From the NCBI GenBank assembly GCA_964565805.1, contig CAZMGH010000002.1, positions 46,084 to 110,083 on the forward strand: DNA of 64,000 nt, written 5' to 3'. The number at the start of each line of letters is the position of its first letter. Positions within the stretch are counted from its first letter, which is position 1. Position numbers and translations under genes: made by a program. The notes beneath the pieces were generated by a model. The model saw only the letters and a list, made by a program, of their open reading frames with translations, searched no databases and was not told the DNA's origin. Positions 1 to 64,000 of the stretch are shown here, piece after piece. The stretch comes from an uncultured Lachnospiraceae bacterium (GTDB taxonomy: Bacteria; Bacillota; Clostridia; Lachnospirales; Lachnospiraceae).

Positions 1-521
1 TGATAGTCGATGAGCTCATCTGTGCCAAGAAGATCTGTCACATCTAAAGGCTCCGCAATATATGTATCTCCGTCATCGATAAATTCAAAGGTGGCGTCAA
101 TGATCTCTACTTCACCAGACCATTCGGATTTGTAGCCGGTAACCTGGATCTTTGTGCCTGGAACAAGAAGATCATAGTCTTCTTCAGAACATGCCATATC
201 ATACAGGAAGTATGCCCCATCCTGATCCTGAGCGTAGACTGTAGCAGTTTCCTGGTCTGCATACCAGGACTGTTTGCCCTGAACATAGGCCTGGATGGTT
301 ACCTGTGTATCCAGGTCAGCGGCCATATACTCTTCGTAGCTCATCACATCAGAAGCGTCAGCAGAAGTGCTTTCATCAGCAACGCTTTCGTCCGCGGTCT
401 GGGAGTCAGTCTCAGATGCCGGTGTGGTTTCCGGAGCCTGTGTCTCTGTAGTGCCGCCGGCACAGCCAGCCAAGGCCAGAGTCATGGAAAGCGCAAGAAT
501 TGTTGACATTAATTTTTTCAT
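1..521 (-). CDS. Lipoprotein with acidic linker and probable OB-fold (runs off the window start)
   Basis: Translated by hand: MKKLMSTILALSMTLALAGC (lipobox), acidic T/E/D/S linker, then TQVTIQAYVQGKQSWY...VYAQDQDGAYFLY...LVPGTKIQVTGYKSEWSGEVEI, resembling the OB-folds of extracellular nucleases. AGGAG RBS at 531-535. Not in the ORF track because it is truncated. Confidence 0.75.
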   Translation of the reverse strand, partial: MKKLMSTILALSMTLALAGCAGGTTETQAPETTPASETDSQTADESVADESTSADASDVMSYEEYMAADLDTQVTIQAYVQGKQSWYADQETATVYAQDQDGAYFLYDMACSEEDYDLLVPGTKIQVTGYKSEWSGEVEIIDATFEFIDDGDTYIAEPLDVTDLLGTDELIDY

Positions 522-731
522 GATTTTTGTCTCCTTTTTCTAAAACTGCAGCGCTTTAGCCGCCAAAATCTCGGCTGAACCGCTGCTTTAAATTTAATCT
601 GCATGTCCGCCGTGGACAGCAGGATAAAGGCATGGAAGTGATCCAACGCCTTTATGGTTTCAGCCGGGGCAAAATCACTTTTGCCCTCAACCTCAACACT
701 TTTATTATAGTCAAAAACTTCAGGAAATCAA
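522..731 (-). promoter_or_regulatory. sigma-A promoter and ~175-nt structured 5' leader
   Basis: Minus strand TTGATT (726-731), 16-nt spacer, TATAAT (704-709), then four hairpins before the RBS. Confidence 0.5.
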
Positions 732-2323
732 TAATTTTTTGCCCGATTTTTAATTTTGGAATAGAACAGGTATAATAAAATCAGCACCCAGACTGCCGCT
801 AAAGTGATCAAAAGTCCCTTAGCCATAGTGGGAAGAGGGCCCAAATCTTCCTCCTGTCCGGATGAGGATGTGTTTTCATCCAGGTGGTAAAGGGCAGTCA
901 CATCACTGTAAAGACTTTCTATGTAAGCATTATCTACGGTTTCACCTCTCCGCATGGATTTGGTCACATCCTCGATCATTTGTCCCGCGGCATCTCTAAG
1001 GGAAGCAGAACCATTAAATACCGGCGTAATAAAGGTGTCCTGGATATGATCCAGCAAAAGCGTGGTAGCCTTGATCTTTACATCATAGTACATGTCGTTG
1101 TCCTCACCGGCCCGGGAAAGATAGTTCTGGTATTCTTCAGATTCCTGAGCGTCAAGGGTGACAGGCACATAGCCCTCTGTGGTGGCATAGCTGATCTGGA
1201 CATCATTGGTCAAAAGATACTGGGCAAACAGCCAGGAAGCCAGCACTTCCTGGGGATCTTCCTTGTTAAAAATACAAAGAGACGGTCCCTGGGAGATCAT
1301 TTTAGGATTTTCAGGATCATACTGGGGGATCGTCATGACCTCAATGTTAAAATCCACCACAGATTCCTCCGCAATATCCACCAGCGGCGCATCGCTGCCC
1401 ATCCAGGTGGCCCCGGCAGTAGAGTCAATGGCAAAGACGCACTGGCCCGCATTAAGGAAGTTGGCCGGATAGCCAGAAATTTTAAAGGTGGAAAATGCCC
1501 GTGTTCCCGCATGTTCCGCAATGGTATAGAGAATATCTTCCGTCGTGTCGTTAAAAATCTGAATATCCCCGGTTTCTGTAGAATATCCCGCGTTTTGCTG
1601 GTAAAGCATCTGGATCATCATATTGTCGGTGGACTTGTAAATAAATGGGATCATAACGTCCTGGCCGTTAAGCATAAATGTGCCGTCCTCATTTTTTTGT
1701 GTGGCAGCTTCCGATACTTCCCAAATAAAATCCCAGGTGAGAGTTTCCGGCAGGGTGTAGCCTAAGGCTTCCACATAGTCTGTGTTAATGTAGCATACCT
1801 CTGTGGACCGCATAAAAGGCAGGGCATAATAATGACCGGCAATGGTACACTCCTCTAAAAACTGGGGGACGATTCGTGACTTTTCCGGAGACTGAAATAA
1901 AAGTTCGCTGCCGCCCATACCGTATTTTTCATCATCCATAAGCTCATCCAAGGGGACAACCACGTTATCGCCAGTCATATAGGTGGCGATGTGGTCCGGA
2001 TAAGTGATACATACGTTAGGGGTGGTGTTGGTGGAAATATTAGTGATTACGTCATTGTAAATATCTCCGTAGTCTGTATACAGGCGCAGTTCAACGGTAA
2101 TATTTGGATACAGGGACTGGAAATCTTCAATCGCCTGGCGGTAAATATCAGTCTGGCGGACATTTGTATCATTTTTTGCCCAGAAGGTGATTTCATAGTT
2201 TCTGGAAGTGTCAAATTCCTCAGGAACAGAAAATGCCGTCTGCTCCTGCTGGCCGTGACAACCGGACAGGAGCGTTCCGGATATAAGGGCCAGGGCCACG
2301 GCGCCCACAGATATTTTTTTCAT
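728..2323 (-). CDS. ABC transporter extracellular solute-binding lipoprotein (CUT1 family) with C-terminal TM helix
   Basis: Lipobox LLSGC; SBP features (QGPSLCIF, WLFAQYLL, EGYVPV); hydrophobic C-terminus GLLITLAAVWVLILLYLFY then KIKNRAK; ATGA overlap with the upstream permease. Confidence 0.85.
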   Translation of the reverse strand: MKKISVGAVALALISGTLLSGCHGQQEQTAFSVPEEFDTSRNYEITFWAKNDTNVRQTDIYRQAIEDFQSLYPNITVELRLYTDYGDIYNDVITNISTNTTPNVCITYPDHIATYMTGDNVVVPLDELMDDEKYGMGGSELLFQSPEKSRIVPQFLEECTIAGHYYALPFMRSTEVCYINTDYVEALGYTLPETLTWDFIWEVSEAATQKNEDGTFMLNGQDVMIPFIYKSTDNMMIQMLYQQNAGYSTETGDIQIFNDTTEDILYTIAEHAGTRAFSTFKISGYPANFLNAGQCVFAIDSTAGATWMGSDAPLVDIAEESVVDFNIEVMTIPQYDPENPKMISQGPSLCIFNKEDPQEVLASWLFAQYLLTNDVQISYATTEGYVPVTLDAQESEEYQNYLSRAGEDNDMYYDVKIKATTLLLDHIQDTFITPVFNGSASLRDAAGQMIEDVTKSMRRGETVDNAYIESLYSDVTALYHLDENTSSSGQEEDLGPLPTMAKGLLITLAAVWVLILLYLFYSKIKNRAKNY

Positions 2324-3225
2324 CCTTTTGTACCTCCTCTTGAAATACCGGCCATGATCTTTTTCCGGAAAATAAGGAAAAGTATGATCAGGGGAACGGA
2401 AATGACTACCACGGCGGCCATCATTGCCGGAATATTTTCACGGCCAAAACCGTTTTCACGGATCTCCTGGATGCCGTTGGAAACCAGGTAATAGGCCGGA
2501 TCATCGGTGATCAGTCGCGGCCATACGTAAGAGTTCCAGCACTCAATGATTTTTAATATCATAATAGTAATAATGGTAGGCCGGCAAATAGGAATCATAA
2601 CCTTCCACAAATATTTCAGATCCGATGTGCCGTCTACTTTTGCCGCCCGGTACAGCTCATCTGGCACCTGCTCAAAGTTTTCTTTCAGCAGGTAAATATA
2701 AAAGACAGACGTTACCGAGGGGAGCACAAGGCCCACAAAGGTGTTACGCATGTCCAGGTTGGTAATGGTTACAAAGTTGGTGATCACTACCAGCTCGCTG
2801 GGAATCATCATCATGGAAAGAAATAGGGTAAAAACCAGGTTTTTTCCACGGAATTTAAGTCTGGCAAAGGCATAGGCCGCCAGGGTACTTACAACCACCA
2901 TAAGGAGAGTGGTAGCCACGGTAAAGATCACTGTATTCAGCAGGTAGCCCGCTAAAGGCACGGTAGTAAAAGCATCAATATAGTTTTGCAGAGTCGGGGA
3001 TAAGGTAAAAAATGCAGGCACATGCTCCGCGTTATAGGCGCCGTAGCTTTTAACAGATGTAAGGATCATCCAATAAAATGGAAATAAGACAATGGCAGCC
3101 CAAAGGGTGAGAAAAATATAGGTAATGGTTTTTAACAACCGGCTGCGCCGGTTATTTTTTTTCTGGATCTTTTCAAAATATTCATGCTGTCCGTTGTCTT
3201 CTAAAGGCTCTAAATTTTCAATCAT
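2320..3225 (-). CDS. Carbohydrate ABC transporter permease (MalG/UgpE-like)
   Basis: EAA-loop variant ELYRAAKVDG; AAYAFARLKFRGK; WNSYVWP. Confidence 0.9.
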   Translation of the reverse strand: MIENLEPLEDNGQHEYFEKIQKKNNRRSRLLKTITYIFLTLWAAIVLFPFYWMILTSVKSYGAYNAEHVPAFFTLSPTLQNYIDAFTTVPLAGYLLNTVIFTVATTLLMVVVSTLAAYAFARLKFRGKNLVFTLFLSMMMIPSELVVITNFVTITNLDMRNTFVGLVLPSVTSVFYIYLLKENFEQVPDELYRAAKVDGTSDLKYLWKVMIPICRPTIITIMILKIIECWNSYVWPRLITDDPAYYLVSNGIQEIRENGFGRENIPAMMAAVVVISVPLIILFLIFRKKIMAGISRGGTKG

Positions 3226-3240
3226 TTTCCAACCCCTCCT

Positions 3241-4137
3241 TTAGCGGACGACTTTTTTGCTGCTCACAAGCAGATTGATACAGGTCACAGTAAGAATAAT
3301 GGCAAACAGGATAATGGCTGCAGCGGAAGCGTAGGACGGGTAACCGCCGCTGTCGCCGTAAAGCATATCATAAACATAGCCTACGATCGTGTTCATGCCT
3401 GCAGCGTTAAGGTCTGTGCCAAACAGGGCCACAGCATCGCTGTATGCCTTAAACGCCCCGATAAAACCGGTAATGACCAGATAAAAGATCATCGGGGAGA
3501 TCATGGGCAGGGTGATCCGTGTAAATACTCTCAGCTTCGGCGTGCCGTCTACCTTTGCCGCCTTGTAGTAATCCTGGTTTACAGAGGCCAGGGCGCTGGT
3601 AAGGACAAGGATCTTAAATGGAAGGACGACCCAAACGGTATAAAAGCACAGGACAAACATTTTTGCCCAGTAGGGTCCGTCAATAAAGTCTACCGTTGGT
3701 CCCCCAAACAGGTGGATCACCATGTTCACCAGTCCGTCAGTATATTCTGTCCGCTGGAACAGGATCATAAACACAAGACCTACGGCCAAGGTATTGGTCA
3801 CATAAGGCAGAAAGTAAATGGTCTGGTAAAGCTCTCGCAAAGGCTTTATAGTGTTTAACCCTAAGGCGATCAAAAGGGCCAGCCCGGTGGATACAGGCAC
3901 AGTGATCACTACAAGGATGACAGTGTTTTTCACAGCCTGTAAAAAGTACGGGTCATGGAGCACATAGGAGAAATTGTAAAGGCCTACGCCAAAATAAGAC
4001 TGGGAGGCAAAGTTAAAGCCTTCCTCCACAGAGTATACAAAAACATCAATTAAAGGATAGACCATAAAAAAGATCAGGAAAAGCAGGGCTGGCAGCAAAT
4101 AGAGCCAGGCCTTTTTATTATTTTTATCCATGGTCAT
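3241..4137 (-). CDS. Carbohydrate ABC transporter permease (MalF/UgpA-like)
   Basis: DYYKAAKVDG...RITLPMISP EAA loop; multiple TM segments. Confidence 0.9.
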   Translation of the reverse strand: MTMDKNNKKAWLYLLPALLFLIFFMVYPLIDVFVYSVEEGFNFASQSYFGVGLYNFSYVLHDPYFLQAVKNTVILVVITVPVSTGLALLIALGLNTIKPLRELYQTIYFLPYVTNTLAVGLVFMILFQRTEYTDGLVNMVIHLFGGPTVDFIDGPYWAKMFVLCFYTVWVVLPFKILVLTSALASVNQDYYKAAKVDGTPKLRVFTRITLPMISPMIFYLVITGFIGAFKAYSDAVALFGTDLNAAGMNTIVGYVYDMLYGDSGGYPSYASAAAIILFAIILTVTCINLLVSSKKVVR

Positions 4138-5258
4138 ATCGTCCCCTTTCCTGAAGTATGATCAAAGCGGATCCGTTTTTGGGTCTGGGCGGAAAAGAGA
4201 AATACCTTTCCCGGTTTTAATGTAAAGCGCACATCAGAATCTGGGGCTACATGAACCCGGTTTTCTGAGCTGATAATGGAACGAACAAAGGGGGACAGGC
4301 AAGCGCTGTGGGCTGAAACAATGCTGACATCACGGCCCATGACCTCTACCCGGTCCAGCTTACAAACCATAGGCCCGTTATCATTAAGTAAAAAACCTTC
4401 CGGCCGGATGCCTGCGTAAACTTCCTGGTCACTGACACGGCTCACTGCCATGACCGGATCATCACCAAGGAAGAGCATGCCATTTTTCACCTGGCCCCGG
4501 AAAACGTTAATGGGCGGAGTCCCTAAAAACCGGGCCACAAAAAGATTATCCGGATCATCATAGACGTCCTGAGGCTGACCTTCCTGCATTAAAACGCCGT
4601 GATCCATTACAGCGATCCGGTCGCAAATGCTCATAGCCTCATCCTGGTCATGGGTGACAAAAACTGTTGTAATGCCAGTCTTTTTCTGGATCTTTCGGAT
4701 CTCCTCCCGGGTCTGGAGGCGCAGCCGCGCATCCAGGTTGGAAAGAGGCTCGTCCAGCAAAAGGACTCGGGGCATCTTGATCAGGGCACGGGCGATAGCG
4801 ACCCGCTGCTGCTGTCCTCCGGAAAGCTCCCTTGGCTTCCGGTCTAAAAGATCTTCGATCTGGACAAGCTTTGCGGTTTCAAGGACCCGCCGCTTCATCT
4901 CTGATTTAGAGGGACGGTCCTTGCCTTTCAGATTTTCAAGAGGAAACTGGATATTTTTTTGAACATTAAGATGAGGATAAAGGGCATAGTTCTGAAAAAC
5001 CATGCCAACCCCCCGAAGTTCAGGGGAGAGGGCGGTCACATCCTCGTCGCCGAAGAAAATACTGCCGCCGGTAGCTTTTTCAAGACCGCAGATAAGATTT
5101 AGGGTGGTGCTTTTTCCGCAGCCGGAAGGCCCCAGAAGGCCTACCAGCTCACCATCAGGGATCTCACAGGTAAAATCATTAACAGCGATCACATCTTCCG
5201 GGTTCTTTTTACTCCGTCCTGGAAATTTCTTTGTAAGATTCTTTAATGTTATCTTCAT
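4134..5258 (-). CDS. ABC transporter ATP-binding protein (MalK/UgpC-like)
   Basis: Walker A GPSGCGKST, signature LSGGQQQR, Walker B LLLDEP, VTHDQ, C-terminal TOBE-like region. Confidence 0.95.
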   Translation of the reverse strand: MKITLKNLTKKFPGRSKKNPEDVIAVNDFTCEIPDGELVGLLGPSGCGKSTTLNLICGLEKATGGSIFFGDEDVTALSPELRGVGMVFQNYALYPHLNVQKNIQFPLENLKGKDRPSKSEMKRRVLETAKLVQIEDLLDRKPRELSGGQQQRVAIARALIKMPRVLLLDEPLSNLDARLRLQTREEIRKIQKKTGITTVFVTHDQDEAMSICDRIAVMDHGVLMQEGQPQDVYDDPDNLFVARFLGTPPINVFRGQVKNGMLFLGDDPVMAVSRVSDQEVYAGIRPEGFLLNDNGPMVCKLDRVEVMGRDVSIVSAHSACLSPFVRSIISSENRVHVAPDSDVRFTLKPGKVFLFSAQTQKRIRFDHTSGKGTI

Positions 5259-5612
5259 AATGGTTATCTCCTAAACATTGGTATTTAAAGCGTATGGCAT
5301 TTTCCAGATAAAGTTTTTCACGGGGTGCCGGTACACTATTCCATGGTTAAGATTATAGCGTATTTTTTTCAGATTCACAAGGTATGGAGAAAGGGCTTTC
5401 TATTAGTAAAACTTATGAATACTATGGATAGTAAAAGATTTAAAGGCTGGTGACCGGCGGGAGCTGAGATATACCTCTGCCCCTGTTTGTCTAGTTGGCA
5501 TTTTCTCTGTTTTCTGATACAATGATGACACCAGGGTCAGGAAGTCATAAGGCCGCCCTTGGGCGGGCAAGTATAACTTTGGATCATATTTTTTCAGGAA
5601 AGGCGGAGAAAA

Positions 5613-6029
5613 ATGAGAGTTTCAACTAAGGGACGCTATGCCCTTCGTATTATGGCGGATCTGGCCATGCATCGTGAGGATGGCTATATCCCTTTAAAAG
5701 AAATTGAAAAAAGGCAGGGGATCACCCTGAAATATATGGAACAGATCATGCCCTTATTAACACGGGCAGGGTATGTAAAAAGCTGTCGGGGAAATAACGG
5801 AGGCTACATGTTGGCCCGTGAGCCCAAGGAATATACTGCGGGCCAGATCTTAAGGTCTACGGAGGGGAGCCTGGCGCCGATCCCGTGTATTGAAGAATCT
5901 TCCAATACATGTGCCCATAAAGACAAGTGTACAACGGTTTCTTTTTGGGAGGGGCTGTGGCAGGTAATCAATGATTATGTTGACAGCGTGACTTTGGAGG
6001 ATCTGACAAAAAGCATAAAAATATATTGA
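5613..6029 (+). CDS. Rrf2-family transcriptional regulator (IscR/CymR-like)
   Basis: MRVSTKGRYALR, RGNNGGYMLAR, three Cys (PCIEESSNTCAHKDKC). Confidence 0.9.
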   Translation: MRVSTKGRYALRIMADLAMHREDGYIPLKEIEKRQGITLKYMEQIMPLLTRAGYVKSCRGNNGGYMLAREPKEYTAGQILRSTEGSLAPIPCIEESSNTCAHKDKCTTVSFWEGLWQVINDYVDSVTLEDLTKSIKIY

Positions 6030-6092
6030 CAGAACTTGTTTATATACGTATAATCGTCCATAAACATACTAAGCCTATCAAAATAGTAGGAA
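6026..6092 (+). promoter_or_regulatory. Consensus sigma-A promoter of metY with downstream putative Rrf2 operator
   Basis: TTGACA 6026-6031, 17-nt spacer, TATAAT 6049-6054; imperfect palindrome CCTATCAAAATAGTAGG at 6074-6090. Confidence 0.65.
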
Positions 6093-6152
6093 AAGAAAAA
6101 ATAGAAAGGAAGTCGCTGTTCATTCCAGAACAGTGACAAAAAGGAAACGCAT

Positions 6153-7457
6153 ATGAAACATAAAAGACCGTATAAATTTGAAACCTTACAGCTTCATGCC
6201 GGACAGGAACTTCCGGACCCGGCAACAGATGCGAGAGCCGTACCTATTTATCAAACCTCTTCCTATGTATTTCACAGCTGTGAAGATGCTGCGGCGCGAT
6301 TTGCTTTAAAAAGCGGAGGAAATATTTACGGAAGACTTACGAATCCTACCCAGGCAGTTTTTGAAGAGCGGATGGCGGCGTTAGAAGGGGGCGCGGCTGC
6401 TGTGGCAACAGCCTCCGGAGCGGCGGCGATCACCTATACGATCCAAAATCTGGCTCAAAACGGCGGACATATTGTAGCAGCCAAAAATATTTACGGCGGC
6501 TCCTATAATCTGCTGGCGCACACACTGTCTCAGTATGGGATTACAGCTGCCTTTGTGGATATTTCTGATCTGGAGGCTGTGGAAAATGCCATACAGGAAA
6601 ATACAAAAGGGATTTTCGCGGAAACTCTTGGAAATCCCAACTCAGAGGTGACAGATATTGAAGCTGTGGCAGAAATCGCTCACGGCCATCATATCCCCCT
6701 GGTGGTGGATAATACTTTTGCTACTCCTTATTTAGTGCGTCCCATAGAATATGGAGCAGATATTGTGGTTCACTCAGCTACAAAATTTATCGGCGGCCAT
6801 GGCACAGCTATCGGCGGCGTGATCGTAGACGGCGGAAAGTTTGACTGGGAGGCTTCGGGAAAATTCCCGGCGCTGACACAGCCGGATCCCTGCTACCATG
6901 GCATATGCTTTACCCAGGCGGCAAAGGATGCCCCTTTTGTTACACGGATCCGGGCCATCCTGCTCCGGGATATGGGAGCGGCAGTGTCCCCATTCCACGC
7001 ATTTTTGTTCCTTCAGGGACTGGAAACCTTATCTTTAAGAGTGGAGCGCCATGTGGAAAATGCCCTGAAAGTGGTCCAATATTTGAATCAGCATCCCCAG
7101 GTGGAACGGGTGCATCATCCTTTAGTGACAAAGGATCCGGCTCAAAAGACCCTGTATGAAACCTATTTCCCCAATGGAGGCGGCTCTATCTTTACTTTTG
7201 ATATTAAGGGTGATGGTCATGTGGCTCAGAAATTTATTGATCATTTGCAGCTTTTTTCTCTTTTGGCTAATGTGGCTGATGTGAAATCTCTGGTCATCCA
7301 TCCGGCCACCACCACTCACAGCCAGTGTACACCAGAGGAACTTTTAGACCAGGGTATCCGTCCAAATACGATCCGCCTGTCTATAGGCACGGAAAATATT
7401 GATGATATTTTACTGGATCTGGAGGAAGGGTTTAAAGCATGCGGTTTTGCTGGCTGA
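6153..7457 (+). CDS. metY: O-acetylhomoserine aminocarboxypropyltransferase/sulfhydrylase (PLP)
   Basis: YGRLTNPT, PLP lysine motif HSATKFIGGHG, LANVADVKSLVIHP, IRLSIGTE. Confidence 0.9.
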   Translation: MKHKRPYKFETLQLHAGQELPDPATDARAVPIYQTSSYVFHSCEDAAARFALKSGGNIYGRLTNPTQAVFEERMAALEGGAAAVATASGAAAITYTIQNLAQNGGHIVAAKNIYGGSYNLLAHTLSQYGITAAFVDISDLEAVENAIQENTKGIFAETLGNPNSEVTDIEAVAEIAHGHHIPLVVDNTFATPYLVRPIEYGADIVVHSATKFIGGHGTAIGGVIVDGGKFDWEASGKFPALTQPDPCYHGICFTQAAKDAPFVTRIRAILLRDMGAAVSPFHAFLFLQGLETLSLRVERHVENALKVVQYLNQHPQVERVHHPLVTKDPAQKTLYETYFPNGGGSIFTFDIKGDGHVAQKFIDHLQLFSLLANVADVKSLVIHPATTTHSQCTPEELLDQGIRPNTIRLSIGTENIDDILLDLEEGFKACGFAG

Positions 7458-7612
7458 GGCCGTGAGGATGCTTGCGGTCAGACTGCATCTTAAACAGGGC
7501 AACGACATTAGCAACACGGATCTTAGGAAACACGGATTTAATCCATATTCAGTCTATTCATTCGTCACCGTATCCTGTATAATGTAAGTATCCAAAATAC
7601 AAAGGATGGTGT

Positions 7613-7843
7613 ATGGATTTCCGCCATCGTGTAGAACGCAACAAGATCGGCGAAAAAATATTTAATGACGTGAAGGCCAGGCTGGAAAAGGCCGGACTCA
7701 TGATGCATGGCGGCACAATCGTTGACGCTACCATTATTGCTGCCTCGAGTTCTACCAAAAACAGGGAAGGCAAATGCGCCCCGGAAATTTTTAATGCATC
7801 ATATATCGCCGGAAACAACGGAATACGAGAAAAACGTATTTGA
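7613..7843 (+). mobile_element. Truncated IS5-family transposase remnant
   Basis: DFRHRVERNKIGEKIFNDVKARLEKAGLMMHGGTIVDATIIAASSSTKN matches the IS5 N2 region (..VDATII.APSSTKN); the rest of the DDE domain is absent. Confidence 0.8.
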
Positions 7844-7927
7844 AGGGCTTCTCCCTATGGCATGGGAAGCCGGAGAATAAATCAACTTTCCAGAATGTCT
7901 GGACTTAATGTGCGCGGAGGGATGATC

Positions 7928-9844
7928 ATGGTAAAAAGGAAAGCAAATGAAATTAATTTGAAGCAGATAAAGATCCAGGACATTTTTTGGAGCCGTCTCC
8001 AGAACCTCGCGATTGATGTGGCGATACCTTATCAGGGAAAAATCCTCAATGATGCAATTCCCGGGGTTATAAAAAGCCATGCAATAGCAAATTTCCGTAT
8101 CGCTGCAGGACTGGAAGATGGATCCTTTTATGGCACGGTTTTTCAGGATAGTGATGTAGCTAAATGGCTGGAGGGTGTGGCTTACTCTCTGGCAGTAAAG
8201 CCGGATGCTGATTTAGAAGCCAGGGCAGACGAAATTATCCGTATAATTGAACAGGCGCAACAGACCGATGGGTATCTTGACACATATTTCATAATCAATG
8301 GAATTGAAAAACGATGGACGAACCTGCAGGAATGTCATGAAATGTATTGCGCCGGGCATATGATGGAGGCAGCTGTGGCTTATTATGAAATTACAGGAAA
8401 AGATCGTCTCCTAAAGGTAATGGAAAGAATGGCTGACCATATGATTTCCTGGTTTGGCACCGGAAAACATACGGGGATTCCCGGGCATCAGGAGATTGAG
8501 GTAGGACTGATGCGGATGTATCGTGTTACAGGAAAGGAAAAATATAAAGAATTAGCAGAGTATTTTATTAATGAGAGAGGACAAGACCCCCATTTTTTTG
8601 AAAAGGAAGCGAAAAAGAGAGGCTGGAGGGTTTTTGAGAATCTCGACCCTGCAGATACTGCCTACAATCAGAGTTATGCTCCTGTGCGAGAGCAAAAGGA
8701 GGCCGTCGGACACAGTGTTAGGGGAGTCTATATGTATCGGGCCATGGCAGAGATCGCTGCCGCTACAGGCGATGACAGCCTTCTGGATGCATGCAAAATC
8801 TTATGGAATAACATTACCCAGAAGAAAATGTATCTGACAGGCGGTATTGGCGCATCAAGCGCAAAAGAATCATTCTCTGCAGATTATGAACTTCCAAATG
8901 ACCGGGCTTATGCAGAAACGTGTGCAGCCATAGGTCTTGTATTTTTTGCAAAGGCCATGCTTGATATAGAACCGGACGGACGGTATGCGGATATTATGGA
9001 ATTAGCAATGTATAACGGCACGATTAGTGGAATGCAGGCGGATGGCAGAAGATTCTTTTACGTAAATCCTCTGGAGGTTCAACCGGGCGTCTCTGGGGAG
9101 TTGCCGGGGTATCAGGCTGTGTTGCCTGAAAGGCCAAGCTGGCATTTTTGTGCTTGTTGTCCTCCGAATCTGATACGCATGATCACATCGCTGGGTAAAT
9201 ATGCATGGAGTTATAATGCGGACACACTTTATTCGCATCTATTCATCGGGCAGGAAGTATCGTTTGGGCTTGCTGACATAAAAGTTGAATCTGAATATCC
9301 ATGGAAAGGGCATGTTGTTTATCACATCCATGCAAAAACACAAACGACATTTACCTTAGCGGTCCATATTCCCGCATATACCCACGAACTTACATGTACG
9401 GTGAATGGTACGTTGATAAGGGATATGGTCATAAAAAACGGCTATCTTTATATTACACGTGACTGGGCGGAAAATGATACGGTTGTATTAGATTTCCCAA
9501 TGTGTGTAAAAAGGATATACGCCAACCAGAATGTTCGGGAGAATGCCGGGTGTGTTGCGTTCATGAGAGGCCCGTTGGTATATTGTTTTGAAGGAATCGA
9601 CCAGCCAACACAGCTTCAGCGGATCCGTATTCCGCGAAATTCAAAAATCCGAGAGATGAAAGGCTCTGGGGAGTTATTCGGACATGCACTATTGTTAAAA
9701 ATGGAAGGCGTCGAGATTACCACTTCCGATTCACTGTATTCTGAAACTCCTCCGGAGGAAACGACGTGTGAAGTTATTGCTATTCCATATTACTTATGGG
9801 CCAACAGAGGGATAAATCAAATGAGAGTCTGGATGCAGGAATAA
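7928..9844 (+). CDS. Glycoside hydrolase family 127 (beta-L-arabinofuranosidase-like)
   Basis: FQDSDVAKWLE, HEMYCAGH, GHQEIE, VGHSVR, YAETCAAIG, CACCPPN. Start set at the ATG after a GGAGG RBS (7922 is an alternative). Confidence 0.9.
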   Translation: MVKRKANEINLKQIKIQDIFWSRLQNLAIDVAIPYQGKILNDAIPGVIKSHAIANFRIAAGLEDGSFYGTVFQDSDVAKWLEGVAYSLAVKPDADLEARADEIIRIIEQAQQTDGYLDTYFIINGIEKRWTNLQECHEMYCAGHMMEAAVAYYEITGKDRLLKVMERMADHMISWFGTGKHTGIPGHQEIEVGLMRMYRVTGKEKYKELAEYFINERGQDPHFFEKEAKKRGWRVFENLDPADTAYNQSYAPVREQKEAVGHSVRGVYMYRAMAEIAAATGDDSLLDACKILWNNITQKKMYLTGGIGASSAKESFSADYELPNDRAYAETCAAIGLVFFAKAMLDIEPDGRYADIMELAMYNGTISGMQADGRRFFYVNPLEVQPGVSGELPGYQAVLPERPSWHFCACCPPNLIRMITSLGKYAWSYNADTLYSHLFIGQEVSFGLADIKVESEYPWKGHVVYHIHAKTQTTFTLAVHIPAYTHELTCTVNGTLIRDMVIKNGYLYITRDWAENDTVVLDFPMCVKRIYANQNVRENAGCVAFMRGPLVYCFEGIDQPTQLQRIRIPRNSKIREMKGSGELFGHALLLKMEGVEITTSDSLYSETPPEETTCEVIAIPYYLWANRGINQMRVWMQE

Positions 9845-9973
9845 ACCGTGGAAGGACGGGCGTTCTTTTTCTATCATAATTTGGGAGGTAAACACATGGA
9901 GATGCATTTGATAAGCAGGATATACTTTTAGTGGTGATTACGGTTACAGATACGATTCAGGAGGAGTAAAAAA

Positions 9974-10525
9974 ATGTATTTTGAAAATGAAGGTAGAGAA
10001 AACACTCAAGCTTGCGTAGAGATGGCTTTAAAGACCGCAAAGGAACGTGGAATCCACCATATTGTGGTGGCCAGCGGAACCGGATCTAATGCCAGTCTGT
10101 TTAAAGCTGCCGCAAAGGATTTTAATGTAGTGTGTGTGACCTGTGCCTATGGAATGGTGGAAAGTGGAAAAAACATTATGGATGAAAATGTGCGACAGGA
10201 ATTGAAGGATTCAGGGATTCATGTGCTGACCACCACTCATGTGCTTAGCGGCGCTGAGCGGGGACTGAGCAAAAAGTACGGCGGTGTCCATCCGGCAGAG
10301 ATCATTTCTGATGCCCTGCGTATGTTCGGACAGGGAACGAAGGTATGTGTGGAGATTTCTATTATGGCTTTGGACGCAGGCCTTATTCCTTATGGGGAAG
10401 ATATTGTGGCAGTGGCCGGGAGCGGGCGCGGTGCAGACACGGCGCTGATTCTTCGCCCCGCTCATGCAAATCATATCCTTGACACGGAGATTGGGGAAAT
10501 CATCTGCAAGCCAAGGTGTTTTTAA
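9974..10525 (+). CDS. Stand-alone pyruvate-kinase C-terminal-like (alpha/beta) domain protein
   Basis: YFENEGRENT, IVVASGTG, HVLSGAER, LRMFGQGTKVCVEISIMALDAGLI, GRGADTALIL, EIICKPR. Confidence 0.8.
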   Translation: MYFENEGRENTQACVEMALKTAKERGIHHIVVASGTGSNASLFKAAAKDFNVVCVTCAYGMVESGKNIMDENVRQELKDSGIHVLTTTHVLSGAERGLSKKYGGVHPAEIISDALRMFGQGTKVCVEISIMALDAGLIPYGEDIVAVAGSGRGADTALILRPAHANHILDTEIGEIICKPRCF

Positions 10526-10761
10526 AATTTACCCGGTCTGCAGCAGGGCTTTCTGAAAAGCGAGCCAGTCCAGTTCAGTGAACGATTATCAAAAGTTGCA
10601 TTATCAAAAGTTATATAAAAAGCCACATTTGTGATAGATTAATTGTTCAAATTGTATTATGATGGTAGGGTAGAGTCCGATTTTTAGGATTGACAGAAGT
10701 GCTGCAGCAGTTGGGCCAGTTAAACGGCTGCGAAATGTTACAAAATAACGGGAGGTTTATT

Positions 10762-13700
10762 ATGAGCTTTCAGATCTATGATTTAAAAACAGAGTACATG
10801 GAAAGTCCTTTAGGGCTGGATTGTCCGCGGCCTAGATTTTCCTGGAAGATGAAATCTGATGAAAAGGATGCCTGCCAGACCGGGTATCAGATCATTGTGG
10901 GAACCAGCGAAGGGACTGGGGATATGTGGGACAGCGGCAGGATAGATTCGGATGATTCCAATGGAATTTATTACGCAGGACGGACTTTGGAAGCATGCAC
11001 AAAATATTACTGGACCGTTCAGGTGTGGAATGGACAAGATCAGTGTGTCACCGCTCAGGGCCAGACTTTTGAAACCGGCCTTATGGACAGTTCTGTTCAG
11101 GCATGGGAAGGCGCCAAGTGGATCGGAGCGCCCTACTGCACTTTAAGTCCGGATGTACGGGGGATTTTTGGCGTAGAAACTGAGTTTATCCTGGATCCGG
11201 AAAGTACCAGAGCCGGTGTGGTGATCGGAGCCAATGACCGGCGAATTTCCGGGGAAAATTATTTCCGGTTTGATATTGATGTGTCAGCCATCCCTGCAAA
11301 GCTGTCCATTTACCGGGTCGGTATTGCCAAAGAGGACCGGGCGGATGCGCCTTTAGCCACAGTGGATGTGGTGAATTTTGACAGCTTAGATCATGAACCG
11401 GTGATCACAGCGGCAAATCGTTATGAGCCTCATAAGCTTTATCTGGAAGTCACCGGCAACTGTGTGTATACCTATGTAGATGACATCCGTGTGGACGCGG
11501 AACACAGAAAGCTGCCCTGGGGCGCAGAGGTGGTTGCTCCCCGCCAGATCAATCCTTTGGGAAATAACGATGTGAATACCTATCCCCGGCTGAATCATAT
11601 TGGTTTTTACATGCCGGCAGGCCAGAAGGCGTATTTTTCCTATTTAAAGGTAAAAAATCTGAGAAAACCGGGGGCCTGTGTGTTTGCGGAGGACGCGGAG
11701 CATGGCATAGATCCAGGGTGTACGGGGAAGACCGGTAGCATTTTTTCCGGCGCTTTAAGTGACGGCGATCTTTGTGTGGAAGAATATAAGGGCAAAAAGG
11801 TGTATGGGGTAAAAGCCGGCGACCGGGACATAATGGTATGCGGCGATCCGGCCCATACCTCCATTCCTATGCTGCGCACTTGCTTTAAAGTTTGTGACAA
11901 GCCGGTAAAGGCTGCCCGGCTGTATGTGACTGCCCGGGGCATTTATGATTGCCGGGTCAATGGCTGGGAAGTGACCGAAACCTGGTTTAATCCCGGAGAG
12001 ACGCAGTATGACCGGCATATTATGTATCAGACTTACAATATTGATTCCATGGTCCATCCCGGGGAAAATGTCCTGGGCGCTATCCTTGCATCCGGTTGGT
12101 GGAGCGATGCCCAGACCTTTGTTCTTGGAAACTACAACTATTACGGCGACCGGGAATCTCTTTTAGGAAAAATTGTTATTTCCTACGAGGACGGCGCCAG
12201 GGATGTATATGTTACCGACACAGACCACTGGAAATACAGCCCTGACGGCCCTTATGAGTATGCAGGATTCTTCCATGGCGAACATTATAATGCCATCACT
12301 GCCAAAGCTTATGAAAGCTTTGCATGCCCGGACTATGACGATGCTTCCTGGATGGCTCCGGTGGAGATCGCTCCTGTAGCTATAGGTAAAGAGGATGTCC
12401 AGGGCCAGGGTCCCATGACCTGGCCTACAGTAAATATGCAGGAGACAAAGATCATCGGCCAGGTGGGCGGCGGCGTTTATGCTGTGGGACAGATCCAGGC
12501 CCAAAGTGTTGCTGAAATTGAGCCGGGGGTTTATATTTATGACATGGGCTGTAATAGCGCCGGTGTGCCTAAACTTAAGCTGTATGGCAAAAAGGGAGAT
12601 AAAGCGGTGATCCGCTTTGCGGAGATCCTGTATCCGGATCTTCCTGAATATGAAGGCCGCACAGGCACATTAATGGTGGAAAATCTCAGAGACGCAGATT
12701 GTACAGATATTTATACTTTTGCCGGAGATCCAGATGGGGAGGAATACATGCCCAGATTTACGTTTAGGGGATACCGGTATATTGAGATCCGGGGCGTATT
12801 AAAAATGCCTGAGTTAAGTGATGTGTGTACAGTCCAGCTTTCTTCTATAAAAGAAATGACCGGAGCGGTGAAAACCTCAGAGCCTATGATCAATCAGTTT
12901 ATTGAGAATGTCCGCCGTTCTCAGCTGGCAAACTTTATCAGCGTTCCTACGGACTGCCCTCAGAGAAACGAACGTATGGGCTGGGATGGAGATACGGAAG
13001 TCTTTTCAAGGACCGCTTCCTTTAATTCAGATGTGCGCTTGTTTTATTACCGTTATCTTCAGGCTATGCGTGATCTTCAGGTGGATGGAAAATATCCGGA
13101 TATTGCCCCTGTAGGCGGTGGCTTTGGCGGATATACCTATGAGAGCGCCGGATTGATCGTTACCTGGGAGGTTTACCAGCAGTACGGAGATGTACAGGTG
13201 ATCCGGGATAATTATAAGGCTATGAAGGCATTTATGGATTATTCTGCCCGGATCAATGTGGACGGAAAACTGACCGGCGGCGTTATGACTTTAGGTGACT
13301 GGCTGTCTCCCGATGAAACAAATCTGGATCTGATCTGCTACGCCTTTTACGGATATAATGCCCGGATCATGTCTAAAATGGCCGCGGCCATTGGAGAGAC
13401 TGAGGATGCGAAAGCTTACGCCGACTTATATGAGGAACTGAAGGCATATTGGAATAATCGCTTTGTAGATCCGGAAACCATGAAGACCGCAGATGACACT
13501 CAGTGCTCCTACGCTCTGCCTTTAGCTTATGGCATGGTGGATGAAAAATACATTCAGGCCTTTGGGAATCATCTGGCAGACAAGACCCGCCGGGTAGACT
13601 ACACAGTAACTACCGGATTTTTCGGCACAGCGCCATTGAATCCTATGCTTACAGTGACTGGCCATAAAGAGGACGCCTATAAGCTTATGGCTCAGACCAA

Positions 13701-14109
13701 ATGCCCATCCTGGCTGTATCCGGTGACCCAGGGCGCTACATCTATTTGGGAGCGGTGGGATTCCTTTACCCGGGAAAAAGGTTTTGGAGGAAATAACTCT
13801 ATGAACTCCTTTAACCATTATTCCCTCGGCGCTGTGTGCGAATGGCTGTATATGTATGTCCTTGGTATTTTAAGAGATGAGGATCAGCCGGGATATAAAC
13901 ATTTTACCGCACAGCCTCAGGTCGGACCGTGGGAAAAGGCGGACGGGTTCTTTGAAACCCCATACGGCGTCATTAAGGCCGGATGGGAGAAAACAGATAG
14001 AGGCTGCATATACCATCTGACTGTTCCTGCGAACACTACTGCCACAGTGATCCTGCCGGATGGACAGACCTTTAACGTAGGCAGCGGAGATCATACGTAT
14101 ATGCTATAA
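10762..14109 (+). CDS. Glycoside hydrolase family 78 alpha-L-rhamnosidase
   Basis: N-terminal PLGLDCPRPRFSW; PRFTFRGYRY; PTDCPQRNERMGWDGD; GATSIWERW; MNSFNHYSLG. Start moved to the ATG after GGAGG. Confidence 0.92.
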   Translation: MSFQIYDLKTEYMESPLGLDCPRPRFSWKMKSDEKDACQTGYQIIVGTSEGTGDMWDSGRIDSDDSNGIYYAGRTLEACTKYYWTVQVWNGQDQCVTAQGQTFETGLMDSSVQAWEGAKWIGAPYCTLSPDVRGIFGVETEFILDPESTRAGVVIGANDRRISGENYFRFDIDVSAIPAKLSIYRVGIAKEDRADAPLATVDVVNFDSLDHEPVITAANRYEPHKLYLEVTGNCVYTYVDDIRVDAEHRKLPWGAEVVAPRQINPLGNNDVNTYPRLNHIGFYMPAGQKAYFSYLKVKNLRKPGACVFAEDAEHGIDPGCTGKTGSIFSGALSDGDLCVEEYKGKKVYGVKAGDRDIMVCGDPAHTSIPMLRTCFKVCDKPVKAARLYVTARGIYDCRVNGWEVTETWFNPGETQYDRHIMYQTYNIDSMVHPGENVLGAILASGWWSDAQTFVLGNYNYYGDRESLLGKIVISYEDGARDVYVTDTDHWKYSPDGPYEYAGFFHGEHYNAITAKAYESFACPDYDDASWMAPVEIAPVAIGKEDVQGQGPMTWPTVNMQETKIIGQVGGGVYAVGQIQAQSVAEIEPGVYIYDMGCNSAGVPKLKLYGKKGDKAVIRFAEILYPDLPEYEGRTGTLMVENLRDADCTDIYTFAGDPDGEEYMPRFTFRGYRYIEIRGVLKMPELSDVCTVQLSSIKEMTGAVKTSEPMINQFIENVRRSQLANFISVPTDCPQRNERMGWDGDTEVFSRTASFNSDVRLFYYRYLQAMRDLQVDGKYPDIAPVGGGFGGYTYESAGLIVTWEVYQQYGDVQVIRDNYKAMKAFMDYSARINVDGKLTGGVMTLGDWLSPDETNLDLICYAFYGYNARIMSKMAAAIGETEDAKAYADLYEELKAYWNNRFVDPETMKTADDTQCSYALPLAYGMVDEKYIQAFGNHLADKTRRVDYTVTTGFFGTAPLNPMLTVTGHKEDAYKLMAQTKCPSWLYPVTQGATSIWERWDSFTREKGFGGNNSMNSFNHYSLGAVCEWLYMYVLGILRDEDQPGYKHFTAQPQVGPWEKADGFFETPYGVIKAGWEKTDRGCIYHLTVPANTTATVILPDGQTFNVGSGDHTYML

Positions 14110-14220
14110 GAAAAGATCAGAACAAGCGTCAAAAAATCATTCGGACTGCCCTTGAGCAGGCGTTGGGCGCTGGCCGCAGTAAAGACGCGGGAACGCGTCA
14201 GCACGAAGCGATCCGCGCAT

Positions 14221-14252
14221 CATGGGGCTGTCGGGAAATAGACAGCCCCATG
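14221..14252. terminator. Hairpin between convergent GH78 and rqcH genes
   Basis: CATGGGGCTGTC-GGGAAATA-GACAGCCCCATG, a 12-bp perfect stem. Confidence 0.65.
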
Positions 14253-14258
14253 GACATG

Positions 14259-16007
14259 CTATTTTTCCTCCCCTGCCTGAATCCCGTCAATATTCGGTGA
14301 CGCGAGCATAGAGTAGTTCGTATGATAAATGACAAAGCCCGGCTTTGCGCCGCTGACTTTTTTTACATGCTTTTTCTGAATGTAATCCACTTCAACTTTG
14401 TCTGCGTTCCGGCCCTGAGAGTAGTAGGCGGCCAGACGGGCGGCTTCTTCAAAAGTTTCATCTGGCAGCGCTTCGTTATTGCTTCTAACGATCACATGGG
14501 AGCCGGGGATTCCTTTGGCGTGGAACCACCAGTCATTTCCTGCGGCAAACTTAAAGGTCAGTTCTTCATTCTGAAAATTGTTTTTTCCAACATAAATATC
14601 ATAGCCGTCAGAGGATACATAGTGGAACGGGCGGCTTTTTGTCTGGCGCCGTGCTCCCTTTTGAGAGCCGTGGCGGCGGATATAGCCATATTCTGTCAGC
14701 TCTTCTTTGATCTGAGCCAGGTCTTCTTCATACAGGGCAATATCCAGGGACGTCTGGATGGATTCCAGATGCTCGATTTCCTCCTTTGTTTCCACAAGGA
14801 GCCCGGTCAGAGCATCGCTGGTACGCTTCAGCTTATTATACCGGTCAAAATACCGTACAGCGTTATCCTTGGCAGAAAGCTGGGGATCTAAAGGAATGGT
14901 GATTTCTTCATTGGTATAGTAGTTAAGGCAGGTGAGAGACTTGGCCTCCGGCTCCAGGTTATAGCCGTAGGTGTTGATCAGCTCACCGTAGATTTTGTAC
15001 TTATCTTTTTTTTCCGTGTCCGCCATTTGCTTTTGCTGGAGCTGGTATTTTTTCCTGCTCCGGTCCAGGGCAGTGGTGACGATCCGCCGCAGATCTGAGG
15101 ATTTCTGGCGGATCCGGGTGATGGTATTTTTCATGGCGTAAAAATTTTCCAAAAGCCGGGACATGGTGGGAAATTCCCGGATTTCCAAAGAACCGTAGCA
15201 GGTAAGGGGAACACAGGAAAATTCCACCGGCTCGCCATTCCGATAAACGATTGTAGGGGTAAAGCGGTTGGAGCGGATCAGATCCATAAAAGCTTCAAAG
15301 CCCTGATAAAGGATCTCCTTTTCTTCTAAGGTCAGGCTGTCTGTGCTTTTGTCCCCGTCAATGCCGCTGCGGAAGCAGATTTCAGCGGCGGCAATAGGAC
15401 TTATCCCTGTCAGGGAGATGTAGACCGCTTTGCTTAAGGGGGCTGGCCGTGTCAGGACAAAATCAAAAAATTCCTCCCGGGTGACCGTAAGGGGATTTTT
15501 CTTTTCCACCGTTTTTGGAATAAAGTATGTCCGCCCTGGCAAAACCTCCCGAACGGAGCTGACGTTTAAGGAAATATGTTTAATACTGTCAATAATGGCG
15601 CCGTCAGGCTGGGTGAAAATAATATTGCTGTGCTTGCCCATAAGCTCCACAATAAGATACTTAATACATGTATCCCCCATGTCGTCCAGATGCTCGATCT
15701 CAAAGCGGAGGATACGCTCCATCTCCGGCTGGACAATGTCCTGAATCTTTCCCCCGGACAAATGCTTGCGCAGGAGCATGCAAAAGTTAGGGGCAGTCAT
15801 AGGATTTGTTTTTGATTCTTCTGTAAGATATACCAGCGGAAGGGAAGCGCTGGCAGATATAAGAAGCCGGTAATTGGTCCGATTGTTTTTTATTGTCAGG
15901 ATCAGCTCGTCCCTCTCCGGTTGATAAATTTTATTTATACGGCCACCTGCAAGGGCCTCTTTAAGCTCATGGGCCAAACTTGCAACGACCAGTCCGTCAA
16001 ATGCCAT
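14259..16007 (-). CDS. rqcH: Ribosome quality control protein RqcH / FbpA (NFACT)
   Basis: MAFDG start, GGRINKIYQP, ELMGKHSNII, IYVGKNNFQNE, WWFHAKGIPGSHV, EEAARLAAYYS. Confidence 0.93.
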   Translation of the reverse strand: MAFDGLVVASLAHELKEALAGGRINKIYQPERDELILTIKNNRTNYRLLISASASLPLVYLTEESKTNPMTAPNFCMLLRKHLSGGKIQDIVQPEMERILRFEIEHLDDMGDTCIKYLIVELMGKHSNIIFTQPDGAIIDSIKHISLNVSSVREVLPGRTYFIPKTVEKKNPLTVTREEFFDFVLTRPAPLSKAVYISLTGISPIAAAEICFRSGIDGDKSTDSLTLEEKEILYQGFEAFMDLIRSNRFTPTIVYRNGEPVEFSCVPLTCYGSLEIREFPTMSRLLENFYAMKNTITRIRQKSSDLRRIVTTALDRSRKKYQLQQKQMADTEKKDKYKIYGELINTYGYNLEPEAKSLTCLNYYTNEEITIPLDPQLSAKDNAVRYFDRYNKLKRTSDALTGLLVETKEEIEHLESIQTSLDIALYEEDLAQIKEELTEYGYIRRHGSQKGARRQTKSRPFHYVSSDGYDIYVGKNNFQNEELTFKFAAGNDWWFHAKGIPGSHVIVRSNNEALPDETFEEAARLAAYYSQGRNADKVEVDYIQKKHVKKVSGAKPGFVIYHTNYSMLASPNIDGIQAGEEK

Positions 16008-16301
16008 AGTTAAAACTCCTTTGATCATATTTAGACGTAATCATGTTACTTGTTTAAGCGTAACCCTGTTACTTGTCATGGAATGTCCGGCCACATCTTT
16101 ACAATCATTCAGATGGCCAAACAATCACACACATCCATAAGTCTACCAGAAAAAAAGCGAATTGTCCATTGACTGGTAAACTAAATTCATTTATAATATT
16201 TCAGATAAGTCTCCTTTTTTGCCTTCGAGGCAGGGCCGCGGGACTGGGATTCCTTAAGGCCGGAGCACTTCAAAAGAAAATAGAGAGATGCAGGTGACCC
16301 G

Positions 16302-17180
16302 ATGATAAAGAGTATGACCGGCTTCGGCCGGTGTGAGCAGACGGAGGCAAACCGCAAGATCGTCGTAGAGATGAAAGCGGTAAATCACCGGTATTGTGAT
16401 ATTAATGTAAAGCTGCCCAAAAAGCTTAGTTTTTTTGAATCTGCCGTGCGCGCCCTGATGAAAAAATATATCCAGCGGGGCAAGGTGGATGTGTACATCA
16501 CCTATGAAGATTATACAGAGCATAATGTATACTTAAAGTATAATAAAGAGCTGGCCAGGGAATATTTGGACTATTTAATAGCCATGAGCGCAGAGTTTGG
16601 CATTGAGGATGATGTGACTGTGACCCGTCTGTCCCAATATCCGGAGGTGTTTACCTTGGAAGAGCAGAGCCTGGATGAGGAGGAACTGTGGAAGCTTCTG
16701 GAAAAGGCTGTGTCTGTGGCTTGTGAGCGGTTTGTACAGACACGTATTGATGAAGGCAGCCGTTTAAAGGCAGACCTTTTATCAAAGCTGGATGGAATGT
16801 TGGAGAATGTGGCCTTTATTGAGGAGCGTTCACCTCAGATCGTGGCTGAGTATCAGCAAAAGCTTCGGGGCAAAGTGGAAGAGCTTTTAGGGGATAACAC
16901 GGTAGATGAAGCGAGGATCCTTACAGAAGTGACGATTTTTGCAGATAAGATCTGTGTGGATGAAGAACTGGTCCGCTTAAAGAGCCATATTGAAAATATG
17001 AAGGAAACATTGGAAGCCGGAGGAAGCGTTGGACGGAAACTGGATTTTATTGCCCAGGAGATGAACCGGGAGGCAAATACTACCTTATCCAAGTCTAACG
17101 ACCTGACCCTTTCCAATTGTGCCATTGATTTAAAGACTGAGATTGAGAAAGTCCGGGAACAGGTACAAAATATTGAATAA
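16302..17180 (+). CDS. yloC: YicC/YloC family endoribonuclease
   Basis: MIKSMTGFGR, VNHRYCD, GRKLDFIAQEMNREANT, EKVREQVQNIE. Confidence 0.93.
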   Translation: MIKSMTGFGRCEQTEANRKIVVEMKAVNHRYCDINVKLPKKLSFFESAVRALMKKYIQRGKVDVYITYEDYTEHNVYLKYNKELAREYLDYLIAMSAEFGIEDDVTVTRLSQYPEVFTLEEQSLDEEELWKLLEKAVSVACERFVQTRIDEGSRLKADLLSKLDGMLENVAFIEERSPQIVAEYQQKLRGKVEELLGDNTVDEARILTEVTIFADKICVDEELVRLKSHIENMKETLEAGGSVGRKLDFIAQEMNREANTTLSKSNDLTLSNCAIDLKTEIEKVREQVQNIE

Positions 17181-17195
17181 CATGGAGGCTCCCTT

Positions 17196-17447
17196 ATGGT
17201 TGGATTTGTAAATATCGGTTTTGGAAATATTGTCAGCGCTGAAAGGATCGTGGCCATGATCAGCCCGGATTCGGCGCCGATTAAGCGGCTGGTGCAAAAC
17301 GCCAAGGATACAGGCATGGCCATTGATGCCACACAGGGCCGCCGCACGCGGGCAGTGCTTGTCATGGATGACGGACATATCCTTTTATCCGCCCTTTTGC
17401 CTGAAACCATATCAAGCCGTTGGGAGGCTCATAGCAGTGATGCTTAA
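17196..17447 (+). CDS. remA: RemA / DUF370 family protein
   Basis: [37 protein letters not shown]; conserved position between yloC and gmk. Confidence 0.88.
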
Positions 17448-17548
17448 GTTCTGGTCGCGACGCTGCGTCGGCTGGAACTTTGAGCGACGCGTCTGCGGTA
17501 TCACACAGGTCCGGATATTTTCCGGGAGAGAGGAAAGTAGATGAGAGC

Positions 17549-18187
17549 ATGAAAAAACAGGGGATTTTGACCATTATATCCGGATTTTCTGGTGTGGGCA
17601 AGGGAACCATCGTATCCCGGCTGCTGGAAAAGTACCCGAATGATTACTGCCTGTCCATTTCAGCCACAACACGGCCCCCAAGAGAAGGGGAAAAAGACGG
17701 GGTAAATTATTTCTTTGTAAGCAAACCGGATTTTGAAAAAATGATCCGGGAAAACCTTTTGCTGGAATATGCTCAGTATGTGGACAATTATTACGGCACC
17801 CCAAAGGATTTTGTGTTAGATCAGCTTGCCAAGGGGGTCCATGTGATCCTGGAGATCGAGATGCAGGGGGCAAAAAAGATCAAGGCTCAGTATCCCCAGA
17901 CACTGATGATCTTTGTGGCGCCGCCCAAAGCGTCGGATCTGAAGGCGCGGCTTACCGGCCGCGGGACAGAGAGTCAGGAGCAGATTAAAAACCGGCTTGC
18001 CCGGGCGGCCCAGGAAACCGTTTATATGGAAGATTATGAGTACATTGTGGTCAACGACCAGGTGGAGCGGGTTGTCGATGAGATCCATCAGATTATTGCC
18101 AATGAGCAGGATCGGACCCAGCGTCAGGGTGAGTTTATCAGCCAGCTGACAAAAGAGCTTAACCAAATGTATGATGCCATGGACTGA
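17549..18187 (+). CDS. gmk: Guanylate kinase
   Basis: SGFSGVGKGT, SATTRPPREGE, LLEYAQYVDNYYGTP, LEIEMQGA. Confidence 0.95.
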   Translation: MKKQGILTIISGFSGVGKGTIVSRLLEKYPNDYCLSISATTRPPREGEKDGVNYFFVSKPDFEKMIRENLLLEYAQYVDNYYGTPKDFVLDQLAKGVHVILEIEMQGAKKIKAQYPQTLMIFVAPPKASDLKARLTGRGTESQEQIKNRLARAAQETVYMEDYEYIVVNDQVERVVDEIHQIIANEQDRTQRQGEFISQLTKELNQMYDAMD

Positions 18188-18263
18188 CAGGTCCTGGCCG
18201 CAGGTACAGGAACGCCCACAGGCACATGGATACCTGGAATAAAATAGAAAGGGGAATTTTTTT

Positions 18264-18662
18264 ATGTTACATCCATCATATACAGACTTAATGGCCGTAG
18301 TCAACAGCGAGGTTGAGGAGGGCGAGCAGCCGGTAGTCCAGAGCCGTTATTCTATTGTAATTGCAGCGGCAAAGCGTGCCCGCCAGATCATCGCAGGCTC
18401 AGAACCATTAGTAGACGGGAAAGGCAAAAAGCCCCTGTCCGTTGCTGTAGAAGAACTGTATAAAGGCGAGGTAAAGATCCTTGGCGTTGATGATACAGAT
18501 GAAGATGATGAGAAGATCCTTGAGATGTCTAATGAAGTTTTTGATGTTTCCCTGGATGAAGATGAAAATGAAATGTATGACGATGAAAAAGAGATCGATG
18601 GCGAAGACAGTGAAGAGAAGGACGCTGAGGACTTTGAATCACAAGAGGATATAGAAGAATAA
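18264..18662 (+). CDS. rpoZ: RNA polymerase omega subunit with long acidic tail
   Basis: MLHPSY, SRYSIVIAAAKRARQI, KPLSVAVEEL; follows gmk. Confidence 0.9.
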   Translation: MLHPSYTDLMAVVNSEVEEGEQPVVQSRYSIVIAAAKRARQIIAGSEPLVDGKGKKPLSVAVEELYKGEVKILGVDDTDEDDEKILEMSNEVFDVSLDEDENEMYDDEKEIDGEDSEEKDAEDFESQEDIEE

Positions 18663-18686
18663 CAGAATACTAAGGAGGATGATCTT

Positions 18687-19616
18687 GTGATCGATCAATT
18701 AGTAGAGAAGATTAAAAAGACAAACGCGCCGATTGAGGTAGGCCTGGATCCTATGCTTGCCTATGTTCCGGATCATATTAAGGAAAAAGCCTATAAGGAG
18801 CTGGGAGAAACCCTTGAGGGCGCGGCTGAGGCCATCTGGCAGTTTAATAAAGGGATCATAGACGCAACCTGTGATCTGATTCCGGCAGTGAAGCCTCAGA
18901 TTGCCATGTATGAGCAGTTTGGCATCCCGGGCCTTATGACTTTTAAAAAGACGGTGGATTACTGCCATGAAAAAGGACTTCTTGTGATCGGTGATATTAA
19001 ACGTGGAGATATTGGTTCTACTTCCGGCGCTTATGCCACAGGCCATCTGGGAAAGGTCACTGTGGGAAGCAAGTCTTACTATGGCTTTAATGAGGATTTT
19101 GTGACCATTAACCCATACATGGGAACAGATAGTGTCCAGCCATTTATTGATGTGGCGATCCCGGAAAAGAAAGGTATGTTTATCCTTACAAAAACATCCA
19201 ACCCTTCCAGTGGCGAGTTCCAGGATCAGCTTGTAAATGGCCGTCCGTTATATGAACTGGTGGCGGAAAAGGTTGTAGAGTGGGGCGCTCAGCACATGGG
19301 CAAGTGGGGCTACAGCTATGTGGGCGCTGTAGTAGGTGCTACATATCCGGAAATGGGCGCTGTGCTGCGTAAGCTTATGCCAAAGACATACATCCTTGTC
19401 CCAGGCTATGGCGCTCAGGGAGCGAAAGGCTCTGATCTTGTCCATTATTTTAATGAGGACGGTCTGGGAGCTATCGTGAATTCCTCCAGGGGGATTATCG
19501 CTGCTTATAAGCAGGAAAAATACGCGAAATTCGGTCCTGAAAACTTTGCAGATGCCTCCAGACAGGCAGTCATTGATATGCAGCAGGATATTGCGGAAGC
19601 TATTGGGCAGAAGTAA
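18687..19616 (+). CDS. pyrF: Orotidine-5'-phosphate decarboxylase (long type)
   Basis: VGLDP, AVKPQIAMYE, DIKRGDIGST, LVPGYGAQG, NSSRGII. Confidence 0.92.
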   Translation: MIDQLVEKIKKTNAPIEVGLDPMLAYVPDHIKEKAYKELGETLEGAAEAIWQFNKGIIDATCDLIPAVKPQIAMYEQFGIPGLMTFKKTVDYCHEKGLLVIGDIKRGDIGSTSGAYATGHLGKVTVGSKSYYGFNEDFVTINPYMGTDSVQPFIDVAIPEKKGMFILTKTSNPSSGEFQDQLVNGRPLYELVAEKVVEWGAQHMGKWGYSYVGAVVGATYPEMGAVLRKLMPKTYILVPGYGAQGAKGSDLVHYFNEDGLGAIVNSSRGIIAAYKQEKYAKFGPENFADASRQAVIDMQQDIAEAIGQK

Positions 19617-19684
19617 AAACAGGTTTGTCTGCGCAAACGCAGCCTGCATAACTTTTTGACGCTGGTATCATTTTATGATTTTAG

Positions 19685-19745
19685 AAAAAATAGTAACAGC
19701 CAGGCCTGCACAGTCAATGGGCAGGCCTGGCTGTTACTATTTTTT
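19685..19745 (+). terminator. Long intrinsic terminator hairpin after pyrF
   Basis: AAAAAATAGTAACAGCCAGGCCTGC...GCAGGCCTGGCTGTTACTATTTTTT. Confidence 0.8.
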
Positions 19746-19913
19746 GAGCCTCTTCTAAAGAAAGTTGGTATTCATTCTGCGCCTTAATCCATTGGGATGG
19801 TTTTAAATCCAGACCTTGTCTGGCCGGGGTAACCTATGCTATACTATGTTGAAGACGTCAAAAGGTGTTTGATGTTTATGATGTCAGGTAAAAAAATCAT
19901 AGGGTGTGATGTG

Positions 19914-22157
19914 ATGCCTGTATTATATGCAGATATTATTGTAGATATATCCGCCGGGAACCTGGACCGGGTCTTTCAGTATAAGATCCCGGAGCATCTT
20001 AATGGCACAGCCGATATAGGCAGTCAGGTCATGATCCCCTTTGGCAGGAGCAACCGGATGATCCGGGGGTTTATTGTAAATTTATCTACCCAGCCGGATT
20101 ATGATGTTACAAAGATCAAGGACATTTGCCAGGTGATCAACAGTGACCTTGCCATGGAGAGCCAGCTGATCCGCCTGGCATGGCAGATCCGAAAAGTTTA
20201 CGGCGGGACCATGAATCAGGCTTTAAAAACCGTGATTCCTGTAAAGCGCCAGGTAAAGGCTAAGGTCAGTCGGTATTACTGTCTGACAAAGGATCAGGAA
20301 GCTCTGGAGGCCTATGAGCATCGCCTGTCCAGGGACAAAAGATACCGGACCCGCCTGGAACTGATTCGCGGGATGAAGAATGAAGACAGTCTGTCCAGAG
20401 AAGAGCTTTTGGAAAAGTTTCATGTATCTGAGTCTGTGGTCAAAGGGCTGGTGTCTGATGGTATTTTAGAAGAAACAGTGACCCGCCAGTACCGCCGTCC
20501 TGCAGGTGGGCTTATGGATACAGGTTTCCCGGTAACTTTAAATGATGCCCAGGCGGCCATTGTCCAGGAAATATGGGAAGACGGGGATCATGACATCCAT
20601 TTGCTCCGCGGAATTACCGGCAGCGGGAAAACTGAGATTTATATGGAGCTTATTGCCAGGGTTTTGAATGAGGGAAAGCAGGCCATTGTCCTTATTCCGG
20701 AAATCGCCCTTTCTCTTCAGACCGTGTCCCGTTTCCACAGCCGTTTTGGCGATCGGGTGTCTGTGATGAACTCCCGTTTGTCTGATGGGGAAAAGTACGA
20801 CCAGTACCTGCGGGCAAAGGCGGGAGAGGTGGATATTGTGATAGGCCCCAGATCTGCTTTGTTTATGCCATTTGAGCGTCTTGGCATAATCATTATTGAT
20901 GAGGAGCACGATGGGGCTTATAAAAGCGAGAATATCCCCAGGTTTCATGTCCGGGATGTGGCTGCCTGGCGGGCAAAAATGTCGGGAGCAAAGCTGATCT
21001 TAGGATCAGCCACCCCTTCTGTAGAATCCTATGCCAGGGCCAGGGCCGGTATGTATGCCCTCCATACATTAAATGTCCGTGCAAAAACAGGAAGCGTCCT
21101 GCCGGAAGTGTCTGTGGTAGATCTTCGGGAAGAGTTCCGCCAAAAAAATAAAAAGATCTTCAGCAGGAAGCTTTACACTTATATGGAGGAAGCCTTAGAG
21201 CGGGGAGAGCAGATCATCCTGTTTTTAAACCGCCGGGGCTATGCCGGGTTTGTTTCCTGCCGCAGCTGCGGCCATGTGTTTAAATGCCGCCACTGTGATG
21301 TATCCCTAACAGCCCATCGGGGCGGGCTGCTTAAGTGTCATTACTGCGGCTATGAGGAGCCATTACCTAAGGTTTGTCCGGAATGTGGTTCTCCATATGT
21401 GGCGGCCTTTGGCATGGGGACTCAAAAGTTAGAAGGCATGATTGCCGGGGAATTTCCCCAGGCCAGGGTGCTGCGCCTGGACCGGGATTCTACGTCACGG
21501 AAAGACAGCATGGATGATATTTTAAATCGTTTCCGCCGTCATGAAGCAGATATTCTTGTAGGGACTCAGATGATCGTTAAAGGCCATGATTTTCCTGACG
21601 TGACGGTGGTTGGCATATTAGCGGCGGATCTGTCCATGTTTTCCAATGACTATATGGCCGCGGAGCGCACTTTTCAGCTGCTGACCCAGGCGGCGGGCCG
21701 ATCCGGACGGGATGAAAAGCCGGGCCACGTGGTGATCCAGACTTACAATCCGGACCATTACAGTATCTGGTGTGCCGCGGCTCAGGATTATGAGGAATTT
21801 TACCGCCAGGAGATGGCTTACAGAAACCTTCTCTCTTACCCGCCGGTGGTGCATATGCTGGCGGTCCTGGCTACAGGGACCAATGAGCGCCGGGTAGGAG
21901 AGTATATTGTATGTCTGGCCAGAGATACAAAAGCTTTCTGTCAGGAGCAGGGCTTCGAGTCTATGGTTCTGGTCGGTCCGGCGGATGCCACAGTGCCTAA
22001 GGGCAAGGATGTATATCGAAAAGTATTTTATGTAAAAAATAAAAAGTATCCTTTGATGATCGCGGTAAGAGAATTTATGGAAAAGCATTGGCGGGCCTCA
22101 GCCTATGGAAGGGATGTGAGCCTGCAGTTTGACATGGATCCCATGTCCATGTACTAA
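19914..22157 (+). CDS. priA: Primosomal protein N'
   Basis: GITGSGKTE, DEEH, LGSATPS, CxxC zinc motifs (CRSC, CRHC, CHYC, CPEC), TQAAGRSGR. Confidence 0.95.
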   Translation: MPVLYADIIVDISAGNLDRVFQYKIPEHLNGTADIGSQVMIPFGRSNRMIRGFIVNLSTQPDYDVTKIKDICQVINSDLAMESQLIRLAWQIRKVYGGTMNQALKTVIPVKRQVKAKVSRYYCLTKDQEALEAYEHRLSRDKRYRTRLELIRGMKNEDSLSREELLEKFHVSESVVKGLVSDGILEETVTRQYRRPAGGLMDTGFPVTLNDAQAAIVQEIWEDGDHDIHLLRGITGSGKTEIYMELIARVLNEGKQAIVLIPEIALSLQTVSRFHSRFGDRVSVMNSRLSDGEKYDQYLRAKAGEVDIVIGPRSALFMPFERLGIIIIDEEHDGAYKSENIPRFHVRDVAAWRAKMSGAKLILGSATPSVESYARARAGMYALHTLNVRAKTGSVLPEVSVVDLREEFRQKNKKIFSRKLYTYMEEALERGEQIILFLNRRGYAGFVSCRSCGHVFKCRHCDVSLTAHRGGLLKCHYCGYEEPLPKVCPECGSPYVAAFGMGTQKLEGMIAGEFPQARVLRLDRDSTSRKDSMDDILNRFRRHEADILVGTQMIVKGHDFPDVTVVGILAADLSMFSNDYMAAERTFQLLTQAAGRSGRDEKPGHVVIQTYNPDHYSIWCAAAQDYEEFYRQEMAYRNLLSYPPVVHMLAVLATGTNERRVGEYIVCLARDTKAFCQEQGFESMVLVGPADATVPKGKDVYRKVFYVKNKKYPLMIAVREFMEKHWRASAYGRDVSLQFDMDPMSMY

Positions 22158-22222
22158 AGGGAAGTCCCGCAAGGGGATACCCTTATGCCGTGAAGGCCAC
22201 GGCATATAACAATGAAAGGAGA

Positions 22223-22720
22223 ATGATTATGGCGATCCGGAATTTACGTTATCAGGGAGATCCCATTTTAAACAAGAGAGCAAAAGAGGTTAAGGAGGTG
22301 ACCCCAAGGATCCGTCAGCTTGTCGGGGATATGCTGGATACGATGTATGAGAATAACGGGGTAGGGCTGGCTGCGCCTCAGGTAGGCATCTTAAAGCGAA
22401 TCGTGGTCATTGATGTAGGGGAAGGTCCTTATGTATTTATTAATCCTGAAATTCTTGCCACAGACGGGGAGCAAACGGGAGATGAAGGCTGCTTAAGCAT
22501 TCCGGGAAAGTGCGGCACAGTGACCCGCCCCAATTACGTAAAGGCAAAGGCTTTTGATAAGGATATGAATCCTTTTGAAGTGGAGGGCACAGAACTGTTT
22601 GCGCGGGCTATGTGCCATGAGTTTGACCATCTGGACGGTCATCTGTATACAGAGCTTGTGGAAGGCCCCTTAAGAGATGCGACTTATGAGGAAGAAGAGG
22701 AAGGAGAATCAGAAAAATAA
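22223..22720 (+). CDS. def: Peptide deformylase
   Basis: GVGLAAPQ, EGCLS, HEFDH. Confidence 0.95.
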   Translation: MIMAIRNLRYQGDPILNKRAKEVKEVTPRIRQLVGDMLDTMYENNGVGLAAPQVGILKRIVVIDVGEGPYVFINPEILATDGEQTGDEGCLSIPGKCGTVTRPNYVKAKAFDKDMNPFEVEGTELFARAMCHEFDHLDGHLYTELVEGPLRDATYEEEEEGESEK

Positions 22721-23652
22721 TGAAGGTTGTATTTATGGGCACACCGGATTTTGCTGTGCCGACCCTTCAGAGCATCATTGACCGGGGACATCAGGTGGCT
22801 GCCGTAGTCACACAGCCGGATAAGGCCAGAGGCCGGGGAAAGTCGGTAACCTTTTCACCGGTGAAGGAAAAGGCCCTGGAGTATAATATTCCGGTTTATC
22901 AGCCGGTAAAGGCCAGAGATCCGGAATTTGTGGAAACCTTAAAAGGGCTGGCCCCGGATGTGATCGTTGTGGTGGCCTTTGGCCAGATCCTGCCAAAAGC
23001 CATTTTGGGTATTCCTCCTTTTGGCTGCATTAATGTCCATGGCTCTCTGCTGCCTAAGTACCGGGGAGCAGCTCCGGTCCAGTGGGCAGTGATCAACGGG
23101 GAGAAGGTCAGCGGCGTGACTACCATGTATATGGCGGAAGGGCTGGATACAGGAGATATGATCATGAAAGCGGAGGTTCCTCTGGCAGAGGATGAAACCG
23201 GCGGCAGCCTTTATGATAAACTGTCAAAGGTTGGAGCCCGGCTTCTTATAAAAACACTGGATGCCCTGGAGGACGGAACTGCGGTACGGACACCTCAGGA
23301 TGACAGTCAGGCCGGTGAATATGCCCGGATGCTGGATAAAAAAATGGGCAAAATTGATTTTAGCGCGTCGGCAGAAACCATTGAACGGCTGGTCCGGGGA
23401 TTAAACCCGTGGCCCAGCGCCTATACAGGCCTTCACGGCAAAACCCTAAAGCTGTGGAAGGCTCAGGTCATTCATAAAGACTATGAGGGAACTGTCGGAG
23501 AAATCACTGAAATCACAAAAGATTGTTTTGTTGTAAAAACCGGAGAGGGCGCCCTTGCAGTAAAAGAACTTCAGTTAGAAGGGAAAAAACGTATGGACGC
23601 CGGTTCATTTTTAAGAGGATACCCGTTAAAAAAAGGGGAAATCCTTTCATAA
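22720..23652 (+). CDS. fmt: Methionyl-tRNA formyltransferase
   Basis: FMGTPDFA, NVHGSLLPKYRGAAP, GLNPWP. Confidence 0.95.
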   Translation: MKVVFMGTPDFAVPTLQSIIDRGHQVAAVVTQPDKARGRGKSVTFSPVKEKALEYNIPVYQPVKARDPEFVETLKGLAPDVIVVVAFGQILPKAILGIPPFGCINVHGSLLPKYRGAAPVQWAVINGEKVSGVTTMYMAEGLDTGDMIMKAEVPLAEDETGGSLYDKLSKVGARLLIKTLDALEDGTAVRTPQDDSQAGEYARMLDKKMGKIDFSASAETIERLVRGLNPWPSAYTGLHGKTLKLWKAQVIHKDYEGTVGEITEITKDCFVVKTGEGALAVKELQLEGKKRMDAGSFLRGYPLKKGEILS

Positions 23653-23705
23653 TTTCACCTCGGGACGAACTGTCAGATAAGTTTCGGGGCGGGAAAGGGA
23701 TGGAT

Positions 23706-25079
23706 ATGACAGATTCTGTAAATACCCGGGAACTGGTGCTGGATATGCTTATGGAGGTCACCCGGGACGGGCGGCCCTCTCATGTGGTCCACAGCCAGAT
23801 GCTGGAAAAGTACGAATATTTGGAAAAGCAGGAGCGAAAGTTTATCAGTAGGCTTTTTAAAGGGACTTTAGAGCGGATGCTCACTTTAGACTATGTAATC
23901 GGCCTTTTTTCCTCTGTAAAACTTTCTAAGATCCGCCCGGTGGTAAAAAATATTCTCCGCATGGGCGTTTACCAGATCCTGTATATGAAAAATATTCCCC
24001 GCAGCGCCGCCTGTAATGAAGCGGTCAAGCTTTCCGGGCGCCGGGGATTTAAAAATCTTAAGGGCTTTGTAAATGGCATTTTGAGAAATGTCAGCCGTCG
24101 GGCGGAAAACATTTCCTGGCCGGATAAGGATAAAGATCCGGTCAATTACCTGTCAGTAATGTATTCGGCCCCGGAGTGGCTGGTGGATCTGTGGCTTAAA
24201 AACTATGGCTCGGACAAAACAGAGACTATGTTAAAGGATAGTCTGGAAGACAAGCCGGTGACGGTGCGGTGTGTTTCGGAAAAGGATACGGATCGGATAA
24301 AGGCTATCCTTGAAGCAGAAGGGGTCAGTGTTTCCCCGGGGAGCCTTATTCCTTATGCCCTAAAGCTCTCCGGCCTTGACTATCTTGGCGCTTTGGACAG
24401 CTTTCGCCAGGGACTTTATGCTGTTCAGGATGAAGGCTCTATGATGGCTGTGGAAATGGCTCATCTTTCCTCGGGAGATACAGTGCTTGATGTGTGCGCG
24501 GCGCCGGGAGGAAAAAGCTGCCACAGCGGCGGAAAGCTTTTGACCATGGCGGCAGCTTCTTTAAATGACGCTGACCGGGAAAGTGAAAGCGGCCAGTATA
24601 AGACCGGCCAGGTCATTGCCAGAGATCTTACACCGGCAAAGGCTCAGCTGATTCTGGAAAATGTCCAACGGCTTGGCCTTTCCAATGTGACAGTGCAGGT
24701 AAAGGACGCCACAGTGCTTTATGAGGAGGACCGGGGAATAGCCCAGGTCGTCCTGGCGGATCTGCCCTGCTCAGGCCTTGGGGTCCTGGGAAGAAAGGCG
24801 GATATTAAATACCGCATGAATCCGGAACAGATGAAAGAACTGGCAGCCCTTCAGAGAAAAATCCTGTCCGTGGCGCAAAATTATGTGGCTGAAGGCGGGA
24901 CTTTGGTTTACAGCACATGTACAGTAAATCCGGAAGAAAATATGGAAAATGCCCTGTGGTTTCAGGAAAATTTTGATTTTGTCATGGAGGATTCCCGCCA
25001 GTACCTTCCCGGGATCCATGGATGCGATGGATTTTTTATCTCCCGGTTTAAAAAGACGAAAGACAGGATCAGCGGTTAA
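23706..25079 (+). CDS. rsmB: 16S rRNA m5C967 methyltransferase
   Basis: NusB-like N-terminus, VQDEGS, DVCAAPGGKS, DLPCSGLG, YSTCT. Confidence 0.93.
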   Translation: MTDSVNTRELVLDMLMEVTRDGRPSHVVHSQMLEKYEYLEKQERKFISRLFKGTLERMLTLDYVIGLFSSVKLSKIRPVVKNILRMGVYQILYMKNIPRSAACNEAVKLSGRRGFKNLKGFVNGILRNVSRRAENISWPDKDKDPVNYLSVMYSAPEWLVDLWLKNYGSDKTETMLKDSLEDKPVTVRCVSEKDTDRIKAILEAEGVSVSPGSLIPYALKLSGLDYLGALDSFRQGLYAVQDEGSMMAVEMAHLSSGDTVLDVCAAPGGKSCHSGGKLLTMAAASLNDADRESESGQYKTGQVIARDLTPAKAQLILENVQRLGLSNVTVQVKDATVLYEEDRGIAQVVLADLPCSGLGVLGRKADIKYRMNPEQMKELAALQRKILSVAQNYVAEGGTLVYSTCTVNPEENMENALWFQENFDFVMEDSRQYLPGIHGCDGFFISRFKKTKDRISG

Positions 25080-25126
25080 ATCTTTAATTGCCCCCATAAT
25101 ACCACGGATGAAAAGGCGAAAGGATA

Positions 25127-26182
25127 ATGAATGAAAAAATCGATATTCAATCCATGGATCTAAATGAGCTGACCGCTTATGTGACGGATGTTCTTGGAGA
25201 GAAGCCTTTCAGGGCCCGTCAGATCTATGAGTGGATCCATGTAAAGCTGGCTTCAGGATTTGATGAAATGACGAATTTATCAAAATCCTTAAGGGAAAAG
25301 CTGAAAAAAAACGGTTACCTAGTTATGCCGGAGATTGCCCGGCGGTTGGTTTCCAATATTGACGGAACGCGAAAATATCTGTTCCGTCTATCGGATGGCA
25401 ATATTATTGAAAGTGTTTTAATGAAATATAAGCACGGAAATTCTGTGTGCGTGTCTTCCCAGGTAGGCTGCCGTATGGGATGCAGGTTCTGCGCTTCCAC
25501 TTTAGACGGCCTGGAGAGAAATATGACCCCATCGGAAATGCTGGGAGAGGTTTATATGATCCAGAAGGATCTGGGTGAACGTATTTCCAATGTGGTCATT
25601 ATGGGAAGCGGGGAACCTTTGGATAATTATGATAATGTGCTCCGCTTTATTAAGATGCTTTCGGATGAAAACGGACTGAATATAAGCCAGAGAAATATTA
25701 CTTTATCTACCTGCGGCATTGTTCCCAGAATCTATGACTTGGCAAAGGAGGAGCTGGGGATTACTTTGGCCATCTCCCTTCACGCGGTAAACGATCAGCG
25801 GCGGAGAGAACTGATGCCTGTGGCCAATACCTGGTCTATTGAGGATATTTTAAAAGCATGCCGGGAATATTACAGTCATAATAACCGGCGGCTGACCTTT
25901 GAATACAGCTTGGTCAAGGGAGTCAATGACAGCGGCGAGGATGCGGCGGCCCTGGCCCGACTCCTTCACGGACTGAACGCCCATATAAATCTTATCCCGG
26001 TAAACCCTATAAAAGAGCGGGATTTTCGCCAGTCAGACAATAGTGCAGTCATGAATTTTAAAAATAAACTTGAAAAATACGGCGAAAATGTTACTATAAG
26101 AAGGGAAATGGGCAGAGATATTCAGGCCGCATGCGGCCAATTGCGCAAAAACTATATAGATGCACTGGAAAGTGAGGATTAG
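25127..26182 (+). CDS. rlmN: 23S rRNA/tRNA m2A methyltransferase (radical SAM)
   Basis: QVGCRMGCRFC, MGSGEP, SLHA, DIQAACGQL. Confidence 0.95.
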   Translation: MNEKIDIQSMDLNELTAYVTDVLGEKPFRARQIYEWIHVKLASGFDEMTNLSKSLREKLKKNGYLVMPEIARRLVSNIDGTRKYLFRLSDGNIIESVLMKYKHGNSVCVSSQVGCRMGCRFCASTLDGLERNMTPSEMLGEVYMIQKDLGERISNVVIMGSGEPLDNYDNVLRFIKMLSDENGLNISQRNITLSTCGIVPRIYDLAKEELGITLAISLHAVNDQRRRELMPVANTWSIEDILKACREYYSHNNRRLTFEYSLVKGVNDSGEDAAALARLLHGLNAHINLIPVNPIKERDFRQSDNSAVMNFKNKLEKYGENVTIRREMGRDIQAACGQLRKNYIDALESED

Positions 26183-26183
26183 A

Positions 26184-26918
26184 ATGAGGGTATTTGGTAA
26201 ATCAGATATTGGCTCGGTGCGGAAAATGAACCAAGATTATATGTATTTTTCCAAAGCCCCAGTGGGCCAGCTTCCCAATCTGTTTATTGTAGCGGACGGG
26301 ATGGGCGGACATAAGGCCGGGGACTACGCATCCCGCATGTCTGTGGAGAATTTTGTAGATTATATCCAGCAGGCGCCTCTGGATGCGCTGATACGGATCG
26401 TTGATGATGGGATTCATTACGTAAATGAGCTGGTGATGGAAAAAGCACAGCAGTATTCCGAGTTAAACGGTATGGGGACGACTTTTGTAGCGGCATTTAT
26501 TGTGGACAAAACATTATATGTAGCCAACGTGGGGGACAGTCGGCTGTACCTGATCGACAGCGAGATCAACCAGGTGACGGAGGATCATTCCTATGTAGGA
26601 GCTATGGTTCGGGCCGGTGAGATTACTTTAGATGAGGCGCGGCATCACCCGGATAAAAATATTATTACTCGGGCTATTGGCGCTGCCTGGGATATTCGTG
26701 TGGATTTTTTTGAAGTGGATCTGGAGCCGGGGGATAAGATCCTTATGTGCTCTGACGGTTTGTCCAATATGGTGGATGATGTCACTTTGCTGAATATTAT
26801 TTCCAGCACGTATATCGGTGATACGGTAGATGCATTGATCAATGAAGCAAAGGCAAATGGCGGGCTGGATAATATTACAGCCATTGTGATAGACCCGTTT
26901 GATGAGGAGGGAAATTAA
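26184..26918 (+). CDS. stp: PP2C-type Ser/Thr phosphatase
   Basis: VADGMGGH, GMGTT, NVGDSRLY, CSDGL, DNITA. Confidence 0.93.
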   Translation: MRVFGKSDIGSVRKMNQDYMYFSKAPVGQLPNLFIVADGMGGHKAGDYASRMSVENFVDYIQQAPLDALIRIVDDGIHYVNELVMEKAQQYSELNGMGTTFVAAFIVDKTLYVANVGDSRLYLIDSEINQVTEDHSYVGAMVRAGEITLDEARHHPDKNIITRAIGAAWDIRVDFFEVDLEPGDKILMCSDGLSNMVDDVTLLNIISSTYIGDTVDALINEAKANGGLDNITAIVIDPFDEEGN

Positions 26919-29080
26919 TGGTAGTTCCAGGTATGTATCTGGCAGACCGGTACGAGATACTTGAAAAAATCGGTTCCGGCGGCATGGCTGATGTGTATAA
27001 GGCCAGGGACCGCAAGTTAAATCGTCTGGTTGCTGTTAAGGTATTAAAACAGGAATTCAGTGTGGATGAGACTTTTGTAAAGAAGTTCCAGGTGGAGGCT
27101 CAGGCTGCTGCCGGACTGTCCCATCCCAATATTGTAAATGTATATGACGTAGGTGAGGAAAACGGTATCCATTATATTGTAATGGAACTGGTCCAGGGAA
27201 TCACCTTGAAAAAATATATTGAGATGAAAGGAAAGCTGGAGATTAAAGAAGCCTTAAATATTTCTGTTCAGATCGCTTCCGGTCTTCAGGCGGCCCATGA
27301 TAACCGGATCATTCACCGGGATATTAAGCCTCAGAACATTATTATGTCCAGGGACGGCAAGGTAAAGGTTACGGATTTTGGTATTGCCAAAATGGCAGAT
27401 TCCACTACAGTGACCACAAACGCTGCAGGCAGCGTTCACTATATTTCACCGGAACAGGCCCGGGGCGGCTATTCTGACGCAAAAAGCGATATTTATTCCC
27501 TTGGTATTACCATGTATGAGATGCTTACCGGCCGGGTGCCTTTTGAGGGCGAGACTAACGTGGCCGTGGCTCTTTTGCACATCCAGGGAGAGATGGTTCC
27601 TCCCAGAAAACTGGAGCCTTCCATCCCCCGAAGCTTTGAAAAGATCATTTTAAAATGTACTCAGAAAAGGCCGGAGCGGCGGTACGCTTCTGCCAGGGAT
27701 CTGATCGCGGATCTGAGAAAGGTACTGACACACCCGGATGGGGAGTATGTAATTCTTACCGGCGCGTCTATGGCGGCTAATGAACAAACAGTGGTGTTAA
27801 ATCATCATTCCGCAGCCGCCGGGAACGCCAGCCAGTCTTCGGCCAGCCGTACAGGAGATACTTCGGCCAACGCATCTTCCGGCAGCGGCCGTTCCGCGGA
27901 AGACTCCGACCAGTCGAACCGTCAGTATGCCGGGAAAAATGGTCAGGGGCGCAGCGATTATGATGAAGATGAGGATGAAGATGGCGTAAACCCGGCGCTG
28001 GAAAAGGTGATGATGGTGCTGGGGATCGTAGGCGCCGTGATCCTGGTCGTGGTGATCTTTTTTATCATCGCCCGGGCCGTGGGTCTGTTTTCCGGAAGCG
28101 GACAGACGGAAAGCGGTATTGAAAGCATGAGTGAAAGCCAGACCGAGTCTTTATCTGATACGGAAAGCACTGAGGAGGTTCAGGTTCCGGATCTTTATGA
28201 TATGACTCAGCAGGAGGCTCAGTCTGAACTGCAGTCTTATGGCTTATATTTAAGCGTCCAAAACGGAGCGAGCGATGACGTAGAGGAAGGTCATATTTAC
28301 AGGCAAAGTCCGAGTGAGGGAACAACCCTTTCCAGAGGAGATACAGTGACTGTGTGGATTAATTCCAGCGAATCTGAAACCGAGGAACAGGTACAAGTCC
28401 CGGACGTGACCAACTATACTTATAATCAGGCAAGTACAGCCCTGCAGGCTCAGGGGCTTGGTATTGCGGGGGTAGCATACGAATACAGTGATAGTATTTC
28501 CGCTGACCGGGTGATCCGCACGGATCCGGCCGCGGGAACGTCTGTAGATTCAGGATCTGATGTGACCATTTATATTAGCAAGGGTCCGGAGCAAAAAACG
28601 ACGACCATGCCTCAGGTGGTTGGCACTACTCTGGCGGATGCTCGTACACTGCTTGAAGGCAGCAATCTTACGGTGGGTCAGGTGACCTATGAGTCCAGCG
28701 ATTCTGTGGCAGAAGGCCGGGTGATCCGGGCCAGCGTGTCCAGAGGCACGACCGTAGATGAGGGAACGGCTGTGGATCTGGTGATCAGTACCGGTCCGGC
28801 AGAAATTGAAAGCCAGGGGCAGTCCTCCTATACAGGGACGATCGATCTTTCTGGATTGGAAAATCCTATCGGAGGTTTAAGTGAGGGACAAACAGCGACA
28901 GTCCTTATTAATGTATATAGCGCTTCAGGATCTGTAGTATGGACCACAGGAAATATGACCATGGGAGCGGATGATTGGGTTACCTGGTATACTGTGACTA
29001 CCGAAAACGTCGAACCGGTAACCTGGGAGGTCATGGTGGACGGCCAGTCTATCGGTACCGGCCGGGTAAACATGAGCTGA
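26918..29080 (+). CDS. pknB: PASTA-domain Ser/Thr protein kinase
   Basis: IGSGGMADVY, HRDIKPQN, DFG, GSVHYISPE, TM helix, three PASTA repeats. Confidence 0.95.
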   Translation: MVVPGMYLADRYEILEKIGSGGMADVYKARDRKLNRLVAVKVLKQEFSVDETFVKKFQVEAQAAAGLSHPNIVNVYDVGEENGIHYIVMELVQGITLKKYIEMKGKLEIKEALNISVQIASGLQAAHDNRIIHRDIKPQNIIMSRDGKVKVTDFGIAKMADSTTVTTNAAGSVHYISPEQARGGYSDAKSDIYSLGITMYEMLTGRVPFEGETNVAVALLHIQGEMVPPRKLEPSIPRSFEKIILKCTQKRPERRYASARDLIADLRKVLTHPDGEYVILTGASMAANEQTVVLNHHSAAAGNASQSSASRTGDTSANASSGSGRSAEDSDQSNRQYAGKNGQGRSDYDEDEDEDGVNPALEKVMMVLGIVGAVILVVVIFFIIARAVGLFSGSGQTESGIESMSESQTESLSDTESTEEVQVPDLYDMTQQEAQSELQSYGLYLSVQNGASDDVEEGHIYRQSPSEGTTLSRGDTVTVWINSSESETEEQVQVPDVTNYTYNQASTALQAQGLGIAGVAYEYSDSISADRVIRTDPAAGTSVDSGSDVTIYISKGPEQKTTTMPQVVGTTLADARTLLEGSNLTVGQVTYESSDSVAEGRVIRASVSRGTTVDEGTAVDLVISTGPAEIESQGQSSYTGTIDLSGLENPIGGLSEGQTATVLINVYSASGSVVWTTGNMTMGADDWVTWYTVTTENVEPVTWEVMVDGQSIGTGRVNMS

Positions 29081-29091
29081 CAGGAGGATCC

Positions 29092-29970
29092 ATGCAGGGA
29101 AAGATCATTAAAGGTATTGCAGGATTTTACTATGTCCATAACCCGGAAAAAGGCACCTATGCCTGTAAGGCCAAAGGGATTTTCAGAAACGAAAAGATCA
29201 AGCCCCTGGTTGGAGATATGACGGAGTTTCATGTAACCCATGAAGGAGATAAGGAGGGCAGTATTGATAAAATACTGCCCCGGAAAAATGCTCTGATCCG
29301 TCCCGCTGTGGCTAATGTAGATCAGGCCATGATCATTTTTGCCGTTGCCAGCCCTGCGCCTAACTTGAACATGCTGGACCGTTTTCTCATTACTATGAAG
29401 CTTCAGCATGTGGACACCATCATCTGTTTTAATAAGACGGATGTATCCTCTCAGACGGAGGTTGACAGGCTTAGAGATGTTTATAAAAACTGCGGCTGCC
29501 AGGCGGTATTTACCAGTGTGGAGAAACAGGAAGGCCTTTTGCAGGTGAGAGCGCTTTTAAAAGATAAGACCACAGTCATGGCCGGGCCCTCTGGTGTGGG
29601 AAAATCATCTATGATGAACTACCTTAAGCCGGAGGCGGCCATGGAAACAGGGGCCATCAGCAAAAAGATCCAGCGGGGGCGTCATACCACCCGCCATTCG
29701 GAGCTGTTTCATCTGGAGGGTTCCACCTATGTGATGGATACCCCGGGATTTACTTCCCTTTATATAGACCATGTTGAGGCTCAGGATTTGAAAAACTGTT
29801 TTGCAGAATTTGAACCTTATGAAGGACAGTGCCGTTTTAACGGATGCGTCCACATCCACGAACCGGACTGCGCTGTGAAGGAGGCCTTAAAGGCAGGAAA
29901 GATCAGCCGCAGCCGTTATGACAATTATGTAATGTTTTATGAAGAGCTTAAAAGCCAGCGGCGGTATTAA
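29092..29970 (+). CDS. rsgA: Ribosome small subunit-dependent GTPase A
   Basis: NKTD, GPSGVGKSS, GRHTT, DTPG, CRFNGCVHIHEPDC. Confidence 0.95.
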   Translation: MQGKIIKGIAGFYYVHNPEKGTYACKAKGIFRNEKIKPLVGDMTEFHVTHEGDKEGSIDKILPRKNALIRPAVANVDQAMIIFAVASPAPNLNMLDRFLITMKLQHVDTIICFNKTDVSSQTEVDRLRDVYKNCGCQAVFTSVEKQEGLLQVRALLKDKTTVMAGPSGVGKSSMMNYLKPEAAMETGAISKKIQRGRHTTRHSELFHLEGSTYVMDTPGFTSLYIDHVEAQDLKNCFAEFEPYEGQCRFNGCVHIHEPDCAVKEALKAGKISRSRYDNYVMFYEELKSQRRY

Positions 29971-30006
29971 GACGCACCGCTGGCTTTTTAAAGGGGGATA
30001 CTTGTT

Positions 30007-30672
30007 ATGTTAAAGCTGGCGCCATCAATTTTATCGGCAGATTTTGCCAATTTGGGAGCAGATGTAAAGGCTGTGGATCAGGCCGGCGCCCAGTATATCC
30101 ATATTGATGTTATGGATGGGGCCTTTGTCCCTAATTTTTCCCTGGGACTTCCGGTGATCAAGGCCATCCGGAAATATACGGAAAAGGTTTTTGATGTACA
30201 TCTTATGGTGGAAGATCCGGCCCATCATCTGAAGGCCTTTAAGGAGGCGGGGGCGGATATGATCACCGTCCATGCAGAAGCCAGCCGTCATCTTCACCGC
30301 ACCATTCAGACCATACGAAGCCTGGATATTAAAGCCGGTGTTGCCTTAAATCCTGCCACACCTTTGTGTGTTCTGGATTATGTGCTGGAGGATGTGGATA
30401 TGGTGCTGCTTATGGGTGTAAATCCCGGCTATGGCGGTCAGAAATATATTCCCTCCACCACAGATAAGATCCGGCAGTTAAGGGAAATAATCCAGATAAG
30501 AGGCCTTCACACGGATATAGAAGTGGACGGCGGGGTAAACCGGGATAACCTGGGAATGATTTTAGATGCCGGGGCTAATGTGATCGTTGCCGGTTCCCAG
30601 ATCTTTAAGGGAAATGTGGCAGATAATATGAAAGATTTTCTTGAAATCATGAAAAGGTATGAAAAAGGGTGA
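30007..30672 (+). CDS. rpe: Ribulose-phosphate 3-epimerase
   Basis: [25 protein letters not shown]. Confidence 0.95.
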
Positions 30673-30692
30673 TTCAGAGAGGAGCAGTTTTA

Positions 30693-31370
30693 ATGGACGT
30701 TCTTTTGATTTCCGGAGGTCATGTGGACCTGGAATTTGCCCAAAACTTTCTTAAGGAACATGCTTTTGAAAAGATCATTGCCGTGGACGGCGGTCTTAAG
30801 ACTGCCGACTGCCTTAAGGCCGCCCCTTTGACAGACATTGTGGGGGATTTTGATACTGTGGCGCCGGGAATCCTTGAAAAGTACAAAAAGGCGGCGAAAA
30901 TGGAAAATGGTCCGGTGATCCATGAATATATTCCGGAAAAGGATTATACAGACACAGATATTGCCTTAAAGCTGGCTATCCGGTACTGTGACGGGAGAGC
31001 TCACAGCCGGATCTGGATTCTGGGAGCTACCGGTACCCGGCTGGACCATGTTCTGGCCAATATTACCATGCTCCTTCTTCCCTTCCAAAAAGGGATCCCC
31101 ACAGTGATCCAGGATGAGCATAACCGGCTCAGTCTTTTATCCGGACACAGAACGATCAAAAAAGATGATCACTTCGGAAAATATCTTTCTTTGATTCCTT
31201 TAACAGCAGAAATCAGCGGAGTAACGCTTCAGGGGGTAAAATATCCCCTGGAGGATCATACCATATCCCTTGGGGAAAGCTTATGTGTCAGCAATGAGAT
31301 CACCGGGGATCAGGCCATGCTTTGGGTCAAAGAGGGCATTGCCATTGTGCTGGAAACCCGGGATGAATAA
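30693..31370 (+). CDS. thiN: Thiamine pyrophosphokinase
   Basis: AVDGG, VGDFD, EKDYTDT, GATGTRLDH, VSNE; follows rpe. Confidence 0.92.
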   Translation: MDVLLISGGHVDLEFAQNFLKEHAFEKIIAVDGGLKTADCLKAAPLTDIVGDFDTVAPGILEKYKKAAKMENGPVIHEYIPEKDYTDTDIALKLAIRYCDGRAHSRIWILGATGTRLDHVLANITMLLLPFQKGIPTVIQDEHNRLSLLSGHRTIKKDDHFGKYLSLIPLTAEISGVTLQGVKYPLEDHTISLGESLCVSNEITGDQAMLWVKEGIAIVLETRDE

Positions 31371-31408
31371 GATAGGGAATCTGTCACCACATTTTTTTTA
31401 AAAGGTGA

Positions 31409-33364
31409 ATGAAAATGACTAAAACAACACAACTCATCGAGTTTTACGTGGCTGAATATCGCAAGGAGGCAAAAAAGAAAAGCAATGTCCGGGCATCCGG
31501 CTATGAGAAGCGCCTTGGAGCCTTGAACAAAACATTAAAACGTCTGGGACCCCATCAGGTAAGCCGGTCGATTTTGGAGGATTATCACCGGCAGATCAAA
31601 AATCTTTTTCATCTTGCGTCAAAATATCGGAATAAGTCAGCCATTTCTTTTCTGGTATCCCAGACCATCCCCCAGCTGGTTCGGCTGGATCTGCATATGG
31701 TCCTTCCGGATGACCTGGAGTCTCTGGATGAAGGATTTTTTGACTATATCCGGAGCCATATGCCAGGCGCTGTATGTTCCCACACCCTTTTTGAACTGTG
31801 TCAAAGATACCGCAGATATTGTATTGAAAATCGCATTACAGAGTTGGTGCCGTCCCGGCCGGAACTGGAATTTCCAAAGGCCCTGTCCATGAACCGGCGT
31901 TTTATCCTTCATATCGGCCCTACGAACAGCGGAAAAACCTTTCAGGCTCTGGAAGCCTTGAAAAATGCAAAGCACGGTGTTTATCTGGGGCCTTTGCGCC
32001 TTCTGGCCCTGGAAGTTTATGAACGGATGAACGCGTACCATACTCCATGTACCATGCTGACAGGGCAGGAATGTATCGAAACCCCTCACAGCCGGGTTAC
32101 TGCCTCTACGATAGAAATGGCGGACATTAATGACACCTATGACATTGCAGTTATTGATGAGGCACAAATGGTTTCCGATACGGATCGGGGACATTCCTGG
32201 ACTCGGGCCATTTTAGGGCTTTTAGCGAATGAGATCCATATTTGTCTCAGTCCGGTGGCGGAGCCGGTAGTGACCCATTTGATCCGCCTGTGCCAGGACC
32301 ATTATGAGATCCGCCGCTATGAACGGAAGATTCCTTTGTACTGTGAGGAGACTTCCTTTGTATTTCCCGATGATGTCCAGCCTGGGGATGCCCTCATTGT
32401 ATTTTCCAAAAGATCGGTACTTGATGTGGCCGGACGGTTGGAAGAGCGGGGGATCCGCGCTAGCGTGATCTATGGAAGTCTACCTCCGGAGATCCGGCGG
32501 CGTCAGGTGGAAATGTTTGCCTCCGGCCAGACAAAGGTAGTGGTGGCCACAGATGCTATCGGCATGGGGCTGAACCTTCCTGTAAGACGGATCGTATTTG
32601 TCCAGGTGGAAAAGTTTGACGGAACTTTAAGACGGCCCTTAAAGACGCCGGAGATCAAGCAGATCGCCGGCCGTGCGGGAAGATACGGCCTTTATGACGC
32701 TGGATATGTGACAGCCATGGGGGATGAGGCGCTGGACTATGTGCGGGAGCAGTTTGACGCTCCGGAGGCGCCTATTGAAACGGTAAGTCTCGGCTTCCCT
32801 CAGGTGCTTCTTGATATGGATGAGTCTTTGGATGCCATATTAAGAGTATGGCATGATGTTCGGACCCGGTCGCCTTTTGTTAAGGTAAGTATTGAAGACA
32901 CCCTGTTTTTATATGATCAGGCCAACAGACGCAGAAATTATATTGACGGCTTTAAGGACAAAAGGACACTGTACCGGATGATCAGCTGTCCCATTGATGT
33001 AAAGGACCGTCATGTGGTAGATTTGTGGAACCATTACTGTGAAGTTTATACCGCTGACGTGTCTCTGCCCTATCCGGACAAAAAGGATCTTAAAGAACTG
33101 ACCGGAATCCAGAAATATGAAACTTATTATAAACAGCTGGATCTATATTATCAGTTTTCTGTCCGCATGGGAAAGATTATTGACACAAAGTGGCTATCCC
33201 GGGAAAGGACCCGGACGGAAAGTACCATTATGCGTTATCTTCTTGGAAAGAAGACCAATTATATTGCCACATGCCGGTACTGTGGCCGGAAGCTTCCCGT
33301 AGGCTATAGCTTTGGCGTATGCCCCAGCTGTTTTAAAGTATCTAAAAGCTCCAGATCCTCCTGA
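31409..33364 (+). CDS. Suv3-like SF2 helicase with C-terminal Cys4 motif
   Basis: GPTNSGKT, GVYLGPLRLLALEV, TIEM, VIDEAQM, SWTRAILG, IYGSLPP, ATDAIGMGLN, QIAGRAGR; ends CRYC...CPSC. Confidence 0.85.
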   Translation: MKMTKTTQLIEFYVAEYRKEAKKKSNVRASGYEKRLGALNKTLKRLGPHQVSRSILEDYHRQIKNLFHLASKYRNKSAISFLVSQTIPQLVRLDLHMVLPDDLESLDEGFFDYIRSHMPGAVCSHTLFELCQRYRRYCIENRITELVPSRPELEFPKALSMNRRFILHIGPTNSGKTFQALEALKNAKHGVYLGPLRLLALEVYERMNAYHTPCTMLTGQECIETPHSRVTASTIEMADINDTYDIAVIDEAQMVSDTDRGHSWTRAILGLLANEIHICLSPVAEPVVTHLIRLCQDHYEIRRYERKIPLYCEETSFVFPDDVQPGDALIVFSKRSVLDVAGRLEERGIRASVIYGSLPPEIRRRQVEMFASGQTKVVVATDAIGMGLNLPVRRIVFVQVEKFDGTLRRPLKTPEIKQIAGRAGRYGLYDAGYVTAMGDEALDYVREQFDAPEAPIETVSLGFPQVLLDMDESLDAILRVWHDVRTRSPFVKVSIEDTLFLYDQANRRRNYIDGFKDKRTLYRMISCPIDVKDRHVVDLWNHYCEVYTADVSLPYPDKKDLKELTGIQKYETYYKQLDLYYQFSVRMGKIIDTKWLSRERTRTESTIMRYLLGKKTNYIATCRYCGRKLPVGYSFGVCPSCFKVSKSSRSS

Positions 33365-33546
33365 GAAACCCGGAGATTGGAGCAGAGGGTCTTTCCCTCA
33401 GGACTGGTGATCTGAATCTCGATCACGCTGCCTTCCTGAACCCCTTCTTTTGAAGCGGCATCCAGAAACATGGTAAATTTCGGATGCCGCTGGGCAAATT
33501 CATCTCTTAAACGTTTAAATTCCATAAGCCGTTTTGGATTGATCAT
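33304..33546 (-). CDS. Small hypothetical protein
   Basis: AGGAGG RBS before MINPKRLMEFK; FAQRHPKF...IEIQITSPEGKTLCSNLRV reads like a compact globular domain. Confidence 0.7.
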   Translation of the reverse strand: MINPKRLMEFKRLRDEFAQRHPKFTMFLDAASKEGVQEGSVIEIQITSPEGKTLCSNLRVSQEDLELLDTLKQLGHTPKL

Positions 33547-33749
33547 GAAAATTCCTCCTTGTGCTTTTACATTTTCCAATTGGGTTCATTTTTTTATATC
33601 CACCCTATTGTACCACGGCCGGGAGCCGGGGACAAGATAAGGGGTTGTATTTTGGGGTAGGCGTGATAAAATTATTAGTGTCTATACAGCAGCCAGACAC
33701 TTGCTGTATGGCCGCGTAAGAACGTGATTCAAAGATAAGGGGGATATAC

Positions 33750-34661
33750 ATGGAAGAAAACAAAAGCTTTAACCCGGCAGACGCCAACCAGATCACCCGC
33801 CGGTATCTGGATTCGATTCTTATTGAAGAGCGGCTGATCGATGCTGTAAAGGCATCGGCAAAGATTACATTGTTTGGCCATACTTTTGATACACCTGTGC
33901 TGATGCCGGCCTTTTCCCATTTGGATGAGTGGGTAAAAAACGGTAAAAACAGCATGGTAGAGTATGCCATCGCGGCAAAAAATCTAAATGCCTTGAATTT
34001 TGTAGGTATGCGTGAAAATGAAAAAATGGACGAGATTTTTCAGACCGGAGCGCCTACGATCCGGATCATTAAGCCCTACGCTGACAGAAAGAAAATCTTT
34101 GATCAGATTGACTATGCCAAGGCCCATGGCGCTGCTGGTGTGGGAATGGATATTGACCATATTTTCGGCAGTCAGGGCGATTATGATCTTGTTCAGGGAG
34201 AACCTATGGCCCCCCAGTCCATGGATATGATCCGGGAGTATGTTCAGGCAGCGGCTCCGCTTCCTTTTATTGTTAAAGGTGTGCTCAGCGTTACGGACGC
34301 TCTTAAATGTGCCAGGTGCCAGGTGGCCGGGATTCTTGTAAGCCATCATTCCGGACGGATGCCTTATGCCATTCCTCCGTTAAAAGTTGTTCCGGAAATC
34401 CGCAGGGAACTGGGAAATGAAATAAAGATTTTTGCGGACTGCGGCATCCAACGGGGCGCCGACGTGTTTAAGGCCCTGGCCTTAGGATGCGACGGAGCGG
34501 CTGTTGGACGGGCCATTTTGCCGGCCCTTAAGGCGGAAGGCCATGAGGGCGTGGAAAAATATATCCGCCAGATGAATGACGAGCTGAGGATGATCATGGG
34601 CTTTACCGGGATCGCCACTGTGGCGGATATGGATCCATCGGTGCTGTGGCTGCCGAAATAA
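33750..34661 (+). CDS. FMN-dependent alpha-hydroxy-acid dehydrogenase/oxidase family
   Basis: TPVLMPAF, IVKGVLS, LVSHHSGR, DCGIQRGADVFKALALG. Confidence 0.85.
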   Translation: MEENKSFNPADANQITRRYLDSILIEERLIDAVKASAKITLFGHTFDTPVLMPAFSHLDEWVKNGKNSMVEYAIAAKNLNALNFVGMRENEKMDEIFQTGAPTIRIIKPYADRKKIFDQIDYAKAHGAAGVGMDIDHIFGSQGDYDLVQGEPMAPQSMDMIREYVQAAAPLPFIVKGVLSVTDALKCARCQVAGILVSHHSGRMPYAIPPLKVVPEIRRELGNEIKIFADCGIQRGADVFKALALGCDGAAVGRAILPALKAEGHEGVEKYIRQMNDELRMIMGFTGIATVADMDPSVLWLPK

Positions 34662-34702
34662 TTGGGCCGGAATAATTGGTTTTGCTTGAAATCGTTTGAC
34701 TG

Positions 34703-34785
34703 TTGACAAGGAAGAGTTTTTTGTAGTAGACTATTAATGAAAGAAAAGCAAAGGCGCTGGGAATTCGGGTTTCCAGCGTTTTTTT
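34703..34785 (+). promoter_or_regulatory. Promoter plus leader terminator with overlapping ANTAR-like hairpin
   Basis: TTGACA 34703-34708; candidate -10 TAGACT 34727-34732; AGC-AAAGGC-GCT at 34747-34758 overlaps the 5' arm of a 10-bp terminator stem (34754-34779, loop TTCGGG) followed by a T run, upstream of the RBS. Confidence 0.65.
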
Positions 34786-34815
34786 GATTGGAAAAAGTTA
34801 AGGAGGATAAGGTCT

Positions 34816-36129
34816 ATGCAGGAATTAATTGACCACACCGAAGGTATTAACCGGCTTATGGCCCGCTTTGGCGTAAAGTTCGGGATTTATAAAAACGGGG
34901 AATTTCATGAACAGCTGTTTCCCTTTGATGCCATTCCCCGGGTGATTCCTCATAAAGATTTTCAGTATCTTGAAAAGGGACTGATCCAGCGGGTAGACGC
35001 GTTAAACTGTTTTTTAAGAGACATCTACACAGACAAAAAGATCATTAAGGATCAGGTGGTCCCGGAGGATTTTGTATTTTCCTCATCCGGGTATCTTCCC
35101 CAGTGTGATCATTTTACGCCGCCCAAAGGGATTTACAGCCATATTTCCGGAATCGACCTGGTACTGGGAAAGGATAAGGAATGGTATATTTTAGAGGATA
35201 ATTTAAGAATCCCATCAGGAGCTTCCTATCCTTTAATTGCCCGGGAGATCTGCCGGAGAGTTTCGCCGGTCACTTTTGCTAGCCATCCTGTTGTAGATAA
35301 CCGGAACTATGCGTCAATGTTAAAAGAAACCCTGGATTGGGTCAATACAGGAGGCATACCGGTGATCATGACGCCGGGGCGGTATAACGCGGCCTATTTT
35401 GAACATTCCTACCTGGCAGAGCGGACAAAAAGCGCGCTGGCCACATGTTCGGATCTGTTTGTAGAGGATAATTATCTGTACTACAGGGATTATCGGAATA
35501 CAAAGCAAAAGGTAGGCGTTATCTACCGGAGAATTTCGGATGAGTATCTGGATCCAATGACATTTTTGCCGGAATCCCTCATCGGTATTCCTAATATTAT
35601 GGATGTATACTGCAGCGGTCATGTGGCCATCGTCAATGCCCCGGGCAACGGAATCGGCGATGATAAAGGAATCTACTATTTTGTTCCTAAAATGATCCGC
35701 TATTATTTAGGGGAAGAACCTATATTAAAAAATGCGCCTACATACCTGCCTTTTTATGAGGAGGACCGGAAATATGTTCTGGATCATCTAAACAGACTGG
35801 TGGTTAAGGATGTGTCTGAAGCCGGGGGCTATGGCGTGATCTTTGGAGACTCTCTGACCCGGGAAAAGCTTGAGTCTCTTAAAGCGCTGATACAACAAGA
35901 GCCGAGAAGGTTTATTGCCCAGGAAGTCATCGACTTTCAGGATATGGAAGTTATGGACGGGAATGAGCGAGTTTTGCGTAAGGCGGACCTGCGGGCCTTT
36001 GTCCTTACAGGACAGACCACACGGGTATGGGCCAGCGGGCTCACCCGTTTTTCAAGAAACGCGGATTCCTTTGTAGTTAATTCGTCACAGGGAGGAGGAT
36101 TTAAAGACACATGGGTATTATCTCAGTAG
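34816..36129 (+). CDS. Circularly permuted ATP-grasp type 2 ligase
   Basis: FPFDAIPRVI, ISGIDLV, ILEDNLRIPSGASY, MTPGRYNAAYFEH, IYRRISDEYLDP, NAPGNGIGDDK, KDVSEAGGYG, NSSQGGGFKDTWV. Confidence 0.92.
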   Translation: MQELIDHTEGINRLMARFGVKFGIYKNGEFHEQLFPFDAIPRVIPHKDFQYLEKGLIQRVDALNCFLRDIYTDKKIIKDQVVPEDFVFSSSGYLPQCDHFTPPKGIYSHISGIDLVLGKDKEWYILEDNLRIPSGASYPLIAREICRRVSPVTFASHPVVDNRNYASMLKETLDWVNTGGIPVIMTPGRYNAAYFEHSYLAERTKSALATCSDLFVEDNYLYYRDYRNTKQKVGVIYRRISDEYLDPMTFLPESLIGIPNIMDVYCSGHVAIVNAPGNGIGDDKGIYYFVPKMIRYYLGEEPILKNAPTYLPFYEEDRKYVLDHLNRLVVKDVSEAGGYGVIFGDSLTREKLESLKALIQQEPRRFIAQEVIDFQDMEVMDGNERVLRKADLRAFVLTGQTTRVWASGLTRFSRNADSFVVNSSQGGGFKDTWVLSQ

Positions 36130-36785
36130 AAAAAGCAGATCACTTGTACTGGCTTGGCCGGTATACAGAGCGGGTGTATACCACCCTGCGGATTTTTTTC
36201 CATATTTACGATAAGATGATCGAACAGCCGGAGGGGATTTACGCGTCATATTGCCAGCGTTTAAACATCCCGGATATTTACACCTCCAACCGGCAGTTTG
36301 TTCAGTCTTATCTTTTTGATCCGGTCAATCCGGACTCCGTGTATTCCAATATGAGCAGAGCTTATGACAATGCGGTTGTCCTTAGAGATGAACTTAGCAG
36401 CAATGTGCTTTCCTACATCCAGCTGGCCTTAGATACCTTTGGAGCATGCGCCAAAACAACGGCACCTCTTTTGGAGCTTCAGCAGGTGATCGACTATCTT
36501 CTGGCTTTCTGGGGCTGCGCTGATGATTACGTGGATCAGGAGGACTGCAGGAATATTCTTAAATGTGGCAAATATGTGGAGCGGCTGGATCTTTACATCC
36601 GGCTGGATTATCACAAAGATGAACTGGAAAAAGAATATAAAAAACTGATCAATCGTCTCCAGCGGGCAAATCTGTGCTATAATGAAAAAAATCTGGAGCA
36701 CATTGAGACGCTTATTCATCAGGGGATGCCCCAGACAACAGATAAGCAGGAGGCATTAGGCTGTCTTGGAGGGCTTATTACCTGA
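36111..36785 (+). CDS. Alpha-E domain protein
   Basis: LYWLGRYTER and KYVERLD (the two ER motifs), DPVNPDSV, AYDNAVVLRDELS. Confidence 0.88.
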   Translation: MGIISVEKADHLYWLGRYTERVYTTLRIFFHIYDKMIEQPEGIYASYCQRLNIPDIYTSNRQFVQSYLFDPVNPDSVYSNMSRAYDNAVVLRDELSSNVLSYIQLALDTFGACAKTTAPLLELQQVIDYLLAFWGCADDYVDQEDCRNILKCGKYVERLDLYIRLDYHKDELEKEYKKLINRLQRANLCYNEKNLEHIETLIHQGMPQTTDKQEALGCLGGLIT

Positions 36786-36801
36786 AGACAGCCAAAACAT
36801 T

Positions 36802-37590
36802 ATGAAAAAACTAAAATTTAAGTATGGTATGAGGCTGGATTTTTCCTCTCCCGTAACCGGGCATTACTTTGCTTTGCGGTGTATTCCCCAAAGTTCATCT
36901 AGGCAGGAGATCACTCTGACCCGGTGCCAGGTCATGCCGGATGGGGAGCTTTATGAAATAAAGGACGGCTTTGGCAACATGAAACTTAGCGGATGCATTT
37001 TGGATCCCCATGATTATTTTGAATATGATATTGAAGGAACGGCCCTGGTTCAGGGAATGGGAGAGGAGGAAGGCCCCCTTCATCCGATGTATAAATACCC
37101 ATCCAGGTACACAGCCTGTGAGCCGGTGGTTATAGATTATGCCTCCAGGCTGGCCCGGGAATGTAAGTTATCGGGAGCGCATACCCCTTTGGAAAAGGCA
37201 GTTTATGTCATGAATGACCTGTACAGGCATTTTTCTTATGCGCCTTCGGTGACAGGAATCCATACCACCGCCGCCCAGGCTCTTACTTTAGGTAAAGGTG
37301 TGTGCCAGGATTATGCCCATATTATGATCGCTCTTATGCGCTATATGGGCGTACCTGCCAGATACGTCAACGGTTTGATGATCGGCGAGGGCTTTAGCCA
37401 TGCCTGGGTGGAAATTTATACTGGTACCGGATGGTACGGGCTGGATCCCACCAATTGTTTGCATATTGATGATTATTATATTAAGCTGGCCTGGGGGAGA
37501 GATTACGGGGACTGTGTCATTGACAAAGGCCGGTTCCTTGGCAGCGCCGGACAAACTCAGACCATTACTGTAAATGTGGAGGAGATCTAA
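36802..37590 (+). CDS. Transglutaminase-like protein with intact triad
   Basis: GVCQDYAH (Cys), SHAWVE (His), LDPTN (Asp), GRDYGD; N-terminal Bact_transglu_N-like segment. Confidence 0.92.
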   Translation: MKKLKFKYGMRLDFSSPVTGHYFALRCIPQSSSRQEITLTRCQVMPDGELYEIKDGFGNMKLSGCILDPHDYFEYDIEGTALVQGMGEEEGPLHPMYKYPSRYTACEPVVIDYASRLARECKLSGAHTPLEKAVYVMNDLYRHFSYAPSVTGIHTTAAQALTLGKGVCQDYAHIMIALMRYMGVPARYVNGLMIGEGFSHAWVEIYTGTGWYGLDPTNCLHIDDYYIKLAWGRDYGDCVIDKGRFLGSAGQTQTITVNVEEI

Positions 37591-37591
37591 G

Positions 37592-38530
37592 ATGACTCAG
37601 ACAGTTGTGTCTATGGAACTGCCGGTGGACGAATACCTGCAGATCAAAAAGAATCGGATCATGCCGGAACATCCCACAGGGGATGAAAAACGCATTGCCA
37701 TTGTTACCGGGACCCACGGGGATGAGCTGGAAGGCCAGCTTGTCTGCTACGAGCTGCTTCGCCGTCTGAAGGCCCAGCCGGGCCAGCTTAAAGGCATTGT
37801 GGATGTTTATCCCGCGTTAAACCCCCTGGGGATTGATTCCATTACCCGGGGGATTCCTATGTTTGACTTGGATATGAACCGGATCTTTCCAGGAAGTGAC
37901 CAGGGGCCTATGATGGAGACTTTAGTATACCGTCTTATGGAAGATTTAAGGGGAGCGGATCTTTGCATCGATATTCATGCCAGCAATATTTTTCTCATGG
38001 AGCTGCCCCAGATACGGATCAATGAAATGACTGCTCAAACGCTTATCCCTTTGGCTAAAAATATGAATGTGGATTTTATATGGGTTCATGCTTCAGCTAC
38101 AGTGCTGGAATCTACGCTGGCTTTTAGCTTGAATAAGATCCATACCCCCACCCTGGTAGTGGAAATGGGGGTAGGGATGCGGATCACAAAAGAATATGGC
38201 CATCAGCTGACCGAAGGGATTTTTAACACAATGAAAGCTCTTGGAATATGGGAAGGAGAAACTGGCCCTGTGCGTAGTCCTATAATCTCAACAGACCGGC
38301 AGATTGGCTATCTTAATGCGGACCGGGCGGGAATCTATGTACCCTGCGTCCAGATCGGCCAGGCCGTGAAAGAAGGGGACCGGCTGGGAGAAATTTTAAA
38401 TCCTCTCACAGGAGATGTGGAGCAGGAGGTCAGATCCCCTATGGACGGTATCTTATTTACCTGCAGGGAGTATCCGGTGGTTTACAGCGGATCTTTACTG
38501 GGAAGGATCGTGGGAGGTGAACATCAGTGA
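37592..38530 (+). CDS. M14-type succinylglutamate desuccinylase/aspartoacylase family hydrolase (apparently active)
   Basis: GTHGDE zinc motif, DMNRIFPG, IDIHAS, EMG; C-terminal barrel-sandwich region. Confidence 0.9.
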   Translation: MTQTVVSMELPVDEYLQIKKNRIMPEHPTGDEKRIAIVTGTHGDELEGQLVCYELLRRLKAQPGQLKGIVDVYPALNPLGIDSITRGIPMFDLDMNRIFPGSDQGPMMETLVYRLMEDLRGADLCIDIHASNIFLMELPQIRINEMTAQTLIPLAKNMNVDFIWVHASATVLESTLAFSLNKIHTPTLVVEMGVGMRITKEYGHQLTEGIFNTMKALGIWEGETGPVRSPIISTDRQIGYLNADRAGIYVPCVQIGQAVKEGDRLGEILNPLTGDVEQEVRSPMDGILFTCREYPVVYSGSLLGRIVGGEHQ

Positions 38531-39462
38531 GAAAAGCAGAAATTTTTTCCATGGACAGTCCTTACAGGGAAACATTAAAGATCACCGGCTATACGTTTGG
38601 CCACGGGCAAAAGTCTGCCTGTATTATTGGGAGCATGCGGGGAAATGAGGTTCAGCAGCTTTACATATGCTCTCAGATCATAAGAAAGCTGAAAAAACTG
38701 GAAGCCTGCGATTCCATTGTGGCGGATAAGGAGATTCTTGTGATCCCTTCAGTAAACCATCATTCTATGAACATCGGAAAACGGTTCTGGCCGGTGGATA
38801 ATACGGATATTAACCGGATGTTTCCCGGATATGACCAGGGGGAAACCACTCAGCGCATTGCCGCAGGGGTTTTCCAGCAGGCCAAGGATTATGATTATGG
38901 TATCCAGTTTGCCAGCTTTTATATGCCCGGGGATTTTATCCCTCATGTTCGGATGATGGACACAGGCAAGCAAAACACCAGCCTGGCGGGGCTGTTCGGC
39001 CTTCCCTATGTAGTCGTGCGCAAGCCCAGGCCTATTGATACCACAACATTAAATTATAACTGGCAGATCTGGGATACAAACGCATTTTCCGTATATACGA
39101 CGGAAACGGATTTTATTGATGAGGTGTCTGCCCGTCAGGCAGTGGCGGCGGTGCTTCGTTTTCTCACCCGGATGGGCATTTTAAAATATCACAGTCATAA
39201 CGGCTATATTGCCACAGTCATCGGCGAGGAGGAGCTTACTTCTGTCCGAACAACCATGGGAGGCATTTACCGCCGTCTGTGTCATCCGGGAGATGAGATT
39301 CATATGGGAGAGCCTTTGGCGGAAATCGTCCATCCTTATGAGGGAAACGTTATATCCACCGTACTTTCACCGACAGAGGGAATCGTATTTTTTACCCATA
39401 AAAAACCTTTAGTTACGGAAAATGAAGTGATCTGCAAGATCATACGCAGGATGCACCAGTAA
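38527..39462 (+). CDS. M14/AstE-like paralogue with degenerate metal site
   Basis: GSMRGNE in place of HGxE; DINRMFPG retained; IQFAS in place of IDxH; GTGA overlap with the previous gene. Confidence 0.85.
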   Translation: MRKAEIFSMDSPYRETLKITGYTFGHGQKSACIIGSMRGNEVQQLYICSQIIRKLKKLEACDSIVADKEILVIPSVNHHSMNIGKRFWPVDNTDINRMFPGYDQGETTQRIAAGVFQQAKDYDYGIQFASFYMPGDFIPHVRMMDTGKQNTSLAGLFGLPYVVVRKPRPIDTTTLNYNWQIWDTNAFSVYTTETDFIDEVSARQAVAAVLRFLTRMGILKYHSHNGYIATVIGEEELTSVRTTMGGIYRRLCHPGDEIHMGEPLAEIVHPYEGNVISTVLSPTEGIVFFTHKKPLVTENEVICKIIRRMHQ

Positions 39463-39496
39463 AAAAAGCGCCGGAAACACTTGCTGCTTCCGGCGC
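39461..39496 (-). terminator. Terminator for the flavin reductase gene
   Basis: GCGCCGGAA...TTCCGGCGC stem with an A7 run on its left (U tract on the minus strand). Confidence 0.6.
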
Positions 39497-39514
39497 AAAA
39501 AAGTTCAAAAAGTT

Positions 39515-40087
39515 TCAGCCTTTCATTAAATCAGCGCCGCTGTGCCATGCCTGACCAACTTTTTCGCCAATGGCATAGTATCCGTTTTGCATCTGGTCAA
39601 AGGCGAAAGCCTGAAGCTTTCCGGCGTCAATCTTTCCCGCGTCATCCAGCACTTTTTCGTCAGCAATCACGTTGACGATTTTTCCAAGAACCCGAAGGCC
39701 ATAGGGCTGATTTTGCATTTCCACAACCTCACATTCCAGTGTGAGAGGATATTCTGTAATAACAGGCGCATCGATCCGCTGGCTCTTAACAGCGTGAAGG
39801 CCTGTACGCTGGAATTTATCTACCATTTTGTTCGCCGTAGCAATACCAAGGAAATCAGATTCTTTTAAAGTGTCTGTTCCGGGAACCGCTAAAGTGAAGG
39901 CTTTCCGGGTTTCCAGATTGGCTACGGTTTTATGTTCTGCCTCCAGATTCAGCGCCACCATATCTTCCGCGCAGATCCCTCCCCATGCCATCATCATCAC
40001 ATCGACCGTATCATCATCATTATATGTACCGATCATATAGGTAGGCATGGGAAACAGGTAAGGTTTAACTCCAAAATCTTTTGTCAT
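39515..40087 (-). CDS. Flavin reductase-like (flavoredoxin) FMN-binding protein
   Basis: PYLFPMPTYMIGTY, MMMAWGG, HKTVAN, APVITEYPLTLEC. Confidence 0.88.
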   Translation of the reverse strand: MTKDFGVKPYLFPMPTYMIGTYNDDDTVDVMMMAWGGICAEDMVALNLEAEHKTVANLETRKAFTLAVPGTDTLKESDFLGIATANKMVDKFQRTGLHAVKSQRIDAPVITEYPLTLECEVVEMQNQPYGLRVLGKIVNVIADEKVLDDAGKIDAGKLQAFAFDQMQNGYYAIGEKVGQAWHSGADLMKG

Positions 40088-40181
40088 TATTAAGACCCCT
40101 TTCATGTAAAATATAAGAACAATTTAGTCGGCTGAATTGTTATGATCTGTAATTTATCATAGCAGAAAGAAAATGAAAGAC

Positions 40182-40208
40182 AAGTACGCACATAAAAGTG
40201 CGATACTT
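40182..40208. promoter_or_regulatory. Palindromic operator upstream of the flavin reductase gene
   Basis: AAGTACGCAC-ATAAAA-GTGCG(A)TACTT, near the -35 region of an extended -10 TGCTATGAT (minus strand, 40156-40164). Confidence 0.55.
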
Positions 40209-40285
40209 ACATGGAAGCCGTATACTTACCCTTAGGTGAGTGGGAATCAGGGATTGGTCCGCGTCATGTCCACTTGTCAGGCAGC

Positions 40286-41209
40286 TTATAAAATAAAGTA
40301 GGACACAATGGAAAGAGTGATCAAGGAGGCTGCCGTTGTGATCAGCACAAAGCCAACCGCATAGTCTTCATGATTATTTGTGGACTTTGTAAACATGGCA
40401 GTGGTTGTCATGGTTGGCAGAGCCGCAATGATAGAAATTGTCTGTACCATTTCATGGAAAGGACAGATCATGGAGGTTATCGTATAAAAGGCCAGGGGAA
40501 ATGCCACCATTTTCACCAGGATGCCGACATACAGCTCCTTTGCCTTTAAAACGGATTTCCAGTTGCAGAAATAAAACAGTCCGCCCAGGTAAAACAGGGA
40601 CAGAGGCGTTGCGGCTTTTCCCATGGTAGACAGGGCATTAACAAAAACATCTGGAAGATGAATATTTAAAAGCAGAAGGATCAGGGATAGGAGAACTGCG
40701 CAAAGGGCAGGATTAATAAAGTTTTTAAAGTTAAACTTCTGCTTTTTAGATTCCGGGGTAGTAAGCTTTAACCCGTAAGTCCACATAAAGGTCTGGTCAA
40801 TAATGGACATTAGGGCAATATAAATAGGACCGTTTTCCGGGAAAATGGAAGTAATCAGAGGAATCCCGATAAAGCCTGCATTGCCGAAAACCAGCGCGGC
40901 ACGAAAAACACGGTTTTTGTCCCCTTTAAGTCCTAAAATCCTGCCAAGGAGGAGGCACACAAGGATAATACACACATAGAAGGCAAGTGTCAGCAGCAGG
41001 ATGGGATAACATTCAAAAAGCTGACTGCGGGTCGTACCGGAAACCGCATTGGAAAAAACTAGGAGAGGCAGCAGGATCTTTGTAATAAGCCGGGACAGGC
41101 CATCAAGAAAATCTTCCCCAACGACACGAAGCCGGACGGCAATATAGCCGATGATCATTAAAATGAAAAAAAGAATTAACTGATTGAGGACAATATAAAA
41201 TTGCTCCAT
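40286..41209 (-). CDS. AEC (auxin efflux carrier / malate permease) family transporter
   Basis: FGNAGFIGIP, FINPAL, AATPLSLFYLG, AALPT; about 10 TM segments. Confidence 0.9.
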   Translation of the reverse strand: MEQFYIVLNQLILFFILMIIGYIAVRLRVVGEDFLDGLSRLITKILLPLLVFSNAVSGTTRSQLFECYPILLLTLAFYVCIILVCLLLGRILGLKGDKNRVFRAALVFGNAGFIGIPLITSIFPENGPIYIALMSIIDQTFMWTYGLKLTTPESKKQKFNFKNFINPALCAVLLSLILLLLNIHLPDVFVNALSTMGKAATPLSLFYLGGLFYFCNWKSVLKAKELYVGILVKMVAFPLAFYTITSMICPFHEMVQTISIIAALPTMTTTAMFTKSTNNHEDYAVGFVLITTAASLITLSIVSYFIL

Positions 41210-41559
41210 AAAATTCATTCCTTTCAGTAATTTTGCCGTGTCCCTCACGGCATAGAGGTATCCCTTCGTGGGGCTTTAAATCTTATATCTTATATTATAT
41301 AATAAATTCTGAATATTTCCACCCCTGTTTTAAAGTAAATAATATAATCAATTCAGCATAGAAGGCGCCAGAATATGGCCCTCACTCACCTTCATGGAGG
41401 TGGGCCATGATGCCATGACCTTTTGACGCTGGTATCTTTTAATTATTTTTTTAGATTGTTCTAAGTTTTGTTTAAGATTTGTTTCCCCGTATTGACGGAG
41501 GACGCAAAAATGGTATGATGGCTTTAGGATACTTTTTGACGAAAGAGGAATGAGGGATT

Positions 41560-42306
41560 ATGGAAACACGCAAGATGATGAAAGGCCACAAGGTGGCAGC
41601 TTTTTGCAAATATTATGTTCAGCTGCGCCGTCTGGCCCAGGAGCAGGAGATTGAAAATGCGGACAAGCTTAATGACCGGTATTTATATGCTCCGGCCAAT
41701 CTTATGCCGGAGCGAAAGTTTATCCAGATCGAACCGCTGTGGTATATGCGCAATTATTCCCTTTTATCTTTAATGCTTCTGTTTTTTATCTTTTCCGGCG
41801 TTGGCTGGCTGCGGGAAGTATGTCTCCATATGGTCAACCATGGAGAGTTTGTCAACCGGGGCTTTCTTCATGGACCATGGCTGCCTATTTACGGCAGCGG
41901 CGGCGTTTTGATCCTAATCCTGCTAAAAAGGCTCCGTGTCCATCCAGTAAAGGAATTTCTCTCGATGATTCTTTTATGCGGTGTGGTAGAATATATGACC
42001 TCATGGGTCCTGGAGGCAGTCACCGGAGGAAAACGGTGGTGGGATTATACCGGGTATTTTCTAAACTTAAACGGAAGGATATGCGCGGAAGGACTTTTGA
42101 TCTTTGGCATTGGGGGAATGATTATTGTCTATGGCATCGCTCCTTTATTAGACAGTTTCCTTCGCCGTTTCAGCACCCGGCTGCTCCTTCCCATATGTCT
42201 GGTCCTGCTGTGTCTGTTTTTAGGAGACATGGCCTATTCGGCAGTTGTTCCCAACACAGGGAAAGGGGTAACAGCGCCGGGCCGGACGCATACCTCTGTG
42301 CCGTGA
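41560..42306 (+). CDS. CmpB-like putative ABC permease domain, N-terminus apparently truncated
   Basis: VNRGFLHGPWLPIYG, VEYMTSWVLE, WWDYTGYFLNLNGRIC. Confidence 0.7.
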   Translation: METRKMMKGHKVAAFCKYYVQLRRLAQEQEIENADKLNDRYLYAPANLMPERKFIQIEPLWYMRNYSLLSLMLLFFIFSGVGWLREVCLHMVNHGEFVNRGFLHGPWLPIYGSGGVLILILLKRLRVHPVKEFLSMILLCGVVEYMTSWVLEAVTGGKRWWDYTGYFLNLNGRICAEGLLIFGIGGMIIVYGIAPLLDSFLRRFSTRLLLPICLVLLCLFLGDMAYSAVVPNTGKGVTAPGRTHTSVP

Positions 42307-42341
42307 AGGGCACGGCAGAAAAATTGAAAGGATGATCGTTT

Positions 42342-43195
42342 ATGTTGGCCATTTATTTGGCGCCTTTATATCTTTTGGCATGTATTTATGTGGTCCGGTG
42401 GCTGATCCTCTGGCTTAGCGCCTGCCATGGCATTTTTAAGAGAAAGGCCTGTCGGGGAGCGATGGTTGTTGTCTATACATTTTTAGCCCTCTGTCCATTC
42501 CTGCCGGGTTTCTCTTAGGCTCAAAGGGAATTGGACGGTGGGTAAATCAAATAGGAAATATTTGGTTTGGGGCCTTTGCCTACATACTCTTAGTGCTTAT
42601 TGTGGCGGATCTGATCCGTCGGATCCTTGGACGTATGAAGCGGGTGGATTCCCGATGGATCAAAAGCCGGGGAGCGCTGGTCAGAGGCGGACGGATCTGT
42701 CTATGCGCCATTCTCCTTATCTGTGTTTACGGTTTTATTAACGCAAAAATATAACTATGATGCCCTGGAGGATCCCCAGGAGCTGATCCGGATTTTACAG
42801 GGGATTCAAAGCACCTACAGGGTATATGCCTGCTATGGGAATCATGATGTGGCGGAGCCTATCCTGGCCGGGGAATCCAGACCCGTATGTCACCGGAGGA
42901 GATCACCCGGGATATGGACATGGATAAGCCGGTGATTGTTATAGATCATGAGCCCAAGGAACTGGATGCTTTAGCCCAGGCAGGAGTGGATCTGGATCTG
43001 GCGGGACATACTCATGATGGACAAATGTTTCCGGCCAATCTCCTTATGAAATTTTTGTGGGAAAACCCCTGCGGCTACCTGGAAAAGGATCAGATGCACA
43101 GTATTGTCACTTCCGGCACAGGTCTGTTTGGCCCCAATATGCGGGTAGGAACCCGGGCGGAAATATGTACGATTACTGTGGAATTTCAGCCTTAG
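42342..43195 (+). pseudogene. Frameshifted and deleted membrane-anchored metallophosphoesterase (YkuE-like)
   Basis: RBS + MLAIYLAPLY... stops after 32 codons at a T5 run; later fragments in other frames read GNIWFGAFAY, YGNHDV, DLDLAGHTHDGQMFP, VTSGTG..GPNMRVGT..EI. Confidence 0.85.
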
Positions 43196-43199
43196 GCGG

Positions 43200-43221
43200 A
43201 CCGTTCAGCCGACTGAACGGT
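43200..43221. repeat. REP-like palindrome with CCGA loop
   Basis: ACCGTTCAG-CCGA-CTGAACGGT; related copy at 40118-40141. Confidence 0.55.
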
Positions 43222-43563
43222 TACATGAAATTTAATATTTACCGGGTCCTGGTGGGGGCTGATGTAAAGCTTGCAACTTTAAATAATCGGATCTATTTTT
43301 CCTTTTACAGTTCCATGCTTGCAGGATGTGTGCTCTACCTTCGGATTGGTTTCTTTCTGAAAAAGAAAGTTAAGGCGGTTATACCATAGAAGGATAAGGC
43401 TGCAAATAAGGACGTTTTTTTTGGCGAATTATGTTCTTTATTTTTGCGGCTGTATTGACTATAATAAAGGTATCAATTAAATTTACTGTTCCCCGGGCGC
43501 AGGCGGCTTAAGACCGGACAGAGCCGGGAGGACTGTAAAAATCAACGGATAAGGAGTTTTAGT

Positions 43564-44391
43564 ATGAAGGTATTAGATGCAGGATTTGTAAAGGGATTTA
43601 TTCGCATGGCCAACGATGGCTGGGAGCAGGGATGGCATGAAAGAAACGGCGGAAATCTTACATACCGCATTAAAAAAGAGGAAATCGAATCTGTACGTGA
43701 GGAGTTAAAAACTGATGGCGAGTGGAAGCCGATCGGCACATCTGTTCCAAAGCTTGGCGGCGAATATTTCCTTGTTACCGGAAGCGGCAAGTATTTCCGC
43801 AACGTGATCCTGGATCCGGAAGACACCACAGCGATCATCGAGCTGGATGAAAAAGGTGAAAATTACCGGATCTGCTGGGGACTTGTTAATGGGGGAAGAC
43901 CGACCAGTGAGCTTCCGTCTCATCTGATGAACCATGAAGTAAAGATGATCGCATCCGGCGGAAAGCACAGAGTTATTTATCATGCCCATACCACAAACGT
44001 GATTGCCCTGACCTTCGTTCTTCCATTAAAGGACGAGGTGTTTACAAGAGAACTGTGGGAAATGGCAACAGAGTGTCCGGTAGTTTTCCCTGACGGAATC
44101 GGCGTTGTAGGCTGGATGGTCCCTGGCGGAAGAGATATTGCTGTGGCAACCAGTGAGCTGATGAAAAAGTACGATGTAGCTATTTGGGCTCATCACGGCA
44201 TGTTCTGCTCCGGGGAAGATTTTGATCTGACTTTTGGTCTGATGCATACTGTAGAAAAGTCTGCTGAGATTCTGGTGAAGATGCTGTCCATGCGTCCGGA
44301 CAAGCTTCAGACCATCACACCTGAGAATTTCAGAAATCTGGCAAAAGACTTTAACGTAACACTTCCGGAACGCTTCTTATACGAAAAATAA
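43564..44391 (+). CDS. rhaD: Rhamnulose-1-phosphate aldolase
   Basis: GWHERNGGN, VTGSGKYFRN, PTSELPSH, HAHTT, WAHHG, FGLMHTVEKSAE. Confidence 0.92.
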   Translation: MKVLDAGFVKGFIRMANDGWEQGWHERNGGNLTYRIKKEEIESVREELKTDGEWKPIGTSVPKLGGEYFLVTGSGKYFRNVILDPEDTTAIIELDEKGENYRICWGLVNGGRPTSELPSHLMNHEVKMIASGGKHRVIYHAHTTNVIALTFVLPLKDEVFTRELWEMATECPVVFPDGIGVVGWMVPGGRDIAVATSELMKKYDVAIWAHHGMFCSGEDFDLTFGLMHTVEKSAEILVKMLSMRPDKLQTITPENFRNLAKDFNVTLPERFLYEK

Positions 44392-44400
44392 TTGACAGCG

Positions 44401-44443
44401 GCGCCTTAAGGCTTCTTAAAAATAGCCTTAAGGCGCTGTTTTT
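44401..44443 (+). terminator. Intrinsic terminator after rhaD
   Basis: GCGCCTTAAGGCT...AGCCTTAAGGCGC followed by TGTTTTT. Confidence 0.8.
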
Positions 44444-44495
44444 AGCTTAAAAATATTTTTTTCTTTTAGTCCTTAATTTTTTTTGAAATCAGAAC

Positions 44496-44891
44496 CTATT
44501 TTTCCACTGTTTTTTTCAAGTCTTCCACATAGGCTTTCTGCCAGCGCTTTGTTAAAAAGCCTGCAAAGGGTTTCATGTACCACTTTGCCGTTATATCTGC
44601 GGTAAAATCCAGGGTTGTTCCCTGGCCCTCTGAAGAAAAGAGCATGATCCACCGTCCTTTCATATGTTTTCCTTCCATACTCAGCTCATAGCGGCGGCAG
44701 GTTTCCCTTCCGGTGATGCGAAATGTAGTCATCTTTCCTTTTTTTGTGTGCTCCACGTATTTTTTTCCGCTTTTTATGATCTCGATTTGGTCAATGTTCC
44801 TGCGCCAGGAATAGTTGGTCAGTGAAACCACCGTCTGCCATACCTTTTGAACGGGACACTGAAATGATGCTTTAATGTTGACGGATGCCAT
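44496..44891 (-). CDS. SRPBCC / polyketide-cyclase-like protein
   Basis: CPVQKVWQTVVSLTNYSWR, helix-grip-type pattern, C-terminal YVEDLKK helix. Confidence 0.75.
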   Translation of the reverse strand: MASVNIKASFQCPVQKVWQTVVSLTNYSWRRNIDQIEIIKSGKKYVEHTKKGKMTTFRITGRETCRRYELSMEGKHMKGRWIMLFSSEGQGTTLDFTADITAKWYMKPFAGFLTKRWQKAYVEDLKKTVEK

Positions 44892-45103
44892 TAAAGGACA
44901 GACCTCCTTTGTAAAAATTTCTTTTATTTTAATTAAGCCATACAGCTGGCTTAATTATATCATAGCGCAGCCAATGGCTGCAATCAAAGAAAAGGTTGAA
45001 AATTTTTCTGCCAGCAGGTATACTATCCAGCAGCTATAGGATAACGAGGGCGTCTCGCGCATAACTTAGCGGGACGGCGCCGAATGTTGTAACGGAGGTT
45101 TGT

Positions 45104-46057
45104 ATGGAATACTATTTCGCCCCATTAGAGGGGATTACCAATCATATTTTCCGGAGGATCCATAAAAAACATTTCCCTGGAATAAGTAAATATTTTGCTC
45201 CATTTATTTCTCCCAATCAGAGCAAAAAGGTGATGACCCGGGAAATGAGGGATCTTTTGCCTGAAAATAATGAGGAACTTGTCCTTGTGCCTCAGATTTT
45301 GACCAACAATGCCCAGGACTTTATAAATACTGGCAAAAAGCTGAAGCAGCTGGGCTATACAGAGATAAACCTGAACCTGGGGTGTCCTTCAGGGACTGTG
45401 GTGGCTAAAAATAAGGGTTCCGGATTTCTTGCGTTTCCCGAAGATCTGGATCATTTTTTGGAAGACATCTATAGTGGCTCAGATATGAAGATTTCTGTGA
45501 AAACCCGTCTTGGAAAGACTCAGGGAGATGAATTTTACCGGCTTTTGGAAATTTATAATAAATATCCCATGGAGGAACTGATCATCCATCCAAGAGTCCA
45601 GGAAGATTATTATAAAAATCATCCTAAAATGGAATACTTTGACTACAGCCTTAAACACAGCAAAAATGTCCTGTGCTATAATGGGGATCTGTTTACCTGT
45701 CAGGCATGTGAAGCTTTTGCCGGAAAATATCCTCAGGTAGACCGGATCATGGCCGGACGGGGTCTTTTAATGGATCCGGGAATGATATGGAAGCGGATAC
45801 TTAAATCCCGGGGAGAGGATCCGGCGGCCTGCCAGGATCAGTGGAAAGATCGGATCATAGCTTTTCACAATGATCTGTATGAAGCTTATCAGCAGGCCGT
45901 GAGCGGGGAGCGGAATGTGCTGTTTAAGATGAAAGAACTATGGATCTATTTGATCCACAGCTTTCCGGGAAATGAAAAAAATCTGAAAAAAATCAAAAAA
46001 GCTCTTCACCTGGCCGACTATGAAGCAGCGGTGGACCGGATCTTCCAGGGATCATAA
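45104..46057 (+). CDS. dus: tRNA-dihydrouridine synthase family protein
   Basis: APLEGIT, NLNLGCPS, SVKTRLG, IIHPR, YNGD, MAGRG. Confidence 0.9.
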   Translation: MEYYFAPLEGITNHIFRRIHKKHFPGISKYFAPFISPNQSKKVMTREMRDLLPENNEELVLVPQILTNNAQDFINTGKKLKQLGYTEINLNLGCPSGTVVAKNKGSGFLAFPEDLDHFLEDIYSGSDMKISVKTRLGKTQGDEFYRLLEIYNKYPMEELIIHPRVQEDYYKNHPKMEYFDYSLKHSKNVLCYNGDLFTCQACEAFAGKYPQVDRIMAGRGLLMDPGMIWKRILKSRGEDPAACQDQWKDRIIAFHNDLYEAYQQAVSGERNVLFKMKELWIYLIHSFPGNEKNLKKIKKALHLADYEAAVDRIFQGS

Positions 46058-46077
46058 AAACCGGGGGGTTCGCCGCT

Positions 46078-46119
46078 GCAAAAGACTTCCGGCGCCTTAA
46101 GAACCGGGAAGTCTTTTGC
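46078..46119. terminator. Hairpin between convergent dus and LacI genes
   Basis: GCAAAAGACTTCC...GGAAGTCTTTTGC, 13-bp arms. Confidence 0.7.
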
Positions 46120-46127
46120 GCCGGTTT

Positions 46128-47159
46128 TCAGGCGCCTGGGCGCTTGCTTCTGGGAACAGAATTTCTCTTTACTAAAGATGTGGAAACCTCCGTTTTTAAA
46201 GGCGGCTGACCGGGATTGCGGATCAGGGAGATCAGACGGCTGGCCGCGGTTTCTCCCATGTACTTCTTGGGAACATGGACAGTAGTCAGGTTTGGCTCGA
46301 TCACACTGCTGATAGGCTGATTGTCAAAGCCGATCACCGCTATATCCTCGGGTATGCGCAGCCTGTGCTCCTTGAAGGCCTTAATGGCCCCTACGGCGAT
46401 CAGATCGTTATCGGCAAAGTAGCAGGAGGCCAAAGGTTCGCTGCTCTTTAGGATCTCCATCATGTCCGCGTAAGCTCCGTCTACAGATGGGGTCAGGTCA
46501 TGGACAATGGACTGGGAGGCAGACATGCCGGCGCTGCGGATGGCCTTGTAAAAACCGGCAGACCGCTGGGAAAAGTTATAAATATCATAGGCAGACCGAA
46601 GGTAGCCGGGTTGTTGGCTGCACTTTTGGATCAGGTAAGAAGTGGCCATATATGCTCCCTGAACATTATTGATCAGTACGCTGTCACAGGCAATGGATTC
46701 AAAATAAGTATCCAAAAGGACTAAGGGGAAGGGCAGCTTTAAAAATGGCTTCAAATCCCGGTCCGTCATCTCGGTGCCAAGAAGGATCATGCCGCAGCAG
46801 TCTGAACCTCGCATATCTTCCAACTGTCTTTGGATCACATCATCATCTTCATAAATATAGTTCACCTTCAGATTGTAGTCCTTATTTTTACATTCCAGGG
46901 AAATGCCCTCTGAAATCTGTGAAAAAAACGGTGTATCTGTCACCACAGCCCCATGTTTTTTATAAATGACCAGGTAGATCGATCCGGGGACCGGATGTTT
47001 TTCAGAAATCCTGGAAAAATCATAACCGTATTTTTCTGCTGTATCAAAAACAAGACGCCGGGTCGCGGTGCTGACGCCGGGTTTATGGTTTAAGGCCATG
47101 GACACAGCGGCAGGAGAAAGATTCAGTTTTTTTGCCAGCTCCTTTGCAGTAATACCCAT
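46128..47159 (-). CDS. LacI-family transcriptional regulator
   Basis: HTH ITAKELAKKLNLSPAAVSMALN; NDLIAVGA, IPEDIAVIGFD, PNLTTVH. Confidence 0.92.
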   Translation of the reverse strand: MGITAKELAKKLNLSPAAVSMALNHKPGVSTATRRLVFDTAEKYGYDFSRISEKHPVPGSIYLVIYKKHGAVVTDTPFFSQISEGISLECKNKDYNLKVNYIYEDDDVIQRQLEDMRGSDCCGMILLGTEMTDRDLKPFLKLPFPLVLLDTYFESIACDSVLINNVQGAYMATSYLIQKCSQQPGYLRSAYDIYNFSQRSAGFYKAIRSAGMSASQSIVHDLTPSVDGAYADMMEILKSSEPLASCYFADNDLIAVGAIKAFKEHRLRIPEDIAVIGFDNQPISSVIEPNLTTVHVPKKYMGETAASRLISLIRNPGQPPLKTEVSTSLVKRNSVPRSKRPGA

Positions 47160-47267
47160 CACATCCACCCTTTCTTTCGTTCATAGTATCATCGGTTCGT
47201 GTTCTTATAAAATCCTTTGAGACATTTTTCTAATATACAGTATGCCTGATTTGATTTGTAAAATCAA

Positions 47268-47302
47268 TAATTAAGTTAATAATTAAGTTAGATTTACTTA
47301 AT
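47268..47302. promoter_or_regulatory. Candidate operator in the divergent LacI/isomerase intergenic region
   Basis: Tandem TAATTAAGTTA x2 and palindrome ATTAAGT-N7-ACTTAAT just before TATAAT; the AT-rich context weakens the case. Confidence 0.4.
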
Positions 47303-47446
47303 ATTATAATGAAATTAAGCTGAATTAGGGATATACTTAATTCGGACATTAGATAGAACGCACAAATAAATCACAAAACGAAAAATAAATTCATGCATTT
47401 CGTTTATGTTTTAAAGGGAAATTCTATTTCCCGGAAAGGAGCTAAC

Positions 47447-48847
47447 ATGAAGAAAATTAAGTTGGGCTATGCACCTACAAGAAGAAGCATTTTCAGCGCG
47501 CCGGATGCCATTAAGTTCCGGGGGCTGACAGCCGACCGGTTAAAAGAACTGGGCGTGGATTTTGTAGACATTACAGACATTAATGAAGAGGGACTTCTTT
47601 ACGATGATAATGATGTGGACAAGATCGTTGCAAAGTTTAAAGCCGAAGGAGTAGATGGCCTGCTTTTGGCTCACTGTAATTTTGGTACAGAATTTGTCTG
47701 TGCCCGTTTGGCTAAAAAGCTGGGTGTTCCGGTGCTTTTATGGGGACCGTTAGATGAGCGCCCGGATGAAAACGGCGTGCGTCTTCGCGATACCCAGTGC
47801 GGACTGTTTGCTACAGGCAAGGTGCTCCGCCGGTTCAGAGTTCCTTTTACATATCTGACCAACTGCCGTTTAAATGATCCGGTATTTGAGCGGGGCGTTA
47901 AGGATTTCCTTGCCGTATGTAATGTCGTTAAGACCTTTAAAAATATCCGTATCCTTCAGATTTCCACCCGTCCTTTTGAATTTTGGACCACCATGTGCAA
48001 CGAAGGAGAGCTTTTGGAAAAATTTAATATTCAGCTTTCCCCCATCCCTATGACTGAGCTGACCCAGCAAATCAAGACGGTGAAGAAAGATGCTGACCGT
48101 ATGGCGAAGATGATGGCTTACATCGGCGAAACTATGGAAATTAAGATCAAGGAAAATGAAACCGAAATGGTGGCGGCCCTTGCCCTGGCTATGGAAGATC
48201 TTGTGGCTAAGTACGGATGTCAGGCCGCTGCGATCCAGTGCTGGAACGCGCTTCAGACAGAAATCGGCATTATGCCCTGCGCGGCAAACGCCATCTTAAA
48301 TGAGCAGGGTATCCCGGTAGTATGCGAGACAGATATTCACGGAGCAATTACCGCTCTTATGGTGGAAGCCGCCGGTATGGGCGAGAAGCGCAGCTTCTTT
48401 GCAGACTGGACCATCCGTCATCCGGATATTGAAAACGGTGAGCTCCTTCAGCACTGCGGCCCATGGCCTGTGTCTGTAGCTAAGGAAAAACCACAGCTGA
48501 CCTATCCGTTGGCCTTTGATCATCCGGGCAGCCTGACCGCTGAGGCAAAGCATGGAGACGTGACGCTCTGCCGCTTTGACGGAGATAACGGGGAATATTC
48601 CCTTCTTCTTGGAACCGCCAAGGGGGTAGACGGCCCAACATGTATGGGAACCTACCTTTGGGTTGAAGTGGAAAATATTAAACGCCTGGAAGCAAAGATC
48701 GTAGAAGGCCCATATATCCATCACTGCGTCGGCATCCATAAAAATGTTGTGCCTGTTTTGTATGAGGCATGTAAATATATCGGGGTAAAACCGGATTTCT
48801 ATGATCCTATTGAAGAGGATGTAAAGGCATATCTCCGGGGCGAATGA
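47447..48847 (+). CDS. L-fucose/L-arabinose isomerase-family sugar isomerase
   Basis: HCNFGTE, RLRDTQCG, AIQCW, CETDIHGA, LQHCG, GPYIHH. Confidence 0.85.
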   Translation: MKKIKLGYAPTRRSIFSAPDAIKFRGLTADRLKELGVDFVDITDINEEGLLYDDNDVDKIVAKFKAEGVDGLLLAHCNFGTEFVCARLAKKLGVPVLLWGPLDERPDENGVRLRDTQCGLFATGKVLRRFRVPFTYLTNCRLNDPVFERGVKDFLAVCNVVKTFKNIRILQISTRPFEFWTTMCNEGELLEKFNIQLSPIPMTELTQQIKTVKKDADRMAKMMAYIGETMEIKIKENETEMVAALALAMEDLVAKYGCQAAAIQCWNALQTEIGIMPCAANAILNEQGIPVVCETDIHGAITALMVEAAGMGEKRSFFADWTIRHPDIENGELLQHCGPWPVSVAKEKPQLTYPLAFDHPGSLTAEAKHGDVTLCRFDGDNGEYSLLLGTAKGVDGPTCMGTYLWVEVENIKRLEAKIVEGPYIHHCVGIHKNVVPVLYEACKYIGVKPDFYDPIEEDVKAYLRGE

Positions 48848-48884
48848 TCCGCGGGGGGATGTAAACGGAAGGGAAGTGCAGGAT

Positions 48885-49712
48885 ATGAATTTAAACGCAT
48901 TGGCATATGAGTTAAGACAAGATGTTGTAGATATTATCATGGCCGGGAAGAGCGGACATATCGGCGGCGATATGAGCGTTATGGAGGTTCTTGTAGAGCT
49001 TTATTTTGATCAGATGAACGTTGGTCCGGATATGGCAGATGATGAAGACCGGGATCTGTTTGTATTAAGCAAGGGCCATTCCATGGAGGCATATTACGCT
49101 GTCCTGGCTAAAAAAGGTTTCCTGGACAAAGAAGATATTCTTGCCCGTTTCAGCAAGTTTGGTTCTCCTTATATTGGCCATCCCAACAATAAGCTTTCCG
49201 GCATTGAGATGAACTCCGGTTCTCTTGGCCACGGGCTTCCGGTTTGCGTAGGCATGGCTCTGGCGGCAAAAATGGACGGAAAGTCCCGCCGGGTTTATGT
49301 GGTCATGGGTGACGGCGAGCTGGCTGAAGGCTCTGTATGGGAAGGGGCTATGGCAGCGCACCAGTACAAGCTGGATAACTTATGCGCTGTTGTAGACCGG
49401 AACCGTCTCCAGATTTCCGGAAATACAGAAGACGTTATGGGTCATGATGATCTTCATGAACGGTTCAGAAGTTTTGGCTGGCATGTCATTGATGTGGCAG
49501 ACGGAAATGACATTGGTCAGCTCCACGCTGCCTTTGAAGAGGCAAAGACCATTAAGGGACAGCCGACAGTGCTTATTGCCAATACAGTGAAGGGCAAAGG
49601 CTCATCCATTATGGAAAATAAAGCCGCATGGCATCACAAAGTTCCTACCCAGGAAGAGTATGATACGATCATGAAAGATCTTAAAGCAGCAAAGGAGGCA
49701 TTGGAAGCATGA
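48885..49712 (+). CDS. Split transketolase, N-terminal (TPP-binding) subunit
   Basis: GHIGG, LSKGH, SGSLGHG, GDGE...DRN, TVKGKG. Confidence 0.92.
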   Translation: MNLNALAYELRQDVVDIIMAGKSGHIGGDMSVMEVLVELYFDQMNVGPDMADDEDRDLFVLSKGHSMEAYYAVLAKKGFLDKEDILARFSKFGSPYIGHPNNKLSGIEMNSGSLGHGLPVCVGMALAAKMDGKSRRVYVVMGDGELAEGSVWEGAMAAHQYKLDNLCAVVDRNRLQISGNTEDVMGHDDLHERFRSFGWHVIDVADGNDIGQLHAAFEEAKTIKGQPTVLIANTVKGKGSSIMENKAAWHHKVPTQEEYDTIMKDLKAAKEALEA

Positions 49713-50644
49713 GTAAGATTGCCAATAAACAGATGATCTGTGAAGTTTTAATGGAAGCAGCAAAAACAGATAAAAATATCGTAGCCCTTTGCAGCGATTC
49801 CAGAGGCAGTGGTTCTTTTACCCCTTTTGCCAATGAATATCCTCAGCAGTTTGTTGAAACCGGCATTGCGGAGCAGGATCTTGTAAGCATTGCCTCAGGC
49901 CTTGCCAAGTGCGGCAAAAAGGCCTATGCTGTATCCCCTGCCTGCTTTTTATCCGCAAGAAGCTATGAACAGTGTAAGATCGATGTGGCTTACTCCAATA
50001 CAAATGTAAAGCTCATCGGTATCAGCGGCGGCGTCAGCTACGGCGCCCTTGGCATGAGCCATCACTCTGCCCAGGATATTGCGTGTATGAGTTCCATTCC
50101 AAATATGCGGGTATATATCCCCAGCGACCATCTTCAGACAAAAGAACTGACAAAAGCCCTTTTGCAGGATGAAAAGCCAGCCTATATCCGTGTAGGCCGC
50201 AATGCGGTGGATCCGGTCTATGAGGAAGGCAATGTACCTTTTGAAATGGATAAGGCCACAGTTCTCTGCGAAGGAGATGATATAGCCATTATTGCCTGCG
50301 GGGAAATGGTAAAGCCGGCCAAAGACGCGGCTGCGCTTCTGGAAAAAGAAGGCATCCATGCTGCAGTTTTGGATATGTACTGTGTAAAACCTATGGATGA
50401 GGCTGCTGTGGTAAAAGCAGCGAAAAACGCTAAAGCAGTAATCACTGTGGAAGAACATTCGCCTTTTGGCGGACTTGGTTCCATGGTGGCCCAGGTGGTT
50501 TCCAGAGAGTGTCCCAGGAAAGTATGGAATATGTCCCTGCCGGATGCTCCCGTGATTACAGGAACTTCCCGGGAAGTATTTAACTACTACGGACTGATTG
50601 CTGAAGGCATTGCCGCAAAGGCTAAGGAAATGCTTGTAGAATAA
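49709..50644 (+). CDS. Split transketolase, C-terminal subunit
   Basis: ETGIAEQ, GMSHHS, YIRVGR, TVEEH..GGLGS. Confidence 0.92.
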   Translation: MSKIANKQMICEVLMEAAKTDKNIVALCSDSRGSGSFTPFANEYPQQFVETGIAEQDLVSIASGLAKCGKKAYAVSPACFLSARSYEQCKIDVAYSNTNVKLIGISGGVSYGALGMSHHSAQDIACMSSIPNMRVYIPSDHLQTKELTKALLQDEKPAYIRVGRNAVDPVYEEGNVPFEMDKATVLCEGDDIAIIACGEMVKPAKDAAALLEKEGIHAAVLDMYCVKPMDEAAVVKAAKNAKAVITVEEHSPFGGLGSMVAQVVSRECPRKVWNMSLPDAPVITGTSREVFNYYGLIAEGIAAKAKEMLVE

Positions 50645-50655
50645 AGGGGGCAGCC

Positions 50656-52137
50656 ATGTCAGGAAAATATATTATCGGCATTGATCAAAGTACTCAGGGA
50701 ACAAAGGTCATGCTTTTTGACGAAAAAGGAGGGATCCTGGCCCGCAGAGACACCCCTCATCGCCAGATCGTTAATGAAAAAGGCTGGGTTTCCCATGATG
50801 CTGAAGAAATTTATCATAATACAGTGGCTACAGTGACGGCTCTCATTCGGGAAGAGGGCGTTGATACCGGCGCCGTTGCCGGTGTGGGGATCAGCAACCA
50901 GCGGGAAACATCCCTGATCTGGGATAAGGTAACAGGAAAGCCTTTAGATTATGCTGTGGTTTGGCAGTGCTCCCGGGCTGGAAATGTATGCGCCAGAGTC
51001 CAGGCTGCAGGAATGGCGGAGCCGGTTTATGAAAAGACCGGATTAAAGCTTTCCCCTTATTTTCCCGCGTCAAAGCTGGCCTGGCTTTTGGAAAATGTTC
51101 CCGGGGCAAAGGAGAAGGCTGCCTGTCATGAGGTATGCTTTGGTACCATTGACACATGGCTGATCTACTGTCTTACCGGCGGGAAATCCTATAAAACCGA
51201 TTATTCCAACGCATCCCGCACACAGCTGTTTAATATTTTTGACTTAAAGTGGGATGAGGAGATCTGCCGGGCCTTTGGCATAAATCCCGGGGATCTAGCC
51301 CAGGTGTGCTATTCAGACAGCTGTTTTGGGGAAACGGATTTTGAAGGATTGTTAGAAAATCCTGTGCCTATCCACGGCGTTCTTGGAGATTCCCACGGCG
51401 CCCTTCTCGGTCAGGGCTGCATCCGTCCTGGTATGATCAAGACCACTTACGGAACCGGATCGTCGATTATGATGAACATTGGCCAAAAGCCCATTCTTTC
51501 CACCCATGGGGTGGTCACTTCTCTGGCTTGGGGCCTGAATGGAAAAGTGGACTATGTGCTGGAAGGAAATATTAATTACACCGGAGCGGTCATGACCTGG
51601 TTAAAGGATGATGTGCAGCTGATCCAGAATCCGGGTGAGACTCAGGACTGGTGCTATAAGGCCCGCCCGGATGACCATTTATACTTTATCCCTGCCTTTA
51701 CCGGTCTGGGAGCGCCTTACTGGGACAGCGAGGCCCAGGGGATGCTCCTTGGCATTAACCGGACCACAGGAAAAGCGGAAATCGTCCGTGCCTGTGTGGA
51801 ATGTATCGCCTATCAGATCACGGATGTGATCCGGGCCATGAGCCAGGACGCGGGGATTCCGGTCCAGGAGCTGCGTGTCGATGGCGGTCCTACAAAAAAC
51901 ACTTATTTGATGCAGTTCCAAAGCGACATATTAAATGCCGACGTTTTAGTGCCGGATTCGGAAGCCCTTTCCTGCATGGGCGCAGCTTATGCGGCTGGCT
52001 TTGGACTGGGACTTTATGGTACAGGGATTTTTGACCTGTTAAAGCGAGAGAAATATGAACCTAAGATGGATGAGACTACCCGTTGGGATAAATATCAGGG
52101 CTGGAAGGAGGCCATCCAAAAGGTACTGACCCATTAA
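50656..52137 (+). CDS. FGGY-family carbohydrate kinase (glycerol-kinase-like)
   Basis: IDQSTQGTK, SNQRET, WQCSR, DYSNASRT, GDSH, PAFTGLGAPYWD, VDGG. Confidence 0.9.
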   Translation: MSGKYIIGIDQSTQGTKVMLFDEKGGILARRDTPHRQIVNEKGWVSHDAEEIYHNTVATVTALIREEGVDTGAVAGVGISNQRETSLIWDKVTGKPLDYAVVWQCSRAGNVCARVQAAGMAEPVYEKTGLKLSPYFPASKLAWLLENVPGAKEKAACHEVCFGTIDTWLIYCLTGGKSYKTDYSNASRTQLFNIFDLKWDEEICRAFGINPGDLAQVCYSDSCFGETDFEGLLENPVPIHGVLGDSHGALLGQGCIRPGMIKTTYGTGSSIMMNIGQKPILSTHGVVTSLAWGLNGKVDYVLEGNINYTGAVMTWLKDDVQLIQNPGETQDWCYKARPDDHLYFIPAFTGLGAPYWDSEAQGMLLGINRTTGKAEIVRACVECIAYQITDVIRAMSQDAGIPVQELRVDGGPTKNTYLMQFQSDILNADVLVPDSEALSCMGAAYAAGFGLGLYGTGIFDLLKREKYEPKMDETTRWDKYQGWKEAIQKVLTH

Positions 52138-52193
52138 ACGAAACATTTCCTCGGCTTTTGCGGCCGGGGAGGATATACAGGAGGAGGTTTGCC

Positions 52194-53120
52194 ATGTTTG
52201 AATATGATTTTAAAGTGCCTGAGAAAAAGAAGATCCGTCTGATCGTCCACACAGACTGTAAAAATGAGGCAGATGACCAGTTTGCCCTGGCCCATCATCT
52301 TATGACCCCTAAATTTATGGTTAAAGGCATCGTGGCCGGTCATTTTGAAAAAAATCCTCAGGAATACGGACCGGGCAATACAGTTTATGCCAGCCGGGAT
52401 GAGATCTTTAAAGTATTATCCTTAATGGGCATTGAAGATGAATGTAAGGATAAGGTGTTTATCGGAGCCACAGGCCCCATGGCAGATGAAAACACACCTA
52501 TTGACTCTCAGGGCGCACGGTATATCATTGAAGAAGCGATGAAAGAGGATGAGCATCCTCTGTTTGCGGTTTTCCAGGGATGTCTTACGGATCTGGCGTC
52601 GGCCATTTTGTTAAAGCCGGAGATCTGTAACCGGATGACAGCGGTATGGATCGGCGGCGGCAAGTACCCGGGCGGTGGACAGGAGTTTAATCTTTTCCAG
52701 GATATTAATGCCGCCAATGTAGTTTTTAAGTCCGCCATGCCCTTATGGCAGATCCCTATTAATGTTTATAAGCAGATCGCTGTATCCTTAACCGAGCTTT
52801 CACGCCGGGTAAAGCCCTGCGGCGAAATTGGCAAATATTTGTTTGAGCAGATGGTGGCCTTTAACGATAAATGCGCGGATATTACCTTCTGGCCTCACGG
52901 TGAAAGCTGGGGACTGGGAGATCAGGGCACAGTGACGGTCCTTCTGGAAGAGCGGGAGCGAATGAATTATGACTGGATTCCGGCGCCGGCGATTTCCAAA
53001 GAGATGATGTATATTCACGGCCAAAACAACCGCCCCATCCGGGTTTATCATACGTTGGACGCCCGTCTGACTATGGAAGATTTTTATGCTAAACTGGAGC
53101 ATAACTTTAAAAAAGATTAA
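52194..53120 (+). CDS. Nucleoside-hydrolase-like (IUNH fold) protein
   Basis: TDCKNEADDQFAL metal-binding variant, GCLTDLA, WIGGG, EFNLFQD..AA, WGLGD. Confidence 0.8.
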   Translation: MFEYDFKVPEKKKIRLIVHTDCKNEADDQFALAHHLMTPKFMVKGIVAGHFEKNPQEYGPGNTVYASRDEIFKVLSLMGIEDECKDKVFIGATGPMADENTPIDSQGARYIIEEAMKEDEHPLFAVFQGCLTDLASAILLKPEICNRMTAVWIGGGKYPGGGQEFNLFQDINAANVVFKSAMPLWQIPINVYKQIAVSLTELSRRVKPCGEIGKYLFEQMVAFNDKCADITFWPHGESWGLGDQGTVTVLLEERERMNYDWIPAPAISKEMMYIHGQNNRPIRVYHTLDARLTMEDFYAKLEHNFKKD

Positions 53121-53268
53121 AGTGTGCCCGGGGATTGCCAAATCGCCTGTTGGATCATACAGGTCCGCGTATTTGTGTACCAGTACGGCATCAGGCGTCA
53201 GCCAGCGGAAACGGTTTTAGCTTTTGCAGGCTGATTTTGCGCAATTTTCTTAATTTGCTCATTTCTAG

Positions 53269-53314
53269 ACATAAAAATGCCTGAATCTTAAAAAAGAATC
53301 AGGCATTTTTATGT
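53269..53314. terminator. Bidirectional terminator between convergent genes
   Basis: ACATAAAAATGCCTGA...TCAGGCATTTTTATGT. Confidence 0.75.
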
Positions 53315-53398
53315 AAGATTTTACGTTTCAGGGTCAGGCGTCAAAAGACATTTCCCATGTGCGGGCACAGCCTTTATGACCTTCTGCCTCTGGAATGA

Positions 53399-54544
53399 TT
53401 ACATTAATTTGCGGAACAGAGCTTTAAGATCTTCCACATTTGTATCTTTAGGATTGCCCGGGCAGCATGCGTCAGCAAATGCGGATTCTGCAAGGAAGTC
53501 AAGGTCTTCTTCCTTCAGAGCGTCCAGTTTTGCAGGGATTCCTACATCAGCAGACAGTTTGCTGACAGCGTCGATGGCAGCTTTTCTGTATTCATCCTGG
53601 CTCATGGAATCTACATTGGCAACGCCCATAGCTCTGGCGATTTCACGGTATTTTTCGCCGGTATATTCCTGATTGTATTCCATAACGATGGGAAGCATCA
53701 TCGCGCACGCAACACCGTGAGGCGTATCATATACAGCGCCGAGGGTATGTGCCATAGAGTGAGCAATACCAAGACCTACATTGGAAAAGCCCATGCCGGC
53801 GATATATTGGCCGAGAGCCATGCCTTCTCTGCCTTCTTTTTTGTTGTCCACAGCATCTCTTAAAGATCTGGAAATGATCTCAATGGCTTTTAAGTGGAAC
53901 ATATCTGTCATTTCCCAGGCTGCCTTTGTTGTATAGCCTTCAATGGCATGAGTCAGAGCATCCATACCGGTAGCAGCAGTAAGTCCTTTAGGCATGGTAG
54001 ACATCATATCCGGATCAACGATGGCAATGATAGGCATATCATGAGGGTCAACGCAAACAAATTTACGTTTTCTTTCCACATCAGTGATAACGTAGTTGAT
54101 GGTTACTTCAGCAGCAGTACCCGCCGTCGTTGGAACTGCGATGATAGGCACGCAGGGATTCTTTGTGGGAGCTGTGCCTTCAAGGCTGCGCACATCTTCA
54201 AATTCAGGGTTAGCAATGATAATACCAATGGCTTTGGAAGTATCCATGGAGGAACCGCCGCCAATAGCAATAATATAGTCAGCGCCTGCGGCTTTAAATG
54301 CAGCAACGCCTTCTTTTACATTCTCGATTGTAGGATTTGCTTTGATCTTAGAATAAATCTCATAATCCAGGCCTTCCTTGTCAAGAATATCGGTTACTTT
54401 TTTAGTAACATTAAATTTGATCAGATCCGGGTCGGAGCATACAAGCGCTTTTTTAAAGCCATGCGCCTTAGCTTCCCCAGCAATTTCGGAAATGGCTCCT
54501 GCGCCGTGATAGGATGTTTCGTTTAACATGATTCTGTTTGCCAT
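53399..54544 (-). CDS. fucO: Lactaldehyde reductase (iron-containing alcohol dehydrogenase)
   Basis: MANRIMLNETSYHG, GGGSSMD, PTTAGTAAE, DALTHAIE, GLGIAHSMAH, PHGVAC. Confidence 0.9.
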   Translation of the reverse strand: MANRIMLNETSYHGAGAISEIAGEAKAHGFKKALVCSDPDLIKFNVTKKVTDILDKEGLDYEIYSKIKANPTIENVKEGVAAFKAAGADYIIAIGGGSSMDTSKAIGIIIANPEFEDVRSLEGTAPTKNPCVPIIAVPTTAGTAAEVTINYVITDVERKRKFVCVDPHDMPIIAIVDPDMMSTMPKGLTAATGMDALTHAIEGYTTKAAWEMTDMFHLKAIEIISRSLRDAVDNKKEGREGMALGQYIAGMGFSNVGLGIAHSMAHTLGAVYDTPHGVACAMMLPIVMEYNQEYTGEKYREIARAMGVANVDSMSQDEYRKAAIDAVSKLSADVGIPAKLDALKEEDLDFLAESAFADACCPGNPKDTNVEDLKALFRKLM

Positions 54545-54592
54545 AAAAATCTCTCCTTTTTTATAAAACCTGCAGGGAATTTATAATTGTCC

Positions 54593-54610
54593 CTGTTATG
54601 ATTTTAACAA
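54593..54610. promoter_or_regulatory. Putative Rex operator upstream of fucO
   Basis: CTGTTATGATTTTAACAA matches 12 of 14 conserved positions of TTGTTAANNNNTTAACAA. Confidence 0.55.
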
Positions 54611-54625
54611 TAATTACAAAAAAAT

Positions 54626-54657
54626 AAAAGTTACACAAGAAGATAAGTGTAACTTTT
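54626..54657. promoter_or_regulatory. Perfect 11-bp inverted repeat upstream of fucO
   Basis: AAAAGTTACAC-N10-GTGTAACTTTT between the TetR gene end and fucO; could be an operator or a weak terminator. Confidence 0.5.
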
Positions 54658-54717
54658 CACAGAAATTTAATAAAAGCTTTTGTGCCCTTAATTGTAATTG
54701 CGGCGGGGCAGGATAGT

Positions 54718-55284
54718 TTATAAAAGCCCCAGCCGGGCAAACAGCTTTTCCAATTTTCCGGGCATGGCCTGAGTGAGCAAATCCGCCATCCGTTCCGGCG
54801 TTTCTTTCATGCCGGTAAGAACCCACTTTACAGTCATATAAACAGAACTATAGCAGTACATTTCCAAAATAAAGCCCATTTCCTCATCCATAGCCCGTCC
54901 GGTTTTCTGGCAGATCAGTTCGGTATAAAACTGGAGGATATGCGTAAAATCGTGTTCTTTCAGGGAATTATGATCATCTGAGCGGAAAGCTCCCGCAAAA
55001 AAGATCCGTTCTTTCTGAATGAATTTAAACTTTCGGATCAGCCCTTCGGTGACGGTTTTTCCGCTGCCCATATGCTCAAAGGATTCCAGGAGCAGTTTGT
55101 CAAAGTACCAGTTGATCAGATCGTATTTATCTAAAAAGTTCCGGTAAAATGTCTGACGGCTTACGCCGCAGCAGTCCGCGATCTGACGGACGGTAATGCT
55201 GTCTACGGGAGTCGTCTGCATACATTCCTTCACAGCCCTGGCAAGACGGTATTTGGTTTGCTCTTTTTTTTCACTGACAGCCAT
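54718..55284 (-). CDS. TetR/AcrR-family regulator (DhaS-like)
   Basis: HTH ITVRQIADCCGVSRQTFYRNFLDKYDLINW. Confidence 0.9.
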   Translation of the reverse strand: MAVSEKKEQTKYRLARAVKECMQTTPVDSITVRQIADCCGVSRQTFYRNFLDKYDLINWYFDKLLLESFEHMGSGKTVTEGLIRKFKFIQKERIFFAGAFRSDDHNSLKEHDFTHILQFYTELICQKTGRAMDEEMGFILEMYCYSSVYMTVKWVLTGMKETPERMADLLTQAMPGKLEKLFARLGLL

Positions 55285-55487
55285 GTTTCCACTCCCTTCT
55301 GAAATATCCCATCGCTGAAGACGATTTTAAATGTTTTTTCATGCAATGCTGAACAGGCGCCACTGGCGCCTAGCTAGTATCATGTAATGAACTGCTTCAA
55401 TTTTAGATGATTCCTGAGATGTTGTCAATGATATTAGCCATTGATTTTAGTCAGAGGCCTATTGTATAATAAGGAAAAGAAGGGAGC

Positions 55488-56933
55488 GTGGGTGTAATGA
55501 TTGCGAGGCTTTGTCCATACTGCGACCAGCAGATGACAAAAAAACACCATTGTGACAGCTGCGGTAGCTTTGTCTGGAAGGCCAATACCATTAACACAGA
55601 GCAAAAGTATTCCAGCCAGGGCGGCGATTCATGGCAGCCGGAAAAGATGGACGAAGTAAACGATACGCCGCAGGAGCAAAAGTATGTGCCGCCAAAGGAT
55701 ATGGTGACTGTAAAAAAATCACCAAAAAAATCATCACATGCAGGATCTAAAGTGGCAGCAGCTTTGGTCATCGCCATGGTGGTTATATGCATGCTGGGCG
55801 GTGTTATCATGTCTCTGGGCACGATTGTATCAGATTATACAGATGTGGATGATTTTTATGCGGGGGATGAATGGGAAGATGATCCCTGGATCGATCTGTC
55901 CTATGAGGATGTTTCCGATTACACGGAAAACTGTACCGCATATGAGCATTTAGACATTGATGGGGAGGAACTGGCAAAGGCGACAGAAACGTTTCTTTCG
56001 GAGAAAATGTATTCTTTTGACGAAACCCAAAGATATTTTTCCGGCTATTATGAAACAGAGCTTTATGATGAAATCAGCTATGAATGGAACTATGGGGTGA
56101 ATCTTGGGGAAGGCTATGATGAATCTGTATATATCAGCTATGATGCTGTGACCAATGACGTCCATACTATTGATGTTGCCTTATCTTCAAAAGAGGACGG
56201 CGCTGATTATATTTTAATGGTGCTTAAGGACTTTATGGGTGGTGATACGATTCAGCTTTCGGAGATCGAACCATTGTTTGATGAAGAAAATGGCGGATGG
56301 GGATATTATAAAAATTGTGAGATCATGGTTTATGCTTCCGGCTATTTTGACGGCTACAATATTCGTATATATGGGACGACAGTGCCTTTTGATTATGCTC
56401 AGGAGCCGGAGATTCAGGAAATTCCCGCGGAAAGGATTCAGGAGGTAGGGCAGGAGTGTAACGCCAGCGCTCATATGGATCTGTCCAGAGATGAGGCTGT
56501 CTCAGCAATTGAAAATTGGCTTGAGGAAAATGGCCGGTCCGGATACCACTTTGTCAACGATTATGTGTCAAATATGATCCAGACCTATACCCAGCTTGGA
56601 GGCGCGGAATATGAGCGGATTACCTTAAATGATGTATACGAATGGTACAATGATGAAGACGGTACATCCATTTTGATCGAAGCGGATTCCTATTCTGCCA
56701 GGGTGCATATTATTTGTGTCATAGGATTTCCTATGAGTGATGCTGAGGCCGTAATTTTAGGATTGGTACAGGCGGCGGGAACCGGCGATGGAAATGAAAT
56801 TGCCAAGGAGGCTCTGGCTCAGTTTGAAGAGGATGGTTACGCATTTACAGAGTTTGACGGACTGGAGCTATACGTAGGTGAATATAATGATGGCACCTGT
56901 AATATTCAATTGTATGCCGTGGAGATGCGATGA
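55488..56933 (+). CDS. Zinc-ribbon membrane protein with duplicated acidic extracytoplasmic domain
   Basis: CPYC...CDSC N-terminus, one TM helix, two similar acidic domains. Confidence 0.75.
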   Translation: MGVMIARLCPYCDQQMTKKHHCDSCGSFVWKANTINTEQKYSSQGGDSWQPEKMDEVNDTPQEQKYVPPKDMVTVKKSPKKSSHAGSKVAAALVIAMVVICMLGGVIMSLGTIVSDYTDVDDFYAGDEWEDDPWIDLSYEDVSDYTENCTAYEHLDIDGEELAKATETFLSEKMYSFDETQRYFSGYYETELYDEISYEWNYGVNLGEGYDESVYISYDAVTNDVHTIDVALSSKEDGADYILMVLKDFMGGDTIQLSEIEPLFDEENGGWGYYKNCEIMVYASGYFDGYNIRIYGTTVPFDYAQEPEIQEIPAERIQEVGQECNASAHMDLSRDEAVSAIENWLEENGRSGYHFVNDYVSNMIQTYTQLGGAEYERITLNDVYEWYNDEDGTSILIEADSYSARVHIICVIGFPMSDAEAVILGLVQAAGTGDGNEIAKEALAQFEEDGYAFTEFDGLELYVGEYNDGTCNIQLYAVEMR

Positions 56934-57149
56934 TCTTTTTGATCCCCAGTATACTTGAACAAGCGCTGAAAACCAATGGATGTGATACAGGGGGAGATGG
57001 AAGCACATGCGCTGCTTAATTGTATCGAAATCCATACAAGAAAATGGTTGATATTTTCTTGACGGAGTGACTTAAAATGTATTACAATAATATCGAATGT
57101 GAATTATATGAAACACATATATGAACACAAATGAAAGGAGATTTTTTAA

Positions 57150-60683
<3,534 letters not shown>

Positions 60684-60697
60684 TTAATAAAAAGGAA

Positions 60698-60738
60698 AAG
60701 GCTCTGCCATTCCATTGGGATGGCAGAGCCTTGCTTTA
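60698..60738 (+). terminator. Terminator after PFOR
   Basis: AAGGCTCTGCCA...TGGCAGAGCCTT followed by GCTTTA. Confidence 0.7.
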
Positions 60739-60756
60739 TGTGTGCCCGGCGGCAAT

Positions 60757-62262
60757 TCAGCTGTAAGACAGGTTTTCTGACGGATACTCAGCGTCACAGG
60801 TCATATCAATGCCAAGCTTTCGCAAAGTCTGTTCATCATTATGAGTCAGCATTATGGTGGAGTGTCCCTGGATGCCTTTTAACTTAGAAAGCTTATCTAA
60901 AGCCATCTGAGCTGTAGGATTCGTTACAGCGCTGATGCTTAAGGCAATAAGGATCTCTTCCAGACTCAAAGCGCAGTATTTAGAATGAAGGTTATTTTTC
61001 TTAAGATTAATGATCGTCTCCAGCACATTTGGGGAAATGAGCATGATCTCATCAGCGATGCCGGCCAGATGCTTGATGGCATTTAAAATAGCGGCAGCAC
61101 AGGCAACCATAATGTCCGAGCTTTTTCCTGTAATGATGGAGCCGTCCTCCAGTTCCAGGGCTGTGGCTGAAGAAATATCATTATTGCTGAGCTTTTTCAT
61201 GTTTTTCCGAGCATATTCCCGGGCAGGAGCAACCACGGCGCGGTCTTCCTGCTTTAAGCCTACTTCTTCCATGATCAGCTGGATCCGCTGCATGGTAGAT
61301 TCATCCGCCTGGCCTTTTTTATATTCGCAGGCAGTTTTAAAGTATCTGCGTATGATCTCCTGGAGCGATGCCTCACGGACAACATCATCGTCAACGATGC
61401 CATAGCCGATGCGGTTGACACCCATATCTGTGGGGGATTTATAAATAGATTCCGTATTTGTGATTTTTTCAATGATACGGCGGACAACTGGGAACATTTC
61501 CAGATCTCTGTTATAGTTGACCGCAGCAACGCCGTATGCCTCGTAATGGAAATAGTCCATCATATTTACGTCCTTTAAATCCGCAGTAGCAGCCTCATAG
61601 GCAATATTTAACGGATGCTTTAATGGTATATTCCATACAGGAAATGTTTCAAATTTAGAATATCCGGCAGATTTTCCAAGGCGGTACTCATGATACAGCT
61701 GATTTAAGCAAGTAGCCAGCTTTCCGCTGCCCGGTCCCGGAGCTGTAACTACAACGATGGGTTTTGTTGTGGTAATATAAGGATTTTGGCCATAGCCTTC
61801 AGGGCTGACGATAGTATCCACATCTGCCGGATAGCCTTTGATGGCCTTGTGGGTATAAACCTTAATGCTGCGCTGTTCCAGTTTATTAATAAAAACCGTG
61901 GTAGCCGGCTGATGATCAAAGCGTGTGATGACCACACTGTTGACCTCCAGTCCGTATCTTCTCAGATCGTCGATGAGGCGGAGAACATCCATATCGTAGG
62001 TAATGCCAAAATCCCCCCGGATCTTGTTCCGCTCAATATCCCCTGCGTAAACACAGATGATGATTTCCGCCTTGTCCCTTAACTTCTGGAGCAGTTTAAT
62101 TTTAGCATTTTCATCAAAACCAGGCAGGACTCTCTTGGCATGCAGGTCAGAAATAAGCTTTCCGCCAAATTCCAGGTAAAGCTTGTCGTAGTTATTCACA
62201 CGTTCCAGGATATACTGGGACTGTTCTTTGATGTACCTTTCATGATCAAAACCGATTTTCAT
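60757..62262 (-). CDS. DUF1846 (UPF0371) family protein
   Basis: [54 protein letters not shown]. Confidence 0.88.
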
Positions 62263-62462
62263 AGTCTCCTCCTTTTCGGCCATCGCCGGCTTACGGTTGT
62301 GTATAAGTATTTATCCATAAAATACATCTACCTATTATAGCATGTTTTAGTTGAAGAGCAAACAACAAAATCGACAAATTTTAAAACTTGCAAAGCACTG
62401 AAAAATCCGATATGATGATAGAAGTATATGTATATTTTTGGGATAGGAGTTTGATTAACAGA

Positions 62463-63770
62463 ATGGTCATCCGAAATGAGCTTGAAAATAAAATTCGTGT
62501 TGTCATGGAACCCATGGAAAATTACAGATCCGTCTCTATCGGTGTGTTGGTACAGGCCGGATCAGGGGATGAAACCCCGGAAAATAACGGAATCGCCCAT
62601 GTGACAGAGCATATGGTCTTTAAAGGGACAAAAACCCGGTCAGCCAGGGAGATTGCTGATGCTATGACCGGGATCGGCGATCATGTGGACGCGTATACCA
62701 GTAAAGAATGTACGTGCTTTTATACCCGCACCTTAGGGGAGTATGCCTATGAGGCTTTGGATATTATTGGAGATATGCTTATGAATGCCCGGCTGGATCC
62801 GGAAGATATGAAAAAAGAGTTGGGGATCATTTTAGATGAAATTGATATGTATTCGGATGACGCGGATGAGCTGTGCCATGAGCTTCTTCAGAAGGAAGTG
62901 TGGGGCGACCATCCTCTGGGCTATATTATTTCCGGGGAAAAGGAGATCGTCCGTAATTTTACTCCGGAAGATGTGAAAAAATTCATGGGCCAGTATTATA
63001 CAGGACGGCATTTGGTGATTTCTGTAGCAGGAAATTTTCAGCCAAAACCCATGCTTGACCACATCCAAAAGCTTTTTGGCTCTATTCCTGCAGGTGAAAG
63101 GCTGCCCAAACGAGCGGCGCCGGTATATCGTCCGGCTATGGTTTGTGTCCATAAGGATATTGAACAGATGCATCTGGATCTGGCCTTTGACTGTATTTCC
63201 TGCGACCACCCGGATAAATATGTATTAAGTGTTGTCAACAGTATCTTAGGGGGCAATGGCAATTCCAGGCTTTTTCAGGAAGTTCGGGAGGATAAAGGAC
63301 TGGCTTATACGGTGTATTCTTATGGAAGCTCATTTAAAAACTGCGGATTGTTTCAGGTTTATGCGGCCATGACTCCGGAACAGACACCCCAGGTGCTGGA
63401 AGCGGCATTTAAAGCCATTGACGGTATGTGTCAGGCCCCTGTGGGGGCGGATGAACTGGCCCTAACAAAGCGTCAGATCCGAACAGAGCTGTATATGGCG
63501 GCGGAGAGCCCCCGCAACCGGATGGAATCCAATGCCAAGGCAGGGCTTTATGATGAAGAGCTGGAAACCATTGAAGAAACCGTGGCCTATGTGGAGGCCG
63601 TTACGGTTCAGGATGTGAGCGCATTTATGAAAAAGTACATTCACCTGGATAAAATGGGGGTAGCTCTTGTTGGAAACTTTGCGCCCATGGACACGAATGC
63701 TGTAAATGATGTGCTGAAAAAATGGGGGATCCCCTTAAAATGTAAAACTGTGCAGACCGTGAGAAAATGA
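62463..63770 (+). CDS. M16 (pitrilysin) family zinc peptidase
   Basis: Inverted zinc motif HVTEH, AYTSKECTCFY, SRLFQEVREDKGLAYTVYS. Confidence 0.92.
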   Translation: MVIRNELENKIRVVMEPMENYRSVSIGVLVQAGSGDETPENNGIAHVTEHMVFKGTKTRSAREIADAMTGIGDHVDAYTSKECTCFYTRTLGEYAYEALDIIGDMLMNARLDPEDMKKELGIILDEIDMYSDDADELCHELLQKEVWGDHPLGYIISGEKEIVRNFTPEDVKKFMGQYYTGRHLVISVAGNFQPKPMLDHIQKLFGSIPAGERLPKRAAPVYRPAMVCVHKDIEQMHLDLAFDCISCDHPDKYVLSVVNSILGGNGNSRLFQEVREDKGLAYTVYSYGSSFKNCGLFQVYAAMTPEQTPQVLEAAFKAIDGMCQAPVGADELALTKRQIRTELYMAAESPRNRMESNAKAGLYDEELETIEETVAYVEAVTVQDVSAFMKKYIHLDKMGVALVGNFAPMDTNAVNDVLKKWGIPLKCKTVQTVRK

Positions 63771-63798
63771 TGCTTCCCAGGAAAGGCGGATTAAAAAC

Positions 63799-63897
63799 AT
63801 GAGCAAAAATGAATTTTTAAAGGAACTTAGAGATTATCCCACCGGGCAGATCAGCGCCACTTGCTATGTTATGAAGCACTGGGGAGATTGGCAATGA
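63799..63897 (+). pseudogene. Probable DUF1700-family N-terminal remnant
   Basis: RBS + MSKNEFLKELRDY..GQIS resembles the DUF1700/HAAS start; the ORF ends after 32 codons in an ATGA overlap with rlmH. Confidence 0.45.
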
Positions 63898-64000
63898 AGA
63901 TTACGCTGCTGACGGTGGGAAAGGTTAAAGAAACGTTTTATGTGCAGGCCATCAGCGAGTTTTCCAAGCGGCTGAGCCGTTACTGCCGCCTGGAGATCAT
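63894..64000 (+). CDS. rlmH: 23S rRNA m3-psi1915 methyltransferase (runs off the window end)
   Basis: MKITLLTVGKVKETFYVQAISEFSKRLSRYCRLEI. Confidence 0.9.
   Translation, partial: MKITLLTVGKVKETFYVQAISEFSKRLSRYCRLEI

Follow-up and report, generated by a model that had tools for sequence, protein, structure and literature searches.

One hexaloop hairpin in the leader of an ATP-grasp operon: a probable attenuator of an ANTAR (NitR) nitrogen regulon in a Lachnospiraceae bacterium

The leader of the circularly permuted ATP-grasp (CP-ATP-grasp) operon described here is, as we hold with good confidence, a transcription attenuator of the nitrogen regulon of the ANTAR protein NitR, and would work through a single 5′-terminal hexaloop hairpin of the mRNA. 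Judging from sequence comparison across relatives, the operon is very probably a conserved member of this nitrogen antitermination regulon. Unless a genome (G), contig (C) or locus (L) handle is given, coordinates refer to the window, that is, the whole stretch of 64,000 nucleotides that was analysed.

Results

The intergenic region at 34662-34815 separates the gene of an FMN-dependent dehydrogenase from a five-gene ATP-grasp operon and contains, in 5′ to 3′ order, a promoter, a hairpin, a terminator, an RBS and the ATG of the CP-ATP-grasp operon. The features of the region and of the operon are as follows.

33750-34661: FMN-dependent dehydrogenase gene, the upstream neighbour
34703-34732, + strand: sigma-70-type promoter, TTGACA-18-TAGACT (promoter scan, 10/12 match)
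34703..34708, + strand: −35 box TTGACA, followed by an 18-nt spacer (promoter scan)
34727..34732, + strand: −10 box TAGACT (promoter scan)
34747..34758, + strand: hairpin AGC / AAAGGC / GCT, putative NitR (ANTAR) site and P2 equivalent (sequence, folding, covariation)
34747-34749, 34750-34755 and 34756-34758, + strand: the parts of this hairpin, AGC, the loop AAAGGC (A at position 1, G at position 4) and GCT
34750..34785, + strand: intrinsic terminator (RNAfold), 34750-34764 pairing with 34769-34783 around the loop UCGG
34800-34806, + strand: RBS AAGGAGG (sequence)
[quoted passage not shown]
34816..39462, + strand: operon of five genes (Pfam matches), as in the next four lines
+ strand: CP-ATP-grasp, 437 aa (PF14403/PF04174)
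+ strand: alpha-E (PF04168)
+ strand: transglutaminase-like (PF01841 with PF08379)
+ strand: two AstE/AspA-type deacylase homologues (PF24827 twice)

The promoter was the top match across the 7 kb scanned, and from its position the transcript would start at about 34739-34741. The arms of the terminator are GCGCTGGGAA and TTTCCAGCGT, then seven T at 34779-34785. The gap between the terminator and the RBS is too short for any further promoter, so the operon would be expressed via read-through only. The original prediction for this DNA had described a 3-bp hairpin, AGC-AAAGGC-GCT, with A1 and G4 in its loop and overlapping a terminator ahead of the RBS, and every one of its coordinates proved correct in the sequence and in RNAfold. 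At the other end of the operon, 6 nt past the last stop codon, a 12-bp GC-rich hairpin with A and T runs on either side (39468-39496) faces a convergent flavin-reductase gene (39515-40105, minus strand) and probably ends the operon as a bidirectional terminator.

The loop and 3′ arm of the hairpin make up the first nine nucleotides of the terminator 5′ arm (positions 34750-34758 are common to both), and the two structures are consequently mutually exclusive. Folding with RNAfold gave −18.5 kcal/mol for the terminator (z = −3.05 against shuffles) and only −1.1 kcal/mol for the small hairpin on its own. A simple consensus terminator scanner did not list the 34750-34785 terminator despite this folding energy, probably since part of the T tract is taken up in the stem. 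The overlap was kept in 39/39 aligned sites. At 34747-34758 the hairpin stem has 3 bp, the minimum of a range of 3-9 bp across the family, and over the 39 sites 85.5% of the stem cells were paired and 34 cells had changed on both sides. The closing C-G was invariant, no unpaired cell occurred in the two pairs adjoining it, and the covariation values of the hairpin were reached by none of 500 shuffles and by no slid register. For the terminator the same 39 sites showed 100% of cells paired and 78 changed on both sides; these counts lean towards the covariance model, since the sites were found with a terminator model, in which the 5′ arm of the hairpin was not modelled as paired. On sequence, folding and covariation, then, hairpin and terminator exclude each other and the terminator is dominant. 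The loop read AAAGGC in 29/38 sites, its G4 was invariant in these 38 and in 51 related sites, and A1, replaced by G in 3/38 and 7/51 sites, was kept in about 85-90%.

Located at about +1 to +20, the inverted repeat could instead be the DNA operator of a nitrogen-responsive repressor, with the terminator unrelated to it: AAAGC-N6-GCTTT is palindromic, and at almost every site the element directly follows the −10 box, a typical operator position. We regard this as improbable, given that the arms vary with pairing kept (GC, AU and GU exchanges) and the asymmetric loop is what is conserved, the reverse of a dimeric operator. The loop and 3′ arm, furthermore, always fall within the covarying 5′ arm of the terminator, and some relatives have a second copy about 80 nt downstream of the promoter.

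Published ANTAR targets consist of two hexaloop hairpins joined by a linker of 5-12 nt, both of them required in eut (PMC3369931; their need in eut antitermination is also given in PMC8934654). The original prediction had likened the leader to the ANTAR targets of eut and nasR, which fits its A1/G4 hexaloop overlapping a terminator and fails for the dual hairpin, only one hairpin being found here. It had also mentioned a weak upstream AATGAA with a 2-bp stem, perhaps at the transcription start. This hexaloop is indeed present at 34736-34741, closed by T-A and T-G, and starts 4 nt after the −10 box, placing it, if the promoter is read correctly, at or before the transcript start, where it is probably not fully transcribed.

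The promoter-proximal position is general. A promoter matching at least 9/12 precedes 35/38 family sites, with the TTGACA box aligned at an equal distance from the hairpin, and the distance from the −10 box to the loop has a family median of 15 nt (17 nt at the ATP-grasp leader). The 5′ arm of the hairpin starts at about +1 to +6, and therefore there is no room for a 12-nt hairpin plus linker; five sites with longer leaders also lacked an A..G.. hexaloop hairpin there. A search for a first hairpin (P1) in the window, the five other sites of this genome, 33 family sites and 51 ATP-grasp leaders found none that was conserved. That the leader is a canonical dual-hexaloop target with AATGAA as P1 is very improbable in this light, even though AATGAA has A1 and G4 and stands 8 nt upstream of the main hairpin stem: its stem has 2 bp, it begins too near the −10 box (4 nt) and is replaced by the unrelated attaaacagatagag in the same-genus orthologue (G001), in 30/35 promoter-bearing sites the end of the −10 box is separated from the loop by 10-18 nt, and a candidate P1, counted as any A..G.. 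hexaloop hairpin at most 40 nt upstream of the main hairpin, occurs in 6/51 ATP-grasp leaders. Set against Ramesh 2012, the ATP-grasp leader thus lacks the pair P1 and P2 with a short linker, and it has the A1/G4 hexaloop, the stem of at least 3 bp, the terminator overlap and the ANTAR protein in the genome. It also has, by sequence, the minimal site of Walshe 2022, a single hexaloop with an invariant G4 (the putative ANTAR contact).

To find further copies of the module, we searched all 110 contigs (2.70 Mb) of the assembly for AAAGGC hexaloops closed by a stem of 3 bp or longer and followed by a T run. Five more sites of identical design were recovered, and AAAGGC was the most frequent loop among the 1,578 hexaloop hairpins that overlap predicted terminator 5′ arms in this genome. 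We also built a covariance model from eight seed sites, with the terminator as structure and the loop plus 5′ flank as sequence; three of the eight seeds were ATP-grasp leaders, which favours the recovery of such leaders. The model found exactly six sites in this genome, at 42.9-53.3 bits (E 2e-8 to 5e-6), among them the ATP-grasp leader with 49.8 bits (E = 1.5e-7 over the whole genome). The next match, at 22.9 bits (C22:20233), was rejected as an ordinary terminator in which the promoter-proximal hairpin is absent. The six sites lie upstream of the following genes.

glnA, followed by nitR, the only ANTAR gene of the genome
type III glutamine synthetase (GSIII)
amtB-glnK (AmtB-PII fusion)
a CN-hydrolase of formamidase/amidase type
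an amino-acid ABC transporter
the CP-ATP-grasp operon

Such a covariance-model scan, along with a search for an ANTAR protein and for the same motif before glnA, gltB and amtB, had been proposed with the original prediction. Each had a positive outcome: six sites stood well apart from the next match, the genome encodes one ANTAR protein, directly after glnA, and the motif precedes glnA and amtB, as well as GSIII, in this genome and gltB in relatives.

Outside the window, a seventh site that the covariance model missed was seen at G000:C91:~1100-1180 (+ strand), where TATAGC-AAAGAG-GCTGTA plus a terminator comes directly after a promoter. It precedes the gene of a PotA-like ABC ATPase (368 aa) on a 3-kb contig.

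The ANTAR family (PF03861) matched one place in the genome, with 57 bits. The gene, which we call nitR, is an ORF of 183 aa on the minus strand (L002:9345-9896 = G000:C6:17344-17895), directly downstream of glnA; gatCAB/asnS come after it and glutamate-synthase-like genes lie nearby. The C-terminal 80-100 residues of NitR align with ANTAR proteins of solved structure (Rv1626, EutV and NasR), and the N-terminal part has no receiver-domain match in Pfam. Examined by eye, the N-terminal 120 residues (VVIIALKK..., ...IVISGYS...) are without the typical acidic pocket. This points to an AmiR-like pseudo-receiver that a partner protein, and not phosphorylation, would control. AmiR is about 190 aa long, similar in size to NitR. 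In the HMMER alignment, the tyrosine of the EEEAYQML segment of EutV stands opposite a histidine of NitR, and Rv1626 has a phenylalanine there; it is probably this tyrosine that has been reported to stack on G4, its numbering being uncertain.

The motif is conserved in orthologous ATP-grasp leaders, as the original prediction would require. All three other ATP-grasp operons among 60 relatives have it (G001, G033 and G029). G001, of the same genus and with a protein 94% identical, has AGC-AAAGGC-GCT together with compensatory changes in the terminator (GCGCTGGAAA/TTTCCGGCGC); its operon has another upstream neighbour than that in the window, and the promoter-hairpin-terminator unit is kept. The G033 leader reads TAAAAC-AAAGGC-GTTTTG plus a terminator, and that of G029 AGAAC-GAAGGT-GTTCT, about 450 nt upstream. 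We then considered 80 orthologous ATP-grasp loci, which are species representatives mainly of Lachnospiraceae (Mediterraneibacter, Lachnoclostridium, Blautia, Sporofaciens, Hespellia), with Oscillospiraceae and others also included; the closest orthologues come from Mediterraneibacter and Lachnoclostridium MAGs. The motif was borne by 45/80 loci, in 51 copies, each of them coding-strand and at most about 240 nt ahead of the start, at an expectation of about one false match in total. Position and strand of the matches are independent of the ATP-grasp bias among the seeds. Two Faecalibacterium loci (L078, L084) with weak model matches that lacked the loop were left out of the count.

In the closest ATP-grasp orthologues from other species (protein 74-86% identical), two hairpin/terminator modules stand in tandem, about 60-85 nt apart (L037:1351-1485, L038:1343-1480, L039:1348-1480, L041:1291-1431, L058:1334-1474 and L059:1378-1486). 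The first, AGC-AAGGGC-GCT, comes directly after the promoter and the second, GGAAGAC-AAAGGC-GTTTTCT, has a 7-bp stem; the window has one module. Two modules in series would sharpen the response.

The conservation of the unit also bears on whether 34750-34785 might be a plain terminator without regulation, such as that of the FMN-dehydrogenase gene, with the small hairpin there by chance. We find this barely credible. The upstream gene does end at 34661 without another terminator before 34750-34785; however, a strong promoter stands between that gene and the terminator, and none fits between terminator and RBS. Moreover, the promoter-hairpin-terminator unit stays with the operon in different upstream contexts, and further copies of the module stand before nitrogen genes (E-values 1e-6 to 1e-8). 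The FMN-dehydrogenase gene was rejected as the one to which the terminator belongs, on account of the intervening promoter and the different upstream context of the same-genus orthologue.

To return to the proposed NitR regulon, its likely extent can be read from the genes behind the module in relatives. Under strict filters, 65/121 genomes of the same family had at least one covariance-model match at E <= 1e-3. Among 29 of the best-scoring sites of relatives, the first gene after the motif was distributed as follows.

GSIII: 9 sites
CP-ATP-grasp: 4 sites
CTP synthase (pyrG): 3 sites
amtB: 2 sites
glutamate synthase large subunit (gltB): 2 sites
asparagine synthetase (asnB): 2 sites
amidophosphoribosyltransferase (purF): 2 sites
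glnA: 1 site
amino-acid-binding protein: 1 site
DAO-type oxidoreductase: 1 site
TauE: 1 site
GNAT: 1 site

By their assigned functions, these genes form a predicted glutamine/ammonium regulon. Glutamine-amidotransferase genes were seen behind the motif at several loci: pyrG at L022, L023 and L019:2040-2095, purF at L010 and L009, asnB at L016 and L028, and gltB at L030 and L021:1023-1084. Because the motif heads several such genes in relatives, the regulon seems to follow glutamine use, beyond ammonium uptake alone. At L009:~1730-2140 (genome G010), an IS200-type transposase gene (Y1_Tnp, 136 aa) separates the motif and terminator from the purF-like gene.

The link to ANTAR proteins was examined in the same genomes. 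One ANTAR gene of about 180-200 aa was present in 109/121 same-family genomes. Seven of these genomes (G000, G007, G010, G129, G100, G032 and G101) have the motif about 1.9 kb upstream of their ANTAR gene and on the same strand as it, and at class level so does G162; in several other genomes the motif occurs within about 15 kb of the ANTAR gene. At the family level, co-occurrence of motif and ANTAR gene gave an odds ratio of 6.8 (p = 0.012), a weak test with ANTAR near-universal in the family. At the class level (150 genomes), 30 had both, 11 the motif only, 50 ANTAR only and 59 neither (odds ratio 3.2, p = 0.003). The co-occurrence is thus only moderate. In two genomes (G033:C13:58648-58785 and G034:C19:6306-6449), the open frame with the ANTAR domain is 585-591 aa long instead of some 190 aa, which could reflect fusion to the gene upstream of it, glnA perhaps, or else a stop codon that was missed.

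Motif genomes with no ANTAR match at class level, 11 of 41, several of which have weak matches or are incomplete, raise the question of whether the same hairpin/terminator switch is read by a non-ANTAR factor, such as another RNA-binding protein, a small RNA or a small ligand. The absence of P1, which eut-type ANTAR antitermination requires, points the same way. We nevertheless consider such a factor unlikely: an A1/G4 hexaloop is the hallmark of ANTAR targets, eight genomes have the motif at the head of their glnA-ANTAR operon, and the antiterminator-specific part, of 12-18 nt, has too few nucleotides for a ligand aptamer. Nor did the element match an Rfam family; over 34000-35500 at E <= 10 nothing relevant was found and no riboswitch or T-box matched, the best match over 34711-34786 being rli40, which reached 27.7 bits where the gathering score is 100.

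Discussion

The original prediction had read the leader as a sign of nitrogen-responsive expression. This still stands as a prediction from sequence, because an ANTAR protein is present and the motif precedes nitrogen genes and is kept in orthologous ATP-grasp leaders. Under the mechanism that we propose, transcription would begin a few nucleotides upstream of the AAAGGC hairpin. By default, going by structure and folding energies, the stronger terminator would form from the hairpin loop and 3′ arm, and the transcript would end before the RBS. Active NitR would bind the 5′-terminal hexaloop hairpin once it has emerged and hold it while the 3′ arm of the terminator is transcribed 20-35 nt later, so that the terminator could not nucleate and polymerase would read into the operon. 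We infer the binding step from the type of motif, the shared regulon and the genetic linkage. NitR would presumably be active under nitrogen limitation, by analogy with NitR of Clostridium saccharobutylicum as described in the literature. More speculatively, high loop specificity and the promoter-proximal position may make up for the missing P1.

The nearest known counterpart is NitR of Clostridium. NitR is reported in PMC6316151, which cites Stutz 2007, to antiterminate GS/GOGAT genes when nitrogen is limiting, and PMC6316151 and PMC4676874 both give the glnA-nitR arrangement for Clostridium saccharobutylicum / C. acetobutylicum. As there, the protein found here is small, has its ANTAR domain at the C-terminal end, is encoded by the gene next after glnA, has nitrogen-assimilation genes as its putative targets and would act by antitermination. 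In contrast to the Clostridium system, the host is a gut bacterium of the Lachnospiraceae, the RNA target as described here consists of one 5′-terminal hexaloop with the consensus C-AAAGGC-G, and the predicted regulon is wider, with GSIII, amtB-glnK, the amidase, the ABC transporter and ATP-grasp, and in relatives asnB, purF and pyrG. In the open-access literature searched, only Walshe 2022 mentions single hexaloops, and no RNA target of NitR is described.

Compared to the eutP, eutG, eutS and eutA leaders of Enterococcus faecalis, targets of EutV/EutW, the present leaders share the A1/G4 hexaloop and a closing pair that matters (PMC3369931, PMC8934654), and the hairpin likewise overlaps the terminator 5′ arm and is weak alone, its formation being protein-dependent in eut and putatively so here. 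The eut leaders, however, have P1 and P2, 5-12 nt apart and both required in vivo, whereas one hairpin is found here; conservation in the present sites extends to all six positions of the loop and to the closing C-G, compared with only A1 and G4 in eut; and EutV is a phosphorylated response regulator, unlike NitR, whose N-terminal part has no receiver-domain Pfam match. In the EutV-RNA crystal structure, one EutV dimer contacts a single hexaloop, and the minimal site was redefined as a single hexaloop (Walshe 2022; PMC8934654). The same authors expect single-hexaloop sites where no polymerase is racing (PMC8934654). The attenuators described here would be single-hexaloop sites that act co-transcriptionally.

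AmiR/amiE of Pseudomonas aeruginosa and NasR/nasF of Klebsiella oxytoca are similar in that ANTAR proteins antiterminate nitrogen-scavenging genes, and an amidase gene is among the putative targets here too. The signal of AmiR is an amide sensed through AmiC, and that of NasR is nitrate sensed through its NIT domain. Both the ami and the nas leaders were reinterpreted as dual hairpins by Ramesh 2012 (PMC3369931).

Dozens of covarying single-hairpin attenuators a few nucleotides past their promoters contrast with the dual-hairpin definition of ANTAR targets, and they make it testable how one hairpin could beat a terminator transcribed 20-35 nt later. We lean towards the broader view that in Lachnospiraceae and neighbouring Clostridia an entire nitrogen regulon is controlled by ANTAR antiterminators that need just one 5′ hexaloop, in which case the dual-hairpin rule would not be general and the ATP-grasp operon would be co-induced when nitrogen is scarce. 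The covariance model would then offer a simple predictor of nitrogen regulons in abundant gut Clostridia.

To our knowledge, the CP-ATP-grasp / alpha-E / transglutaminase gene set is conserved across bacteria and its role has long been unexplained. If the reading proposed here is true, it would give the first physiological handle on the CP-ATP-grasp operon, which would be induced together with glutamine synthetases, AmtB and the amidase. Membership of the ATP-grasp operon in a glutamine/ammonium regulon, conserved across many genera, would point to nitrogen limitation as the relevant condition and to nitrogen scavenging or storage as the pathway neighbourhood of its role.

Follow-up and report, generated by a model that had tools for sequence, protein, structure and literature searches.

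A Lachnospiraceae gene cluster pairing an ATP-grasp/alpha-E/transglutaminase trio with two AstE/AspA-type genes shares its leader with nitrogen-assimilation genes

What might an operon do that joins a predicted amide-ligating trio to a pair of M14 genes, and when would it be switched on? We addressed this in a window of 64,000 nucleotides from an uncultured gut Lachnospiraceae bacterium (GCA_964565805.1 CAZMGH010000002.1:46084-110083), in which five co-directional ORFs occupy 34816-39462 of the + strand. They encode a circularly permuted (CP) ATP-grasp protein, an alpha-E protein, a transglutaminase-like protein (TGase) and two AstE/AspA-family proteins, M14A and M14B. An earlier sequence-only reading had proposed that the ligase adds acidic amino acids to alpha-E or builds a peptide or polymer, that the TGase transfers or cross-links it, and that the M14 pair removes it. 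Its premise agrees with the literature, where the trio is a computationally predicted amidoligase system whose product is still undemonstrated (PMC6376114, PMC5666114, PMC3495828).

The ORF listing of the window confirmed the proposed five-gene run and its tight junctions. With gene starts picked from ortholog N-termini, the ATP-grasp and alpha-E genes overlap by 19 nt, alpha-E and TGase are separated by 16 nt, TGase and M14A by 1 nt (M14A start ATG 37592, RBS GGAGGAG), and M14A and M14B overlap by 4 nt (GTGA), so that the genes appear to be translationally coupled. Order and orientation are kept across dozens of genomes, and the clustering is far beyond chance expectation. Among the carriers are the cultivable Faecalicatena contorta (L040), Butyricicoccus porcorum (L088) and Brotaphodocola catenula (L072). 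The run had also been described as bounded by a dedicated leader and a downstream hairpin, and both are present, but the hairpin is formally not the operon's own terminator. It lies at 39468-39496 on the - strand (12-bp stem, -18.4 kcal/mol, z -3.6) and has a TTTTTTT run on that strand only; with no U-tract in the + strand direction, it formally belongs, as a predicted terminator, to the convergent flavin-reductase gene, and the operon's 3′ boundary lies here.

The leader region (34662-34815, 154 nt) holds a predicted sigma-70-type promoter on the + strand at 34703-34732 (TTGACA, 18 nt, TAGACT; 10/12 matches in a promoter scan), which most orthologous loci have too, equally placed with respect to the leader motif. 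It is followed on the same strand at 34739-34785, at the extreme 5′ end of the predicted transcript, by an element identified by covariance model and folding, in which a mini-hairpin extends into the 5′ arm of an intrinsic terminator. The mini-hairpin has a 3-bp stem and a hexaloop (AGC 34747-34749, AAAGGC 34750-34755, GCT 34756-34758), and the terminator has its stem at about 34750-34779 and a U-run at 34779-34785, ahead of the RBS of the first gene (AAGGAGG, + strand, 34800-34806, found by sequence inspection 9 nt 5′ of ATG 34816). The element folds at -20.5 kcal/mol (z -2.6). Across 36 loci, 9 of 13 terminator pairs covary, and in the mini-hairpin pairing reaches 96% with 10 compensatory cells, values for the mini-hairpin that are inflated, as the sequences were preselected for at least 2/3 of its pairs. 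No Rfam family matches the leader. A covariance model, R1, built on the window's own leader and on those of the operon in 35 other genomes, scored 35.3 bits at 34739-34785 (genome-wide E 4e-4, the site itself being among the model sequences).

Scanning the genome with R1 returned 7 sites at E <= 1, all on the sense strand and 5′ of genes. They precede glnN, the operon studied here, a putative formamidase/amidase (named by eye, not by Pfam), an amino-acid ABC transporter, glnA with an ANTAR gene, an opp-like peptide ABC transporter, and amtB-glnK. The same element in genome G421 stands before glnN, glnA, the operon and another stand-alone, unlinked AstE/AspA gene. In the more distant genome G372, R1 gives weaker matches, some of which look like generic terminators.

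The recurrence of the operon leader before nitrogen-assimilation and nitrogen-scavenging genes is, in this work, the new observation. Because it shares its leader with glnA, glnN, amtB-glnK, an amidase and importers, the operon belongs, on sequence grounds, to a nitrogen regulon, and the shared leader suggests when the system is switched on, with nitrogen limitation as the probable inducer. Such membership matches the published NtrC control of the Burkholderia trio: under nitrogen limitation, the B. cenocepacia trio depends on sigma-54/NtrC, the changes being 6- to 9-fold (PMC5491218). For Pseudomonas, P. putida Anbu is highly expressed in nitrogen starvation, according to a work cited in PMC6376114. 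A probable link to nitrogen limitation is shared with the Burkholderia and Pseudomonas systems; in place of sigma-54/NtrC, a leader terminator would regulate the operon here. Of the earlier suggestion of a nitrogen-storage cycle, the nitrogen link is supported and storage weakened, as co-regulation with scavenging and assimilation genes would indicate starvation, which salvage fits better.

The form of the leader points to an RNA-binding antiterminator. The genome has one ANTAR gene (PF03861, 57 bits), a 183-aa ORF directly after glnA, an arrangement for which clostridial glnA-nitR is a precedent; from its size and this layout, the ORF probably carries a receiver (REC) domain as well. The hexaloop of the hairpin AGC-AAAGGC-GCU (34747-34758) carries A1 and G4, and the 3′ side of its short stem overlaps the terminator 5′ arm. 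ANTAR regulons such as those of EutV, NasR and AmiR likewise consist mostly of nitrogen genes, and their hexaloops require A1 and G4 (PMC3369931). The published binding site is, however, a dual hairpin, whereas one hairpin is found here and no second (P1) hexaloop hairpin could be drawn upstream in the loci aligned. The promoter leaves no room for one: the -10 box ends 7-14 nt before the leader motif in most loci, and the element starts 0-14 nt after the predicted transcription start. These differences, together with the missing Rfam match, set it apart from the published sites, and ANTAR antitermination of the operon leader is what we infer.

The layout and the regulon also bear on the nature of the substrate. 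No hydrophobic signal-like N-terminus was seen by eye on any of the five proteins, which are therefore probably cytoplasmic. Nor is there space for a precursor-peptide ORF between the genes, where gaps are at most 16 nt, or in the leader, which consists of promoter, terminator and RBS only. A cluster that makes a secreted peptide or another secondary metabolite, in the manner of graspetides or siderophores, would be in keeping with the ATP-grasp ligases and papain-fold enzymes that natural-product pathways do use, for example closthioamide CtaG and the graspetides. However, no exporter, immunity gene or precursor-peptide ORF lies in or adjoining the cluster, the genes flanking it differ from genome to genome, and the operon is wired to the primary nitrogen-assimilation regulon, and we regard such a cluster as very improbable. 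The probable cytoplasmic location, the lack of room for a precursor ORF and the highly conserved ligase argue for a small-molecule rather than a RiPP substrate.

Pfam bore out the domain assignments of all five genes. The first (34816-36129, + strand, 437 aa) encodes a CP ATP-grasp amide ligase, matching CP_ATPgrasp_2 at 3e-132 and CP_ATPgrasp_1 at 9e-121 (cut-offs of 32 and 23 bits). Its nearest solved relative is a proteobacterial structure, PDB 3n6x (1.7e-111, 376 bits), labelled 'putative glutathionylspermidine synthase', a structural-genomics label rather than an assayed function. The protein is 64-75% identical in eight other Clostridia genomes from eight families, and its C-terminus, GGGFKDTWVLS[RQ], is conserved in orthologs. 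Alpha-E follows at 36111-36785 (+ strand, 224 aa, motifs GRYTER and KYVERLD; Pfam Alpha-E 1.4e-22, 81 bits against a cut-off of 20.8). It matches only positions 6-165 of the 294 in the Pfam profile, and the short form is clade-wide, with a median of 224 aa in 61 orthologs. Its AF2 model is all-helical (pLDDT 92); a sequence search of PDB gave no match, and the best E of 0.44 in a fold search means that no solved structure was matched. The TGase gene (36802-37590, + strand; Transglut_core 8e-23, Bact_transglu_N 1e-8) is open from TTG 36766, and the ortholog start MKKLKF corresponds to ATG 36802. Its product is a papain-fold protein with Cys-His-Asp intact (GVCQDY, SHAW, LDPT).

Anbu is a frequent fourth gene of trio operons, though not an obligatory one. 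No proteasome-family gene (PF00227) was found in this genome, while control genomes do match, and none turned up in 8 of the 9 further genomes that bear the cluster; the single good match lies on another contig. The suggestion that the M14 pair fills Anbu's slot thus holds. The reference point is the CP-ATP-grasp/alpha-E/transglutaminase-like operon (COG2308-COG2307-COG1305), often with Anbu, that Iyer et al. 2009 and Valas & Bourne 2008 reportedly described. The operon in the window agrees with it in the three families and their order, with a close ligase match and an intact TGase triad, but its alpha-E falls about 70 residues short of the Pfam model, it has no Anbu gene, and two AstE/AspA genes are appended, a variant that may already appear in Iyer et al. 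2009.

The sequence-only reading took the last two genes for a pair of amidohydrolases, which is half right. M14A (37592-38530, + strand, AstE_AspA_cat 4e-23) is an AstE/AspA-type predicted zinc deacylase; its ORF is open from ATG 37574, and orthologs begin at the Met encoded at 37592. Its alignment with 3cdx, 2qj8, 3na6 and DoeB 6twm is full-length, and its HGDE, DIHAS and VEMG match their conserved motifs. We take these to be the zinc and catalytic sites (HxxE, distal His and catalytic Glu), which M14A would share with AstE, aspartoacylase and DoeB. Unlike those enzymes, it falls far below the NCBIfam equivalog cut-offs (DoeB best, at 62 bits against 403; AstE, ASPA and MpaA at most 20 bits) and is always paired with a dead paralog; by these scores it is a distinct AstE/AspA subfamily. 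That paralog, M14B (38527-39462, + strand, AstE_AspA_cat 5e-10), is about 22% identical to M14A. In alignment A1, the His of HxxE has become Arg (MRGNE), the third zinc ligand is gone (IQFASF) and so is the catalytic Glu (SVYTT), and 4 of 4 aligned orthologs have RGNE, FAS and YTT at these positions. M14B retains the DxNRxFPG motif and the arginine of P-x-V-R, and no other protein of the operon is as well conserved (63-97% in relatives). It is thus, as read from its residues, a catalytically dead pseudoenzyme with an AstE/AspA-family fold. M14A lies directly 5′ of M14B in 80 of 80 loci.

How tightly the two halves belong together was a point on which the earlier proposal could have fallen, and the M14 genes are conserved with the trio. 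An even sampling of about 399 Clostridia genomes found ligase and M14B together and adjacent in 8, the ligase or trio only in 1, and M14B only in 0 (Fisher p = 6e-16). Every M14B of this sample adjoins the trio in unchanged order, across 8 families, and the full trio in that order is present at 52 of the 65 M14B loci with enough upstream DNA. The linkage of ligase and M14B is not due to chance. At least 13 loci nevertheless have the M14 pair but no ligase, 10 of them trio-less and 3 with decayed alpha-E/TGase remnants. In six loci (L032, L060, L047, L042, L077 and L089), promoter and leader still stand directly before M14A or the remnant; genomes G015 and G016 have the M14 pair with neither trio nor leader, and G343 has the trio only. 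The operon thus comprises two modules that can be separated, although in Clostridia they nearly always stay together.

In a closed cycle, a bacterial counterpart of the TTLL/CCP cycle on tubulin, the ATP-grasp would either extend alpha-E (or some other protein) by Glu, Asp or a short peptide or make a storage polymer; transfer or cross-linking of the product would fall to the TGase, and trimming to the M14 pair. Such a cycle draws on this very tight co-occurrence and on the apparent translational coupling. Peptide tags undone by a peptidase are a prediction of Aravind's group (PMC3495828), and the substrate-binding residues retained by M14B are as expected for a reader or adaptor subunit. However, the M14 pair outlives repeated, independent losses of the trio and keeps its promoter and leader, so removal of what the ligase makes cannot be its sole role, and the trio-only locus argues in the same direction. 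No conserved Gln/Glu or acidic tail or other evident acceptor was found on the five proteins when ortholog sequences were compared, and nothing here shows alpha-E to be the acceptor. Co-regulation with scavenging genes speaks against building a nitrogen store, and for the homologous trio of Yersinia neither complex nor product was found (PMC6376114). We consider the closed cycle decidedly unlikely.

Separability in both directions could instead mean that the modules are independent and share an operon for use in nitrogen limitation, with M14A/M14B in a general cytosolic role, as deacylase or carboxypeptidase acting on N-blocked amino acids and peptides after their import, and the trio unrelated to it. 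The unlinked AstE/AspA gene of G421, with its own leader copy, and the importers of peptides and amino acids in the leader set would fit. More shuffling would then be expected, yet M14B never occurs without the trio in the class-wide sample, where adjacency and order are fixed, and stop/start codon junctions tie TGase to M14A and M14A to M14B. This explanation is also unlikely, if less so than a closed cycle.

Our preferred model, to which we give about an even chance, is a cytoplasmic operon of the nitrogen regulon that makes and breaks amide bonds through two separable modules, with ANTAR-type read-through and salvage by M14A/M14B. Transcription would start at the sigma-A promoter and meet the terminator almost immediately; read-through would occur, probably under nitrogen limitation, via an antiterminator recognizing the AGC-AAAGGC-GCU hairpin, for which the genome's single REC-ANTAR protein, encoded behind glnA, is the best candidate. 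The first module would be the ancient trio of an ATP-dependent carboxylate-amine ligase, an obligate helical partner and a Cys-His-Asp amidase/transamidase. The second would be a probable heteromer of active M14A and dead M14B, the latter, with its retained carboxylate-binding residues, most likely being a substrate-binding or scaffolding subunit. All the chemistry here is what we infer: in place of a dedicated protein tag, the substrate may be some acidic amide that is small and in wide supply (an amino acid or short peptide, N-acylated or gamma/beta-linked). From it, the M14A/M14B step would free an amino acid for nitrogen salvage, while ligase and TGase would make or remodel a related amide.

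A bolder version of this model would have trio and M14A/M14B run one ATP-driven amide cycle that is on only in nitrogen starvation, either TTLL/CCP-like or as glutamine-synthetase-independent capture and release of nitrogen on a carrier, under an undescribed single-hexaloop ANTAR antitermination governing the whole Lachnospiraceae nitrogen regulon. We rate this combination a long shot. If it is true, the operon would at last reveal the chemistry behind the widespread ATP-grasp/alpha-E/transglutaminase(/Anbu) system. The logic of writer and eraser behind the sequence-only reading is that of tubulin glutamylation by TTLL (ATP-grasp) and deglutamylation by CCP (M14), and of RimK, with an ATP-grasp writer and an M14-clan hydrolase; the operon differs in its ATP-grasp and M14 subfamilies, in a hydrolase module that survives without the ligase, and in that no target protein was identified. 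Another parallel is GspSA, a bifunctional glutathionylspermidine synthetase/amidase in which an ATP-grasp-type carboxylate-amine ligase is joined to a papain-like Cys-His amidase for the reverse reaction. The operon likewise combines an ATP-grasp-type ligase, whose nearest solved relative bears a glutathionylspermidine synthase label, with a papain-like amidase, but here they are two separate proteins with an alpha-E partner.

The main new result of this work is the tie of the five-gene operon at 34816-39462 (+) to a leader that is shared with nitrogen genes. Of the ligase-gene upstream regions collected from 54 loci, about 45 have a common architecture of TTGACA, 17-18 nt, TAnnnT, 7-14 nt and AG(C/U)-AA(A/G)GG(C/U)-G(C/U)U, running on into a G+C-rich hairpin and a U-run. 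The terminator stem shows covariation in 9 of its 13 pairs, and the sequence of its 5′ arm is conserved well past what pairing needs. This arm can also fold into a 3-bp hairpin with a hexaloop whose first and fourth bases are A and G. Compensatory changes occur in this mini-hairpin (AGC/GCU, GAC/GUC, AAC/GUU), and its paired fraction is inflated, since only sequences with two or more of the 3 pairs had been chosen. Several loci (L016, L017, L019, L025, L040, L041 and L055) have two tandem leader units 50-80 nt apart upstream of the ATP-grasp gene, each with mini-hairpin, terminator and U-run; in L016 and L017, an extra tetraloop hairpin, GACCGTC-CTTA-GACGGTC, precedes the second unit.

The leader was sought genome-wide with a loose regular expression and folding, and then with a covariance model, which found seven sites at E ≤ 1 in the 2.7-Mb genome of the window. 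Each of the seven precedes a gene and is in its sense orientation, and most have a promoter before them: the five-gene operon; glnN (glutamine synthetase type III); glnA, followed by a gene for a 183-aa ANTAR protein and gatCAB; an amtB-glnK fusion; a putative formamidase/aliphatic amidase (ORF called by eye); an amino-acid ABC transporter operon; and an Opp-like peptide ABC operon. The looser expression gave another site before a second amino-acid ABC operon. On the contigs of this genome, the copies outside the operon are at C6:30961-31006 (+), C26:28872-28920 (+), C60:7415-7470 (-), C6:19283-19339 (-), C6:65251-65307 (+), C1:92197-92244 (+) and about C72:3188 (-). In a genome of another genus (G421), the model scored best before the operon, before glnN and glnA, and before an additional stand-alone AstE/AspA gene (leader copy L103, about C1:497016-497064, -), whose 316-aa product has HGGE, H and E intact (Pfam, 1.5e-20); in these bacteria, deacylases of the AstE/AspA family may serve nitrogen scavenging in general. 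Because its leader recurs before nitrogen genes, the operon belongs to a compact regulon of nitrogen assimilation and scavenging, and the nitrogen connection that the sequence-only reading had guessed at is supported by a leader common to glutamine synthetases, ammonium transport, a putative amidase and importers. The regulon is defined by an RNA element without an Rfam family: no family reached its gathering score anywhere in the window, and on the leader only chance-level matches were seen (E 0.1-4, far below gathering).

A hexaloop with A1 and G4 follows the rule for ANTAR targets (PMC3369931). The leader resembles ANTAR antitermination in this loop, in the overlap with a terminator and in the glnA-linked ANTAR gene, which is the only one in the genome and probably encodes a receiver-ANTAR regulator, but the operon leader differs in having no canonical second hairpin. 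A canonical dual-hairpin ANTAR site was rejected, as there is no room for P1. For this reason, we call the leader ANTAR-like rather than a proven member, and it may be a minimal antitermination signal that was previously undescribed. A literature search on clostridial NitR/glnA antitermination gave nothing usable.

A nitrogen signal has also been seen in Proteobacteria. In an ntrC mutant of B. cenocepacia, DUF404/407, DUF403 and two transglutaminase-like genes are down 6- to 9-fold, and published transcriptomics thus link the proteobacterial trio of ATP-grasp, alpha-E and TGase to nitrogen limitation (PMC5491218). According to work cited in PMC6376114, Anbu is highly expressed in nitrogen-starved P. 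putida. In B. cenocepacia the trio is under sigma-54/NtrC control, whereas the clostridial operon has a leader terminator, and by this comparison two unrelated devices appear to converge on the same signal.

The operon consists of five co-directional ORFs, which overlap by 19 nt at the first junction, are 16 nt apart at the second and 1 nt apart at the third, and share the 4 nt GTGA at the last, each start with its own Shine-Dalgarno sequence, in keeping with the overlaps, or gaps of at most 16 nt, described earlier. The ORFs, all on the plus strand, encode the CP-ATP-grasp ligase (Pfam, 3e-132), alpha-E (224 aa; 1.4e-22, over profile positions 6-165 of 294 only), TGase (ATG at 36802; transglutaminase core, 8e-23, and bacterial N-terminal domain, 1e-8), M14A (ATG at 37592) and M14B, the last two with the AstE/AspA-type catalytic domain (4e-23 and 5e-10). 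The starts of TGase and M14A were set from ortholog N-termini. NCBIfam had no name for any of the five proteins, and M14A came closest to DoeB, with 62 bits where the cut-off is 403. Cys, His and Asp of TGase are intact (GVCQDY, SHAW, LDPT), as are the M14A motifs HGDE, DIHAS and VEMG, which align with their equivalents in 3cdx, 2qj8, 3na6 and DoeB (6twm) at what we take, from established family knowledge, to be the zinc and catalytic sites. M14B has RGNE, FAS and YTT at these positions and retains DxNRxFPG and one conserved Arg; it is also the best conserved of the five. The proposed pair of AstE/AspA-type hydrolases therefore stands as far as the domains go, but M14B is without the catalytic residues and is a predicted pseudoenzyme, giving one deacylase that is predicted to be active and one that appears dead.

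The confident AF2 model of alpha-E (pLDDT 92) had no match in a Foldseek search of the PDB (best E 0.44, TM 0.30), and neither did its sequence. A Gln/Glu tail on a trio protein was considered as a substrate handle and rejected, no such tail being conserved on any of the five proteins. No precursor-peptide ORF is present in the operon. By eye, no signal-like N-terminus was seen on any of the five proteins, so they are probably cytoplasmic. An FMN-dependent dehydrogenase gene lies upstream of the operon and a convergent flavin reductase gene downstream (Pfam). The sequence-only reading had the operon bounded by its leader and a downstream hairpin; the hairpin is there (39468-39496), but its T-run is on the minus strand only, which assigns it to the convergent gene; for the operon it is just an end mark.

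The trio, often with Anbu behind it, is found in many bacterial phyla; it was predicted in 2008-2009 and has lacked a known product ever since. According to PMC3495828, Iyer et al. (2009) predicted ligation of a peptide tag, reversed by the TGase-like peptidase. Two structural studies of Anbu report no activity, no complex and no product (PMC6376114, PMC5666114), and full-text searches of literature other than Iyer et al. (2009) returned no functional study of the trio and no link between it and AstE/AspA proteins.

The two modules are conserved together yet separable. Among 41 relatives, the M14 pair is patchy: a genome of the same genus (G001) has the entire cluster at 84-97% identity, and in two from other genera (G015, G016) the M14A-M14B pair stands alone, with dinG and purL on either side. 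Searching genome contigs for the pattern of an M14B alignment gave over 586 loci; the 80 best, which were examined, are mostly from Lachnospiraceae (Mediterraneibacter, Blautia, Dorea, Faecalicatena, Hungatella, Lacrimispora, Brotaphodocola), with some from Butyricicoccus and Anaerotignum, and M14A is directly upstream of M14B in all 80. These affiliations place the organism among the gut Lachnospiraceae, near Mediterraneibacter. Where at least 4.7 kb of upstream DNA was available (65 of these loci), grasp, alpha-E and TGase were present in the same order in 52, as decayed remnants in 3 and absent in 10. Of about 399 Clostridia genomes sampled evenly, nine have the ligase (nine families, 64-75% identity) and eight have M14B orthologs, all among the nine (Fisher p = 6e-16). 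In these eight, M14B begins on the same strand about 2.4 kb past the end of the ligase gene, and the ninth (G343) has the trio only. The M14 genes are thus conserved with the trio, as the sequence-only reading supposed. Its placing of the M14 pair in the slot of Anbu also agrees with our data: no proteasome-family gene was found near the cluster in 10 cluster-bearing genomes, or anywhere in the genome of the window, which is consistent with the pair taking the place of Anbu.

The M14 pair had further been proposed to remove what the ligase adds. In L032, L047 and L060, the operon promoter and leader stand immediately before M14A; in L042 and L089, fused alpha-E/TGase fragments and then an intact M14 pair come after the leader; and in L077, TGase, M14A and M14B do. 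These six loci are independent deletions of the ligase module, with the deacylase pair kept under the same control, and the M14 pair therefore has a selectable function without the ligase. Retention of the pair after these losses argues against a pure writer/eraser relation, and a strict tagging scheme, in which the pair removes the ligase product, now seems improbable to us. That the modules are independent and merely share a promoter is also unlikely in our view; they do separate in these loci, and across the class they are found together.

AstE/AspA-type zinc deacylases cleave N-acyl or peptide amides so that an amino acid is set free. We propose that under nitrogen limitation an antiterminator would let RNA polymerase pass the leader, and that M14A, with M14B as its non-catalytic partner, would hydrolyse an N-acyl or peptide amide that bears a free carboxylate, releasing an amino acid. 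The substrates could be endogenous or taken up from outside; the leader is shared by the Opp and amino-acid importers. A related amide would be produced and reworked by the ATP-grasp/alpha-E pair and TGase, on the model of glutathionylspermidine synthetase/amidase, and the fact that the ligase is highly conserved across phyla speaks for a common small substrate. We regard this reading as a whole as about evenly balanced between right and wrong. Replacement of Anbu by a zinc deacylase family of understood chemistry would narrow the type of bond handled, and since natural "knock-outs" exist both ways (some lineages with the deacylase pair only, one with the trio only), the two modules can be compared. 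The nitrogen-regulon leader hints at the condition that induces the operon and lends itself to a simple reporter, and the operon may help gut Lachnospiraceae cope with nitrogen limitation.

Some M14 pairs have other neighbors. In two genera, a pair without trio or leader (L012, 7139-9640, -; L013, 7579-10018, -) is preceded by a 475-aa FapA-domain protein and one of about 320 aa, the latter of which had no Pfam match above threshold and a sub-threshold one to "bacterial proteasome activator" (24.7 bits against 29.5). FapA and the 324-aa protein of G015 and G016 were dropped as alternative M14 partners, as they recur in none of the 80 loci. A small sigma-70-family gene (regions 2 and 3) is directly 3′ of M14B in some trio-less loci, such as L057 (10929-11513) and L060 (10953-11492), and several of these have a LysR regulator divergent upstream; the LysR gene divergent from some trio-less pairs was set aside as not general.

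The cluster or the lone M14 pair is often flanked by purL (FGAM synthase) and the gene of a DinG-like helicase, as in L012, L013 and many of L044-L094, which suggests that this interval is the ancestral chromosomal position in Lachnospiraceae. The setting in the window differs, with the FMN dehydrogenase and a Suv3-like helicase upstream and the flavin reductase downstream. This DExQ RNA helicase (31409-33364; Pfam DEXQc_Suv3, 3e-62, and SUV3_C; 96% in a same-genus genome) is of the Suv3 type, a family best known from mitochondria.
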